From: Centroscyllium fabricii
Lineage: Eukaryota
DNA: 64,000 nucleotides
Direction of reading: 5' to 3'
NCBI GenBank assembly: GCA_051313645.2
Contig: JBNRSN020000003.1
Coordinates: 178,684,001-178,748,000, forward strand
Both the position numbers and the translations under genes were made by a program. Under the pieces are notes generated by a model, which worked only from the letters and a program-made list of their open reading frames with translations, was not told the origin of the DNA and made no database searches. Position 1 is the stretch's first letter; every line of letters begins with the position of its first letter. Positions 1-64,000 of the stretch are shown here, piece after piece.

Positions 1-459
1 TCCTTTCACTTGCAGCCACTTATTTTGTGGGGAGGGGTTGAGGCCTGGAACCAATGTGCACAAATGTTGAGATAAGTATCAAGTTAAATAATTCCTTTCA
101 GCTACAAAATCAGCACTCCCTAATCTCTTGGTTGCCTCATCAAGACAAACCCACAATCACAGCTCCAATTTATTTACAACTATAAAATACGATTTGTGTC
201 TCAGCGCTCTAACTTAAATTCATCTCCCTGACAAATATAATACAAGAGCACTGGGAGAAGGCCAACATCAATTTGATTAGCAAGTTCCATAGTCAGCAAT
301 TTGCACCATATCAAACAAAAAGGTTTTCTTTAATAAACATAAAGACTAGCATTTATATATTGCTTTTTGTTACATCGTTATATGGAACTACTTTGGTTAG
401 TGTACTTATATTGCTATGTAGCAAACAAATGAGTTAAAGTGTCTTTATTACATAGCAAT

Positions 460-630
460 AAGAACACAAGGAGACACAACACTTTTCATGTCTTCAAGAC
501 GTTCTAAAGTACTCCACGACCAAAGAATTACAGTGCACTCACAGTTATTTTGTTGGCTACCATGGTCGCCAATTTGCACACTGCAAGATCCCACAAACAC
601 AAAATGGGACAAGTGACCAGGTAACCTGAA
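460..630 (-). mobile_element. Degraded Deu-domain SINE fragment
   Basis: 'gccaatttgcacactgcaagatcccacaaac' resembles the reverse complement of the 3' part of the SINE at 57833-58276; boundaries approximate. Confidence 0.45.
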
Positions 631-924
631 TGCCTTGAGCAATCTTGTAAATGTCCAGATACAAATGTTTCAGTCAAGCGGGTCGCTACAATCAACCTCA
701 AAATCCTTGGGTTGGAAAATATACGATGGCCAGGATTCCAGTTCCTAATAGGTATAGTGACCTTTTACTACAGATACCCATACACAACTACCATGTAAGA
801 ACAGGCTCAGGCTTAGCTGCGAACCGCACCCCCCCCAACCCAGTTGGGTATCCTGCCATCACTGAATGTCCAGTTTGAAACATGAAGAATCGCCACGAGA
901 GCTGCTAGCACCTGGGTACCCATA

Positions 925-1259
925 CTCAGTGGTTAGCACTGTTGCCTCACAGCACTGGAGACCCGGGTTCAAATCCAGTCTCGGGTACTATCTGTGTGGA
1001 GTTTGCACATTCTCCCCGTGTCTGCGTGGGTTTCCTGCGGGTGCTCCGGTTTCCTCCCACAGGGGGATTGAGTATGTGGGGTTACGGGGATAGGGTGGGA
1101 TGTCTGTCGATGCAGGCTCAATAGGGATCGAGGGATATGGGGAAAGGGCAGGGACGGGGTGCTGGGTTTGGATGATCAGTCATGATCTCATTGAATGGCA
1201 GAGCAGGCTCGAAGGGCCGAATGGCCTACTCCTGCTCCTATCTTCTATGTTTCTATGTT
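925..1259 (+). mobile_element. tRNA-derived HE1/V-SINE-like element with CR1-type 3' tail, internal deletion
   Basis: tRNA-like head (ctcagtggttagc...gggttcaaatcc), V-domain-like gtgctccggtttcctcccacag, tail gaagggccgaatggcctactcctgctcctatcttctatgtttctatg; homologous to 6107-6429, 13279-13534, 48151-48400. Confidence 0.85.
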
Positions 1260-3564
1260 ACTCAAGCCTGAGTTGCAGCCGTCAGACCAGGATAAGTTAG
1301 GGGAGAAATCTGGAGGGGGGGGGGGGGGGCGCGAGGGGGCCAATGGATGGATAGGAGTTGATATATGTCTCATGCATTGTAAGTGCCCAACCTGAAACCT
1401 GGAGCCATATGTGGCCCCTGAACCCCGGCAATGCAGCACTCGTAGTCCAAACAATTCAGTTATATTTGCCAGTTTGTCCCATTTAAATTTTGTGGGCCTG
1501 GAGGGCTGCTCTTAGAGTTGTTGCATCATTGAGACATTGGTGAATAATGCCTAATTCAGATCTGCTAGAATCAGCAATGTGAGATATATGCAAGTTAATG
1601 GGATTATGGATTTGAACTTCATATGTGGTCATTGAGGCTCCGTGGTACAAAATTATATAGCACATGAAGACATAGGTTTGGACACTCCTATCACAGATCA
1701 CAAACATATCCAATTCTTAATTTAGCAAACATATTCAATTTTAATACAGAGTATACGGGCAAATGAAAAGTAAATTTGCAAATTAAGAATGTCTTCACTT
1801 CCACTTGAATGACAGCAACTGAAGTTTTTTTTGCATATTAACTCCCTCTTTTGGAAAAGAAACCCGGAAAATGTTGTTCAAATTACATTGTCTTCTAAAC
1901 ACACTGTCCAGAAATGGAAACATTCTTAACAAGGACACAAACACTGACACATAAACCATGGGTCTCTGGAACACAACTTTGGGCTACAAATTGCTTCAGC
2001 CAGTAAAATAAGGGAGCCTTGTAAATCGAAAGAAAAGATAAAATATAAAAGTGTTTCTTAAAATACAGTTACACTGCAACAGCAAAAGACAATGGTATTT
2101 TTGTGTGACTCAAAACTTTTGCTCAATGCCACACTGAAATGAAACTTCTGCCTGTTAATGAGTTTTGGTTTGTCCCCTATACAGTTCAAGTCCTATTACC
2201 AACAGTCGCGTTCTTTCATTTCAAATTCAAAAAGCCTTTTGATTAATCCCATGAGCTGACCTTTAAACTTTTCTTCAAGGACTTCCACTCTCTGTAAATC
2301 ACACACACAATTGAATATCAATATCCTATCCATATTAATAAGCCTCATTGTGCTCCATGGATGAGTGGGAACTGGTAGCAAGGCTGAAGCTTCCCCTCCT
2401 CCACTCCTACTGCAGTATGAAAGCCACAACTGCCCTTTCCTACAGCCTTTCCTTATTGCTATCCTTCTACGCGGCTGCACATCAATTACCATGAACACTC
2501 GCATGCAGGGCTTTCATCTCCTCTGTCACGGTTGCTTCCTGCAGCTTCATTAATTATAGGATCACTGCAACTATTTATTGCAAAAGATTGTGCCATTATC
2601 TACCAAACCAAGGCTTCCTCGAGCTGAATCATTTCTCACCCCCACGCCAAACAACTCACATATGCTGTTACCTCAATGCCTTCCAAACACACACACACAC
2701 ACATCAAGCCTTAATAGAATTTTTACAACGTGGGGGGAGGGGATTTTAAGTTATTTTATTTAAAAGTCATTTATTTTGTTCATTTTCTATCATGTGACTG
2801 AAGTATTATTGTTCCAAATGACCAAATCAAAAGTCATATTTTCTAATGATAATTTTTCTTATATATTTCCTAACTTGTCAATCTGACCTGTATTATTGCA
2901 GAGCTCTTAATGCTTTGATATTTGTACACATCTGCGTGCCATTGCTTGGTAAATTAATTTTTTTCTGAGAAGTTAACAGTCATTTATCATAACACAACAA
3001 GACGATTAGCTCTTCAACCACTTGTATAAATGCCTTCCCATCATGCACCGTCACAAGAACCTTTCAAAAACCAACAAGTCAGACAAATTATCTCAACAAT
3101 CTTAATATTTTGACACTTTGTTGTATTTTTTTTAATAAAACTTCTTTTGAAAGCCTTATTTAACAAAAATAAATTCTGGAACACTAAACTGTTTATAGTT
3201 CCAAAGCTACACGGGTTCATAGCTTCCAACATGCCTGAAAGCCCATTAATGTCTTTTTTAAAATGCTGTACAATTTGTGCCAGCCTCAGGCTTTTTTTCA
3301 ATCAGTTCCAAGTAAAACAAAAAGCATTCATAAGCCCTCTTGGCACCCAGCTGCTGTCTTCCTAAATCAGCACTCTCTTAACCAGCTCTTTATTAACATG
3401 GCCAAAAAAATAACTTAAAAAAAAATGCAATGCCTCGCTAACCACAGGCTTTAAATCATATTTACCTTTAATACTGCAAAACCAAACAGAAAAAATAAAG
3501 GCCTCTTATACTTCAGAGGACATTCTACGTACTATTTATGCCAATTTTTTTTACTGTATTGAGC

Positions 3565-3868
3565 TGTTTAAACCCAGGTCCCGTCTGCCTGTTCAGGTGG
3601 ATGTAAAAGATTCCATGGCACAAGAGCAGGGGAATTCTCCCGGTGTCCTGGCCAATATTTATCCCACACCGACACCACCAGAAAACCCCCAGATTAACTG
3701 ATCATTTATCTCATCGCTGTTTGTGGGACCTTTTGTATAAATTGGCTGTCACATTTGCCTACTAACAATAGTGACGACACTTCAAAAGTAATTCATTGGT
3801 TGTGAAATGCTTTGGGACATCCTGAAGATGTGAAAGACAGTACATAAATTCAACTTCTTTCTTTCTAT
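3565..3868 (+). mobile_element. Deu-domain SINE fragment (SacSINE/AmnSINE-like), 5' truncated
   Basis: Core ccgtctgcctgttcaggtggatgtaaaagattccatggca and L2-like tail; homologous to 57833-58276. Confidence 0.75.
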
Positions 3869-6106
3869 TGCCTTCATGCTTTAGTATATTTTGTTTGAAA
3901 TAAAGTCTACGCTGTGCCCTCTAGTAAACAGACTAATCTTTTAGACAATTTGTGAAAAAGGTTCAGAACACATAAATATATGCTGCTTAATGATCAATGG
4001 TTTTGTCCAGGCGGTAAAGTGGGTAATGACAGACAAACCAATGGATTTTAGTGGGCTCAGATTGAAATGTTATGGACATTTTTAAAATGCTAAGGAAAGG
4101 GGGATTACCGTGTACATTTTGTTCACTAATCTCTCCTTAATCCTGTTTTAAATTATAATTATACTATTAGATGAAACTCACCAACAGCTGTGTTTACTGT
4201 TTCAACAAGGACTTAAAAGTAAAAACGGCTACTGTACATGCCTTCTTTTGCTTTCAACAATGCACTGGAATGCACATCAATGTTGAGCAGAAGTTACTTC
4301 AAATGGTACACAATGCCTTTTCTTTAAATAAGAATTTATGTATTATATATAGTAAGTACTGCTTCTTGCCTCAGTCTTTCTGTGTCCCTGCCTTACATTC
4401 TAAAGTTCTTTATCCTCAGCATAAAATTCAACTACAAGTACTTCAATCATGTGCTTAGAGACCAGAGCTTTTCTGTAAACAAGACTAATGGAGTGCAACT
4501 AATAGACTTCTCCAGGAGCATGGTTAGTTAACAGGGTCTTTGTCAGCAGTCACTGAAGCAAAGTCGCCTTTTGCTTGGATAGTAGAAAAAGCACCATTCC
4601 CAGAAAAGCCTTCACTTTGCTGGTTACAGATTGACTTGCCTGAATATGTGTCAGCATTATACAATCAACACCTTATCTTCCTCACAGAGCACATGTTCAA
4701 TTCAAAAACTCAGCTCTATTTACCACAGCCTCCCTCGAGTTCACAGGCAGTACAATACAATTCTATAGCGTTAATTGACCCTTTATGTCTTTACAATGCA
4801 ATTGGGCAAAAAAAATTTTTGCAAAACAACAGCCAGTCACTTAAACCTGATCTTAGCAGTAACAAAGCAGGGAATCAAATGAGGGTTAGAGACACTAGAA
4901 CAAGTAAGATTGATCAGTACCACACTTCTCAGTGCATTTGGGGATGCTCCCAGATCTTTCCCATTTCTTCCTGTGTGCTAACTGCATCAGCACCCTTCAT
5001 GCCTGTTGGACAAGTATTGATCAATGAGGCCCATTGCTTGAAAGCTCTAGTTTCTGCTGGTGTCCACTGCAGCAATTTTTTAAAGAAGTTTTTCTCATCT
5101 GTCCACTGTACACGTCCAACCCACTTTAGTCTAATCTTCCAGGTAATGTTGAGTCCTGGCTGAATCTTCCAGAAGCAGTATATTTCTTGCTTTGTGATTT
5201 GAATTTACCATCATATTCCTGAAACAGCAGACAGATAATCGGGTTGAAAGGAGTCTAGTCTTGCGTTATAGACCAAAGATTCTCAGCTATTTTTGGCGCC
5301 TTGGTGAAACAACTCGGATTTCTTTAAGATGTGTAGTTAAAGTTATTCGTCCATATTCCCTTTGATTCCAGAGGTTCTGCAGTTCTTGGAAAGATATACT
5401 TATTCTTGTCTCATGTTGTCTAGTTTGACTCCAAAACTCCATGCATTTCCAAGGCAAGTAATATTTTCTACCTCTTCAAGGGTACTGCTATTAAGAACAT
5501 TTGGACCTTGTGGTTCCCTATTGTCGACATTCATCGTTTAGTATAAAGACCAACCTGGGCAGATGGTTTAAGTGTTTATTGATCTCTGATGGTCATTTTG
5601 ACTTTTCAAGTCATCTGCCAAATCCAGGGGAAAAAAGTTCCAACCTCTGCAAATTCCACTTATTTTATAGGTCAAATAAAGATCACTGGTCTTTACATAT
5701 GGGAAGTCTTAAGAACCCAGTCAGTCAATTAAATTCTTAAAAGAGAAGTTGTGGCTATATTGCTGCTGCCTTACTAGAATGCAAGGTTGTTCAGTAAGTA
5801 ATGTTTAAGCATTTGCCGCTTCTGCTTTGGGCACAACCGGCAATCGGGCCCAAATCGTGCCAGATTTCAGAAATCATTTTTTTTTGCTCTGGTTTCCACT
5901 CAAACTCATTTGCATATCATCAACGTAAACTCTTCCATCAATTGGGCAGCGTTTTAGAAGGCAATTTAAAAAATAAAATTTTGCATTAAAAATATTCCTT
6001 AATATATGTAAGAGTGGTAACCTGGTGCAGTTTTATCAATATAGCTGAAAATGGGCTTATCACAAAAAATAAGCATTTCTAATCAGAGTATCTAGTCCAC
6101 CACCTA

Positions 6107-6429
6107 TAGATCATAGAAGATCATAGAATCCCTACAGTGCAGATAGAGGCCATTTCGGCCCATCGAGCCTGCACCGACACACATTCCACCCCATCCCCGT
6201 AACCCCACCTATTTAATCCCCCTAACACTAAGGGTCAATTTATCATGGCCAATCAACCTAACCCGCACATCTTTGGACTGTGGGAGGAAACCGGAGCACC
6301 CGGAGGAAACCCACACAGACACAGGGAGAATGTGCAAACTCCACACAGATAGTCACCCGAGGCTGGATTTGAACCCGGGTCTCCAGTGCTGTGAGGCAAC
6401 AGTGCTAACCACTATGCCATCGTGCCGCC
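6107..6429 (-). mobile_element. Full-length HE1/V-SINE-like element
   Basis: Reverse complement starts ggcggcacgatggcatagtggttagc (A box), B box gggttcaaatcc, V domain, tail ending in tctatgatct-type repeats. Confidence 0.85.
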
Positions 6430-6799
6430 TGTGAGTAACCCAATTTTTAATAATTGAAAATGACTTTAAAAAGCTATATAGAACCAATTATAGTTTCAAT
6501 GGTGTACAAAAGATCGCAGAAACTTGATTTGCACTGACGTAATTTGCGGTTGAAATTCCTTGATCTTTTGAACTGTTTTGGCTGATTTCGGGTGAATTGC
6601 GCTGAAAATACCAGCACAACCTCGCGGAAACTCAAAGCCATTAACTTAAAACTCATAGATTAGATGTTAGATGTGAGAAATATATGGGTAGAAAGTGTGG
6701 ATTTGGATGCCAGATCATTTCCAAAGTTACTATTTTTTAGGCTGGTTTGAGAAGTGGCCAGACAAAGTGGCCAATGACTAGTCTTGTTTTCGAACTCTT

Positions 6800-7120
6800 T
6801 TTAATCCAATTTTCTTTCCCCCGCCCTCCAAGGCAGTGGAGTATAGTTCCATTGCTACTGAAGTCCTCCAGTGGTCATTCTTCATGTGAGAGTCTAGACA
6901 ACTAATTTTGGCAGACTATTTCCGGCACAGGGGAACCTCACAGCCAAGCCTAATCATGTTCTGATGTCCACATGTGTATTTTTCAGCAGAAACATAAACC
7001 CTGGGTTAATTTTCCTTCCCTGGCCAATATAGGCACCCCTATACCTCCAGTTGAGATCAGCTAACTCTATCAATCTTGGGCCATACTACTCAAAATATTT
7101 AACCACTAAGCCATTGGGGA
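6800..7120 (-). mobile_element. Old SINE-like repeat (agttagctgatctc family)
   Basis: gagatcagctaactc and cattcttcatgtgagag motifs shared with 8840-9190, 29910-30250, 37150-37580 and 53100-53420; boundaries approximate. Confidence 0.45.
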
Positions 7121-7410
7121 AGCCCTGATAACAAATTACACTTAGAATGAATACTAAAAATTAATTAATTGAATTGTAATGTTCATTAACTACTACGGTA
7201 TCATGACAGCTATTTTATGGGTTGTAGTTCTTTTTAATTCATTCTCAGGATGTGGGCATTAGTGGCATGTCTGACATTCAAAGTCCATCCCTATGGTTCT
7301 TAATAAGTCAGACATTGTCAATGGAAATTAGGATTTAAAGTATCTTTTGCATGAACCTTTGTAACATACAACAGGGGTACGAAGACATATAAAGCCATCA
7401 GGCGATTTTG

Positions 7411-7514
7411 AAATAACAACAGAAAACGCTGGAGAAACTCAGCAGGCCAGGCAGCATCGGCGGAGAGAGAAACAGAGTTAACGTTTCAGGTCGATGGCCT
7501 TTCTTCAGAACTGG
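7411..7514 (+). mobile_element. Short Penelope-like terminal fragment
   Basis: acagaaaacgctggagaaactcagcaggccaggcagcatc...gtttcaggtcga is a common elasmobranch repeat end; degraded inverse copy near 14700-14815. Confidence 0.5.
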
Positions 7515-8839
7515 AGAAGCCAGGAGGGGAGATTTTGAACTGTAGGCTGGAACTGCAGAAACTGAAGAGTTGGGTAACATCAAAAAGAGGACAATACACC
7601 CTCAGTTGCTTGTTTTCTATTCAGTAGTTTCACGTGCCACTTCTTTTGTCACGACAATGACAAAAGAATAAACTGCCACAAAAATCACTCCCTGTGTACT
7701 ATGCATACTTCAGGACCAAGTGAGTTGATGTATTTTCTGTTTCTCTGCTGTTCCCCAATGCTGGTAACCAGAAGGTACGGTCATCTTATCGGAATTTCAC
7801 AGAATTCATATTTTGTTTAAATGAGTACCTAGCAATACAGGCAATTCCATCATCTAATAAATGTCTTTCTAAGCAGCATCTGCATAATGACATTTAACTG
7901 CTAGGCAGGTTGCATTCCTTCTGGCAACAGTAATTTATAGATAAAACTCAACAATGTGAACACCATCCAAGAGAGCAAGGTTTCTGTATAAATTATTGAT
8001 TGCACTTTGCCCTCATCTCAAACATTGGCCCTACAGCTGATAAGCTCAACCCTGATGGCACATCAAGCCCTTACAGAAGAGGCAGGAACATTATTGCCTT
8101 GCACCAGGGACTGCAGCGTGAGAGCCAATCAATCAGGCTTGTGGCAGCTTTTACAGCCTCTTTATGCGGCCCAATTTGGCCTGCAAGCTTCTTTTGTTCA
8201 TTTTTCTCTTTCTACTCTGCTAAGGTCAATCCGTGTGGAGATTTGCAGAGACACAGCACCATTGTAAACAGAAGAAATCTTTAAATTATATGAGAATCAG
8301 CATAAAGACTAGGTCCAAAATGGTATTACCAAGTACCACCAACTGTAAAACTAGATATTATTGTGGTAACATTTATTTTGTTTTGAAATGGTAAATGTCA
8401 CTGTAAAATGTTTTATTTTAGATTCTTCTCTCTACTTTCTTTTGCATAAACAAAGAAGCAGACTGTAACATCAGTAATTTAAAAAAAACATGTTTTGCAA
8501 CATGTTCACTTCAATCCTGAGCCAAGTGGATTAGCAGTTTGGGAGTGAGAAGAACATTTGAACAATAGTGTTGAGGGACAATGCCAGCATCAATCCCCAA
8601 CAATGCTAATTAATGAGAAAACCTAAAAAGCTCACATCAGCAGCAGAGAAGAAAACTGCAATCAAAAGCAATACGTAATCCAATCCAGTTTGTACCCTCA
8701 GAGACTAAACTGTAGCAAATGAGGCAGAGATAAAGTAGAGCAACAAGGAGATTGAGAGGTCAACTGATGGGATCAGGTTCTGACTATTCAACATATTTGT
8801 TTGTAGAGGAACAGAATAAAAGTACCACTGGATGTGGCT

Positions 8840-9190
8840 GTCACAATGGATCAGCGCAAAAGATCAGCAATGTTTTGCATTCGATCTCAAGCCTGTGTTG
8901 AGTTAGCTGATCTTGAGCTGGCTTGAGGCAGTACAATTGGTCACAGCACCTCTGGATTTGAAGGGAAAATCGGCCAGTGATTCTGCTCCTGATCGCTATA
9001 CTGTCTGGTGACTGAATGAGGATAGGATCATGCTCAATTGTCAGATAACCTCCCAGCATTCACTCTCAAGGCTCAGACGTGAATAATGATTGCTTGGCCA
9101 GAAGGCAATGGCCACCTGTGGAACTGTGACCCAGTGAGGGAGTGAACACCTTCGGGAAAGCAAGAGAGCGGAGAAAATTGAGGAGATAAA
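8840..9190 (+). mobile_element. Old SINE-like repeat (agttagctgatctc family)
   Basis: tgagttagctgatct and gctcagacgtgaataatg motifs shared with other copies in the window. Confidence 0.45.
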
Positions 9191-11229
9191 AAGTACCACT
9201 GAACAACTCTCAAATCCTTTTGGAAGAAAACTAAATCTAATATTTCTTTTACTCGTTTTACACCAACCGTATTAAAATGAAACTATTTACTGAAACAAAA
9301 ATAAATAAATAAATATTTAAACATCCAGTTTTAAAGCTGCAATCAGAAGCATCTGAAAAGGACACAGATGCTGCCTGCAATAAACTGAAGGCAGCTGACG
9401 GTTCTCATCCTGCCTTGTTTCAGTGCCTGTCACACCTGCTCCATTTGTTGTGACCAAGTCCTCCGATAAGACATGACAGCTCATTTCAGCAAACCTGTCA
9501 GCCACTGAATCTATGCAATCACTGGGAGGCACAAGAGGGAATCTGCATGCCGATTTGATCCCAGCTTTCAGACTGTCTGTTAAACATTAACTGACTGCGC
9601 TACGGTCGTCCATAAAGGACTGCTTACCAATTCCTGCTCAACTGAAGAAAACTTTTGTTTATCTTGGCACACAAGTCAAAAAAGCAGTGCCCTGTGGTGA
9701 ATGCTGTAGCGTGTGTACAACGTCTGAAATATCAAGACAAACAATAAACCGCCAATACATTCAGTGCTGTATGATTGCTGGTGTCATTTACAACTTCATT
9801 TCTAAGACTTCACAAACACCTGAGTGGACATAATTTACAAGATGCCATCTAGTACTTAAGTTGAAATTAATCCAAAGCCTTTCAGCTTCAGTGGACTAGT
9901 AGCATTTCTCTATTTCTGTCTACCAACAGAAAGGCTGAAAGGTTTCAGTAATCCACATTTTTGTTTCAGTTCATTTTCAAGCACTTACTGGAGTGTGTAT
10001 TTGGTATTAAAAATGCAATTTGATTTGTGGTTTTTGCACGTCCTCTGTATTATCCTCCTTGAAGAACGGACAGGGCTGATGAGGTATTTAAACAGATTAG
10101 TGGAATTCAGCTGGCCCACAGAACAAGAGCTTCCATCTGTTAAATCCCCGAGACAGAGCAGCCAGTCTTTTTAACCGTCGCTCACATTCAAGCCACTGCT
10201 TACAAAGGAAGGGTGGGGGTGGGGGGTTACAGGATGTATGAAGACCATGCTCCAATTGCATTGAGGCTGAGGGAAATGATGAGGCAGTGTTCTGCAATCA
10301 GTAGTCGCAGAAAACAAAATCGATCCACACTGAGTGAAGCTTACAACTTAACGTCACATCAGCAAGTTTCAGACATTTGATCCTGTCTGTGAAATGAATG
10401 AACAGCTAGGTTCAACACTGTTCGCAAGAGTAGGCTGACACCAGTAGTACATGAGTTCCACTCAGATGCTGAGCTTTGGTAGGGAAGTTGTCACTTCTTC
10501 TTAAATAAATTTACAGATGTTCTACAGGAATAGCTATAAAAAGGATCTTCTTAAAACAAAGCCAACAGAGCAGAAAGCTATTATACCATAATGGATGTAA
10601 AACTGTAGGCCTGAGGCAATTTCACTAGAAAATGATTGCACATTTTCATACTGTATCTTCAATGCCAACATTATAAAACTGAATACATTTTATTTCAATA
10701 CCACATGAGATACCTCCAATTAGGAAGAAGTGCGAGTTGTGCTAACCCTTTGAATCCTGAACTTCTTTATTTGGACAGAATCACCAGACATTGACTAAAT
10801 ATCCTTTGAGGTTATTTCTGAGTCCTGCACTCATTAACATGTTTCAGACAACACGTTATATAGAAAAACTGTATAAAAGTAAATGCTTTCAATGCATCTC
10901 AAAATATTTTGCAATAAAAATGAGACTTCTCCAGGACAAAGCTCTTCCCACATGAATGGTTCCACCACTACTTTTGCTGGAAGGAGCAATTTTTTCTGAA
11001 CAAAAAACATTTTGAGGTCCAAATTTCTTCATGTTTGTTGACAAAATACTGTTTCTACCAAAACAAGTGAGGAAAAAACAAAAAGGTCTTATGCACATCT
11101 TGCAATCTGAATCGAACACCGACCGGCCGGACAGTTGCTGGGATGAGGATCTAGATCCTTCAGCATGTGTCCACCACCCAGTCTGACTGTGCAGTATCCT
11201 ATCTGCTTGATTACCCTGATACCATAGTA

Positions 11230-11791
11230 CAGGTTGTGCACCGTTAATCCGGCACCGTTGGGACCAGGTCGGTGCCGGACCACTGAAAAATCCGAACCAC
11301 TGAAGGTTCGGGGAGCGCATGCGCAGCCCATTCAAAATGGCTGCTGCGCATGCACAAACCATTCAAAATGTCCACTGCACATGCACAGCCCATTCAAAAT
11401 GGCCACTGCGCATGCGCAGACCATTCAAAATGGCTGCTGCGCATGCACAAACCATTCAAAATGTCCACTGCACATGCGCAGCCCATTCAAAATGGCCACC
11501 GCGCATGCGCAGACCATTCAAAATGGCCACCGCGCATGCGCAGTCCATTAAAAATGGCCACCACGCATGGGCAGCCATTAAAAATGGCCACTGTACATGC
11601 ACAGACCATTCAAAATGGCCACTGCACATGCACAGACCATTCAAAATGGCCGCTGCGCATGCACAGACCAGTCGGGGCGAGGCCCGCGCATCGCGAGCGT
11701 CCCTGAGATCACGTGGGCCAGCCAGACGGATCCGTGCCGGACCACTGAAGGTGCCAGACCATCGGGTGCCGGAATAACGGTGCACAACCTG
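11230..11791. mobile_element. pogo/Tigger-like (Tc1/mariner) MITE
   Basis: TIRs caggttgtgcaccgtta / taacggtgcacaacctg; TA duplication at 11228-11229 and 11792-11793; no coding capacity. Confidence 0.85.
11315..11668. repeat. About 30-bp minisatellite (roughly 11-12 units) inside the MITE
   Basis: Unit approx. gcgcatgcgcagaccattcaaaatggccact; it produces the repetitive ORFs in the track. Confidence 0.9.
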
Positions 11792-12074
11792 TATTTAATT
11801 TGTTAGCCATATTTGGACATGAAGCGAGCCAATACACCAAATCTGCTTACAAATTACAAGCAGAACCGTAGAAAGAAGCCATAAATAAAAAGGGGATGAA
11901 TGAAAGAAAAACTAGGAGACATGCAGGGCTGCATTAATGTATGGGCCTATGGGGCCCAGTGAACAGAGCTCAGCAGTCACCTGACGGACCGTCCATGAAG
12001 TTAAACAGCGCTGCCGGCCAGTTGTGTTAAATCCGCCAGGCAGCAACTGGAGTTGGTGCAATGTGGCAATGGGC

Positions 12075-12305
12075 GCCTTTCACAACATCCCAAAGCACTT
12101 CACAACCAATGAATTACTTTTGAAGTGTAGTCACTGTTACCTAAGCAACATAGCAGCCAATTTGCACACAGCAAGGCCCCGTAAGTAGCAATGAGATAAA
12201 TGACCAGGAAATTTGCTTTGTTGCTGTTAACTGAATGATCAATGTTGGCCAAGAGAACTGCCCTGTTCTTGGGAGTGTTTAATGCCCACTTGGGCAGAAA
12301 GACAG
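12075..12305 (-). mobile_element. Deu-domain SINE fragment
   Basis: cccaaagcacttcacaaccaatgaattacttttgaagtgtagtcactgtt...gcagccaatttgcacacagcaag matches the reverse complement of the 57833-58276 tail. Confidence 0.65.
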
Positions 12306-12362
12306 CTGGTTAAGGGGTAATATTTAGGGCATTAAAATAGAACCCATTACAGGGGAAATCAT

Positions 12363-13152
12363 GGCCAAAATTTTCATCTCCCGTGAGGCGGGGATTTCGG
12401 TGGGTCGGACGGCAAAATAGCGGAACCGGTGGGTCGCGACTCCCCCAGCCGGATCCCTGCTGCTTTAGCATTTTTCCCCCGCCCTGTCCCCCCGCCCCGA
12501 ATCTTTCCCGCCGGCGGCTGGTGGAAATGGTTGGTCAGCTCATTAAGGGCCCTTAATTGGCACGTGTAATGCCATTTTAAGGGCCCTTAGCCATTTTCAC
12601 CCCTTTCCCACCCTAACCCCACCATCCTAAAATCCTGCTGGTGAAAGCCAGCAGGATCACAGTGGTGTTGCTAACTTTCTCCTTCAAGGTGTTGAAGGAT
12701 CTACAGCAAAATGCTTCCCAGGCCTTCAACACCCTGGGGGAGTAAGTCACCCCCTTGTGTCAACACCAGCTGTGGGCAAAAACTTAGAAAACTTACCTTC
12801 CCAGCTTGACTGACAACCACTGGCAAGCTGTCAAAGATTTGAAGCCCGCCTGCCCACCTGTCACTCATTAGCACTTGGCCTTTCCCATTGGTTCCACTCC
12901 ACTGTGATGTCACAGTGGAGTGTTTCCATGGGAACTGCAAACAAACAGTTGCCGCATCTGCCTGACAGCCTCCTGGAATGCCGTTTCAGCGCCATAATTG
13001 GTGACTGGACTGCTGCTCTTAACTAGAGGCACCCCACACGTGGGGATTTAATTGAGTGATTAGGCTAAAATAGTGTGGGCTTCCCAGGCCCCTGGCCGGG
13101 TGGGTTAGGAACCTGCCCCGACCAATCCCCGCACCTCCAGGAAAATCCCCCC
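12363..13152 (-). mobile_element. Non-autonomous Harbinger (MITE) sharing ends with the 18022-22741 element
   Basis: Left end aattttcatctcccgtgaggcggg matches the reverse complement of the Harbinger right end; two aagggcccttaa-type palindromes; interior is the reverse complement of 60554-61319. Confidence 0.8.
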
Positions 13153-13278
13153 CGTCTGTTTTTTTAAAATAAGAACCAATTTGAGGTTTTGAAATTTTAT
13201 TACAGATGTACTGGAGTTCATCAGTTTCACTCACTGGTGATCTTTATAAATCAGCAGCCTATACTATACTATACAATA

Positions 13279-13534
13279 CAAAGATGTGCGGGTTAGGTTG
13301 ATTGGCCAGGATAAATTGACCCTTAGTGTTAGGGGGATTGAATATGTGGGGTTACGGGGATAGGGTGGGATATGTGTTGGTGCAGGCTCGATAGGGATCG
13401 AGGGATATGGGGACAAGGCAGGGACGGGTTACTGGGTTTGGATGATCAGCCATGATCTCATTGAATGGCGGAGCAGGCTCGAGGGGCCGAATGGCCTACT
13501 CCTGCTCCTAGCTTCTGTGTTTCTATGTTTCTAT
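13279..13534 (+). mobile_element. 5'-truncated HE1/V-SINE-like element
   Basis: Starts caaagatgtgcgggttaggttgattgg; ends in CR1-type tail ...cctactcctgctccta...tctatgtttctat. Confidence 0.85.
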
Positions 13535-15723
13535 ACACAAAATAGATCATACAAAACTAAATGCATGTACCTTTATAGTGAAAGCAACAAGATGTAGCAA
13601 CATAATTTGTTACAATAATAGGTCACTAAAGGTCACAAATAACAGCACGTACTGAACAATAAAATTGTTCCGTAGCACCTAAAATTAACACAAATATAAT
13701 TTTGCTTTGCCATCTGCACTGGACCGTTCAGGTTTCTCTAAAGGCTCCCAATTCAGCAATAATAAAGGCTAAATTTGAAAAAAAGATTCTTCCTTCAGAA
13801 ATTCTTGAGAGGCAATTGCAGTTTTAATAAAGTATTATATAGTGTGCGTCTTTGTCCATGTGTTCTAGTCTCTGCAGATTAATGAAGTGCTAAGCGTTTA
13901 TTTGACGCCATCAGCAAGTGGTGTGTCGGTACAGTCAGCTCCTGCACAAGCTGTTCAGAGGCAAGCGGATCTTACAGACTTATACTGTACTAATTAAAAT
14001 CACTTCAGCTGAACCTGAAAAACTTAATTTGTGTTTTTCTATTTATTAGTGAGCAATTCAGGCTGCAGGATGCAGTAAAAAAACAATTAGTTACAAACCG
14101 ATCAGTTGCCAGCCCGCATTCATCCAGCAAAGAAATGGAGGGGGAAAATGCCGTACACTGACCCAGGGCAACCATAGCAGCAAATCTTGATGTGCCCCTG
14201 AGATTGGCATCCTGCCAAATTACTCTGTATTTCAGTTCGAAACAAACTAAAATTATGGATGATCAGGCTTTACAAGCTTGCAGTAAAAAAAGTACATGTT
14301 CCTATTGATAATGTGAAAATACACCACTTTCTGCCAGTGTTTGTTTGAATGTGCGCTGTATGAATTGCATTGTCTTTGTATTGAAGTGGTTCAACTAGCA
14401 CCTGCCTCTGTATCTGCATATTGGACATTTCTACAAAGTCGGCACTAATTACTCAACTGATTTTCACCAGCCTTCTACTTACACGAGACAGGACTATTGC
14501 TACCTTTATGTGGCAAAGTAGCTTTGAATACTGAAATGCTATTTCATAAAAGAAAAAAGACTTTTCCATCACTGAATACAAGATTTACAGCATGTTGAGC
14601 ATGTCGTAGTAATCACTGCACTGTCCTTTACATCATTCCACTCATGATTCCCCGTTTCCTCCCCTTTCTCTGATTGTGCTCATATGCCCGTCCACCTCTC
14701 GTTTTCAGTTCGAAAGAAGCTTGTCTGTTCTCCCACAGCTGCTGACTGATGTGCTGTATGTTTCCAACATTTTCCATTTATGTTTCAATTTCCAGCATCT
14801 GCAGTACTTTCCTTTTTACACTGTATCTACCACTCTTTTACATTTATTATAGCATGTTCCCGAGGGAGCAATACTCAAACCTCTATATGCCGCTCTCCCA
14901 TTACTTCTCTTCATGGGTAGTGAAGCCCAGAAGCCCAAGATTCCCATTTTTAAATGGGAGCGAATCTCATTACCCACCTTTAGCTTCAACTGGTGATCTG
15001 AAAGCAGCTCCAGTCAGACAATGCTTTTAACCAGCTTTCTTGCTGATTTAACAGGAAAGCAATGATTATGATAGCTTACAATTTTCAGCATAGCGATAAC
15101 AAAACAACTACATATATCTACACAGCATAATGTTGTAATGTCCTCAGTTGCATGCTCAGTTATTCAATGTTACTATCCTCTATCAATGGAAAAGCAGTAT
15201 TTGAATATGCAAGTAAATACCGTACTGCAATTTGACAAATCATTGTTCATGATGCTGTCATGACAACACCGGCAATAGCAACACTGGAAGCAAGCAGCAA
15301 CTGTAATGGACTCATATATCTTCAATGGAACAGAACAGTATTGTTACACAAGGTGCTAAGGAGTAAAGTAGTCACTTTATTATTCAACTTGTTGCTGTAC
15401 ATGGTCCACCAGGCTCATACTTGAAGTCATATCCTGCTGCAGTCAATCTCTATGTGCCAAACCCCTAATGTATGCTCATGCATACCCTTCATTTTACTGC
15501 TGTTGATACAAGGCCACATCAAAGCAGAGCCTGCTCAAAATCAGAACTAGTTAAAGATCAACCAATGTGTTATGATTAATGCACATTTCATCCATGAGAA
15601 GACTTTACAGAGCCTACAATTTTTTTTAATGCGCTGCTCCTTGTCCAAGTGGCCATGAGTCCTATCTAAGCCCTAACAGAGAATGTTGGCAAGCTAGTCA
15701 ACTTTGAAGCACTTTGAAAGCTA

Positions 15724-15909
15724 GGGGTAATTTTTTGTCTTCATGGGCTAGGCAGTGATCTGGCAGAGCAGATTGCTCACTCGTTGTGGAATCCATCTGA
15801 TTTTCATTCCATTGAAATAAGTGTAATGAAAACCGGGCAGGTTCTACAACGGGCGGACAATCCATTCAGCAAGATTATCGCCCAGGCAGTGAAGATGAAA
15901 ATTTACCCC
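15724..15909. mobile_element. Short hairpin-like MITE (Harbinger-like ends)
   Basis: Inverted ends ggggtaattttttgtcttca / tgaagatgaaaatttacccc; flanks cta/ctg. Confidence 0.6.
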
Positions 15910-18274
15910 CTGATCTTGTGCCTACCCAATGTATGCATGCTTACTGTCTGCATTTGTTGTTTCGTAATCATCAGGAGCAAGAAATATAGCTGACTTTCAA
16001 AAGCAGGGGCAATACGTTGCCTTGTAGTACCTGTATTGCCACCCTGGCTGTTCAAAGCTGGGACCTTTCCATTCTGCATGGCTCAGCTATGGACTGGATA
16101 AACCTGCCCAGACTTCAGGAAAGCTCACGCTTCAGTTAATATAATCAGGGTCCTACTGCATTCCTATTATGTGTCGCTTTCCCAGCTTGAACAGTCCTGT
16201 TAAGGGACCCTTTTAACCACTAGACCACCCACTCCATGTTTGTTCTTGTTCAGCTTTCTTTGCGTATACACAGTGAAATGTATGTTTTACAGATCCTGCT
16301 GCCATTTACAACAGTCTGCAGCTAGGGAAAAAGTCATTTATACGATTGGCTTTTAAGTGACAAACTCATAAATTACAGCAGAAATGCTGTCAGCACCACT
16401 TTTAATACCTCCTAGAATACAAAGCCAGGTACTAGGGCCAGTCAGTTAGTAAAAAAAATGCAATTTCAATACTCGGTGCAATTGCAGGCATTCAAGAACA
16501 ACTGCTGGATTCAAAAATGTGAAAGGTAAAAGAAAAGCTGGTTACTCAAAAGTCAGTTATTTTCATGAAGAATATAAGGATTAAAAAAATCTTATTCGAA
16601 TATCCAATGTGCTCCATATTTGAAACAGAATTCTGCAGTGTAGTGGAACCAACTTTGGTTTTCTCAACTGACAGTGAGTGACCTGAACAGGTGAAATCAG
16701 AACATGGCTCCAGTTTTTGGGGAATCCGGCTGCAGTACTGCTGCACCACAGTTTGGGTTTTGGATTCAGCGCCCTGAAGTGCATTCTGTAATGCCGCGTT
16801 TTGGACAATGAATTGTGGGGCAATACCTGTATGAGGTCCAAATCAGGCACACCAAAAGCCATGTTAACCAGGATAAAACAGAAAATAATAAGAAAATTTC
16901 AAAAAAGAGGTACAGTGGCCTTAGATTGCTTCTAAGCAAACTCTTCCATAAAATGGTCTCCATTTATCTAAATTGACAATATGGCAGTCTGCCAGGAAGC
17001 CTGGTACACTCCACAGTCTGACACATGTTTTGAGCAAGCTGGCTATGCTAAGGAAGAAGAGTTAACCTTTCAACACCCAAGCAACCCTTAGCATGGCTTC
17101 CTAAGGACTGTTCAATGGGAGCTCTGCAGCTCTATATGGAAAGGGATTATTTACAACAACAAAAAATAATGCGGACGAGAAACAGGATATTCAGAAAAAT
17201 TCTTTGACTCTTAGGGTCATCTTCAAACAAAATGAATGCGCAAGCTCCCAGCGCATTTTATTTTTATTTATACATGTATAATAAAAGTAAAGTTGCTCAA
17301 ACGTCTTTTTTAAACAGAGAAGCTGATAAGCTACTGAACAACCCGTTCTTAAAAGAGTTCCTGTAAATGGTGTTTGGCTCTACAATTTTTCACATTACTG
17401 CTCCTGCCAACATCAGTCGACAAGTCATTGACTTAAACAGTGAAGAGCTGAAAGTCACTGAGCTATGAACAATTAAAAGGTTTATTTTCATAACTGATCT
17501 CAGGCCTACATTAGACAGCAGTATATTAGAATTTTCTTTTTAAATAAAGGATAATCATTCAATGCCAAGAACATGCAGTCTACGTCATTTTACAAGAATA
17601 GTGCACTCTTCAGAAAGAATGTGACTAAATCATCTTTTGAGCAAATTTACCTTTAAATACACATTTATTTAAAATGAGAAGTGCAGTGGGAACCTGCACA
17701 TTAATTTTGTTAAGTAAGTAAGCTTTTATTGTCACATGAACTGAACAAAGGAAAAATTCAGACAGTGAAATGCTTAGTGCTGTTTCACACACGCCATACA
17801 TCAAACCGCGCAACAAAAGAACACAGCACGCGCGGAACCCGCAAGACATCAAGCCATTCTCCGGCGCTATCAATTGTGGGTCCGCTGATGCTCCGGCTCT
17901 TCAGTTCGATGTTGTATTCTTTCCTTCATACCATCCACTGCAATGCACTGCTGAATTCAGGTTTTCGATGGTTACGGGACTACCTCACGGACCGGTGACC
18001 ACCAAGATCTTCCAACTCCACGGCCGGAATTTTGCCCTAATGGCGGGGAACTGGCGGGGATTGGTCGGGCGGGTTTTTGTCCCGCCCGAATAAGTGCCTG
18101 CGTTTCCCACGAGATTTTCATCTAACTATCCATTTAATTCCCCGCCTGTGGGAAGCCTTCCCAATCACCAATTTCCAGTCAGAAAGTCGCACAATATGAT
18201 GTCAGGATTCGGGTTTCCTTTAATAAACACAGCTCGCCTCCCACATTGCTCAGCTTTCTACAACCTTCAGCAGG

Positions 18275-19605
18275 ATGGCAGAGCGTGAGGGTGCTGCATC
18301 GCGCGAGGGGACGACCCGCCCCCGAATTTGATGACGCCTCCCTCGACGCATTAGTCGAGGGGGCAACGACCCATAGGGAGGTTCTCTTCCCCTCCTCAGG
18401 GAGGAAGAGACCTCCCTCCCAGACCAAGGCTGCTTGGCTGCTATCTGTATGTAACCTTGCTGACATATCTCTAACCTCTGCCTTTACTGCCCCACAGGCC
18501 CATCTACAGCTGGACGGCCAAGCAGAGATGAGCACCAGGCCGCCCCTGTTCAGTCCTCAGAGGAACCTGCCACCCCTGAGGGAGCACCGTCAGCACCACA
18601 GACTCCACCCGGCACCAGCGCAGATCCTAGCACCTCGGTGGGACCCCTAGAGCTACATATGACTTGTCACCGGGTGATTCAGACAGCATAAGTGAGCCTC
18701 AGCAGATTGTGGAGACAGGGACAGCAGTGCAGAGTCCTAGTCGGAGGGCACAGGACTCTGCCAGCTTAGCTGAGCTGCATGTCGACCCAGCGCCTTTGGA
18801 TCCATCAGGCAGAGGACACATGATGGGACTCCAGACACAGCTGCAGGCGTCTCTGACAGGTTTTGTCTCCCAGGTAGCTGCGAGTGTCATGCGAATGGAG
18901 GAGTCTGTCGCAAGCATGAGAAGCGACCTTTCGGAGTCAGTGGCGCATGATCGCATCACCATGGAAAGGATGGCAACCACCATGGAAAGGATGGCGACCA
19001 CCATGGAAAGGATGGCGACCACCATGGAAAGGATAGCGACCGTGGACGACAGGATGGCCACAGCCATCGAGCACATAAGTCGCCAGTCTTTCGAAGACAT
19101 GGGGAGTGTTCAGAATAGAATCACATCTCTTGAGCAGCGAGTGGCATCTGTTGAGCACAGGAACCAGACCTTCGTGGAAGTCCCTCTCAGTAGGACTTCC
19201 ACTGCAGATACGGGTCCCCATGGCCCCCCTGAAGTGCAGCAAGGTGCTGTCCAGCCACTTGCTGGGGCTGAGGGGGAGGTGACCCATGAGAGGGAGGTTG
19301 GTGATGCAGCTGAAGGAAGTGGGGGCTCCTCTCCAAGAGCTCACACGTCCACACCACTGCAGAGCCCTCGGTCAGAGGCCCGCCGGAGTCCCCATGCACC
19401 TGAGATGGAAGTCTCATACCCTGCCCAGCCGCAGGAGCAGCAGACTAGTAGCGAGCCCCCACAGGCTCGCCGCCCCAGAGGACGACCGCCAAAGGTGTCC
19501 ACACAGGAGCAGCAGGGCACTCAGCAGGGGGCCTCCACATCTGCTGACACCACAGGAATAGCACCACGTAGGAGCACTCGCAAAAGAAAACTTAAGCACC
19601 CTTAG
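18275..19605 (+). pseudogene. Harbinger Myb/SANT-like DNA-binding protein gene (spliced, partly deleted)
   Basis: RPAPEFDDASLDALVEGA...REVLFPSSGRKRPPSQTKAAW is the N-terminal half of a Myb/SANT-like domain; acceptor cccacag ending 18497; 313-aa ORF with heptad repeat, AT-hook RPRGRPPK and basic C-terminus RKRKLK. Confidence 0.8.
18958..19065 (+). repeat. 21-bp coding tandem repeat (MERMATT heptads)
   Basis: accatggaaaggatggcgacc x about 4-5. Confidence 0.9.
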
Positions 19606-21022
19606 GCACAACCGGAGTCACTTGGGTGTTAGTGTAACAGACATTTAGGTCTCCAAAGCAGTGGTCAGACAGCAGACCACTGCAGGTGCCACCTGATGCA
19701 GTTGTCATGTCTGACATCTTGCGAATGGCCCTTCCACATTGAAACCTTATGCAGGCTGGACAGCAATCGGGCAGGCCTCACAGATATGCAAGGATGCAGA
19801 CGCAACATGGCAGAAGGACTTACAGCAAGAGGCATGAGGTTCAATAACAGACTGCAGCTCAATGGTTAACAGTGAAGGTCCTTAAAATCGGCCTACCTTC
19901 ATGGTGACGCACACCAGCGAACAGAGGGACTGTATGACCGATGTGTGGTCCAAAGGATTACCAGGTTAACTGAACAAACCACCTGATGTTTTCGCTACAC
20001 CAGCAAACACGCCTCAGGGCTAAACTTTAACATGAACAAAACTTTAAAAGGATGGAGGTGGGCAAAGAAAAAATGGGCCAACTGGCCAAAGTACCCACGC
20101 ATCCAACATCATCTGGCTGCAACTGGCCCCTCACAGAACCTGACCCTGATGGAATGGCCAAGGAGCCATGGTGCCTGCATGCCTCAGCTCTCACACATCA
20201 AACAAGATCAGGTGGGTGAAGACCCACCAGACATTGACCCTCACCGCCCTCCACAGTCTTGCCTCATGTCCGGGTGCGCTGCCCTGAAGCACCTCCACGA
20301 CATTTGGAAACACATCATCCCCACCCGCATAAAGAAACCCTACAGCGCCTGCATAATTTTTCTACACATGGATGATGTTCTTCTCCGTTTTTCAAATGAA
20401 GGCCTCGACAACCTCCGGGGGGATGGCCATTTCGATTGGCTGATCAGGGACCGAGGTTTCACAGTGACCCCCACAGCAGAGTCCATGGTTTGTCAGAATG
20501 TGTCACTCTTGAAAAGGGAGGGGCAGCACGTGAGAGGGTGTGAACATGATTGACAATGGATATGAACTTGCAAGCTCAAAACTGGACTGGCTGAGGTTCA
20601 GCATTGCTGATAATGACATTTTGACCGTTTCAACCTGCATGTCTGTAGCTGAGATGCCTGGGACATCATTAATGCAGTGGTTCATAAGTGCTGGTCATCA
20701 GTTGAACAACCATGCATGTGGCCATGTTTGCTTAATGTCGTTACAAAACAGCATGTTGCAGTTGCAACCTTTACTGTTTCTGTGTTCATTATTGCATGTG
20801 ATGGATGGATGGATTGTTTGGATGGGACCATGATCATCAAAGAAATATGTGGTGCGTCAGGCACTTGGCAGGCCCAGAAGCACACTCCCCCAACCCCCCC
20901 CACACACAGATGTCCTTACAGTAGTGGGACTCATGCAGGTATGAGCTGTGGAACTGCTTGGAGTGTGTCAGTGAGGATGCGCTGTTAGGATGAGCAGAGT
21001 AGCAGAAGCTGGCTTGAGTAGG

Positions 21023-22287
21023 CTAAGAAAATCTTGCAAGGATGAGCTCCATCCTTGCTTGCTTGCCAGCAATGGTCTCGCGTAATGGTGGCGCTGGCTG
21101 GGGTCGAGTGGCAGCAACCCCGTCCTCATCCTCCTCTTCCTCCTCCTCCTCCTCTTCCTTCTCCTCCTCCTCTTCCTCCTCCTCCTCATCTGAGGACGGT
21201 ATGCGAGGAGGCAGGTCTTGGTCAGGAGGTTGCAAGCCACGGCGCTGTGCCATGTTGTGAAGTTGACAGCAAACCACTACCATTCTGGAGACCCTGGCTG
21301 GGGTGTATTGCAGGGCTCCACATGATCTGTCCAAGCATCTGAAATGCATCTTGAGCAAGCCGATGGTGTGCTCTATAATGCTTCTGGTGGAGATGTGTCT
21401 GGAGTTGTAGTTCTCCTCAGCCTCATTCGCTGGCCGCCTGACCGGTGTCATGAGCCAAGTCCTGAGGGGATAGCCCTTGTCTCCAAGTAGCCACCCCGGA
21501 CGCTGGTCCGGCGGTGTGAATAGCATAGGCAAGGTTGATTGGCGCAGGACAAAGGAGTCAGGGCAGCTGCCAGGGTACCTGGCACACACATGCAAAATCT
21601 CCTTGTTGTGGTCACACACCAGTTGAACATTGAGTGAATGGAAGCCCTTGCGGTTGAGAAAAGCTACTGGGTTGTCGTTGGGTGCCCTAAGGGCCACATA
21701 TGTACAGTCAATGATGCCCTGTACCCTTGGGAAGCCTGCCAGACGAGCCATTCCAATCGCTCGGGCCCTCACACTTGCGCGATCCGTGGTAAAATGGATG
21801 AAATTGTGGGCACGGGCAAAAAGGGCATCGGTTACCTGGGTGATGCAGGAGTGTGTGGCTCACTGGCAGATTCCGCTGATGTCGGCTGCTGATCCCTGGA
21901 ATGAGCCAGAGGCAAAGAAGCTGAGTGCAGTGGTGACTTTGAGGGCCACTGGTAAGGCATGTCTACATGGTGTCCTGGGCTCCAGCTCTTGCTGCAGCAT
22001 GGCGCAGATGTCTGTGACTGCCTCTCGGGAAAGTCGGGAGTCGCCTTTGGCACCGCCGCTCACTCATGTTGAGGTAGGTGGCTCTGACTCTGTAGACCCT
22101 GTTTGGGGGGTATCTTCTGCGGCACCGGCCTTGGATGCGGCGATGCCTTCTGGCCCATGCTGCCCCCGGAGGGTCCACAGGAGCGTCAGGCTCCTGGTGT
22201 GGCTGCTGCTGTTGCTGCTGTAGCCGCATCTGCTCCTGGTAGAGATCATGCAATCCCAAGAAGGGAAGGAAGAAAATAGCTCCGCTC
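21023..22287 (-). pseudogene. Harbinger (HARBI1-like, DDE_Tnp_4) transposase, disrupted
   Basis: [47 protein letters not shown] motifs; in-frame TGA at 21860-21862, frameshift near 22045; poly-Glu near the C-terminus; start approximate. Confidence 0.92.
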
Positions 22288-22878
22288 GGCTGAGGAAGCA
22301 CTGAGTGAGGGGGGAAAGTGAGAGGGCTTTCCCAGGTCACACTGCAGAAGTGTTTGAGGATGCAACCTTCCACAGGTGTGCTGAAGCCTGTTGCAAATAT
22401 CCCCAGGACTGAGAGAACAATGTGTTTGCGGAAGCGAATGATGGCTGATTAAATGTGAGCCTTCATTGAGTGACCGGACACAGATACTCAGCAGTCTCAC
22501 TGAGTTCACACAAGGGTTTCACCTGACGGGGTTTATCTTGGCGGGTTTTGTGCGTGAAACACCTGAAAATTGCTAAGGGCCCTTAAAATGGGATTACAGA
22601 TGCCAATTAAGGGCCCTTAACGACCTTAACAAGCATCCCCGCCGGGCGCCGGCGGGAAAGATTCGGGGCAGGAAAAAAGGCCGCCCAAAAATTCAAATCC
22701 GGCCCAAAACCCCGCCTCACGGGGACATGAAAATTCCCCCCCACATTTCCGGAAGGGTGCATGGTGACTGGGGGGACCGACCTCCACGCCACATCGGATC
22801 ACCAAAAAAACACCGAACTCCGCCGAAATCTTGCACCTCGGGACGGGAGAACGAAGGCCATAACCTTTTGATTACAAA

Positions 22879-23603
22879 GGGCTAAAAATTGCGTAGCACC
22901 CCCTTTTGGGGTGATAACTTTTCAGGGAGCGCATAAGTATCGCCAGGCGGAGAAGATTTGCTGCTGCCGGGAACTTACGCTTTTGTGCTCCAAGAGGGAA
23001 GTAGAGCACTAAATCAAGTGCTACTACTTCCTTTAGAGCGGTAAAGGGAGTGAGAGGGGCGGTATCGGCAGAGCGCTGAGCAATGTTCAGGGCAGCGCTG
23101 TCGGATTTGCAGACTCCTTCCCTCCCTAAAAGGGAAGGGCCAATGCTGCATTGAATGAATCTTCGGGCTGTGTCTGTTGGGTGACGGCACCTGCACAACA
23201 CGCATAGCAGCCCCAAGCACTCGGTGCAGGGCTGAGCGATCACGGAGGCAAAAGAAAGCAGGAGGCACCAGAATGGGGCCATAAATAAATTTTGCCCAAC
23301 CTGTCCACCACTGCCTTTACATATCGCTCCCCAAGAGGCCAGCCGAGGTGACAACGTCTCCTACAGCTGTCGTTGTTGACGCCCGGCGATGCTGCAGGGG
23401 GCGGGAGCGAATATCACTTCTGGGGGGCTGCGCACTGGATGAAATCACAATCTTCAGGGAGCAAGGGAGCGAAGCAGTAATTCTTAGTGCCAGCGCAAAT
23501 CCTCCAGTGAATTCACCGACGTCCGGTCGATAACTCCTTAGAGCCCTATTACCACTCCCCACAGGCGCTAACGGGAGGCGCAAACCGGGGGAATTTCTCC
23601 CCC
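22879..23603. mobile_element. Non-autonomous Harbinger-like MITE
   Basis: Ends gggctaaaaatt / aatttctccccc, 3-bp AAA duplication, GC-rich interior. Confidence 0.7.
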
Positions 23604-23612
23604 AAATACTTT

Positions 23613-25151
23613 GGGGTAAATTTTCCCTTAGGTGCGGGGAATTGTCGGGTTTCGGGCGGGTCAGGTTTCTGACATGAATCTTAAAGGGCCTGGGAGCCCC
23701 ACGCAATTTTGGCTCAATTGGCCAATTGATTTCCAGCGTGTGGGAACCTTTGGCAATTGACTATTTCCAGTCAGAAAGTCACACAATATGTCATCATCGT
23801 TGCTGGTGCATTTCAGGTCCACAGCAAGCCTTGCTTCTGCTATGGACTGCTAACCTTGTGTCCTTTCATGCCAGAGAGACCTAGGTTTGCTTTAAGGTTT
23901 GATGATCTGGCCCTGCAAGCTTCATTTGAGGGAGCAAGAGCTCATAAAGAGGAGCTCTTCCCTTCTTCAGGGAGGAAGAAGCCTCCCCAGCAGGCTGTGT
24001 GTATCCAGGTGGCAGAGGAGGGCAACTCATTATCAGTACCCTGCAGAACCCACATTCAGTGCAGGAAGAGATTTCATGACCTTCTGCACACTGGAAAAGT
24101 GAGGATGGAATTCCCATCACCCTCAATCTGATCCCCAATGCCTTTCCTCACCAGCACTCAGCTTCAGCAATCTCTTCCTCCACATCCCACTTGACACTCA
24201 CATCCATGCACCCTTACCCATTCCTTCTCTCTATGCTCACATTCACATAACTATTCCACCATGCAGCCCTCACACTCCCTATCACTCTGATGCTTTGAAC
24301 ACAACTGACAACACATATGGAGTGTCCTTGGTCTTGCCACCTCACTCCATCTTTGTCTCCTTCTATGTATCCAGACAGGGACAGCAGTGGAGAGTCCTAG
24401 TCGGAGGGCGCACGACTCTGCCAGCTCGACTCAGCTGCATGTCGACCCTCTGCCTCTGGGTCCATCCATAAAATTCAGTGGTGCTGGAACTCCAGGGATA
24501 GATGCAGGATTGGGTAAGTAAGCAGCAGCCTGGCGCGCCTGCTGCTGTTGTTCCTGGTACTGCTGGTACCGCGGATGGTGTGGGAGCTCATCTAATGCCC
24601 AGAAAGGCATAACCTAAATGGCTTCCACGCTTCTGGCATATGCCTCCGCTGAGGAAGCGCTGAGTGAAGGTGCCGAGAGGGGTTTCCCAGGAGTTCACTC
24701 TGGAGTTATGTGTGAGCCTCCAACCTACCACAAGTGTAATTAGGACTTCTAAATGTTGCCCCACGCCAGAAAAAATAAGGTCCTGCCACCTGCATATGAT
24801 GGCAGGTTCAATGCCAGACCTTCTGATGGAGCTGCTGCTGAGAGTCAGCAAGCCGATTGTGTCCCCGCTAGGTTTCAGCGGCGGGGTTTCCACCTGGCGG
24901 GTTTTGTGTGGGAAACGGCTAAAAATCGCTCAGGCCCCTTAAAATGGCATTATACATGCCAATTACGGATGCTGAAGGAGCCTAACGACCATTTCCGCCG
25001 GTGGCGGGCGGGAAAGATTCGGGACAGACAGACATGACGGCGGGAAATCGGAATGCAGCGGGGATACGGCGGGAGGGGTTGGGACCCCCTGGTATTGCAA
25101 TTTTGCGCCCCGCCGGAAAACCCGCCTGACGGCCCGAGGAAAATTTAACCT
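23613..25151. mobile_element. Internally deleted Harbinger derivative
   Basis: Ends ggggtaaattttcc / ggaaaatttaacct, TTT flanks; keeps Myb exon 1, a block homologous to 18714-18806 (at 24375-24467) and a probable transposase 5' remnant on the minus strand (about 24500-24620). Confidence 0.8.
23868..24098 (+). pseudogene. Myb/SANT-like exon of the deleted Harbinger
   Basis: RFDDLALQASFEGARAHKEELFPSSGRKKP...QVAEE...RTHIQCRKRFHDL followed by donor gtgagg. Confidence 0.75.
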
Positions 25152-25339
25152 TTTGTCTGAATATCCTGTTTCTAGTCTGCATTGATGTTTTTGTAAATAA
25201 CTCTTGGTCAATAAAGTCACTCCAAATTCAGTTCAACAGTACACAGCCAATATTTTAGTACAGCCCTTAAATATCTATAAATTATTAAAATGCAGTCATA
25301 TGATGCAAATTTCCTGTCCATAAATGTTACTTCTTTTTG

Positions 25340-25450
25340 GATGAGATGTTAAAATGAGGCCCCGTCTGCTCTCTCAGGTGGACGTAAAAGACCCCACGGC
25401 ACTACTTTGAAAACGAGCAGGGGAGTTATCCCCAGTGCCCTGGCCAATAT
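25340..25450 (+). mobile_element. Deu-SINE core fragment interrupted by a Harbinger-like end
   Basis: gaggccccgtctgctctctcaggtggacgtaaaagaccc, then gggctggatttt at 25453. Confidence 0.65.
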
Positions 25451-25756
25451 TAGGGCTGGATTTTACCAACCTCGGCTTGTGCTGGCCTCGCTGCTGGCTC
25501 CAGCCCACTATCCAAAATGATTTTCCCCTAACTGGGCTTGTTAAGACCATCCAGCGCGTTTGTCGGTCAATTGAAGGAAGTGGATGGCGTCATCAGCCGG
25601 TTTCCTTAAAGGGACCATGCGCAAATTAATTTTGACATTTGTACTGTCAGTGTTCTACAGCACTGAGGTGCTGAAACATTGACAAGCACTGCACAGAGGT
25701 GCAGGGCTGCACCCAGGCTCTCCCATAACTCCCTCCATGGGGCAAAATCCTGGAAC

Positions 25757-26005
25757 TCTACCTAATAGCACAGTGGGAGCACCTTCACCACACAGACTGC
25801 AGCGGTTCAAGAAGAAGACCCACCACCACCTTCTCAGGGCAAACTAGGGATGAGCAATAAATGCCAGCCTTACCAGTGATGCGGAGGTGCCGGTGTTGGA
25901 CTGGGGTGGACAAATGCAAGAAGTCACACGACACCAGGTTATAGTCCAACAGTTTTATTTTACCAGCCTTACCAGTGACATCCACATCCAAAAATAAATA
26001 ATAAA
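25757..26005 (+). mobile_element. LINE (CR1/L2-group) 3' end containing a short Penelope-like insert
   Basis: gcagcggttcaagaag...ctagggatgagcaataaatgccagcc tail; insert 25883-25960 flanked by duplicated ccagccttaccagtga. Confidence 0.6.
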
Positions 26006-26414
26006 GCCTTGAATGAATTATCACCAGATTATCATCTGTATTTTGATGGTACCCCTGTTGTTAGAAATATAAATGTTCTAATTACTGGCACCTGTGAGAA
26101 TGAGAGACAGAGACTGAAAAGAGATACACTTCCAGGAACTAAGCACCGAATATCAAATATAATGTTTGCAGAGACCTCAGAAAATTACAAATCTGTGCTG
26201 CCAGGTTTGGGACATCCTCAACCCCACTCGGTGCGGTCAGGCTCATGCTCTGTCCCTTTCCTCACTGCTAAAAAGACACCAGGGCCCTGCAATTCCATGG
26301 AGCCTTTACCAGTCTGCTACTGTAACTCAAACATGAGACCCCAAGGTTCTGCCGTTCTCCTGCCGGAGTTATGGTAGGAGGCCAGTAGAACCCCTAAAAT
26401 TTAAGGGCCCAGGC

Positions 26415-26456
26415 ATCCACATCCACATCCACATCCACATCCACATCCACCTCCAC
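26415..26456. repeat. (CCACAT)n microsatellite
   Basis: About six hexamer units read directly. Confidence 0.9.
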
Positions 26457-28761
26457 CCTGCTTCTGCCCGACCTCAAGTTCCTCCTGCACAAAATTCCCT
26501 CCCCACCCACCCCTTCACCAACCCAACACAGTGCTGCCAAACTCCAGGACCACCCACCAATGTTATCAAACCACCCTCCCCCTACCCAGTACTGCTAGAT
26601 ATCAGTTTTCTAACTCACAACTGGTACATCTTGTGTACCATCTTACTGTTTATTCTCAGCTTTCAAATTGGTATGCTAATAATAAAATACATAGGAAAAT
26701 AAAGGCCATTCACAGAATGAGAATTGTAGAATTTGATCCCTAAAGTACCAATAAAAAAGGGAATTGGATTTACTCATTTACCGAGTGACCCTGTTGTTAT
26801 CCCCTACATGGCGTAAATGCTTCTATTGTTATAAAACAGTGAACCTTCTGACTCACATAAGCAACACAGTGGCAGATCTGCTAGCAACCAATAAAAAGAA
26901 CTCACGTTCTCATGTCATTGCCTATAACAACCGCTGAAATTACTGAACTTGTCAAAAATGTTGTTTGTTCAGAATACGGTTTTATCTATAATCGAGTTAA
27001 TGAGCATTTACTTTTCCCGTGTTGAAACAGGATGCTGGGCATTATATCCTTTTTTTAAGAAGAGGCAGTCATGCAACAACACGATTTTAAATGACATTTC
27101 TGCCAATCACAGATGCCTCTTTGAAAGTTGGCAGTCGCTGCACCATTTATCAAAAGAGTTTAATTAACAACTTAATTGCCAAATGAGATGATGCATTCCT
27201 TTTATAGCTGGTGAAGTTATAGAGTAAACTGATCCCATGAGCAATGCTGTAGCCAGACACTTCTGAGGGTACGTTTTGTCTGTGTACCATCCTGTTCACA
27301 CTGAGAAAACGGAGCAATAGGCGGACAATTTTTTTTTTTTAAAGCCTATCGCTCACTCGTTGCCCAAAGTCTGTCCAACTTCATTTTTACGCAGGCCGTA
27401 AAATGGGCAGTTTGTGACCTTGCCTGAAATAGGAGGAAGCCTTACTAAAATATTTAAATCGGGGTCCTACATCATTGCAGGACCTCAATGCAGTTCTGGT
27501 CTTCCACTGGGTGAAATGGAACATGCATAAAAGAGACCCTGCAGACTACTTCAAAAAAGCTACACAATAACTCCTCCTGACGCCACAAAAAACTCCCCAC
27601 TCAGTGTCCCTTCCCCCCTCCCCTTAAGTACCTATTTCCGGCTCGGCTTTGGGATGGAGCTGCCGGATCCACAACGGCCAACCGCACCCCCCGATCAGCA
27701 AGCTACCTGTCACCACTCATTGAGCGATGGCAGCTTGCCAAAGGTGTTGTAATAAGGCCCAACTATAAAAATGGTTCTGGTCTCTGGCTAGTGCCATCGG
27801 GCGGGCGGACGATTCGATTGCTCTGCCTGTCGCCCACTCAACATGCACCCAAACCAATAATCGCCCCGCTTTTGTCCCCGGGCGCCAAACAAAATCAAAT
27901 AAAATCAAGATTATTGCAGCATTATTCATTGCACGCTGCTGCTGAGGACAGTGAGTGCGCACTGGCACCAAGTACACCTGAGCACGTCTTCCTACTTGGC
28001 TCGCACATGACCCAGCTCAACTCAGGCCCAGGTTAACCTTCTTCACATCAACAGCAATACAGAATTTCCACAATTCTGAGAAGGTGAATTATTATCTGAC
28101 ACTAGCCCATTCGTATCCTGGTTATATGGCAAATCAGGAACTACTAGGACTCCAAAAACATCTACAAGCCAGCTCCAGATGTAAAGAATGACCACAGTGA
28201 ACTCCTCCTGAATTGTAAATGACAACAGAGAGCAACTAGTGATCTCAGCATCTCCATCAAGCAACTGGGATATATCTGTTTTCCAGCTAAATTGTGCCTT
28301 ATGGCGCCCCATGTGTAAATGTACTTCCTCAACGGCACAAGTTTGAATGTGCATTGCAGCATAATCTGCCTAAATTGCCAACATCTACCAGTGTGGTTTC
28401 TTAAGTGAAACTAGAAGAGAATGGGAACCTATCTTGTGTCCTGCTACTAAGAGCCAATATAACTGTGGTACCTGTACTTTGTTTCTGTGAACAAAGCTCT
28501 GCCAATGCAGAAACTGCAAAAAGCAAACCAGGAATGGTACACCCTAGTTATGGACTAAAAATCAAGATGCTCAGTGGCTAGCTGGTGCACAACTCCCTAG
28601 AACAGATTATTCACACACGCCTGTGGCTCTGGGATGCAGTAAAATCAACAAAAAACAGCAGGCAGACGCAAGCCATCACAGGAGCCACTGTCACTCAGGG
28701 AAACCAGCCACATCAGCAGGAACTCAAGTTGTTTGACAGCGCTGCCCTTCCTTTGTATGAG

Positions 28762-28815
28762 TTCATTTTATTAATCGTCAAATAATTGTTCATTTTATTA
28801 ATCGTCAAATTATTG
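28762..28815. repeat. Short tandem duplication (about 28 bp x2)
   Basis: ttcattttattaatcgtcaaat(a/t)attg twice. Confidence 0.85.
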
Positions 28816-29909
28816 CCCATTTTATCCATGGAAGGAAGAAACCAATCACAATCTTCAGTGAATTACTCTTCACAATGGCCCTGTTGTGAACAGCTTTTGG
28901 TTTTGTATTAAGTGGTTCTTCTCACTTTTCACCATATTTATCTATAGGCCTCTCACCTTCACACATCCTTTTTTTAGCTAGCACAAGCTCAAAGGGTATG
29001 TGGTTTCTCCATAAACTTCAAAGATTGCAATACTCCATTTAATCAACAGGAGGCACACATCTGTCAATCAGGTGCCCCTCTTCCTAACCAGGGTGAAATC
29101 CCTGGTACCCTGTATTGTAAGGGAATCCTGTTAACACTCAGTCAGATGACAAAGAGCCTGATTAAAAGGGGCACACAGGAATCCACACTCAGCTCATACA
29201 TGCAGTTGGAAATATTCTGCACACGGAATCAAGATCAAGGGGTTCCAAAATGGTCACTGGGATAACCAAGCCCAATCATGCAAAGCCTTTTAAAGCCCTC
29301 CGTAAAACTGAAAACAAATTATCAGCTTTGCCGACTTCAAGCTGTCCGTGCAGATGGAGCCTGCTTTCACAAAGACTTCACTCGAACTGCGAGAAGACAG
29401 CAGTTCTCAAAGAATCTGCCTCAGGGATACCAAAACATTTTCTGTAGCTCATTTCCTGTCACTTTCTTGTCTAGACTAGTACAGCAGCCTCGAAACCTTA
29501 TTGTTTTCCTCCCCCATAGCAACAATACATTTATATGCTTTCCTACGCCACTAAAATCATTTAATACAGAATAAAGTCCAATAAGCTCAGCCATGCATGC
29601 CACGTTCTCCTTTGATGAGACACATTCGTACCTAGCAAACTTAACTGACCCAAAGGAAAAGGATCATGCACCATCTTCTCAGCGTCCCTCAGGATACAGC
29701 CATTCCTGTTCATTCAGAAGCCTATTGCATCCTCACCACCTAACAGGCTTGAAGCTAGCCCTGGCTACCAGAATATCTATTGACTATAATATCAGAACAA
29801 ACGTTCCATATATTTAATAGCTGTTTACAGCCTACAATTTTTCTTTTAACCTGAAGTGGTGTCATTATAAATGATATTATTAAATACACCACATTAAAAA
29901 ATCCCTATT

Positions 29910-30250
29910 CGCTCCCCTGATGTTTCAGTTGGTAAATGTACTACACAGTGTGGAACTGAATCACACAGACCAGGAAGATTTCAGGTTCAGTTCCTTGTCT
30001 ATACTTAGCTTGCTGGTCTCAGCTAGCTTCAGTTTTCCTGGGTTTCAGGGTGGGGGAGGGGAATGAGCCAAGGTGTCTTTCCCTGATCACTATCAAGTGA
30101 CTCCTGCTAGAAACTGCATATATGTAGATAGGATCTGGTGGTGTTGCCTCCATTGACAAGATGGACACTTAGCTGAGTTATATCTGTCAACACCCATGCA
30201 ACCATACCCCTGCATGAGTCACTGCTTTCAGGAGAACAAGAGAAAGGGAG
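29910..30250 (+). mobile_element. Old tRNA-head SINE-like repeat
   Basis: Degenerate A/B boxes (tgtttcagttggt...ggttcagttcc) and ttagcttgctggtctcagc; boundaries approximate. Confidence 0.4.
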
Positions 30251-31281
30251 GGTGTGTGTGGGGTGGGCAGGGGGAAGATTCATGTCATTCCACATGCCAT
30301 TTTAGGTCACATCCGTAACAGCTCAAGTCAGGATTGCATTGTTTTATCAGTGTTTATTTATGACAAGTGGGAAAATATTCCACATGCAAGGTTATAAAAT
30401 AAAGGAGGTACACCCCAGCCCTTTAGTTAGCTTCATTGCCAGTTCACAATGAAGTCGGCATTTGTCACTGTTGGTCGTCTGGTAGCGATTAGAAAAGTTA
30501 CATTTCAGACTGCTTTTAAGAACATTGCACAAAATGTTATGTTGATTATTATAAAAGATGGCAAGAACAATGTGGAAAATGTATTTAACTCTGCACAGTT
30601 GATCTCTGGTTTCATTAAGAGACTTTGGCAAAAGCAACAGGGATGAAGGAAGCCCCACAGGAAGACAGAGACAGCATAATGTAAAGTAATGAGCTTAATC
30701 TGAAAATCAGTTGTTTAGAAATATTCTATTCTAATTGTACTTTGGAAAAATACACATCTGGTGTATTTTTTGAAAATGAACTTTTAAAGAGTTTTTTAAA
30801 AATAGCTCATAGTTTCAACGCCCCTCTCTTAAATTGTTTTACACACAAGCTTCAGTGCGTTGTATATCAGTGTAAGGAGGGAGTTGACAGGAAATGTAAC
30901 TTTTAAATTAGTCTGGCAAGAAGAAAGCTTTTTTGATAAGAGAAAATTTCAACCTCTATATTCTAAGGCAGCAACACAAGATCGAGTGGAGCTCCATTTG
31001 GAGGTTCCAAAATCAATGAATAAAAAGTCTTAACACGAGAATAAATACCACCACAAAAGGTTTGTCAGGGATGTTCAGTGATTTCTTGCTGCAGGATTTA
31101 TTCTATGAAATGTTATTTAATAAAAAGAATTATAGCTAAACACCCTGCCACCTCTTAAAATCAAGAGCCCTTTGTGTAAACTTTAGTTAGTGATCAATAC
31201 AATGCAGCAAATTATTTGTCTCTAATTTACTGTTTTTTGTGGAATTGACTTTCACTGAGTAATAGGATGGTACACAAGGTA

Positions 31282-31816
31282 CAGGTTGAGCAGCGTTAAT
31301 CCGCCACGGGCGGGACCAGGCCCGTGCCGGGAAATGGAAAAAAACGGGAGAACGAGTTTGGACACTGCGCATGCGCGCCATTCAAAATGGCCGCGCGCAT
31401 GCGCGCAGCATTGAGATTGGCTGGCGCGCGCATGCGCAGATCGGGCACGGGTCCGCGTTCCCTCTCCATCGCCTTTCGGGTTGCTGCTGCCGCCGAGCCG
31501 GACTCAGGCTGACAGCTGTTGCCTAGTGACTGTCCGCCTCAGTCACGGGGCTCAGCTGTCGGGAAAATAACCGGCGGCCGCATTGAATTATCTGCGCATG
31601 CGCTAACTGTCCGGTGACGCATGCGCAGATCATTCAAAACACCCGCAGCTGTTTTGAATGATCTGCGCATGCGCTCGGCTCGGCGCATGCGCAGATCATT
31701 CACTGAAGCCACGAGGGGGCTGCCATTTTGCGCATGCGCAGTGCAGTCGGGGCAATTTGTGCCGGCAGACTGAAGCTGCCGGCTATTCGGGACACGGATT
31801 AACGGTGCTCAACCTG
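31282..31816. mobile_element. pogo/Tigger-like MITE related to 11230-11791
   Basis: TIRs caggttgagcagcgttaatccg / cggattaacggtgctcaacctg with TA duplications; many gcgcatgcgc motifs. Confidence 0.85.
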
Positions 31817-31869
31817 TAGTAGCTTCTGTAATTATTGAACCTACTTTTTTTATACATATGTATGTAATT

Positions 31870-32379
31870 GGCTGTATTATCCGACTCATACGGGCGCGTA
31901 CGAGTTGTATAAGAGTTTTCAAAAATAAAATGTTATCACTCATTTATACATTAAAAACCCTGTCCAATAAGGTAACTTTATTTTTAGCCCCATTAAAACA
32001 TTAACATTTTGTTTAAAATATTTAATTAAATGGCATTTTAATTAATTTTAAATATGTAAGTTTTTTAAAATGTATTTCACGTGTTTGTGTATTTTTAAAG
32101 TGATCCGCATTGATACTTATGGGAATTCCGTACGTACGGAACTCCCATAAGTATGACCGGGGTTTCCCTTCTTTTATTGGTTAGGCCGACCCAAGTATTC
32201 CAGGGGCGCATGCGAACCGCATACGCCCCTGGGATATGTGGGCCTCTGCCCGCACGTACCCAGAGAGGCCCAAGATCGCAAGTCTCCGTACCTCCCGGGC
32301 CACCAGGTAAATGCATACATTTATTTTACAGGTTGGAAGCATCTGCCTGTGGGAAGCCTCTGATTGCACATTTTGGGCC
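31870..32379. mobile_element. Probable non-autonomous DNA element
   Basis: ATT on both sides, gg...cc ends, CpG-rich arms around an AT-rich core; TIR match poor. Confidence 0.35.
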
Positions 32380-35300
32380 ATTATCTATAATTCAGGATAC
32401 CTGCAAACCAACTGAATAAATTGTGGAAAACTGCCTTTTCCCCATGTGTTTAGAGACATTACAGCTAATCCAAACAGCACTGCTCATAGTCTTTTTCCTG
32501 TCTAAACTAGTTCGTACCAGGCACGAGCCAAAGTAAATAGTGCTTCACAATTTCAATAAGACTCATTTACTTCTACTTTTCACCCAAGTCACTGTCAAAA
32601 ACAGAGCTATGATTTGTAATGGGCAGATTATACCAGCTACATTTCCAGTAGCACAATTTTTGAGTGTATGCATTTAAAAATTTCAATAATCTCTACAGGG
32701 AAATAAAACCAACCTTTAATTCTTGCGTCCTACGGATTCGCTATGGCCAGCTGCCAGGAACACCATTTTTTTAACCAGGTCTTTCCGGTGGCTTGTGTTA
32801 CAAATTCAGCACATTTACTTTCGGGTTGCCAGACCCATATGACTGCAAAACTTACATTGGGAGCCACCAGCCCTAGTATCCCACCAAACCTCACATAAAA
32901 GCAGCTAAGGAGCACATTTAAACCCAGGAACATGGAGCTCACTAGCCCACTCAAGGAATCGTGCTGTGCAGGAATTACTGCTCAAACGTGGCTCAGCTCA
33001 AAGCTAACTAAGTACTTTTATAGGTGGTAGAGGGTGGGGGGTGGAGAAAGAATTAAAACAACATTGTTTTACAGACAAAATAACTGCATGTTGCTTGGAT
33101 AATCACCCACCGCTCATTTCATAACTAGTCATATGGCCATTTACCGAACGTCTTGAACCAAAGACCTAGATGCATACATCTTTCATGAACCATTAACAAC
33201 CAGCTGCTGGCTGAGGCCTTGCTGCCATTTAAAAAAATAGGCACACCAGTGATCAATAGCACAATTTCAGTTTACTCACTGACGGCTGTAATTTATATTT
33301 CACATTTTTATATAAAAAAAAGACAGCAACAATTAAAAGCATCACGCAGTGACATTGAAGAGTTCTGTTCTTTATCTGTAGAATGAATACCAATTTGCCT
33401 TATGGCAAAGCAGCCAATCAACATTTTCCTTCTGAAGGAAAGCTGGTAAATGGCACTGGAGTCTTTCAGTGACCTCATGTTGCCATTTTCTAACTGGCCT
33501 TCCCCAGGCAGGGGCCATTAACTGCCTGTTATTTTATCTACATTTCAAAGCAAATTTGGCTGGGGTTCCCAGGAGGGTTTCTTGCATCTGTAAAAGCGCA
33601 GGCTGCAGGATGATTTTTTTTGTTGTGTTATAAAGTCACCAGCTTTTCCGTTTTTGACCCCTGCCTTTTGACATCTTCACTTCCTGTGCCATCAGCACAA
33701 CCAAAGAGTTTCCAACATTGCCACAGTTTGAGGCTATGATAATATCACAGCATTTGTAAACCAATTCAGACATCAGCCATAAATTATTCAAGGCATGCTA
33801 TGTTTGTTCAACTAGCAGTAAGAAACCCTGAGCTATATTTTCAGTAGCACAATCCCCCCTCTATCTACTAACCTATTCTATACCCACTCACCATTTTTCA
33901 CAACAGGCTAACAGTTTCATCTTTCACCACTTAACACCTTAAACCTGTCTATTTAATTTTTAGCTTTGTGATTCTGAATCAGTCTTTTTTCAGGCTAACC
34001 TATTCAAGCCTCCCACCAGATCCCCTCCCCCCACCTATTAAGCTTCATTATCCCATTCAGGCTACAGCAAACCCATGGGTTTGAGGTCACACTGCTCCGT
34101 CTCTCTCTCTCTTTCTTTCTCTCTCCCTTCATTTCTTAAATGTTTGTTTAAAGATGGAATAATTTTGCTGTGTATGTACAAGAGGCACCGGGGACCTTGC
34201 GTTGAGGTTCAGTGTCTGGCAGGAGGTAGCTAATGTGGGCTGGTTGCATATTTCACACAAAGCCACAAGCTGCTGTTCACAATCTACCTAACCGGTTGTG
34301 TCTGGGCGTCAGCACCAAGCTGCAAGAAACTCTTGTTTGTATGCTACACTTAAACCTTGTAGATTATTCCAGGCACTGACGAACACGAAAGCATTTTTAG
34401 TCAGCTGACACAGGCAGAAACACGATAGTCTATTGAATTTAGAGTCAGGAAAATTGAATATGTTAATTCAGTTTGAGAGACAGTGATACCACCAGCGCTG
34501 CAAGAAAAAGAAATTCAACTGTCTTTTCCTCTCCTGAATTAACAATTTAATTATTTTTCTAATGCTTTATATTTAACTTTGGCAAACAGCTTAAATATCA
34601 GCAAAATGATATACATTAACAAGCACTGTTATTTTATTACAGTTTAAAATTGATGTACATACAGTAAAGCAGACATTAGATTCTAGTTTCATGAACACAT
34701 TGAAGCTCCCTGCTTCAGCCCAATTAAATCCATTAATGTGTATTACAAATCTTAGCTCAGTATAGAAGATTCTTTGCAGATATCCCTATGCTGCTGATAT
34801 CTTCAAACATTCACATCACTGCTACAGTATACACACATTCTTAAAGCCCGACCTTTCTTCTTTATTTAAAAAAAATGCTGCCTCTCCTCTCCATTCACAC
34901 TAGATAATCACAGCCAGAAGAAGGTCTGACAGTTTACGTAATAGTCCCTTGAGGCAATTTGTCATGCCAGATATTAGCCATCTTCTGGAGCTTAGTAGCC
35001 CATTTGTTTCCTTTTTGCTATGTGCAAATGGTTTACCAGACAGAGCTGGAAAAAGAATTGCCTTTCATTCAATTTGACATCTGAGCTGCTTCTACATGTC
35101 CATTGTACTGGTTCTTTTAGCAATTCAAGCCTTAGGCAATAGCCCCATCCAACCTTCAAATTATTATTCCTGATCACTGGAACTTTCACATAACAATAAG
35201 CTCAGTTTTGCTGGTACCCTGTATAAGGAAAGAACTGATCATCTTTTCAGTAAGAATGCAAGATTCCTTTATTTTCGACTGCTAACAGTCTTGGCACCTG

Positions 35301-36524
35301 GCCCTTCTGCCTACACTGCACTTTTTTTATTAGCAAATTATCCAAGACCTATTAACACAAAGGAGACAGAATGGCCACTGGCAAACAATCAAGAGGGTTA
35401 GCGACATCTCGACCAATCAAACAGAGGCAATCCATTCTACTTTAAAAGATGGAGAGAGAAAAACAACCAGGGCAGCGCTAGAAATTTCCACCAATTTCTT
35501 AAAAACAGCAGTTTTAGACATGAATTTTTTTACCATCAGCCCCCGACCCCATTTTTTCACAGTAAAAGCATATTTATTTTGCATCTGAATCCAAAGCATT
35601 TCTTTTTTTACATTTCCTCCACCATTGCTATCTGAAGGACAGCAGAAAAGACTTGACTCTTGCAATGTTTAATTAGCCCAGCATGTAATTTAATCCTTTG
35701 ATAAAAATGGGGAGCATACTCTTGATTATTGCTGCTCGTCCACTGAGCTACTAATTTACATGATTCAATTACATCTTCTGTTTGTTACCATTTGGTCAGC
35801 GGGGGAAGGGACTCAGCTTTTATATGTAATTTTACTGTTACTAAATAGATATAGACAGAGAGGATTATTCCCTCAATTGTATCTGAAGAAAAAATCCTCA
35901 GATAATCAGGAGCAAAATGTAAAAAAAAGAATTACATAGTGATATAGTAGTAAACAGGAATCTCTTTCTCTTCAACTATTAATTCTGCTCAAGCATAAAA
36001 TATTCAGTGGGTCAGAAGGGTATTTGATTCACCATGAATAACTCTATTAAGGTCACCACAGGCTCTCTTATTGCACCACAAACAGCCACACATTCTGATG
36101 CTGGAAGGCAGTCGTTTCCAGGAGCCTAGTTATTCGGAACACACTACACCACATTTTGTATTGAATTTACAAAAGCCCCCAGCTATTTTTAGCATTAGTC
36201 ATTGCCTATTTAAAACGAAAGCTTCTTTGTATTAGTTAGCACGAAGAACGAGTGTTGAAAAAAGTCAAACACAAAACCAGAGCTATTAACCGCAAGCATG
36301 TTCTAACTTTTAATATTAACTCTTCGGGCACTAAGTTCTCATTTTCTTCATTAGGAAAACAGTACACACACGTCATTAGACATCTGTAATACTGATGGGT
36401 CCTTTCCCCCAGCATTGTATCGCCACTGACATGCACTGGTGAAAACCCAGATCACTCATTTCTCCAATTTAGGGTAGCACACAATAAAAAAATTACAGTA
36501 TTTCAGGTAAAACAAAAAGGAAAT

Positions 36525-36648
36525 GGATATGGGGATAGTGCGGGAAGGTGGAGTTGAGACAGAAGATCAGCCATGATCTTATTAAATGGTGGAGCAGGCT
36601 CGAAGGGCCGAATGGCCTACTCCTGCTCCTATTTTTTATGTTCATATG
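36525..36648 (+). mobile_element. CR1-type LINE 3' end fragment
   Basis: gatcagccatgatcttattaaatggtggagcaggctcgaagggccgaatggcctactcctgctcct, the same tail as the V-SINEs. Confidence 0.75.
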
Positions 36649-37726
36649 AAACCCACTGCACAACACTGGCTTTCATCACATACAATACCACAATAGAAGT
36701 GGGGAAAAAATGATCCATTGCAAACTTACAACCACAACTACACAAGGGAAGTACAAGATTCTTCAAACAGACTGAGCTTCTAACCTTCTGTGACCCTCAG
36801 GTGGTGAAATTCACAGTAAATCAAAACTACCAAAAATACCAGTTGAATGACAAACTTCAAGAGTTGGCAGCCTTGTCTAAATATTGCAGGATCTTCACTT
36901 GCTGCAAGCTTTGAGTACTAAATCTGCTTTTATATTGTGCTGAGACTTGAGCTGGTGGTGCAGCCAGCTGAGGGCAGGTGGAAGTAAACTTGCTGGAATT
37001 AACTAAGGCCGGCGGTCAGGACGACACTAGTGGCGCCGCTGCCACTTGCACGATCTCACATAACATAAAAGCAGCTTGAGAAATGCACTGATCTTGGTTT
37101 AGGTTTGTAATCATGTGAAGATTGGTACTAGCATGACCAACCTGCTCACATATGATTTGATGGCTGAGTGACCAAATGTGACAACCCAACTGGCTACTAA
37201 TTGAAAATAATGTTTTTTAAATCTATCTCCCATTATAGCCAGGTGGGCCCCAGCCCGCACTGAGCTAGCTGATCTCAGCTGCGGCAGCAGTTGGAGCAAT
37301 TGACCTCAGGACCCAAGGTGGCTGGGGAGAAAGAATAAACGTCAAGTTCCGAATCCTAATTATTATCCAGTCAGAAAGTACTCTTGTGGATGTCAGGTAA
37401 GAATAGGATTGGGCTCAGACGTGATGCCCTCCATGTTCGAAGAGCCTGCTGATACTCACTGCCTCGGTCCATACATAAACAAATCCCCAGATACCAGAGG
37501 GCTGCCAGCACCCGTGGAACTATGCTCCAGTACAAATCAGTGCCGAAAGGGGATGCAAGGAAATAAAGGGGGAAAAAAAGCAAAAGTATTCTATTCCTGG
37601 CTACCCAGTGCAGGCACTTTGTCTTAAAGCAATCCCTTGAACAATTACATAGAATTTACAGCACAGAAACAGGCCATTCAGCCCAACTGATTAATGCTCC
37701 ACACAAGCCTCCTGCCACCACTCATC

Positions 37727-38593
37727 AACAATAACAACAACTTGCATTTATACAATACCTTTAACCTGGTGAAAAGTCCCAAGGCGATTCACAGGAGCGT
37801 TATCAAACAAAATTTGACACCGAGACACATAAGGAGATATTTGGGGCAATGACCAACAACTTGGTCAAAAAAGTAGGTTTTAAGGAGTGTCTTAAAGGAG
37901 GAGAGAGAGGTAAAGAGGTTTAGGGAGGGAATTGCAGCGGTTAGGGCCTCGGCGGCTGAAGGCACAGCCATCGATGGTGGAGCGATTAAAATCAGGGATG
38001 CTGAAGAGGCCAGAATTGGAGGAGCGCAGAGATCTCAGAGGGTTGTCGGGCTGGAGGAGGTTACAGAGGTAGGGACGGGCAAGGCCACGGAGGAATCCGG
38101 AAACAAGGATGACAATTTAAAATTGAGGCGTTGCTTAACCAGGAACGGATGTGGGTCAACGAGCACAGGGGTGATGGGTGAACGGTTCTTGGTGCGAGTT
38201 AGGATGCGGGCAGCAGAGCTTTGGCTTACCTTAAGTTTATGGAGGGTTGAAAATGGGAGGCCGGCCAGGAGTGTGTTGGAATAGTCAAATCTAGAGGTAA
38301 AAAAGGCATGAGTGGGTTTCAGCAGCAGATGAGGTGAGTCGGACAATGTTACGGAGGTGGAAGTAGGCGGTTTTAGTGATGGCGCGGATATGTGGTCGGA
38401 CGCCCATCTCGGGGTCAAATACAACACCAAGGTTGCGAACAGTCTGGTTCAGCCTCAGACAGTTGCCAGGGAGAGGGGTGGAGTTGGTGGCTAGGGAACA
38501 GAGTTTATGGCGGGGACTGAAGACAATGGCTTTGGTCTTCAAAATATTTAGTTGAAGGAAATTTCTGTTCATCCAGGACTGGATATCGGACAA
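37727..38593 (-). mobile_element. L2 LINE 3' fragment (RT C-terminus and tail)
   Basis: Minus frames SDIQSWMNRNFLQLNILKTKAI, VRNLGVVFDP, TAYFHLRNIVRL, HAFFTSRFDYSNTLLAGLP; tail taaatgcaagttgttgtt. Confidence 0.88.
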
Positions 38594-38664
38594 GCTCTAA
38601 CACTATCTCTATCAGCATATCCTATCTCGATTCATGTTTACCTAGCTTCCCCTTAATGTATCGA

Positions 38665-39195
38665 CAGGAAACTCTTTATTATCTGGCACCTAAATATCCG
38701 GAATTCTCTACTAACCAGCAAAATTCTCGCTCTGAAAGCAACACCTCAATAACCAGCAATGCTGCCAAGTCCGAGACGGAGTCTCCCGCGGTGGCCGAGT
38801 CAGTCAATCGGGGTAGTTCTCCAAACTGCCACTGCTCGGATTCTTGGCGCTGTCTGAAGACTTCAAAAACCCTGCAACAGAAGCTTCTTCTGATCTGCCA
38901 TTTTACAGGGATACAGTACTGTACTGTGTGTCTCCCACGCTGCTGGTAGTCATTGCATTGCATTATGGAAATCCCTCAACTGGCAGTACTGTACTTAATC
39001 AAGCATCTTCCACCATCCATTTAACACAACATTCTGTAGGTGAGTACCCAATTACTGTATACTGCACATTTCTTGATTTTTAAATTTTTCTTTGTTAAAA
39101 AAAGCCTCAGTAGATAACCCTCTGCGTTATCTGGAAATTTTGATAAACCGGCAACACGCCGGTCCCGTCAGTGCCGGATAATAAAGAGTTTCCTG
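38665..39195. mobile_element. pogo/Tigger-like MITE
   Basis: TIRs caggaaactctttattatctggcac / gtgccggataataaagagtttcctg, TA on the right flank. Confidence 0.75.
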
Positions 39196-39307
39196 TATTA
39201 ATAAGCAATTAAAGCTTATAAAGTATCACAAACCTCACCTGGTTAATCAAACATGGTAACTCAGATTTTATCACAAGCAAAAAATATAAATGATTTAAAC
39301 GTCTTAC

Positions 39308-39560
39308 CTTCCTCAGTTTCATGCCACACAATCCCTTCCAGGTTTACACTAGTTCCTGGTTCACAAGGTCCAAGGCATTCTGGCTCAGTCACTACTCCAA
39401 CCTCGCATGTGTTTATACCCATTGAACGAGTCCTCACTAAAAGCTGCTCAACTGGGGCAGCAATGCTCGACGAAGAGGGAAAACAGGAAGGCAGAATCTG
39501 AGGGGCCATGCTGACCGAGATTGGTGGTGGAGGGGCAGGCACAGTGAACAAGGGATCAAC
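39308..39560 (-). CDS. ZNF608: Internal coding exon (253 bp) of zinc finger protein 608
   Basis: Encodes [15 protein letters not shown]...[51 protein letters not shown](G), recognised as ZNF608 (ZNF609 reads DVALATEPE...WQETEDG); acceptor tttttccag at 39561, donor gtaaga at 39307. Confidence 0.93.
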
Positions 39561-39789
39561 CTGGAAAAAATAGAAAAATGTTACCATCTGTATCTATAAA
39601 ATCACAACTTACCACACAGAGTCTAGGACTGCTGCATCACTATGTTTTGCTGGAAGTAAACTACAGCCCAATATCTTTGCCATAATCAAATAATTTTTGG
39701 AACGCTTACAAAATGACAAGTCTCACTCAGCCTTCAGTCTCATTTCATTGCCAATTAATAATCCTGTTCAAATATTGTGTGGTTTAAAC

Positions 39790-40251
39790 CAGGGGTCCCT
39801 AACCTTTTTGCGATCGCGGCCCATTTTGGGCTTGTCAATTTTTTCGCGGACCGGTGTGGGGGTGGGGGGGGGGTGCTGGCGGAGATTTTTGGACTGACCT
39901 GGGGGCGGGTGCTGCTGGGGATTGTTTGACTGACCGGGGGGGGTGGTGCTGGCGGAGTTTTTTAGACTGACCGGCGGGGGTGCTGTCTTCCGTCTGTGCC
40001 TCGTCTTCCGTCGGCGAATGATCGCTGCATGCGACGATTCACAGACCCTGCCGCGGCCCGTCGGCAATTGATCTGCGCATGCGCCGGTTCGCAGACCCTG
40101 CCGCGGACCGTCAGCGGATGATCAGCGAATGCGCCAATTCACAGACCCTGCCGTGGCCCGTCGGCAATTGATCTGCGCATGCGCCGATTCACAGAACCTT
40201 TCGCGGACCGGTAAAACTGTCGGTCCGTGGACCGGCGGTTGGGGAACACTG
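39790..40251. mobile_element. hAT (Charlie-like) MITE 1
   Basis: Ends caggggtccctaacc / ggttggggaacactg; 8-bp GTTTAAAC on both sides; internal ~50-bp repeats. Confidence 0.85.
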
Positions 40252-40259
40252 GTTTAAAC

Positions 40260-40637
40260 CAGCGGTCCCCAACCTTTTTTGGACCACGGACCATTTTGAG
40301 CTAGACAGTTTTTTCACGGACCGGGGAGGGGGGGAGGGTGCTGGCGGAGTTTTTTTCACTGAGCGGGAGGGGGGGGGGTGCTGGCGAGGGGTTTTTGACC
40401 TGGCGGGGGTTTTTTCGCGGACCGGGGCGGCGGGGTGCTGCGGCGAACATTCCTTCTGCGGCTGCGGCCCGGGGCGGAGGGAGCTGGGGTGCGGGCGGCG
40501 AACATTCCTTCTGCCGCTGCGGCCCAGGGCGGAGGGAGCTGGGGTGCGGGCGGCGAACATTCCTTCTGCCACTGCGGCCCGGTAAAAATGTTCCACGGCC
40601 CGGTACCGGGCCGCGGCCCGGCGGTTGGGAACCCCTG
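40260..40637. mobile_element. hAT (Charlie-like) MITE 2
   Basis: Ends cagcggtccccaacc / ggttgggaacccctg; GTTTAAAC on both sides; internal ~55-bp tandem repeat. Confidence 0.85.
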
Positions 40638-40831
40638 GTTTAAACCCTCAATAATATCATACATAAATACAGCAAATGCCATTTAAAGGTGCCTTTGGAA
40701 AGCACGTAGAATTGTGCAATACAGTATTGAGGAATAATAGGAGCCATCAGAAATAATCGGTCTTACCCCCTTATCCATCAAAAAGGAAAAGCATACCGTA
40801 CAAAAGTAACACATTAATGAGTATGTGCAAA

Positions 40832-43638
40832 TAGGGTTGCAAAGGGGTGGAAAGTTTCCGGTAAATTTCCAGAAATTTTCCACGGGAGGTTTAGCTTGGG
40901 AATTTTGCCCAAAAAAGCACATGCTAGCATAATATTGTTTTTTTTGTATTTCTTTCTTTTTTTTCCACAGGCCCTCTCTTAAAATTACTAACAGAGATGG
41001 AATCTTAATTATTAAGGAATTTCTTAATCAATAAATGTTTATCTTCTTACTTGGCTTGTTTTAATAATTACAAGTTTTGTGTGTGACTGTGAACAAATGT
41101 GTCCTGATTGGTTGGATGAGTGGATGAGCGATTAGCTCCCTCTATTTGTAATATTAGCATATCGAATTGTGATTGGCCTGCAGACATCTGTAAGACTGCT
41201 ATAGTTTTTTTAAGATCCAGGTTAGGGGTCCTGAGGGAAGTCATTTTGTTTTCTGCTGATGCTGTCATGATGCAGTAAGTAAATCAGACTTTATACCAAA
41301 TAAACCAGTTACTTGTTGAACTCTGTTGTCCTTCAATTTAAAATATACAAAATAATACACTATTGGTGATGTAGTGTCGTGTGTGTACAGGTCATGCTTC
41401 CATCACATGGAGCATCAGCAAAAATGTACTCACCCTGTTGCAATCGTGCTGATCAACCGCAGTTCGACACAGAGATGAATGCCCTTTATTTCTCTGCATA
41501 GAAAAATGCCACGTTTACCGTCGGATGTGTGGAAGCATTTTACCCCAGGCATTAAAGATGGAAAGACTGTGTACATGTGCAAACAGTGTACAAAGCCATA
41601 TGTAAAGAATGCCACAAAGATACAGCAGCATTTATCCAAATGCAACAACTTCACTCAAAGCTCACAGCAGTCAGCCCAGAGTTCCTCTGCTTCCATTAAA
41701 GAAGATGATGGTTCTCATTCAGCATCAGGCTCCTTATCATCAGCAACTCCTGGCCCACTTGGAAGGTTCTTTGATACAATGGATAACCATAGCCAGAAGA
41801 ATGCAGATGAGTGCCTTGCTCGAGCTGTATATGCAACAGGCTTACCCCTCATGCTCACAACCAATGTGTACTGGAAGAGATTTTTCAATGTTATTCGCCC
41901 TGCATACTGTTCTCCCACCAGACATGCTTTGTCTACTTATTTGCTGGAGGCTGAGTATAACAGAGTCCAAGGAAGGCTCAAAGAAACGATAGTGATGGCA
42001 GACTGTGTTGCAGTTATCTCAGATGGGTGGTCAAATGTACGAGGGGAGGGCATCATAAACTACATCGTCTCCACTCCTCTCCCAGTGTTCTTCAAGAGCA
42101 CAGACACGAAGGACAACAGACACACAGGCACATACATTGCTGATGAGCTGAAAGTGGTCATCAACGATCTTGGATCACAAAAGGTCTTTGCAGTAGTTAC
42201 TGACAATGCTGCGAATATGAAGGCTGCTTGGGCTCAAGTGGAGGAGGCCTACCCTCATATTACGTCTATTGGGTGCGCAGCTCATGGGCTTAACCTGCTC
42301 CTCAAGGACATCATGGGTTTGAGAACCATGGAAGCACTGTACAAGAGAGCCAAGCAAGTTGTTAAGTATGTCAGGGGAAAACAGGTAGTTGCAGCAACCT
42401 ATAACTCCAAGCAAATGACAAGGAACAAGAACACCACACTGAAGCTGCCCAACAACACTAGATGGGGTGGTGTTGTCATAATGTACAACAGCCTTCTGGA
42501 GGGTAAGGAGTCGCTGCAAGAAATGACAATATCCCAGTCTGGGGATATGGAAACCACCATCAAGAAAATACTGCTGGATGATGTGTTTTGGGAGAGAGTG
42601 GTTAGCAGCCTTAAACTACTCTCACCAGTAGCATCTGCAATTGCTCAGATTGAAGGAGATGAAGCTGTCTTGTCAGATGTTCTCAGGCTTTTTACTGATT
42701 TAAAAGAACAAATCAGCATTGACCTACCCACATCCCTGCTGCTCAAAGCAGAGGAGAAGGCAATTGTTCAATTCACACAGACGCGTCAAGAATTTTGTGT
42801 CAAGCCGATTCATGCTGCAGCATACATGCTGGACCCAAAGCATGTTGGGAGACCAATACTTTCTGGTGAACAGATCAACAGCGCTTAATGTGATTTCTAC
42901 CCTCTCACACCATCTCAATCTGGATGTGGGCAAAGTTCTGGGAAGTCTGGCAAAGTTCTCTACCAAGCAAGGTCTTTGGAATGGGGACGGGATATGGGAA
43001 TCATGCAAGCATATCAGTGCACATACGTGGTGGAAGGGAGAGGCCCTGTCACCTATTGCATCAGTGATACTCCAAATCCCACCTTCATTAGCGGTCTCTG
43101 AACGAAACTGGTCACTTTTTGGGAATACGCATACAAAGGTGCGCAACAGGCTGACTAACAAGAGAGTGGAGAAACTGGTGGCTATCCGGGCATACCTACA
43201 ACTTATTGAGCAAAATACAGAAGTGTCCACCACACAGCTAGACAGTGACACAGAGGAGGAAATGGACACGTCAGAGCCAGAGTCAGAGAATCAGGAGGAG
43301 GAATGATGAGTAGAAGACTCAGAAGACTCATGAGTAGAAGACTCAAAGGGACAACATAAAGACAAATTACAGGCTAAATAAGCTGACGCTCTTTTTATTT
43401 TATTTTAGATGGGTATTTTTTGTGGAGGTTCAATAAAGTTCAAAATTATAACCTAAATAAAGTTTTGAAAGCCTGTTTTTATTTGTATGGAACAGTATGT
43501 CTATTTTGATGACAAAGATAATATAAGGGTCAGAGACAAAAACCATCAGTGTGCAAAAAAACTCAAAATTCCCATAAATTCCCAAAATTCCCATGGAAAG
43601 TTTCCTCTTTTAAAAATTCCCGGAATTTTGCAACCCTA
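40832..43638 (+). mobile_element. hAT DNA transposon, near-autonomous
   Basis: TIRs tagggttgcaaa / tttgcaacccta; 8-bp duplication TGTGCAAA (40824-40831, 43639-43646); ggaaa/tttcc subterminal repeats. Confidence 0.93.
41506..43306 (+). pseudogene. hAT transposase (BED finger, DDE, C-terminal dimerisation domain), one frameshift near 42885
   Basis: VWKHF...CKQC...HLSKC BED finger; SDGWSN, VTDNAANM, CAAHGLNL, TRW; continues in the second frame as ERNWSLFGNTHTKVRNRL. Confidence 0.9.
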
Positions 43639-44085
43639 TGTGCAAAACATTAATCACCCAGAGAAAGATGCACTTGTGACAATGAATATTGTTGTAGATG
43701 GCCGCTACATGGTTTTCCCTATTCATAAAAGGAGAGGAAATTATGTTGAAGACCTACTGTACTTTGGAGGGGGAAATGTTTAATGAACAATCATTATAAA
43801 CAAACTTATTCAACATACTTAAGCTGCAGTATTCCTTTTATTGGTCCTTTTGTGGGCCTACACTGAAATTGTAAGTTATTGATAGTGAGTTCCAAGATAT
43901 GGGCTGGTTCTGACCCTTGATCATTAGAAAGAAGGTCATAGTTAGATTATCAATTTATACTCTCCATACACATCTGAACAAGCCTTACGAAGTGTGTGCA
44001 AACAAGACCAATTTATTGGTATGTGATGGTATCAGTTGCGACAAAGACACCAAATTGTGCAGGGTGCGAAGCTCAGCACAGATAA

Positions 44086-44155
44086 GAAAGAAAGAAAAAT
44101 TTGCATTTATATAGCGCCTTTTATGACCACCGGATATCTCAAAGCGCTTTACAGC
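44086..44155 (-). mobile_element. Deu-SINE 3' part, split by the Gypsy insertion
   Basis: ttgcatttatatagcgcctt...aaagcgctttacagc joins directly to 48669 onward. Confidence 0.8.
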
Positions 44156-44445
44156 TGTGGTGAAATAAGTCTTATAAGTATACCTCATTCTACCTGTGTA
44201 TAGTTCCCTATTGTAATCTATTGCAACCCTGCTGTTTTCTTGGTTGGTCAGGAATGTGTGTTCACTCTGTTGTGCCATTGATTATCCAGATCTGTGACAT
44301 CGCCCCTAGCTCCGCCTCCTTGTTCAGTCTGAGAAACCATTTCTGCAAGGCAACATGTGGCTCCAGTGCGGTCCAGTTCTAAGCTATTAAAAGCCAACTG
44401 TTTGAGTTATAACTACCTGTCTCAGTCTCTATTTAAGCCACATCA
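44156..44445 (+). repeat. 5' LTR (290 bp)
   Basis: tgtggtgaaa...cacatca; ATTAAA at 44386-44391. Confidence 0.95.
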
Positions 44446-44446
44446 A

Positions 44447-44464
44447 TTTTAATAGCTTAGAACT
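44447..44464 (+). promoter_or_regulatory. Primer-binding-site position complementary to the element's own LTR
   Basis: ttttaatagcttagaact is the exact reverse complement of 44375-44392; no TGG start typical of a tRNA PBS. Confidence 0.8.
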
Positions 44465-44471
44465 CCCAAGG

Positions 44472-47400
44472 ATGGACAGATTCCTGAAGCCAGAGCGGCT
44501 GGACACATTCGGCAGGCGCACCAAAGAAATTTGCACATTGGTGTTTCGAACATTTCATTGCATCACTCGATGATGGGGCCATCAAACTGGGCCGACTGAC
44601 TAACCTAGTAAGTCATCGGATTTACTCGCTAATTGAGGACGCCACTACATATAACGATGTGCTCGCGACTCTTAAGACGCAATACCAGAAGTCTGTTAAT
44701 GAGGTGTATGCCAGGCATCTCTTGGCTACCCGCAGGCAACTACCGGAGGAATCGCTGGATGATTTTCTACAGAACCTAAAGGCCCTGGTGAAGGACTGCA
44801 AATACCAGGCCGTGACAGCCATCATGTACCAGGAAGAAGCGGTTCGCGATTCGTTTATATTGGGCCTTCGATCGAATTACATTAGGCAGAGGTTGCCTGA
44901 AAAGGACACTCTGGATCTAAAGACGGCCGTGGCTACAGCTCGATCGCTGGATGTGGCGCAGAAGAACTCCAAGACCTATGCGTCAGGCCATGCGGCCCTC
45001 TCAACCTCGTGCGCGCCGAGTAAGGAGGCGCCATCCTCTCCGCCTAGGCCTCAGACCAGCCCTACACCACGGGAGTCTCCACCCAGCCCCACCACTGCAG
45101 CGATGTCCCGCGGACCAAGATGCTACTTCTGCGGCCAGCTCCAGCTCCCCAGACACCGATGTCCCGCGAGAGACGCCACATGTTTCAAGTGCAAGAAATG
45201 GGGACATTTCAGCAAGGTATATAAGGGGATACCCATACCCGATACTGTCTCCGCGGCCCTACATGTGGTCCCAGAATTTGATATCGTCTCAGCGGTCGCC
45301 CACAGTTCTACGATCGCCTCAATCACGGTCGACCAGTCCAGACCGCATCCACTATCGAAGTCTATGATGGACGTTAAGGTAAACGGACATCCGACGAAGT
45401 ATTTAATCGATTGCGGGAGTACTGAGAGTTTTATTCACCCTAACCTCATCAAACCGTACTCATTAAAGGTGCACCCTACCCGGAGCAAAATCGCGATGGC
45501 ATCTAAGTCCCTCACTTCGGAGGTAACCGGTTTCTGTAAAGTAACACTGACTGTTAAGGGCACAGAGCATAAAGATTTTAAACTCCTCGTGTTGCCACAG
45601 CTCTGCGTGAAACTAATTCTAGGCCTAGATTTTCAGTGCCACCATGAGAGCGTCACACTTGCATGTGGCGGATCACAGTCCCCACTCACAGTCTGCGGCC
45701 TCTCCACCTTAAAGATAAGCTCGCCATCCCTGTTTGCGAACCTCACCCCAAACTGTAGACCTATCGCAACCAAATGTCGACTGTGCAGTTCGGAAGATAA
45801 ACAATTTATAAAAGAAGAAGTAGGAAGGCTACAACGGGAGGGTATCATTGAAAACAGTAATAGCCCATGGCGTACTCAGGTAGTGGTGGTTAAAACTAAC
45901 GAAAAGAAACGGCTCGTGGTCGACTACAGCCAGACCATCAACATATATACGCAACTAGACGCTTATCCCTTGCCTCGCATCTCCGAGATGGTGAACCAGA
46001 TTGCCCAGTATCGTGTGTTCTCCACTATTGACTTAAAGTCTGCCTATCACCAGCTCCCCATAAAAGTAGACGACCGCCCTTACACGACTTTTGAAGCAAA
46101 TGGGCGCCTGTACCAATTCCTTAGGGTACCCTTCGGGGTAACAAATGGAGTTTCCGTTTTCCAACGGGTAATGGACCATATGGTAGATGAGAATAAGTTG
46201 GAGGCAACATTCCCATACCTGGACAATGTTACGATCTGCGGACACGACCAACAGGAACATGACCGGAATCTCGCAAAATTTCGAGAATCTGCCCAAAAGC
46301 TAAACCTGACCTATAACGAGCACAAATGTACTTTCAATACTACTCGTCTATGTATTCTCGGCTGCGTGGTAGAGAATGTGGTAATAGGGCCAGACCCTGA
46401 AAGATTACGCCCGCTTAAAAGAACTACCACTGCCACATAACCCTAAGGCCTTAAGAAAGTGTCTAGGATTCTTCTCTTATTATGTCCAGTGGGTAGCCAA
46501 CTATTCAGACAAAGCCCGAGCCCTTATCAAGTCAACGTCTTTCCCCCTATCAGTAGAAGCGCAGGAGGCATTCACCAACATCAAACGGGACATTGAAAGG
46601 GCTGTGGTATGGGCTGTAGATGAGAGTATACCCTTCCAGGTAGAGAGCGATGCTTCAGATTTCGCATTGGCTGCAACCCTCAATTAGGCCGGGAGACCGG
46701 TAGCCTTCTTTTCCCGTACACTACAGGGTCCTGAAATCAGGCATTCTTCCGTAGAGAAGGAAGCACAGGCAATTATCGAGGCAGTCAGACATTGGAGACA
46801 TTATCTCGCCGGCAAACATTTCACACTCCTCACTGACCAGCGGTCTGTGGCCTTCATGTTTAACACGAAGCAGAGAGGCAAGATAAAAAACGACAAGATC
46901 CTAAGATGGCAGACAGAACTGTCCACTTACGACTACGAGATTATGTACAGGCCAGGAGCACTCAACGAGCCACCCGATGCCCTATCTCGAGGGGTATGTG
47001 CCAGCCTTGGAACCAACAAGCTCCAAAGTCTACACGACGCACTCTGCCACCCTGGAATCACCCGATTGAATCACTTCATCAAGTCTCGTAACTTACCCTA
47101 CTCCATTGAGGAGGTCCGAACGATGACCAGGGCCTGCCGCGTTTGCGCGGAATGCAAACCCCACTTCTACAGGCCCGAGCAAGCCCACCTTATCAAGGCA
47201 ACTCGGCCATTCGAGCGCCTAAGCCTTGATTTCAAAGGTCCTCTCCCTTTGGTTGATCGTAATGTCTATTTCCTCAACATTATAGACGAATACTCTCGCT
47301 TCCCCTTTGCCATTCCCTGCCTGGACATGACCAGTGCTACGGTAATCAAAAGCCTCTGCAGCTTATTCTGCCTGTTCGGTATGCCCAACTATATCCATAG

Positions 47401-48112
47401 CGACAGAGGGATGTCGTTTATGAGTGATGAGTTATGCCGGTTCTTACTATCAAAAGTGATTGCTACTAGTAGAACCACTAGCTACAACCCCCGGGGCAAT
47501 GGGCAGGTTGAGAGGGAGAGTGCGACGGTGTGGAAGGCAGTCATTCTGTCTTTAAAATCGAAAGGCCTACCGACCTCTCACTGGCAGGAAGTTCTGCCCG
47601 ATGTACTGCATGCCATAAGGTCTCTGCTGTGCACCGCAACGAATGCTACTCCTCATGAGAGGATGTTCGGTTTCTCCAGGAAATCTTCCTCAGGTATTTC
47701 ACTACCCGGGTGGCTGACGTCCCCGGGTACTGTACTGCTACGAAAACATGTGAGAGGTCGTAAGATTGATCCCCTAGTGGAGGAAGTACAGCTCCTCCAC
47801 GCCAATCCTCAGTACGCATATATTCAATATCCTGATGGACGTGAGGATACTGTTTCAATAAAGGACCTGGCTCCAGCAGGAGAAGAGAGAGAGAGCGACA
47901 CTACTAGCAAAGATGCGGGTGTGGAGCGCCATGATGAGCCGCCTGTGGAGGCGGGATGCCCGGAGGTACAAGACATACAAAACGCCATTTTGGAAAACCC
48001 AGCCGACGCCGGGACGGTGGAGGAACCTGAGCAAGTTCCCCGGGAGGTTCCCCAGCCGACGCTACGTCGCTCGCTACAAACTGTAAAACCCCAGGTCAGA
48101 CTTAACTTATAG
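44472..48112 (+). pseudogene. gag-pol polyprotein, disrupted by frameshifts and stops
   Basis: MDRFLKPERLD start; Cys knuckles CYFCG...CFKCKKWGH; protease LIDCGS; RT IDLKSAYHQ, PFGVTN, YLDN; RNase H VESDASD; integrase HHCC and DDE (SLDFKGP, HSDRG, GQVER). Confidence 0.93.
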
Positions 48113-48122
48113 GAGGGGTGAA

Positions 48123-48663
48123 TGTGGTGAAATAAGTCTTATAAGTATACATAGAAACATAGAAGATAGGAGCAGGAGTAGGCCATTCGGCCCTTCGAGC
48201 CTGCTCCGCCATTCAATGAGATCATGGCTGATCATCCAAACCCAGGAGCCCGCCCCTGCCCTCTCCCCATTTCCCTCGATCCCCATCGAGCCTGCACCGA
48301 CACATATCTCACCCTATCTCCGTAACCCCACATATTCAATCCCCCTAACACTAAGGGTCAATTTATCATGGCCAATCAACCTAACCCGCACATCTTTGGA
48401 CTCATTCTACCTGTGTATAGTTCCCTATTGTAATCTATTGCAACCCTGCTGTTTTCTTGGTTGGCCAGGAATGCTGTGTTCACTCTGTTGTGCCATTGAT
48501 TGTCCAGATCTGTGACCTCGCCCCTGGCTCCGCCTCCTGGTTCAGTCTGAGAAGTCATTTCTGTAAGGCAACATGTGGCTCCAGTGCGGTCCAGTTCTAA
48601 GCTATTAAAAGCCAACTGTTTGAGTTGTAACTACCTGTCTCAGTCTCTATTTAAGGCACATCA
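48123..48663 (+). repeat. 3' LTR interrupted by a SINE
   Basis: Matches the 5' LTR apart from the 48151-48400 insert, about 10 substitutions and 1 indel by eye. Confidence 0.93.
48151..48400 (-). mobile_element. 5'-truncated HE1/V-SINE-like element inside the 3' LTR
   Basis: Reverse complement of the 13279-13534 sequence; absent from the 5' LTR. Confidence 0.92.
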
Positions 48664-48668
48664 ACAGC

Positions 48669-49040
48669 CAATTAAATACTTTTTGGAGTGTAGTCACTGT
48701 TGTAATGTGGAAAACGTGGCAGCCAATTTGCGCACAGCAAGCTCCCATAAGGAGTAAAATAATATTGACCAGATAATCTGTTTTTGTTATGTTGGTTGAG
48801 GGATAAATATTGGCCTAGACATCGGGAATAACTCCCTTCTCTTCTTCGAAATAGTGCCATGGGACCTTTTACGTCCACCAAAGAGAGCAGACAGGGCCTC
48901 GGTTTAAAGTCTCATCCGAAAGACAGCACTCCCTCAGCACTGCGGTGTCAGTCTAGCTTTATGTGCTCAAGTCCCTGGAGTGGAACTTGAACTCATAACC
49001 TTCTGATTCAGAGGATAGTGTGCTACCAACTAAGCACCAC
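48669..49040 (-). mobile_element. Deu-SINE 5' part (Deu core and tRNA head)
   Basis: gtgccatgggaccttttacgtccacc...cagacagggcctcggtttaa; head ggaacttgaactcataaccttctgattcagagg. Confidence 0.85.
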
Positions 49041-52000
49041 AAAACCATTATGAAGCCTTAAAATGATTTACAATAATCATCTGAAAGGATAGCCTCACAA
49101 TGTTAAAGGTGCTATATAAATGCAAGTTGTTGGTGTTTTGTTGCATCAATAGTCATACTGCAGCATGGCTTTAACCATGCCATTAGCCACACAGCAAGTC
49201 TTTGCACCTGGGTGAAAACTGTTAAACTTGCTGGGAAATCGCAGAATCCATCCCCTCTATTCTACTTCCACTGATCTCTCACAATCATTGTATTTTGCAT
49301 CAAAGAAGAAAAATGAAGCCTGTGCGATTATCATTGGTTTTGACATATCATGAAATACCACATAATGAAGAGCAATGTGACATCCTATTTAATGGATCAG
49401 CCAGTGTGTCTGCAACTTGTCCACTCAGATTAGGAAGCTCTTCAGAGTCAGGACTGCAGTAAGGTAACAGCTCAGTGGAAGCACAGGCACATCCTTGCAA
49501 TCCAATTCGTGCGGATCACAGTAATAAAACTGCTGATAGGCAAAGGTATTACATTCTCACTATACCAATCCTGTACTTTGTAATTTAATACCTTTAAAAA
49601 GCTCTGATATCAGGATAGAATCTCTCCTTCCCCAACAATGCAAGATCTGCTGGAACACATAAAGCTCCAGGGAAAGACAGTGACCGTTTTAATACTGAAA
49701 GACACATTCTTTGATGAAACCTTCCTTTGTTGTTCATTGAAAACCCATTTCAAATCTTACCACAAGCAAAAGACTGTAATCAAATGTAGCCCCGTGGAGC
49801 ATATTACAGAATATATTTTTCCTCTGCGCGTAGGCAAAATTCAAACTGAATGAGAATAAAAACATGAGACACAAAACCTTATTCAGTGTAAAAAGACTAA
49901 CAATGTGACACTGATGAGGCACTTTCCATTAGACAACACTCTGATACCTGTACCATCTGTTTCACTGAGCAACTCAGCCCTTAAAAATCCCCAGACAAAA
50001 TAACATACAAAAGCAAGAATATCCTAATTTTATTTTTAAATGTATCTTCTTTTGAGAGGATCAACTTACAGTGTTTCCTCCCCCACCCCCACAACCTGCT
50101 CTCATGTCCATCCTATTGTGATGGCAATTAAAGGCACACTGCAGTCTTTTCCTGTGGCGGAGGAGGGGCACACTGAAAGCGGGGCTCAGCCATATAGAAA
50201 ACACTAGGCGCACAAGTCTTAACAGCTGGACATGGCAGTCTGTCAGAGCAGGGAAAGTGTATGTCAGAAACAGACGCTCTGCTTTCTCCAGTGTTACTCT
50301 AGCGTGATTATTCCCAGGTGTTTATGTGTACTGATCAGAATTCTGGCAATTCATCAGAGAAACCAGGGCAGAGAGAGTATGAGAGAGAGGGAGCAGGTTA
50401 GGTTATTCACTCTGCAAAGGGATTCACACACTTAACTAAAACTGCGCCCAACTGTTATAGGGAGTCCCAAGCCTTTTCAAAGGCACTTAGCCATCACTTA
50501 TTAATGCTCGCAATGCAAATGATTAAAGTGTTGATTTTGTTCAATTTCTGTTGCATTGCAATATAAAATATTTTGATGATCACCGATCTGTTACACACAC
50601 TGATCAAACATAATAGAAGTTTTAAAAGATGCCAGACTTTTGAAACGAACTGCAGGGTCATTACAAATAATAATTGTGCGACCCATTTACAACCAGATCC
50701 TTCTGTATACTTTAGTGATGCTGATGAACAAGAAATGGATGCGCTCCTCCAATACCTTGCTTTGTTTGAGCATGATTCGGAGAAACTCACATTCTTTCTT
50801 TTGTTCCGAGTGTTAGAAAAGTGTTCGGGCATTTTGTAATTACCCCAGTCTACTAGCTAAGCTACTGCAGAATAATTTTTTTTTAAAGCCGACACCGATT
50901 TAACTAAAAGATATTACAGTACCGCCACCAATCTAATCATTAGTACTCCAACCAGCAGTCATGTGAACACATCAATTATGGGCAAGTGCCAAAAGCTCCT
51001 GAGATCCAGCAGATTAACAGGCAATCCTCTGTTTTACAAGCGCACATCAAAAGGAATATTAATAAGAGGAGGGGGCGGTGTGAGAGCTTGTCAGGCTGAT
51101 TCAGCCATGGATGTAACGCATTTCTTCCAGCCTTTTCCATGAAACTATTCCATGAAAGAAATTGGCACCAACTACAAAGTCCATAGCCTCCACCTTTTCA
51201 AAAGCACTGTTGCGATCACTGTAACATTTAAGAAAAGTAAGAAATCTGGAACTAATTTTACCCTGTTGTTCGGACAAGTATTTCGGGGTTGGGTACTTTT
51301 AAAAGCATCAGTTCTATTTCTTCTCATTTCCACTCCTCTGTCATGAGAGCACATAGTTTTATCAAAATTAAAAATCCCTAAAAGTGCTCATTCCAGCCCA
51401 TAAAAGTTAAGGATGCCGACCCTAAACATTGCAAAACAACTGGAGGTGCAATTCTTCATATACGAATATAGTAGAATCTGCACTGAGTGTTCTGAAGTCC
51501 AGGTGCATTACAGCTTCAGATTTTTATTATTTAATACACTTGGGGTACTTTTATCTCAGGTATGTGTTCATAAAACGTGAGATTGGATTATACATACAGT
51601 ATTATTTGTCTTAAGCACATAACAAGGCTGGTTTAAAGACAGGACAGTTTGTTGCATCTTCACACCGTTTCAAATGCAGATGGAATTTTTATTTATAGCT
51701 TCCAAACCCACTAATGCTCTTCCAGACCACTCTGAGTGGCCTAATGTGAACTACTGAATACAGTATTATCAACATCTCTGGAAATCTACTCCTGTCACCT
51801 AGTATACCAGCGGTAATTCCCAGCAGGACACACGCTATTGTGGGGGGGTTTTCGTCTCCCTTCCCTAAACCCTAGTGCTAATACAGCTCTAATGACTGGG
51901 ACTGAAAGACTTGCTCTGCACAGTTACCTCCTGTTTTGAATTCATTGCAGCAGATTTACAAGGTCAATGGCATCAGTCTTTAATGCAGAGATTTTAAGAG

Positions 52001-53099
52001 GTCTGGAATGGTGCGGATAGAAAATCATAAACTGTAGCCAAAGGGTGAGGATTAAAGGAAAGAACAATATAAAATTGAGTGCATTATTTCCCATGGCGTG
52101 TAGTTACATAATTGTTTTCAAAAACAAATCCCAAAATTTACGTACAAGGGTGTGAAATTTTTATTTCAACAGAAGACAGGATAATGCAATTTTGTCTGTA
52201 ATTAACAACCCACTAACAAAATCACATTCTCAAAAATTACATGTCTCAAAGCAGTGCAGTCGCAAATTTCATTAGCAGGTCATTAATTGTGGAAAAAATA
52301 AGCAATCACCCATTTTTCATTAAAAAGGAATGTTACCTCTCCTCCCTCCACCCCTCTGTAAATCACTAAAAGGCAAATGATGATCAATGGATCCAGACTG
52401 CTCAATATGAACAAGCTTAAATTAGACTAGCAACAAGCGGATATTCTAATATGGGTAAAAATGTGGCCGACGGTACTGTTTAGTCCTCGCCTAGTAGATG
52501 GTTCTGGTATCTGTAATTAACATATGGATGCAATCTTCACATTCACTCAATTAGTCACAGACGTTGTGGGTAAGCTGAGAAAGCAAATGCTGCTCATCAC
52601 AAGGATTTACAACCACAAGCAGCACACCATAAGCTCACTTCTTCCTATTATGCATGCACAGCCAGTAAGTGCAAACCATTTTTTTCTTCCTCCCTCTCCG
52701 AAACAAGCACAGGTTCTGCATAAAACCTTCAAGCAATGTTCACTGTCAGAGAAGGGAATGAATCCAGAACAATAATGCCTTTCATGGCAACTGTACTCGG
52801 CACAATTAGTCCAACCAGTTTCACGTTTCCTTTAAGCTATGGAGATGCAGCATCAAAGCAAATAATTTACTCATGCCACAAAAGAAACAAATATAAAGTC
52901 ACCCAATACTAGAGTATGGGATGAAAGTGCACGTTTAAAAACCAACAACTCCGTAAATGTAGTTTATTCCAGATGCAAAACAAAGCACTTATTCTGAAAA
53001 ATGCTTCACAGAAAATGGGAGATCCCCCACCCCACACTACTCCCCTCCTCCACAGAACCTACAGGATTACAGTTCCACGCTTCGCAGGTATTCATTCTT

Positions 53100-53420
53100 C
53101 ATTTGTAACCCCAGATAGTTGCAACAGCAGGCTATTTGAACATGAGGGCATCACAGTTCAACCCGGTCCTTATCTGATGTACACTCATCAGGGGGTTAGG
53201 GAGTTTGGGGGAGTGGGTGGTATCAATTTTTTGCTGTCAGAAGCAGAAGCCTTAGGGGGTGATTGCCCCTCTCCTTAGCCCAGGAGCCTTGAGGGAAACT
53301 GTGGCAATACCCCCGCCCCTTGCACGACCATCCCAGCTGAGGTCAGTTAATTCAGCACAGACCAGAGATGGAATCTGAGACTTTCCTGATCTGTATGGTT
53401 CAGTAGAACAAAGCCTAAAA
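53100..53420 (-). mobile_element. Old SINE-like repeat (agttagctgatctc family)
   Basis: cattcttcatttgtaac and cccagctgaggtcagttaattcagcacag motifs; boundaries approximate. Confidence 0.4.
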
Positions 53421-54196
53421 GAGTTCCTTTTGTTCATATCGGCAACTTTTCCGGGTTCCACAAGAGTGCTTGAACCTAACCAGCCAACACTTTTTAAATG
53501 TTAACACTTCTCTAAAACACACATGCACAAAGAGAAAGTACACCAAGAAGTCCAGAGTTCACTAACGTAAAAAACTACAGGCCTTGCCCTTTGTAATGCA
53601 ATCTAATCACTGATTACAAGGCCTCTTATGACACCGCTGCCTTTTGAACAGAATTTTTTTTAAACTTGTGATAAGTTACACCTTGTTTTTATTCCCATTT
53701 TGGAGTAAATATTCCTTAACATCAAGTGTTTGTGTAGCTTAGGGTAATTTTAAGTGCAGTATAATGTCCAATTACCATATTTGATCATGGCAGTCTGCCA
53801 GAGTAAGTCTTGCAACATATCGCACAGCCCATTTTGTGACTAATAGTGCTTAATACTGCTCTTAGTGTTGAGTTAATACAGTATTTTATGGGGGGGGGGG
53901 GGAATTCCTTGAGGATTAGTATTTTTTAGAATTGAATCATACTTCTATAATGGGATTTTAATTACAGAAAATTCTGCAACCCTGTTTCAGCTTCAAAGGT
54001 TGGGAAAGCTATCAAACCCACTCTTCCTGGTCATTTTATGGTTTTCTAGTTCCTTTACTGCAGGCAGCAGAGGAGATCTGCATTCACCAAAAAATATATA
54101 GTGACTTTTCACATGCTTGTTAGCTTTGCCTCCATTCTGTGTTACTCCACTCACTGGGTATTAAGGGGGGAGGGTGGGGGTGGGAAGAGAGAATAA

Positions 54197-54961
54197 GGGG
54201 GGAAAATTGGCTGGCGCACGTTTTGTGGCGCTAACCTCGGCGCAGCGCTATTGTTAGTGCCAGCTGATCGCTGGCGCCGTTGGCGCTGAAATTCGGCTGT
54301 CGCGCCCATAGTTGGAGGTCGGGCGCTAAAACAGGCGCCCGCCCTTGCTCTTCAGGCGCTGCGGCCGAAGTTCCGGGCGTTGGGGGTCGCTGCGACATGC
54401 AACGCAGAGTGGTGCGCCGCGGAACTGCAGGCCAACCTCCCCGATTAAAGGGGAGGGGCCTAGCGCGGCTGCGGCCGGAACCCCGCGGGGCCGCCGTGGG
54501 ACGACATGCAGCAGAAGGAGCCCGGCACTGGAGGGAAATGCCGGGCTCACTGGTCGGAGGCCTGACACCGTGTGGGGACAGCGCGGGAGGCCGGGGGAGG
54601 CAGAGGGGGAAGGTGCTGGCAGTCGGCCAGCAATAAAAATGGCCAACTGGCACCCTCCCCTTTAAGCAGCGCTCCCCCGCTGCTGTTACGGCTGCAAAAA
54701 GCTGTCGTGGGCAGCGCCTGCTGAAAACTCAGCAGGCACTGCCCAATTTCAGTCGCGGGCGCCACACAGGCACTGCGCGCACTGATGACATCATCCCCGT
54801 CGGCGAGCTGGGCGAAATATTCACTGGGGTGCCACCGGTTACCGCCCACCTTAGCGCCACACTGAATACCGCGAGAGACGCAAATGCAGGCGTTAATTGT
54901 CCTGCGCACCATTAGCGCCCGGGCGCTAACGGACAGGGGCAAGAGAGCGAATTTCTAGCCC
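54197..54961. mobile_element. Harbinger-like MITE, CpG-rich
   Basis: Ends ggggggaaaatt / aatttctagccc; TAA duplication (54194-54196, 54962-54964). Confidence 0.8.
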
Positions 54962-57832
54962 TAAATGTTTATAAAAAGTTAAAGAGCCATTTTCAATCGA
55001 CTAACGCAGCTTCACTGATTCTACTGCATCTTATTATACAATTACTGACTAAAATATCAGCAATGAAAGCTTGCACAGATACAAATGACAGGATTTACCA
55101 AGCGAAAGTTAAAAAAATTTAATTCAATTTATGGGTTTTTAGTTTTGTATAGACCATACCAACAAAAGTAAAAAAGGCGCTACAAAACATTAGGTTCTCC
55201 GAGCTGCTTCTGTAAATGACAGCAGAGATGTCAAGTTCTTTATAGCACCAGCAAGGGCACAAAATGCACAGTTCTCTAGGCCATCTAAAATTTGGGGTGG
55301 ACAGGCTTACTTTACAGAGGTGGAGACCAAGGCCTCACAATTCTTGGAGGTCCACTCTGCCAGTGCAACTTTGGTAATGCGAAAAACCCAGTTGCCACAA
55401 GCCCAAAGCTGGTGACTCTATCCACATCCCGGGGGAGGGGTCATTTGCAGAACCAGAGTGAGCGCCTTGCCCTGATACTCCCACCAGAAGGTGAGGTGGC
55501 CACAGCTGCTCTGCGTGAGATGCCTCCCAGCCTTTGTCACTTCAGAATAAGGTAATCGATCCCGGAGGAGATTTTAAATGCCTCAATGGGACTTACGCCA
55601 GCTCTCAGCTGTGGCATACCAAGGGTGTAAAAAGCAGAATTTTGGAGGAAGCCTGAGAACTCGCAGACGTGCTTCCTTAACATGTTGTGAGTGGGTGGAA
55701 GATCCGTCCATGCTCTCCTCACTAGAATTCAACGGGCCACATCAAATGGGGCAGAATTCCATCATAGCCTGGTTCCACCTCATATTCCTGGTCTCCTCCC
55801 AAATGGAAATCAGGCTTTCTGCCCTCTCTGGACCCAGGAATTTCTGGACCCAGGTGTTTTGATGAAGTCAGCAAGAAAAGTCTGGATGGATAAGCTTCAG
55901 TTTCTAAATACAAAATGCAGGGCTCCATTGCCCATTCACCCCCTCCTTATCTATTGGGAGAAACAGGTCTCGCAATCAAGTGTCATCCGCCCAGTTTAAT
56001 TTGGTGCCATTTCTGCTGAATTGGCAACCATCTTGGTGAAAACATAAAACAGCACCAGGAAAACCACAGAAAAATTCTACACAATACAGAAGGGCCTATC
56101 AACAGAAGTATTGTTTACACATGTAGCACTGAAATTGTGCAATCCAGCTTGGATAGACACCACATTCATTTGCAGCATCAACAACAGTAATGTGTAACAA
56201 TGATAGTCTTTTCCTCTGGAAAAAATTAATTTCATTCCAATTAACCGTAAAAACACCAGAGAGCAGTGCCGCGGTAGTTGACTACTGCAAAATGCTCAGC
56301 AATGATTTGCAATACAAATTAATGCTTACATATGGTAATTAAGCCACTGATTTATGGTGGCGTATGCGAAGTGCAACCAATTACAAAATGCAAACCTCCA
56401 CAGACGCTGCAGCGCAGAAGAAAGCTTACAGCAAGGAATGATGTTAGCAATGCCCAGCAGGAAATGCATTATTGCAGTTCAGCTTCTGTACTGCCTTTGA
56501 ATTCCAGCCCCCACCCGCTGCCATCAGTAAATCAAAAGAAATTACATAGATATAGGCTAAAGTATTCAACGTGACTGTAAAATTAAGCTTTTGATGCACA
56601 TCTATATGTTTTCAGAATGAACAGTTCATTTCTAGTGACCTCACATATCATCGGCAATCTCAGGAACTGTCCACCTGACGAAACAAAATAATCACACAGA
56701 ATACACCACAGCCTGGTCCAACAGCAATTCACAAAATGTCAAGCAACGGCAAATTAATCGCTTCAGCTCCTAGCTACCCATTAACACGGGTCACTAATTA
56801 ATTAGGATGCTGAAACAATGGCAGATTTACAGCACATAGTGTGACTTTTTTTCCACTCACAAAGTTCAAATCACAACTCTTGAGGATTTACTTTGATTTA
56901 CTAAAACGTTTTTCTCTCACCCCCCAACAGCCCTCCCCCACCCCCAACTCGGTCCACTGTGAACCTACTCTGCTAACAACTGGTCTGGAAGCAGCTTGCT
57001 GTGTCAAGTTTCTGTCAGCCTGCAAAGGTACTCTGCCATTGCCCATCCCCCGCCTCTTTGTTCTCCTGAAGGCACTTACTGGGCTCAGCACTGAATTGTC
57101 TTTCCCCTTTAAGAATGCGTTTGCCTCCTGTTTTGACTGGGAGGTGCGGGGAGAAGAATCAGCTTAACAGAGATGAGAAACTACCATTTCATTTCCAGCC
57201 CAACAGCATCTAATTCTTTCTCCTGCTCTCCACCTCCCCCATTTCAACCAACATTTGGCTAACAAATTGGACCTTCTCTCTGTTAACAAATGACTTGCTC
57301 TACAATTAAACCATTCATATATTTTCCTTCTGTTGGCTACCAGCCAACTGCAAGCTCACAGCCTCTATTATTATTTAGTGTGGTTAAAAGGGCAATAAGC
57401 ACATTTCAGCTTCATATGACTACAATGTGATAAGAACAGCATCATCAGAATCAAGTTGACAAGGTAATGACCGCAATTGTGTTGATTACTTAACCCTTTG
57501 CCCTCCGACCATCTTTTTGACCAAGACTCCCAGTCCTCTGCGAAACATCAACTCAAGAAAGATAGACGGATGGAATAAAATTCTGAGGGACCCAGCTTTC
57601 TAAATACCTGTATCTGTATATGGTTATCGGCAGGTTTTACAAGTTCAATCTCGGATATTATTTTAACAAAGTAACAACCTGGTATCACAGCTTACTTTAA
57701 GGAGAATTTTAAGCTTTAAATATATGCATACATATAAAATACTAGGATAATATTTTTAAGCAAAACTTTTTGGTAAGCATCCTGTCTTAATTATTTTGAA
57801 TTTCAAAATGACAAGTTTATCTTGGACTGCTG

Positions 57833-58276
57833 TGTCACCCATGGCTCAGTGGTAGCAGTTTTGCCTCTGAGTCAGAAGGTTGTGGGTTCAAGTCCCACTC
57901 CAGAGACTTGAGTACAGAAATTTGGGCAGACACCCCAGTGCAGTGCTGAGGGGAGTGCTGCACTGTTGGAGGTGCCGTCTTTCGGATGAGACGTTAAACC
58001 GAGGCCCCGTCTGCCTCCTCAGGTGGTCGTAAAAGATCCCATGGCACTATTTTGAAGAAGAGCAGGGGAGTTATCCCCGGTATCCTGGCCAATATTTATC
58101 CCTCAATCAACATAACAAAGACATATTAGCTGGTCATTATCACATTGCTGTTTGTGGGAGCTTGCTGTTTCCTACATTACAACTGTGACGACACTTCAAA
58201 AGTACTTCATTGGCTGTAAAGCGCTTTGGGACATCCTGAAGTCGTGAAAGGTGCTAAATAAATGCAAGTCTTTCTT
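57833..58276 (+). mobile_element. Full-length Deu-domain SINE (SacSINE1-like)
   Basis: A box tggctcagtgg, B box ggttcaagtcc, Deu core gaggccccgtctgcc...aaaagatcccatggcact, L2-like tail aaatgcaagtctttctt. Confidence 0.88.
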
Positions 58277-58339
58277 GTTTGTTGCCGATACCTGGTATGT
58301 CAATAATCCTTCCCTGACACCAACCCCCCACCACCCCCC

Positions 58340-58790
58340 CACCTACATGCTGACACTTAATGACATCTTCTGCAGACATGGGATCAGCTTGGCATCCTAT
58401 TTGAGCTTCCGACCCTTAACCTCTCCATCACAAAGAACGCCTATTTCCACCTGCATCATATCGCCTGCCTCTGCCCCTACCACATCCGTCTGTCACTGAA
58501 ACCTGCATCAATATTTCTGTCACCTCCAGACTCAACTATTCCAATGTGCTCTTAGCCGGCCCCTGATCCTCCACCCTGCATAAACGTCAGCTAATCCATA
58601 ACTCTGCTGCTTGTATCTAAGTCCTACTCACCTAAAAAACCCTGTCTTTGCTATCCTACACTGGCTTCCTCAAAGCCTCAAATTAAAAATGATCATTCTT
58701 GTGTTTCAATCCCGCCTTTGCCTTGCCCCTCCCTATTTCTGTAACCTCCTTCAGCACAACTTCCTCCAAAATCTCTGTTCCTCGACATCA
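58340..58790 (+). mobile_element. Degraded L2 LINE fragment
   Basis: cgcctatttccacctgc, cacctccagactcaactattccaatg, homologous to 37727-38593 in the opposite orientation. Confidence 0.65.
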
Positions 58791-58933
58791 CCGCCCCCTA
58801 AACTAGTACACAGCACAATGCATCAATATGGTCAATCTCTTGTTGCTGCAAGCATTATACTATCCCCTGAAAGAAAAATAAACTGCAGTATTATGGTTAT
58901 CTTGTGCATCACATTTCTCGAGGCAAGGTATAG

Positions 58934-59709
58934 GGGGGAAAATTCAGTTGGTTAACACCTCTCGTTAGAGCCTCCGGGAGCGCTAGGAACTTTTTGCCCG
59001 AGCGCGGCGATTTTAGTGCCGCTTGTGAAATTGACCAGTCGTTTTGCGGTGACGCTAAACACTACCGCCACAATCTTCTGCGCACGCAGATCGTGACATC
59101 AGTCAAGCGTGGAATGCCACGAACTGGATATTGAGTCGCGCCGTCTGCCTTAGCGTCTGCCGCTAGGAACGACAGGTAGAGGGGAACATTTTCAAGTCGG
59201 GAAGGGGCTGGGAGAGTACTATTTAAAGGCAGGCACTTCCTGCCTTTTCTTGTCGGCAAAATTTTTGGTAACACTGTCCTAAGGGGTTTTGGCCCTCGGC
59301 ACCACTTTTGAGGTTCCTAAGTGCTGAGCTCTTTCCCTGGCCTATCCATCAGTGTTTCCAGCACAATTGCTTTAGAGGTCTCTCCAGGCTGAGATTCAAG
59401 GCTGCAATGAGCAGGGTGTGGCGGGCCATCAAGATGGCCCCTACCCGTTAAGAACTGGATGGCGCCAGTGTGTCTGGGTTCCATGGTAACTGGCATCGCC
59501 TGAGCTTCGGTAGCGTTCTGAGGTAGCGCCTCGCTCCCCAACGTTTGCACTTTGAGAGGTGTGTAGCGCCTGATTTAGTGCTCAAATCACCTCCAGGAGT
59601 GATAGAGGCAAATTTTGCAGTCGGCGGTGATAATTAGCGTCAGGCGCTAAACCTTGTGCCCGGCTGATATTAGTGCCCCAAAAATGGGCGATACCCAATT
59701 TTTCTCCCC
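58934..59709. mobile_element. Harbinger-like MITE
   Basis: Ends gggggaaaatt / aatttttctcccc; TAG duplication; gcgcta/tagcgc subterminal motifs as in 54197-54961. Confidence 0.7.
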
Positions 59710-60553
59710 TAGTACCTCCACACTTAATTACTCTAGATGCTTTTTTCCCCTTAAACTCCATCCAAGGCAACACCACCCCAAGGTACATTGTGCATTATAC
59801 TGCCCTGGACCCTTGAATGTTTGCACTACTCAGATTTTATGAATGCATTCTGCAGGAGCTGTAAACAGCAAAGCGAATGACAGTAAAGGAGAATAGCATT
59901 GGGAAGCAAAAAGCTGACAGCTTTAAAGAGCCAGAGGCAATTTAAGCGCCCTGGGATTGGAATTAAAAATGTTACACTAATCACACATGACTTCTCCCAT
60001 TACAGACTAATAATAACTCAGTTTCTTTTGCTTTGGGTATTTTTAGTAAAATGGAATATGTCGTCCACTTAACCAAGTGATCTTTCACTATCCAATCTCC
60101 AATTTTAAAAACAATTTCATCTTTGGAACATCACTAGCTTTTCAAAATCTTTTAATTTGATCAAAATAGGGCTCCCCTGGCTTTTAAATATAACTAACAT
60201 TTTACGACTGAAACTGTACAATTGCTATGTTAATCTGTACATGAACTTCCAGATTCAATATTTTGACCTGCACACCAACTGTGCATTCAATTTTGGACAA
60301 GCGTTGATGCAATGTTTAGGAGGCTGTTCTTTAAAGTTTAAGTTATAAAATTAGGAATGGAGCAAAAATGTTGCTGGGAGGTGGTCATTTTAGTCTGTGA
60401 AGAAACCTAGAACTCCGCTACATAGATACTCAGTGGCTGATTTTCAGATACCTGTAGTAAACAAAAACACTAATTTTACCAATGTTTGCCCAACAGTATT
60501 GATACTCAAATAGCTGACCCAGTTTCCCAGTCAAACAATTATCTGCACACCGT

Positions 60554-61319
60554 GGGGGGGACTTTGCCGGAAGGGCGGGAACCTGGCGGGGATTGGTCTG
60601 GGCGGCTTCCTGTCCCGCCCGCCCAAACAGCTGGGAAGGCCACGCAATTTTAATTTAATTGAGTTGTTAAATCCACACCGGCGGCAGCGGGTGGTAATTA
60701 ACTCAATCGAGTCGGGCTCCAGCGGGGCTCCGAGGAGTTTGATTGACAGTTCCAGCACTGGTTGTTGACAGTTCCCATGGAAACACTCCACTGTGACATC
60801 ACAGTCGAGTGGAACCAATGGGAAAGCTCAAGTGCTGGTGACTGACAGATGGCGGGCAGGCTCAGAATCCTTGACAGCTAGCACCGGCTGTGAGCAAATG
60901 TGCAGAGCTGAGTTTTCTCAGTTTTTGCTCATAGCTGGTGCAGACAGCATGGCGTAACTCTAAGGTGCTGGAGGCATGCCAAGCATTTGGCAGCATGTCC
61001 TTCATACCTTGAAGAAGAAAGTAATAACCAGCGCTGTGCTCTGGTTTAAGGTGACGGGGTTAGGGCGGGAAACAGCTCAAAATGGCTGAGGGCCCTTAAA
61101 ATGGCATTAAACATGACAATTAAGGGCCCTTAACGAGGTGACAACCCATCCCCGCCGGCCGCCGGTGGGAAGGTTTCAGGGCGGGGAATCAGGGCGGGGG
61201 AAAATGATAAAGCGGTGGGGATATGGCGGGGGGGGGGTCGCAACCCACAGGTTGCGCTATTTTGCCGGCCGAGCCGCCGAAAACCCCGCCTCACGGGGAC
61301 ATGAAAATCCCCCCCCCCC
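60554..61319 (+). mobile_element. Non-autonomous Harbinger (same family as 12363-13152)
   Basis: Right end cccgcctcacggggacatgaaaat matches 22711-22734; left end resembles 18022 onward. Confidence 0.82.
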
Positions 61320-64000
61320 TTATTTCATAATAGTCTGAAATACAAGATACCAATTATTTCTGTTACTGTATTTATTCACTTTGCATAAATGTATTTTTTT
61401 AAACAAAACTGGATACAGGCCTTCTGAATACATCAGAATATTATCCTAAACAATTAATTTCCTCTATAAAGGCCTTCCATGCTAACATTAGAATTCTCTC
61501 TTGGCTTTCGCTGTCTTTGCAACTATTCTTGTGAAATAATGGTTACTTTATTCATTGAGAAGTAGAACGGCTCCCTTTGTGCATTAGTAATATATTATTT
61601 TAAAACAGGAGATTGGATAGTGAAAGATCAAGGGTGTGAAGATAAAAATGGAAGAGAGGAATGGGTCTTTCTATGCACTTCTGACATTGCCATACAAAGG
61701 CAAGATTGTCCAAAAACAACGGGTGCAGGACAAAGAAGGAATCTACATACAAAGTCAGAAGGGGAGGCCGGATTTGTTTATTTAAAATGAAGTATGAAGA
61801 CTATTAATCTAATAAAGAGTTGCCGTTAGGATTAAAAATACACTGGCATTCCCCAAGATACAAAGACAGAGAGAGCAGAGCCAGGAGAGAATGCTAATGT
61901 CAGCAAAGAGGGTTCTTACAGAGGAAACAGATTGTGTAGGATAATATAGCGATGGTGTAATGGAAACAGCTGCTTGCTTTATACTCCAGTGTCTGGCATC
62001 TGCTACAGCATCATGGGAAAGGTTGGTTTAGGATTTCGACACCAAATGTAAATTCAGACAACTAGCCAAACAGCGGGATGCAGAATGCGCACAAAGAGCA
62101 GGATGATCTCTTTAGAAACGCAGTGAAAGAATGAGAAAACAGATTCCAGCAGGGCTTGGGTTCTGATGTAGTACTGGGACATAGTACTGGAAGGCTGCGG
62201 ATTTAAATGAGTTGTCCCGACAGGTTTGGGTGTTGTATCTGGGCGGTAACAAGCAATAATTACAACAATTAAAGAAATATACAGTACAACGCACAGAGAC
62301 TTAACTACTGCATCTGTGGTGTATTACTTCCCCCACCCCCTACCTTTACACTGAGAGCAGAGGCCTAAATAAGGATTTGATGAAATGCTTCACCTGTCAG
62401 TGCAAATCCACTTAGTCAATATTCAGCGCTAAATGTGCCATATGTGAAAGCTTCAGGAGAAGGTTGAAAAAATTGAAATACACCCCTTGATAAAGCTAAA
62501 CCAGTACAAGCACATCTGCTTCAATTAGAGGACTCAAATTAGATAAAATACAGCTATCAAGATGTTTACAAGACAAACCTGTTCTCTTTGAGGAAACACC
62601 TCCTTTGCACCACAATGCACAAACAAGAATTGGATCTTGCAGCATCCTGCTCACTGGCAGTATAGATTTTTTGTTCAAAATCAACTTATCCTAAACCAAA
62701 AAGGTAGTTTCATTTAAAAGGGTTTAATTGCTTCCAGTCTATTTGATAAAGAATAAACTGTTGTAGAAATACAGAGAGATTCAATGATATAATTCTAGAT
62801 CTGTTCTTTTACATTAAATACTTTTTGGAAGTTAAATACAAACAAACACTGAGTTTTTAACCATACTTCAAGTTCAGCAACACTCATAGGAACACAGAAT
62901 AAACAGACATTGAAACGGCAGGAGGAAGACAAGGAGTAATATGGTCTCAAATTCTCCAGTTACCAAAGGGCCACGAAGCATCCTGTTCCTTACTGAACAA
63001 AGCAATTTTTTTTTAAGTTAAAAGGCATCAGAGCTCATTTTAATTTGCACATTACAGTATAGCAATGGCAAAATAAATACCTATCTAGAGTGTATGCTAT
63101 ATTGTCTGTTTTCCAGTGACTAACTTATAGTTTCTATATACATTTTAATATTTTTATTATAGCTTTTTCACAGAGAACATAAAGGTTCCATTTCTAAATC
63201 AGCATTTAAACATTGTCCAGTGCTAGAAAAATTGAACAATTTAGCCAAAACCTAAAACAGATACAATTCACATCTCCCGCTAAACCTACAAATGAAACTG
63301 CAATCCTGACATGTGACCCCAGAGAAATGCATCACCCCTCCCCTCACGAATTTGCTTTCAGCTCTCAAAAAATGATACAAACAGCCCTATTGTCAGCCAA
63401 TCCACGTTTAATCCATGCATTAATGTCTGAATAGTTTTACAACCCTTCATTCAAATGCAAAGGCTTTGTTCAACTTGCCAAGACCATTTAGTTTGGATTA
63501 AAGGGAAAAAAGCAACAGACACACTGTACTAAAAACCATCACAGACACAAAGCAGCCTTTGGTATTACTGCTGTCCTTCTCCTTTAATACCCTTTAGTGG
63601 CAAATTATCGCTTGGCCTGATCTTCTGTTCTTCACTAACAAAGGTTATCCAATTTGAAGATCTCGCCCCAGTTAATGTTCCAAGCTGCTGAATTAAAATG
63701 CTGGTTCAAGCATCTATTTAACCTGCTGAATACGCTTTTTGAGAACATTTTTCACAATGCTTAAATTGAGTTTCCTTTAAAAATAGGATTTGTGCGTTTC
63801 AGCTGGTCAAAAGCACACACGCACAGTGCTTCATTCTAGTGTTTTCATTCCCCACACAAAAAAGTCTCAGTGTGGAAGAAAGCCTGGTTTAAAAAAAAGA
63901 AAGAAAATGTACAACCTACCACAGCATACATTTCTAAAGATCTCAAGTAATTCCATCATGTTTTTAGGAAACACAGAACTTGTCCATTTGGCAAACTGAA

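Follow-up and report, generated by a model that had tools for sequence, protein, structure and literature searches.

Covarying LTR and primer-site arms point to self-priming in a chromodomain-less clade of animal Ty3/Gypsy retrotransposons

Introduction

How does a Ty3/Gypsy retrotransposon start reverse transcription when its primer position is a complement of its own LTR? The question is raised by an element in the 64,000-nt stretch of Centroscyllium fabricii DNA analysed here (the window), for which an original prediction proposed self-priming. In the available portions of the papers on the subject, Ty3/Gypsy self-priming is treated as a hallmark of the Tf1/sushi chromoviruses, and whether tRNA-free priming is ancestral or arose repeatedly is a question left open (excerpt of PMC3601003). 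A second large self-priming lineage devoid of chromodomains would bear on this question. We found no description of self-priming in a chromodomain-less animal Gypsy clade in the literature searched; subscription journals, Repbase and GyDB lie outside this coverage and a prior mention is possible.

A decayed Ty3/Gypsy element at the window locus

The element occupies positions 44156-48663 of the window, on the forward strand, as do all its features described below. It is bounded by target-site duplications ACAGC (44151-44155 and 48664-48668), and the flanks join as a single copy of an interspersed repeat. The 5' LTR (44156-44445) has 290 nt and the termini TG...CA. The 3' LTR (48123-48663) is split by a 250-nt repeat insertion at 48151-48400, and 280 of 290 aligned bases are identical between the two LTRs. 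The 5' LTR end at 44445 agrees with the 3' LTR and with the 5-bp target duplication. Loose contig ends also mark it in four sequencing runs, with 34 contigs in run X1 departing from the reference at this position. Between the LTRs lie a broken gag-pol region (44472-48112), encoding a gag with two zinc-knuckle-like arrays, a protease, an RT, an RNase H and an integrase, and a polypurine tract (48111-48122) placed from the sequence. The Pfam domain order, gag-PR-RT-RNase H-IN, is of the Ty3/Gypsy type, and the closest solved structure to the element protein (query P0031) is Ty3. Pfam revealed no env and no chromodomain in the coding region, the part after the integrase included, so that the predicted absence of a chromodomain stands. 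The gag-pol reading is broken in three places. The frame of the ATG at 44472 closes at codon 34, with frame changes near 44505-44518 and near 46415 and a stop at 46685-46687. The locus is a decayed member of a high-copy Ty3/Gypsy family, which is itself part of a large animal clade without chromodomains.

The surroundings are rich in other repeats. The element is nested in an older interspersed repeat of about 300 nt (44092-44155 and 48664-48929), an uninterrupted copy of which lies on the minus strand at 57972-58276. The 250-nt insert, present in the 3' LTR only, is 94% identical to 13279-13526 and 92% identical to 1061-1256 on the opposite strand; we take it to resemble a SINE or LINE tail of cartilaginous fishes. 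A hAT-like transposase remnant is found at 41479-43306 (DUF659, E 1.5e-30, two overlapping frames). Region 18138-22448 carries a Harbinger-like transposase on the minus strand (DDE_Tnp_4, E 2e-35, 21023-21859) and a coiled-coil ORF on the plus strand (18631-19605), and related sequence recurs near 23600-25100. At 11284-11716, 31363-31743 and 40008-40207 lie tandem arrays, their units being 31 and 50 nt long, and a cluster in which the palindrome TGCGCATGCGCA, presumably an NRF1-like site, is abundant.

A self-complementary stem at the primer position

The LTR arm at 44375-44392 and the primer-binding position at 44447-44464 are exact reverse complements over 18 of 18 nucleotides, as had been predicted. 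The next base on either side of the stem forms neither a Watson-Crick nor a G-U pair. Other parts of the prediction were also borne out: the primer position begins one base past the LTR end, the spacer being the A at 44446, it contains no tRNA-type TGG, and the arm includes an ATTAAA poly(A) signal (44386-44391), the sole AWTAAA of the 5' LTR. The arm, a candidate self-primer that would form the first 18 nt of the RNA, terminates on this hexamer, and homologous arms occur in relatives. The loop that follows (44393-44445) begins with GCC and consists of the remaining R and U5; it would provide the context of the cut site and the homology for strand transfer. The arm is present a second time inside the 3' LTR, at 48593-48610.

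Such a stem is far above chance level. In the same element, 146 internal 25-mers give 4-10 nt of complement to the LTR, versus 18 at the primer position. Longer inverted repeats within 400 nt (24 and 20 bp) occur in the window only at 31618-31702, amid repeated palindromic units. The predicted pairing probability of the stem is 0.97-0.99 for modelled transcript starts from 44156 to 44378. No variant at a frequency of at least 5% was observed in either arm in four sequencing runs; run X20 does not cover the arm at 44447-44464. Contigs from the sequencing runs show that several bases near the arms are private to the window copy.

The original prediction also placed an initiator, YYANWYY, at the arm start. 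The match is real (44373-44379), and the motif itself is weak. The window LTR has no TATAWA. For this family, 44375 itself is a plausible transcript start. The combination of 18 paired bases with an initiator exactly at the arm start is special to the window family, 13-15 paired bases being typical elsewhere. ARAGORN found 0 tRNAs in the 64-kb window.

As a control, we looked at other Gypsy elements in 40 regions picked for strong RNase H scores and long frames. They come from a single host, one contaminated genome that is also home to the clade member L083, except for two taken from other records. These regions yielded 29 RT hits with an LTR pair, corresponding to 28 distinct elements, and 27 of the 29 have TGG at the LTR end. 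The self-stems of all control elements measure 3-7 nt; Gypsy LTRs therefore do not in general come with the long stem. The genome concerned (G003, with L083 and L115-L152) is filed as bacterial and gave 109 Ty3/Gypsy RNase H matches, which indicates much animal DNA in it. Many of its elements have an integrase-tail (SH3) match upstream of the RNase H, an order of the Gmr1 type (name from an excerpt of PMC3601003).

The clade and its sampling

A search with gag identified 119 relatives among 1964 candidates. With the RT-RNase H of one relative as query, 1122 protein clusters were retrieved at E up to 1e-60 among 5131 candidates, some of which may belong to neighbouring clades. The hosts are cnidarians, echinoderms, crustaceans, a cephalopod, tunicates, nematodes and cartilaginous fishes. 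Named hosts are Nematostella, Xenia, Actinostola, Paramuricea, Apostichopus, Portunus, Cherax, Argonauta, Clavelina, Styela, Trichuris, Trichinella, Mustelus, Scyliorhinus, Narcine, Hypanus and Mobula. The named shark and ray homologues, together with the repeats of the window, would fit a cartilaginous fish as the host of the window element. The polyproteins are mostly 1150-1260 aa long and the gag contains two CCHC arrays (alignment A1). In 30 long polyproteins of relatives, Pfam gave no match to a chromodomain or to an SH3/GPY-F-type domain (E up to 0.01). In an RT tree of 54 rows, built with a quick method, the window element and 26 relatives form one clade (SH-aLRT 100) on a stem of 1.41 changes per column. 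The 27 other rows include no chromovirus, 19 loci were omitted as too short, and the long branches of L131 and L153 are unreliable. Three scans of the viral collection returned no relative of the element, phages gave none, and the plasmid collection gave 3 distant records with matches too short for the tree. One circular record of 5332 bp filed as a Wolbachia plasmid (L165, NZ_CP087956.1) encodes a Ty3/Gypsy-type protease, RT and RNase H; it is probably a host retrotransposon circle.

The stem was surveyed in 85 loci: the best 80 of 151 metagenome loci and four genome contigs, all retrieved with a gag alignment, and the window. A gag start and 100 nt upstream of it were available in 68 of these loci (17 dropped), which form 31 clusters. 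With the LTR-end motif as the sole anchor, 63 loci in 29 clusters were kept, 5 of the 68 being dropped for want of the motif. The two clusters lost at this step are L038, with a stem of 13 bp, and the stemless L041. L041 shows a TGG near gag; its LTR end is unrecognisable in the 118 nt available upstream (locus L041:1-124), and it is the sole clade member seen with such a TGG and no stem. Three of the 29 clusters scored below 10.5 and were set apart from the 26 best-paired families. Two of them (L024 and L073) have no recognisable full LTR upstream; in the third, L049, the primer site is duplicated and its first copy, as read by eye, pairs over 12 nt. LTR ends were fixed by the 3' LTR in L010-L012, L023, L029, L033, L058, L083 and the window.

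Covariation of the arm and the primer site

The two arms covary between families, as the original prediction led one to look for. When one unselected locus per family, its first member, is considered, 24 of 29 families pair with their own LTR at a score of at least 11, versus 25 of 812 cross-family pairings. At a score of at least 13, the counts are 23/29 and 4/812. This cross-family control matters because the anchor motif takes in the first T bases of the primer site. The families are related and their cells are not independent events, yet the shared motif is retained in the cross-family pairings and the two sets remain clearly apart.

In the 26 best-paired families, 333 of the 338 cells at positions 1-13 are Watson-Crick pairs and 5 are mismatched, with 0 G-U pairs. 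Row shuffling (20,000 shuffles) gave 212 +/- 8 Watson-Crick cells, with a maximum of 251. The arms of the 26 families comprise 25 distinct 13-mers. Three or four different pair types are found in the middle columns of the stem, and in L034 both arms are altered even at the conserved inner end. G-U pairs occupy 0 of 178 wobble-capable cells; in helices predicted for the adjacent loops they make up 38 of 211 pairs. The score that selected the families weighted G-U at half. Without threshold, the first members give 355 Watson-Crick pairs, 4 G-U pairs and 18 mismatches (4/377 G-U), and all 63 loci give 743, 16 and 60, respectively.

The geometry is conserved as well. The spacer is a single base in 26/26 families (A in 24, G in 1, T in 1) and the primer site starts with TGG in none of the 26. 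The arm ends on AATAAA or ATTAAA in 17 families, the 9 others having no canonical hexamer, and is directly followed by a GCCT motif (G 21, C 22, C 22, T 20 of 26). The arm end lies 23-86 nt before the LTR end. Stems measure 11-18 bp, mostly 13-15 with 13-14 the commonest, and pairing falls off after position 13-14. A local duplex is predicted at a probability of 0.87-0.99 in all 26 families.

These results bear on the idea that the site binds a tRNA fragment or another host RNA, its match to the LTR being secondary. The 18-nt length of the window site is the usual length of a retroviral primer site and would fit such a primer. The lack of any TGG start in the 26 sites argues against it, as do the 25 distinct 13-mers, each tracking its own LTR, which a conserved host RNA would not give, and a search of 44000-44700 against Rfam, in which nothing matched at E up to 5. 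We regard a host-RNA primer as very improbable.

The outer end of the stem is informative about the RNA 5' end. No stem exceeds 18 bp. A purine opens all five stems of 16-18 bp and 3 of the 21 shorter stems. A purine peak is observed 16-17 nt before the arm end across the 26 families. This peak and the purine starts of the five longest stems suggest a primer of 17-18 nt. At the matching place, YYANWYY is found in 5/26 relatives and the looser A[GT]T[TC] in 13/26, and no TATA peak appears upstream of the arm. Most relatives have a pyrimidine as the first base of the perfect stem, which is atypical for a Pol II start; a few 5' bases would therefore stay unpaired.

Two further observations concern the loop region. 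In L049 and L056, about 150 and 110 nt before gag, respectively, the loop contains a second succession of LTR end, A and primer-site arm, so that one LTR arm is followed by two copies of the primer site; the second copy could derive from cDNA ends that retained the primer copy. A small hairpin begins directly after the arm in 14 of 26 predicted folds, that of the window not among them; we mention it as a lead only.

Proposed mechanism of self-priming

The stem sits where a primer site is expected, after the LTR end and one base, and the 3' end of the arm faces the LTR. Together with the polarity, the covariation and the absent tRNA site, this position points to the element's own arm as the primer. 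The arms covary, TGG and G-U pairs are missing from the 26 best-paired families, and the tRNA-primed Gypsy elements of the control lack the stem. We therefore consider it probable that the clade primes minus-strand DNA synthesis with its own RNA in a Tf1-like manner, as the original prediction proposed for the window element; the evidence is that of compared sequences.

The mechanism that we propose is the following. The transcription start, 44375 in the window family, would lie about 17-18 nt upstream of the point where the hexamer stretch ends, and the 5' end of the RNA would fold onto the primer site. The RNase H of the element would then cut just after the A-run and before GCC, as in Tf1, releasing a 3'-OH directed toward the spacer base and the end of the LTR. 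The rest of R, from the cut to the poly(A) site, would be used in strand transfer, and the arm would be rebuilt from the 3' LTR; the position of the arm would leave a short R for this transfer. Plus-strand synthesis would copy the primer and thereby keep the primer site an exact DNA complement, which would explain the absent G-U pairs.

The near-absence of G-U suggests DNA-level copying of the primer into the site, and not merely selection for an RNA fold. Such templating agrees with Tf1, in which about half of the cDNA retains a reverse-transcribed copy of the primer site (excerpt of PMC11042837). The step is not general, since the primer of Ty3 does not serve to perpetuate its primer site, according to the available part of PMC5371799. 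The same source places the polymerase and RNase H sites of the Ty3 RT about 13 bp apart. The common stem of 13-14 bp matches this spacing, and the two may be linked.

In Tf1, priming requires two auxiliary duplexes, which complete a three-duplex structure, the pretzel (excerpt of bioRxiv 10.1101/2022.12.06.519325). Pretzel duplexes received no family-specific support in the clade, with own versus cross-family means of -7.4 versus -7.1 and -2.3 versus -3.0 kcal/mol. The arm-PBS duplex, used as a positive control of this test, gave -16.7 for own versus -5.2 for cross pairings. The cut, if it occurs, would thus be set up differently.

Before the cut, the same duplex would hide the 5' poly(A) signal. 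The 3' LTR cannot mask its own signal because it has no partner downstream. Masking of the 5' signal follows from the geometry and is possibly a second function of the stem. A stem that serves only as this switch, with priming left to an unknown host RNA or protein, would account for the inner end on AATAAA/ATTAAA in 17/26 families, for a stem formable only at the 5' LTR and for the missing pretzel duplexes. It would leave the element without any other primer site, as the stem occupies the whole primer position in 26/26 families. A structure held by selection only should in addition tolerate G-U pairs as the neighbouring helices do, and the nine families without a canonical hexamer, including L034 with both arms changed at the inner end, keep the stem. 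We judge a switch without priming improbable.

The source of the arm is a separate matter. The primer could be the element's own arm taken from another molecule or from the RNA 3' end, that is, from the 3' R copy or from solo-LTR transcripts trimmed after the hexamer. The 3' LTR has the same arm, matching at 12-13 of 13 positions in 15 of 19 loci among those listed, and the RNA 3' end necessarily includes the arm, whatever the start site. LTR depth is about 10 times the internal depth in run X1, suggesting many solo LTRs, and such a source needs neither a pretzel nor an exact start site. Cutting the 3' copy would, however, presumably remove the R acceptor for strand transfer, and a distant or trans partner should lose against the local duplex predicted in every family. 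A 5' end is also suggested by the 18-bp ceiling and the purine starts. A 3' or trans source seems to us little probable, and we retain priming by the 5' arm folded in place.

Implications

At its fullest, the picture is that an animal Gypsy lineage invented self-priming independently of Tf1/sushi, with the poly(A) signal as the 3' end of the primer. One duplex of 13-18 bp would keep the 5' poly(A) site silent and, after a cut at the conserved A-run/GCC junction without a pretzel, start reverse transcription, the site being re-copied at each cycle. We put this complete scenario forward tentatively, as a possibility that may well fail in one of its parts. The clade would offer a simpler natural substrate than the Tf1 pretzel for RNase H cutting of an RNA-RNA duplex. 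Primer formation and poly(A) control would be tied in one structure, which short reporter RNAs could test. These elements will be under-called wherever annotation software insists on a tRNA site; the complement of their own LTR is a clean diagnostic for them.

Origin of the clade and comparison with known systems

The dimensions of Cigr-1 of Ciona, an LTR of about 245 bp and one ORF of about 1200 aa, agree with the clade polyproteins, the comparison being by size alone. Cigr-1 and the MolGy/Mag-related clades of molluscs and annelids are likewise chromodomain-less and occupy overlapping host groups (PMC6238403, PMC8556966). The clade has probably already been named from RT trees, as Cigr-1 by this size or possibly as a MolGy or Mag-related group. 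Its peptide motifs were not found in the searchable supplements of these two papers. The main text of PMC6238403, in its available form, contains zero occurrences of 'PBS', 'tRNA' or 'self', and priming is therefore not described there. Membership of the CsRN1 clade was considered and dropped. The LTR 5' motif of that clade is TGTGGYG (excerpt of PMC3601003), which fits the TGTGGTG of the window LTR; the relatives start with TGATGTG, TGTTGTG, TGACGTG and TGTCGTA, which do not fit.

Primer positions that complement the element's own LTR are known in Tf1/Tf2 of Schizosaccharomyces pombe, in Tj1 of S. japonicus and in the Tf1/sushi group including Tcn1 (excerpts of PMC4600332, PMC6317226 and bioRxiv 10.1101/2022.12.06.519325). 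The clade shares with this group the polarity of the stem and the Ty3/Gypsy domain order. It differs from it by the lack of a chromodomain, by two zinc knuckles and by the absence of pretzel support. The self-primer of Tf1 has 11 nt. The stem of the clade has 11-18 bp, a one-base spacer and an arm that ends on the hexamer.

Could the clade be a fast-evolving Tf1/sushi offshoot that lost the chromodomain and kept self-priming? Its very long stem branch makes placement uncertain, chromodomain gain and loss are patchy in Ty3/Gypsy trees (excerpt of PMC13524379) and hairpin priming may be ancestral (excerpt of PMC3601003). Domain content speaks against this descent: the 30 long polyproteins are free of chromodomain and SH3/GPY-F-type matches, and the gag has two CCHC arrays, given for Mag and Micropia/Mdg3, versus usually one in chromoviruses (excerpt of PMC2577118). 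So do the unsupported pretzel and an RT-RNase H that scores 183 bits against Ty3, versus 260-324 for three tRNA-primed controls; its score is also lower against the caulimovirus enzyme, 122 versus 150-179 for controls. We hold descent from Tf1/sushi to be unlikely, and an origin of self-priming separate from that of Tf1/sushi, favoured by the domain content, to be likely.

Self-priming outside chromoviruses was predicted from LTR complementarity in the plant Ty1/copia TAR lineage (Houba, Osr-1), according to an excerpt of PMC6317226, so that more than one self-priming origin has already been proposed. TAR elements differ from the clade by their superfamily, their domain order and their plant hosts. 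With respect to poly(A) control, the clade resembles retroviruses in having a poly(A) signal base-paired near the RNA 5' end. In poly(A)-hairpin occlusion of the HIV-1 type, the poly(A) signal in R is base-paired near the 5' end. In the clade, unlike in the HIV-1 type, no tRNA site is left. The partner strand is the primer position, beyond the LTR, and the pairing is thus confined to the 5' end.
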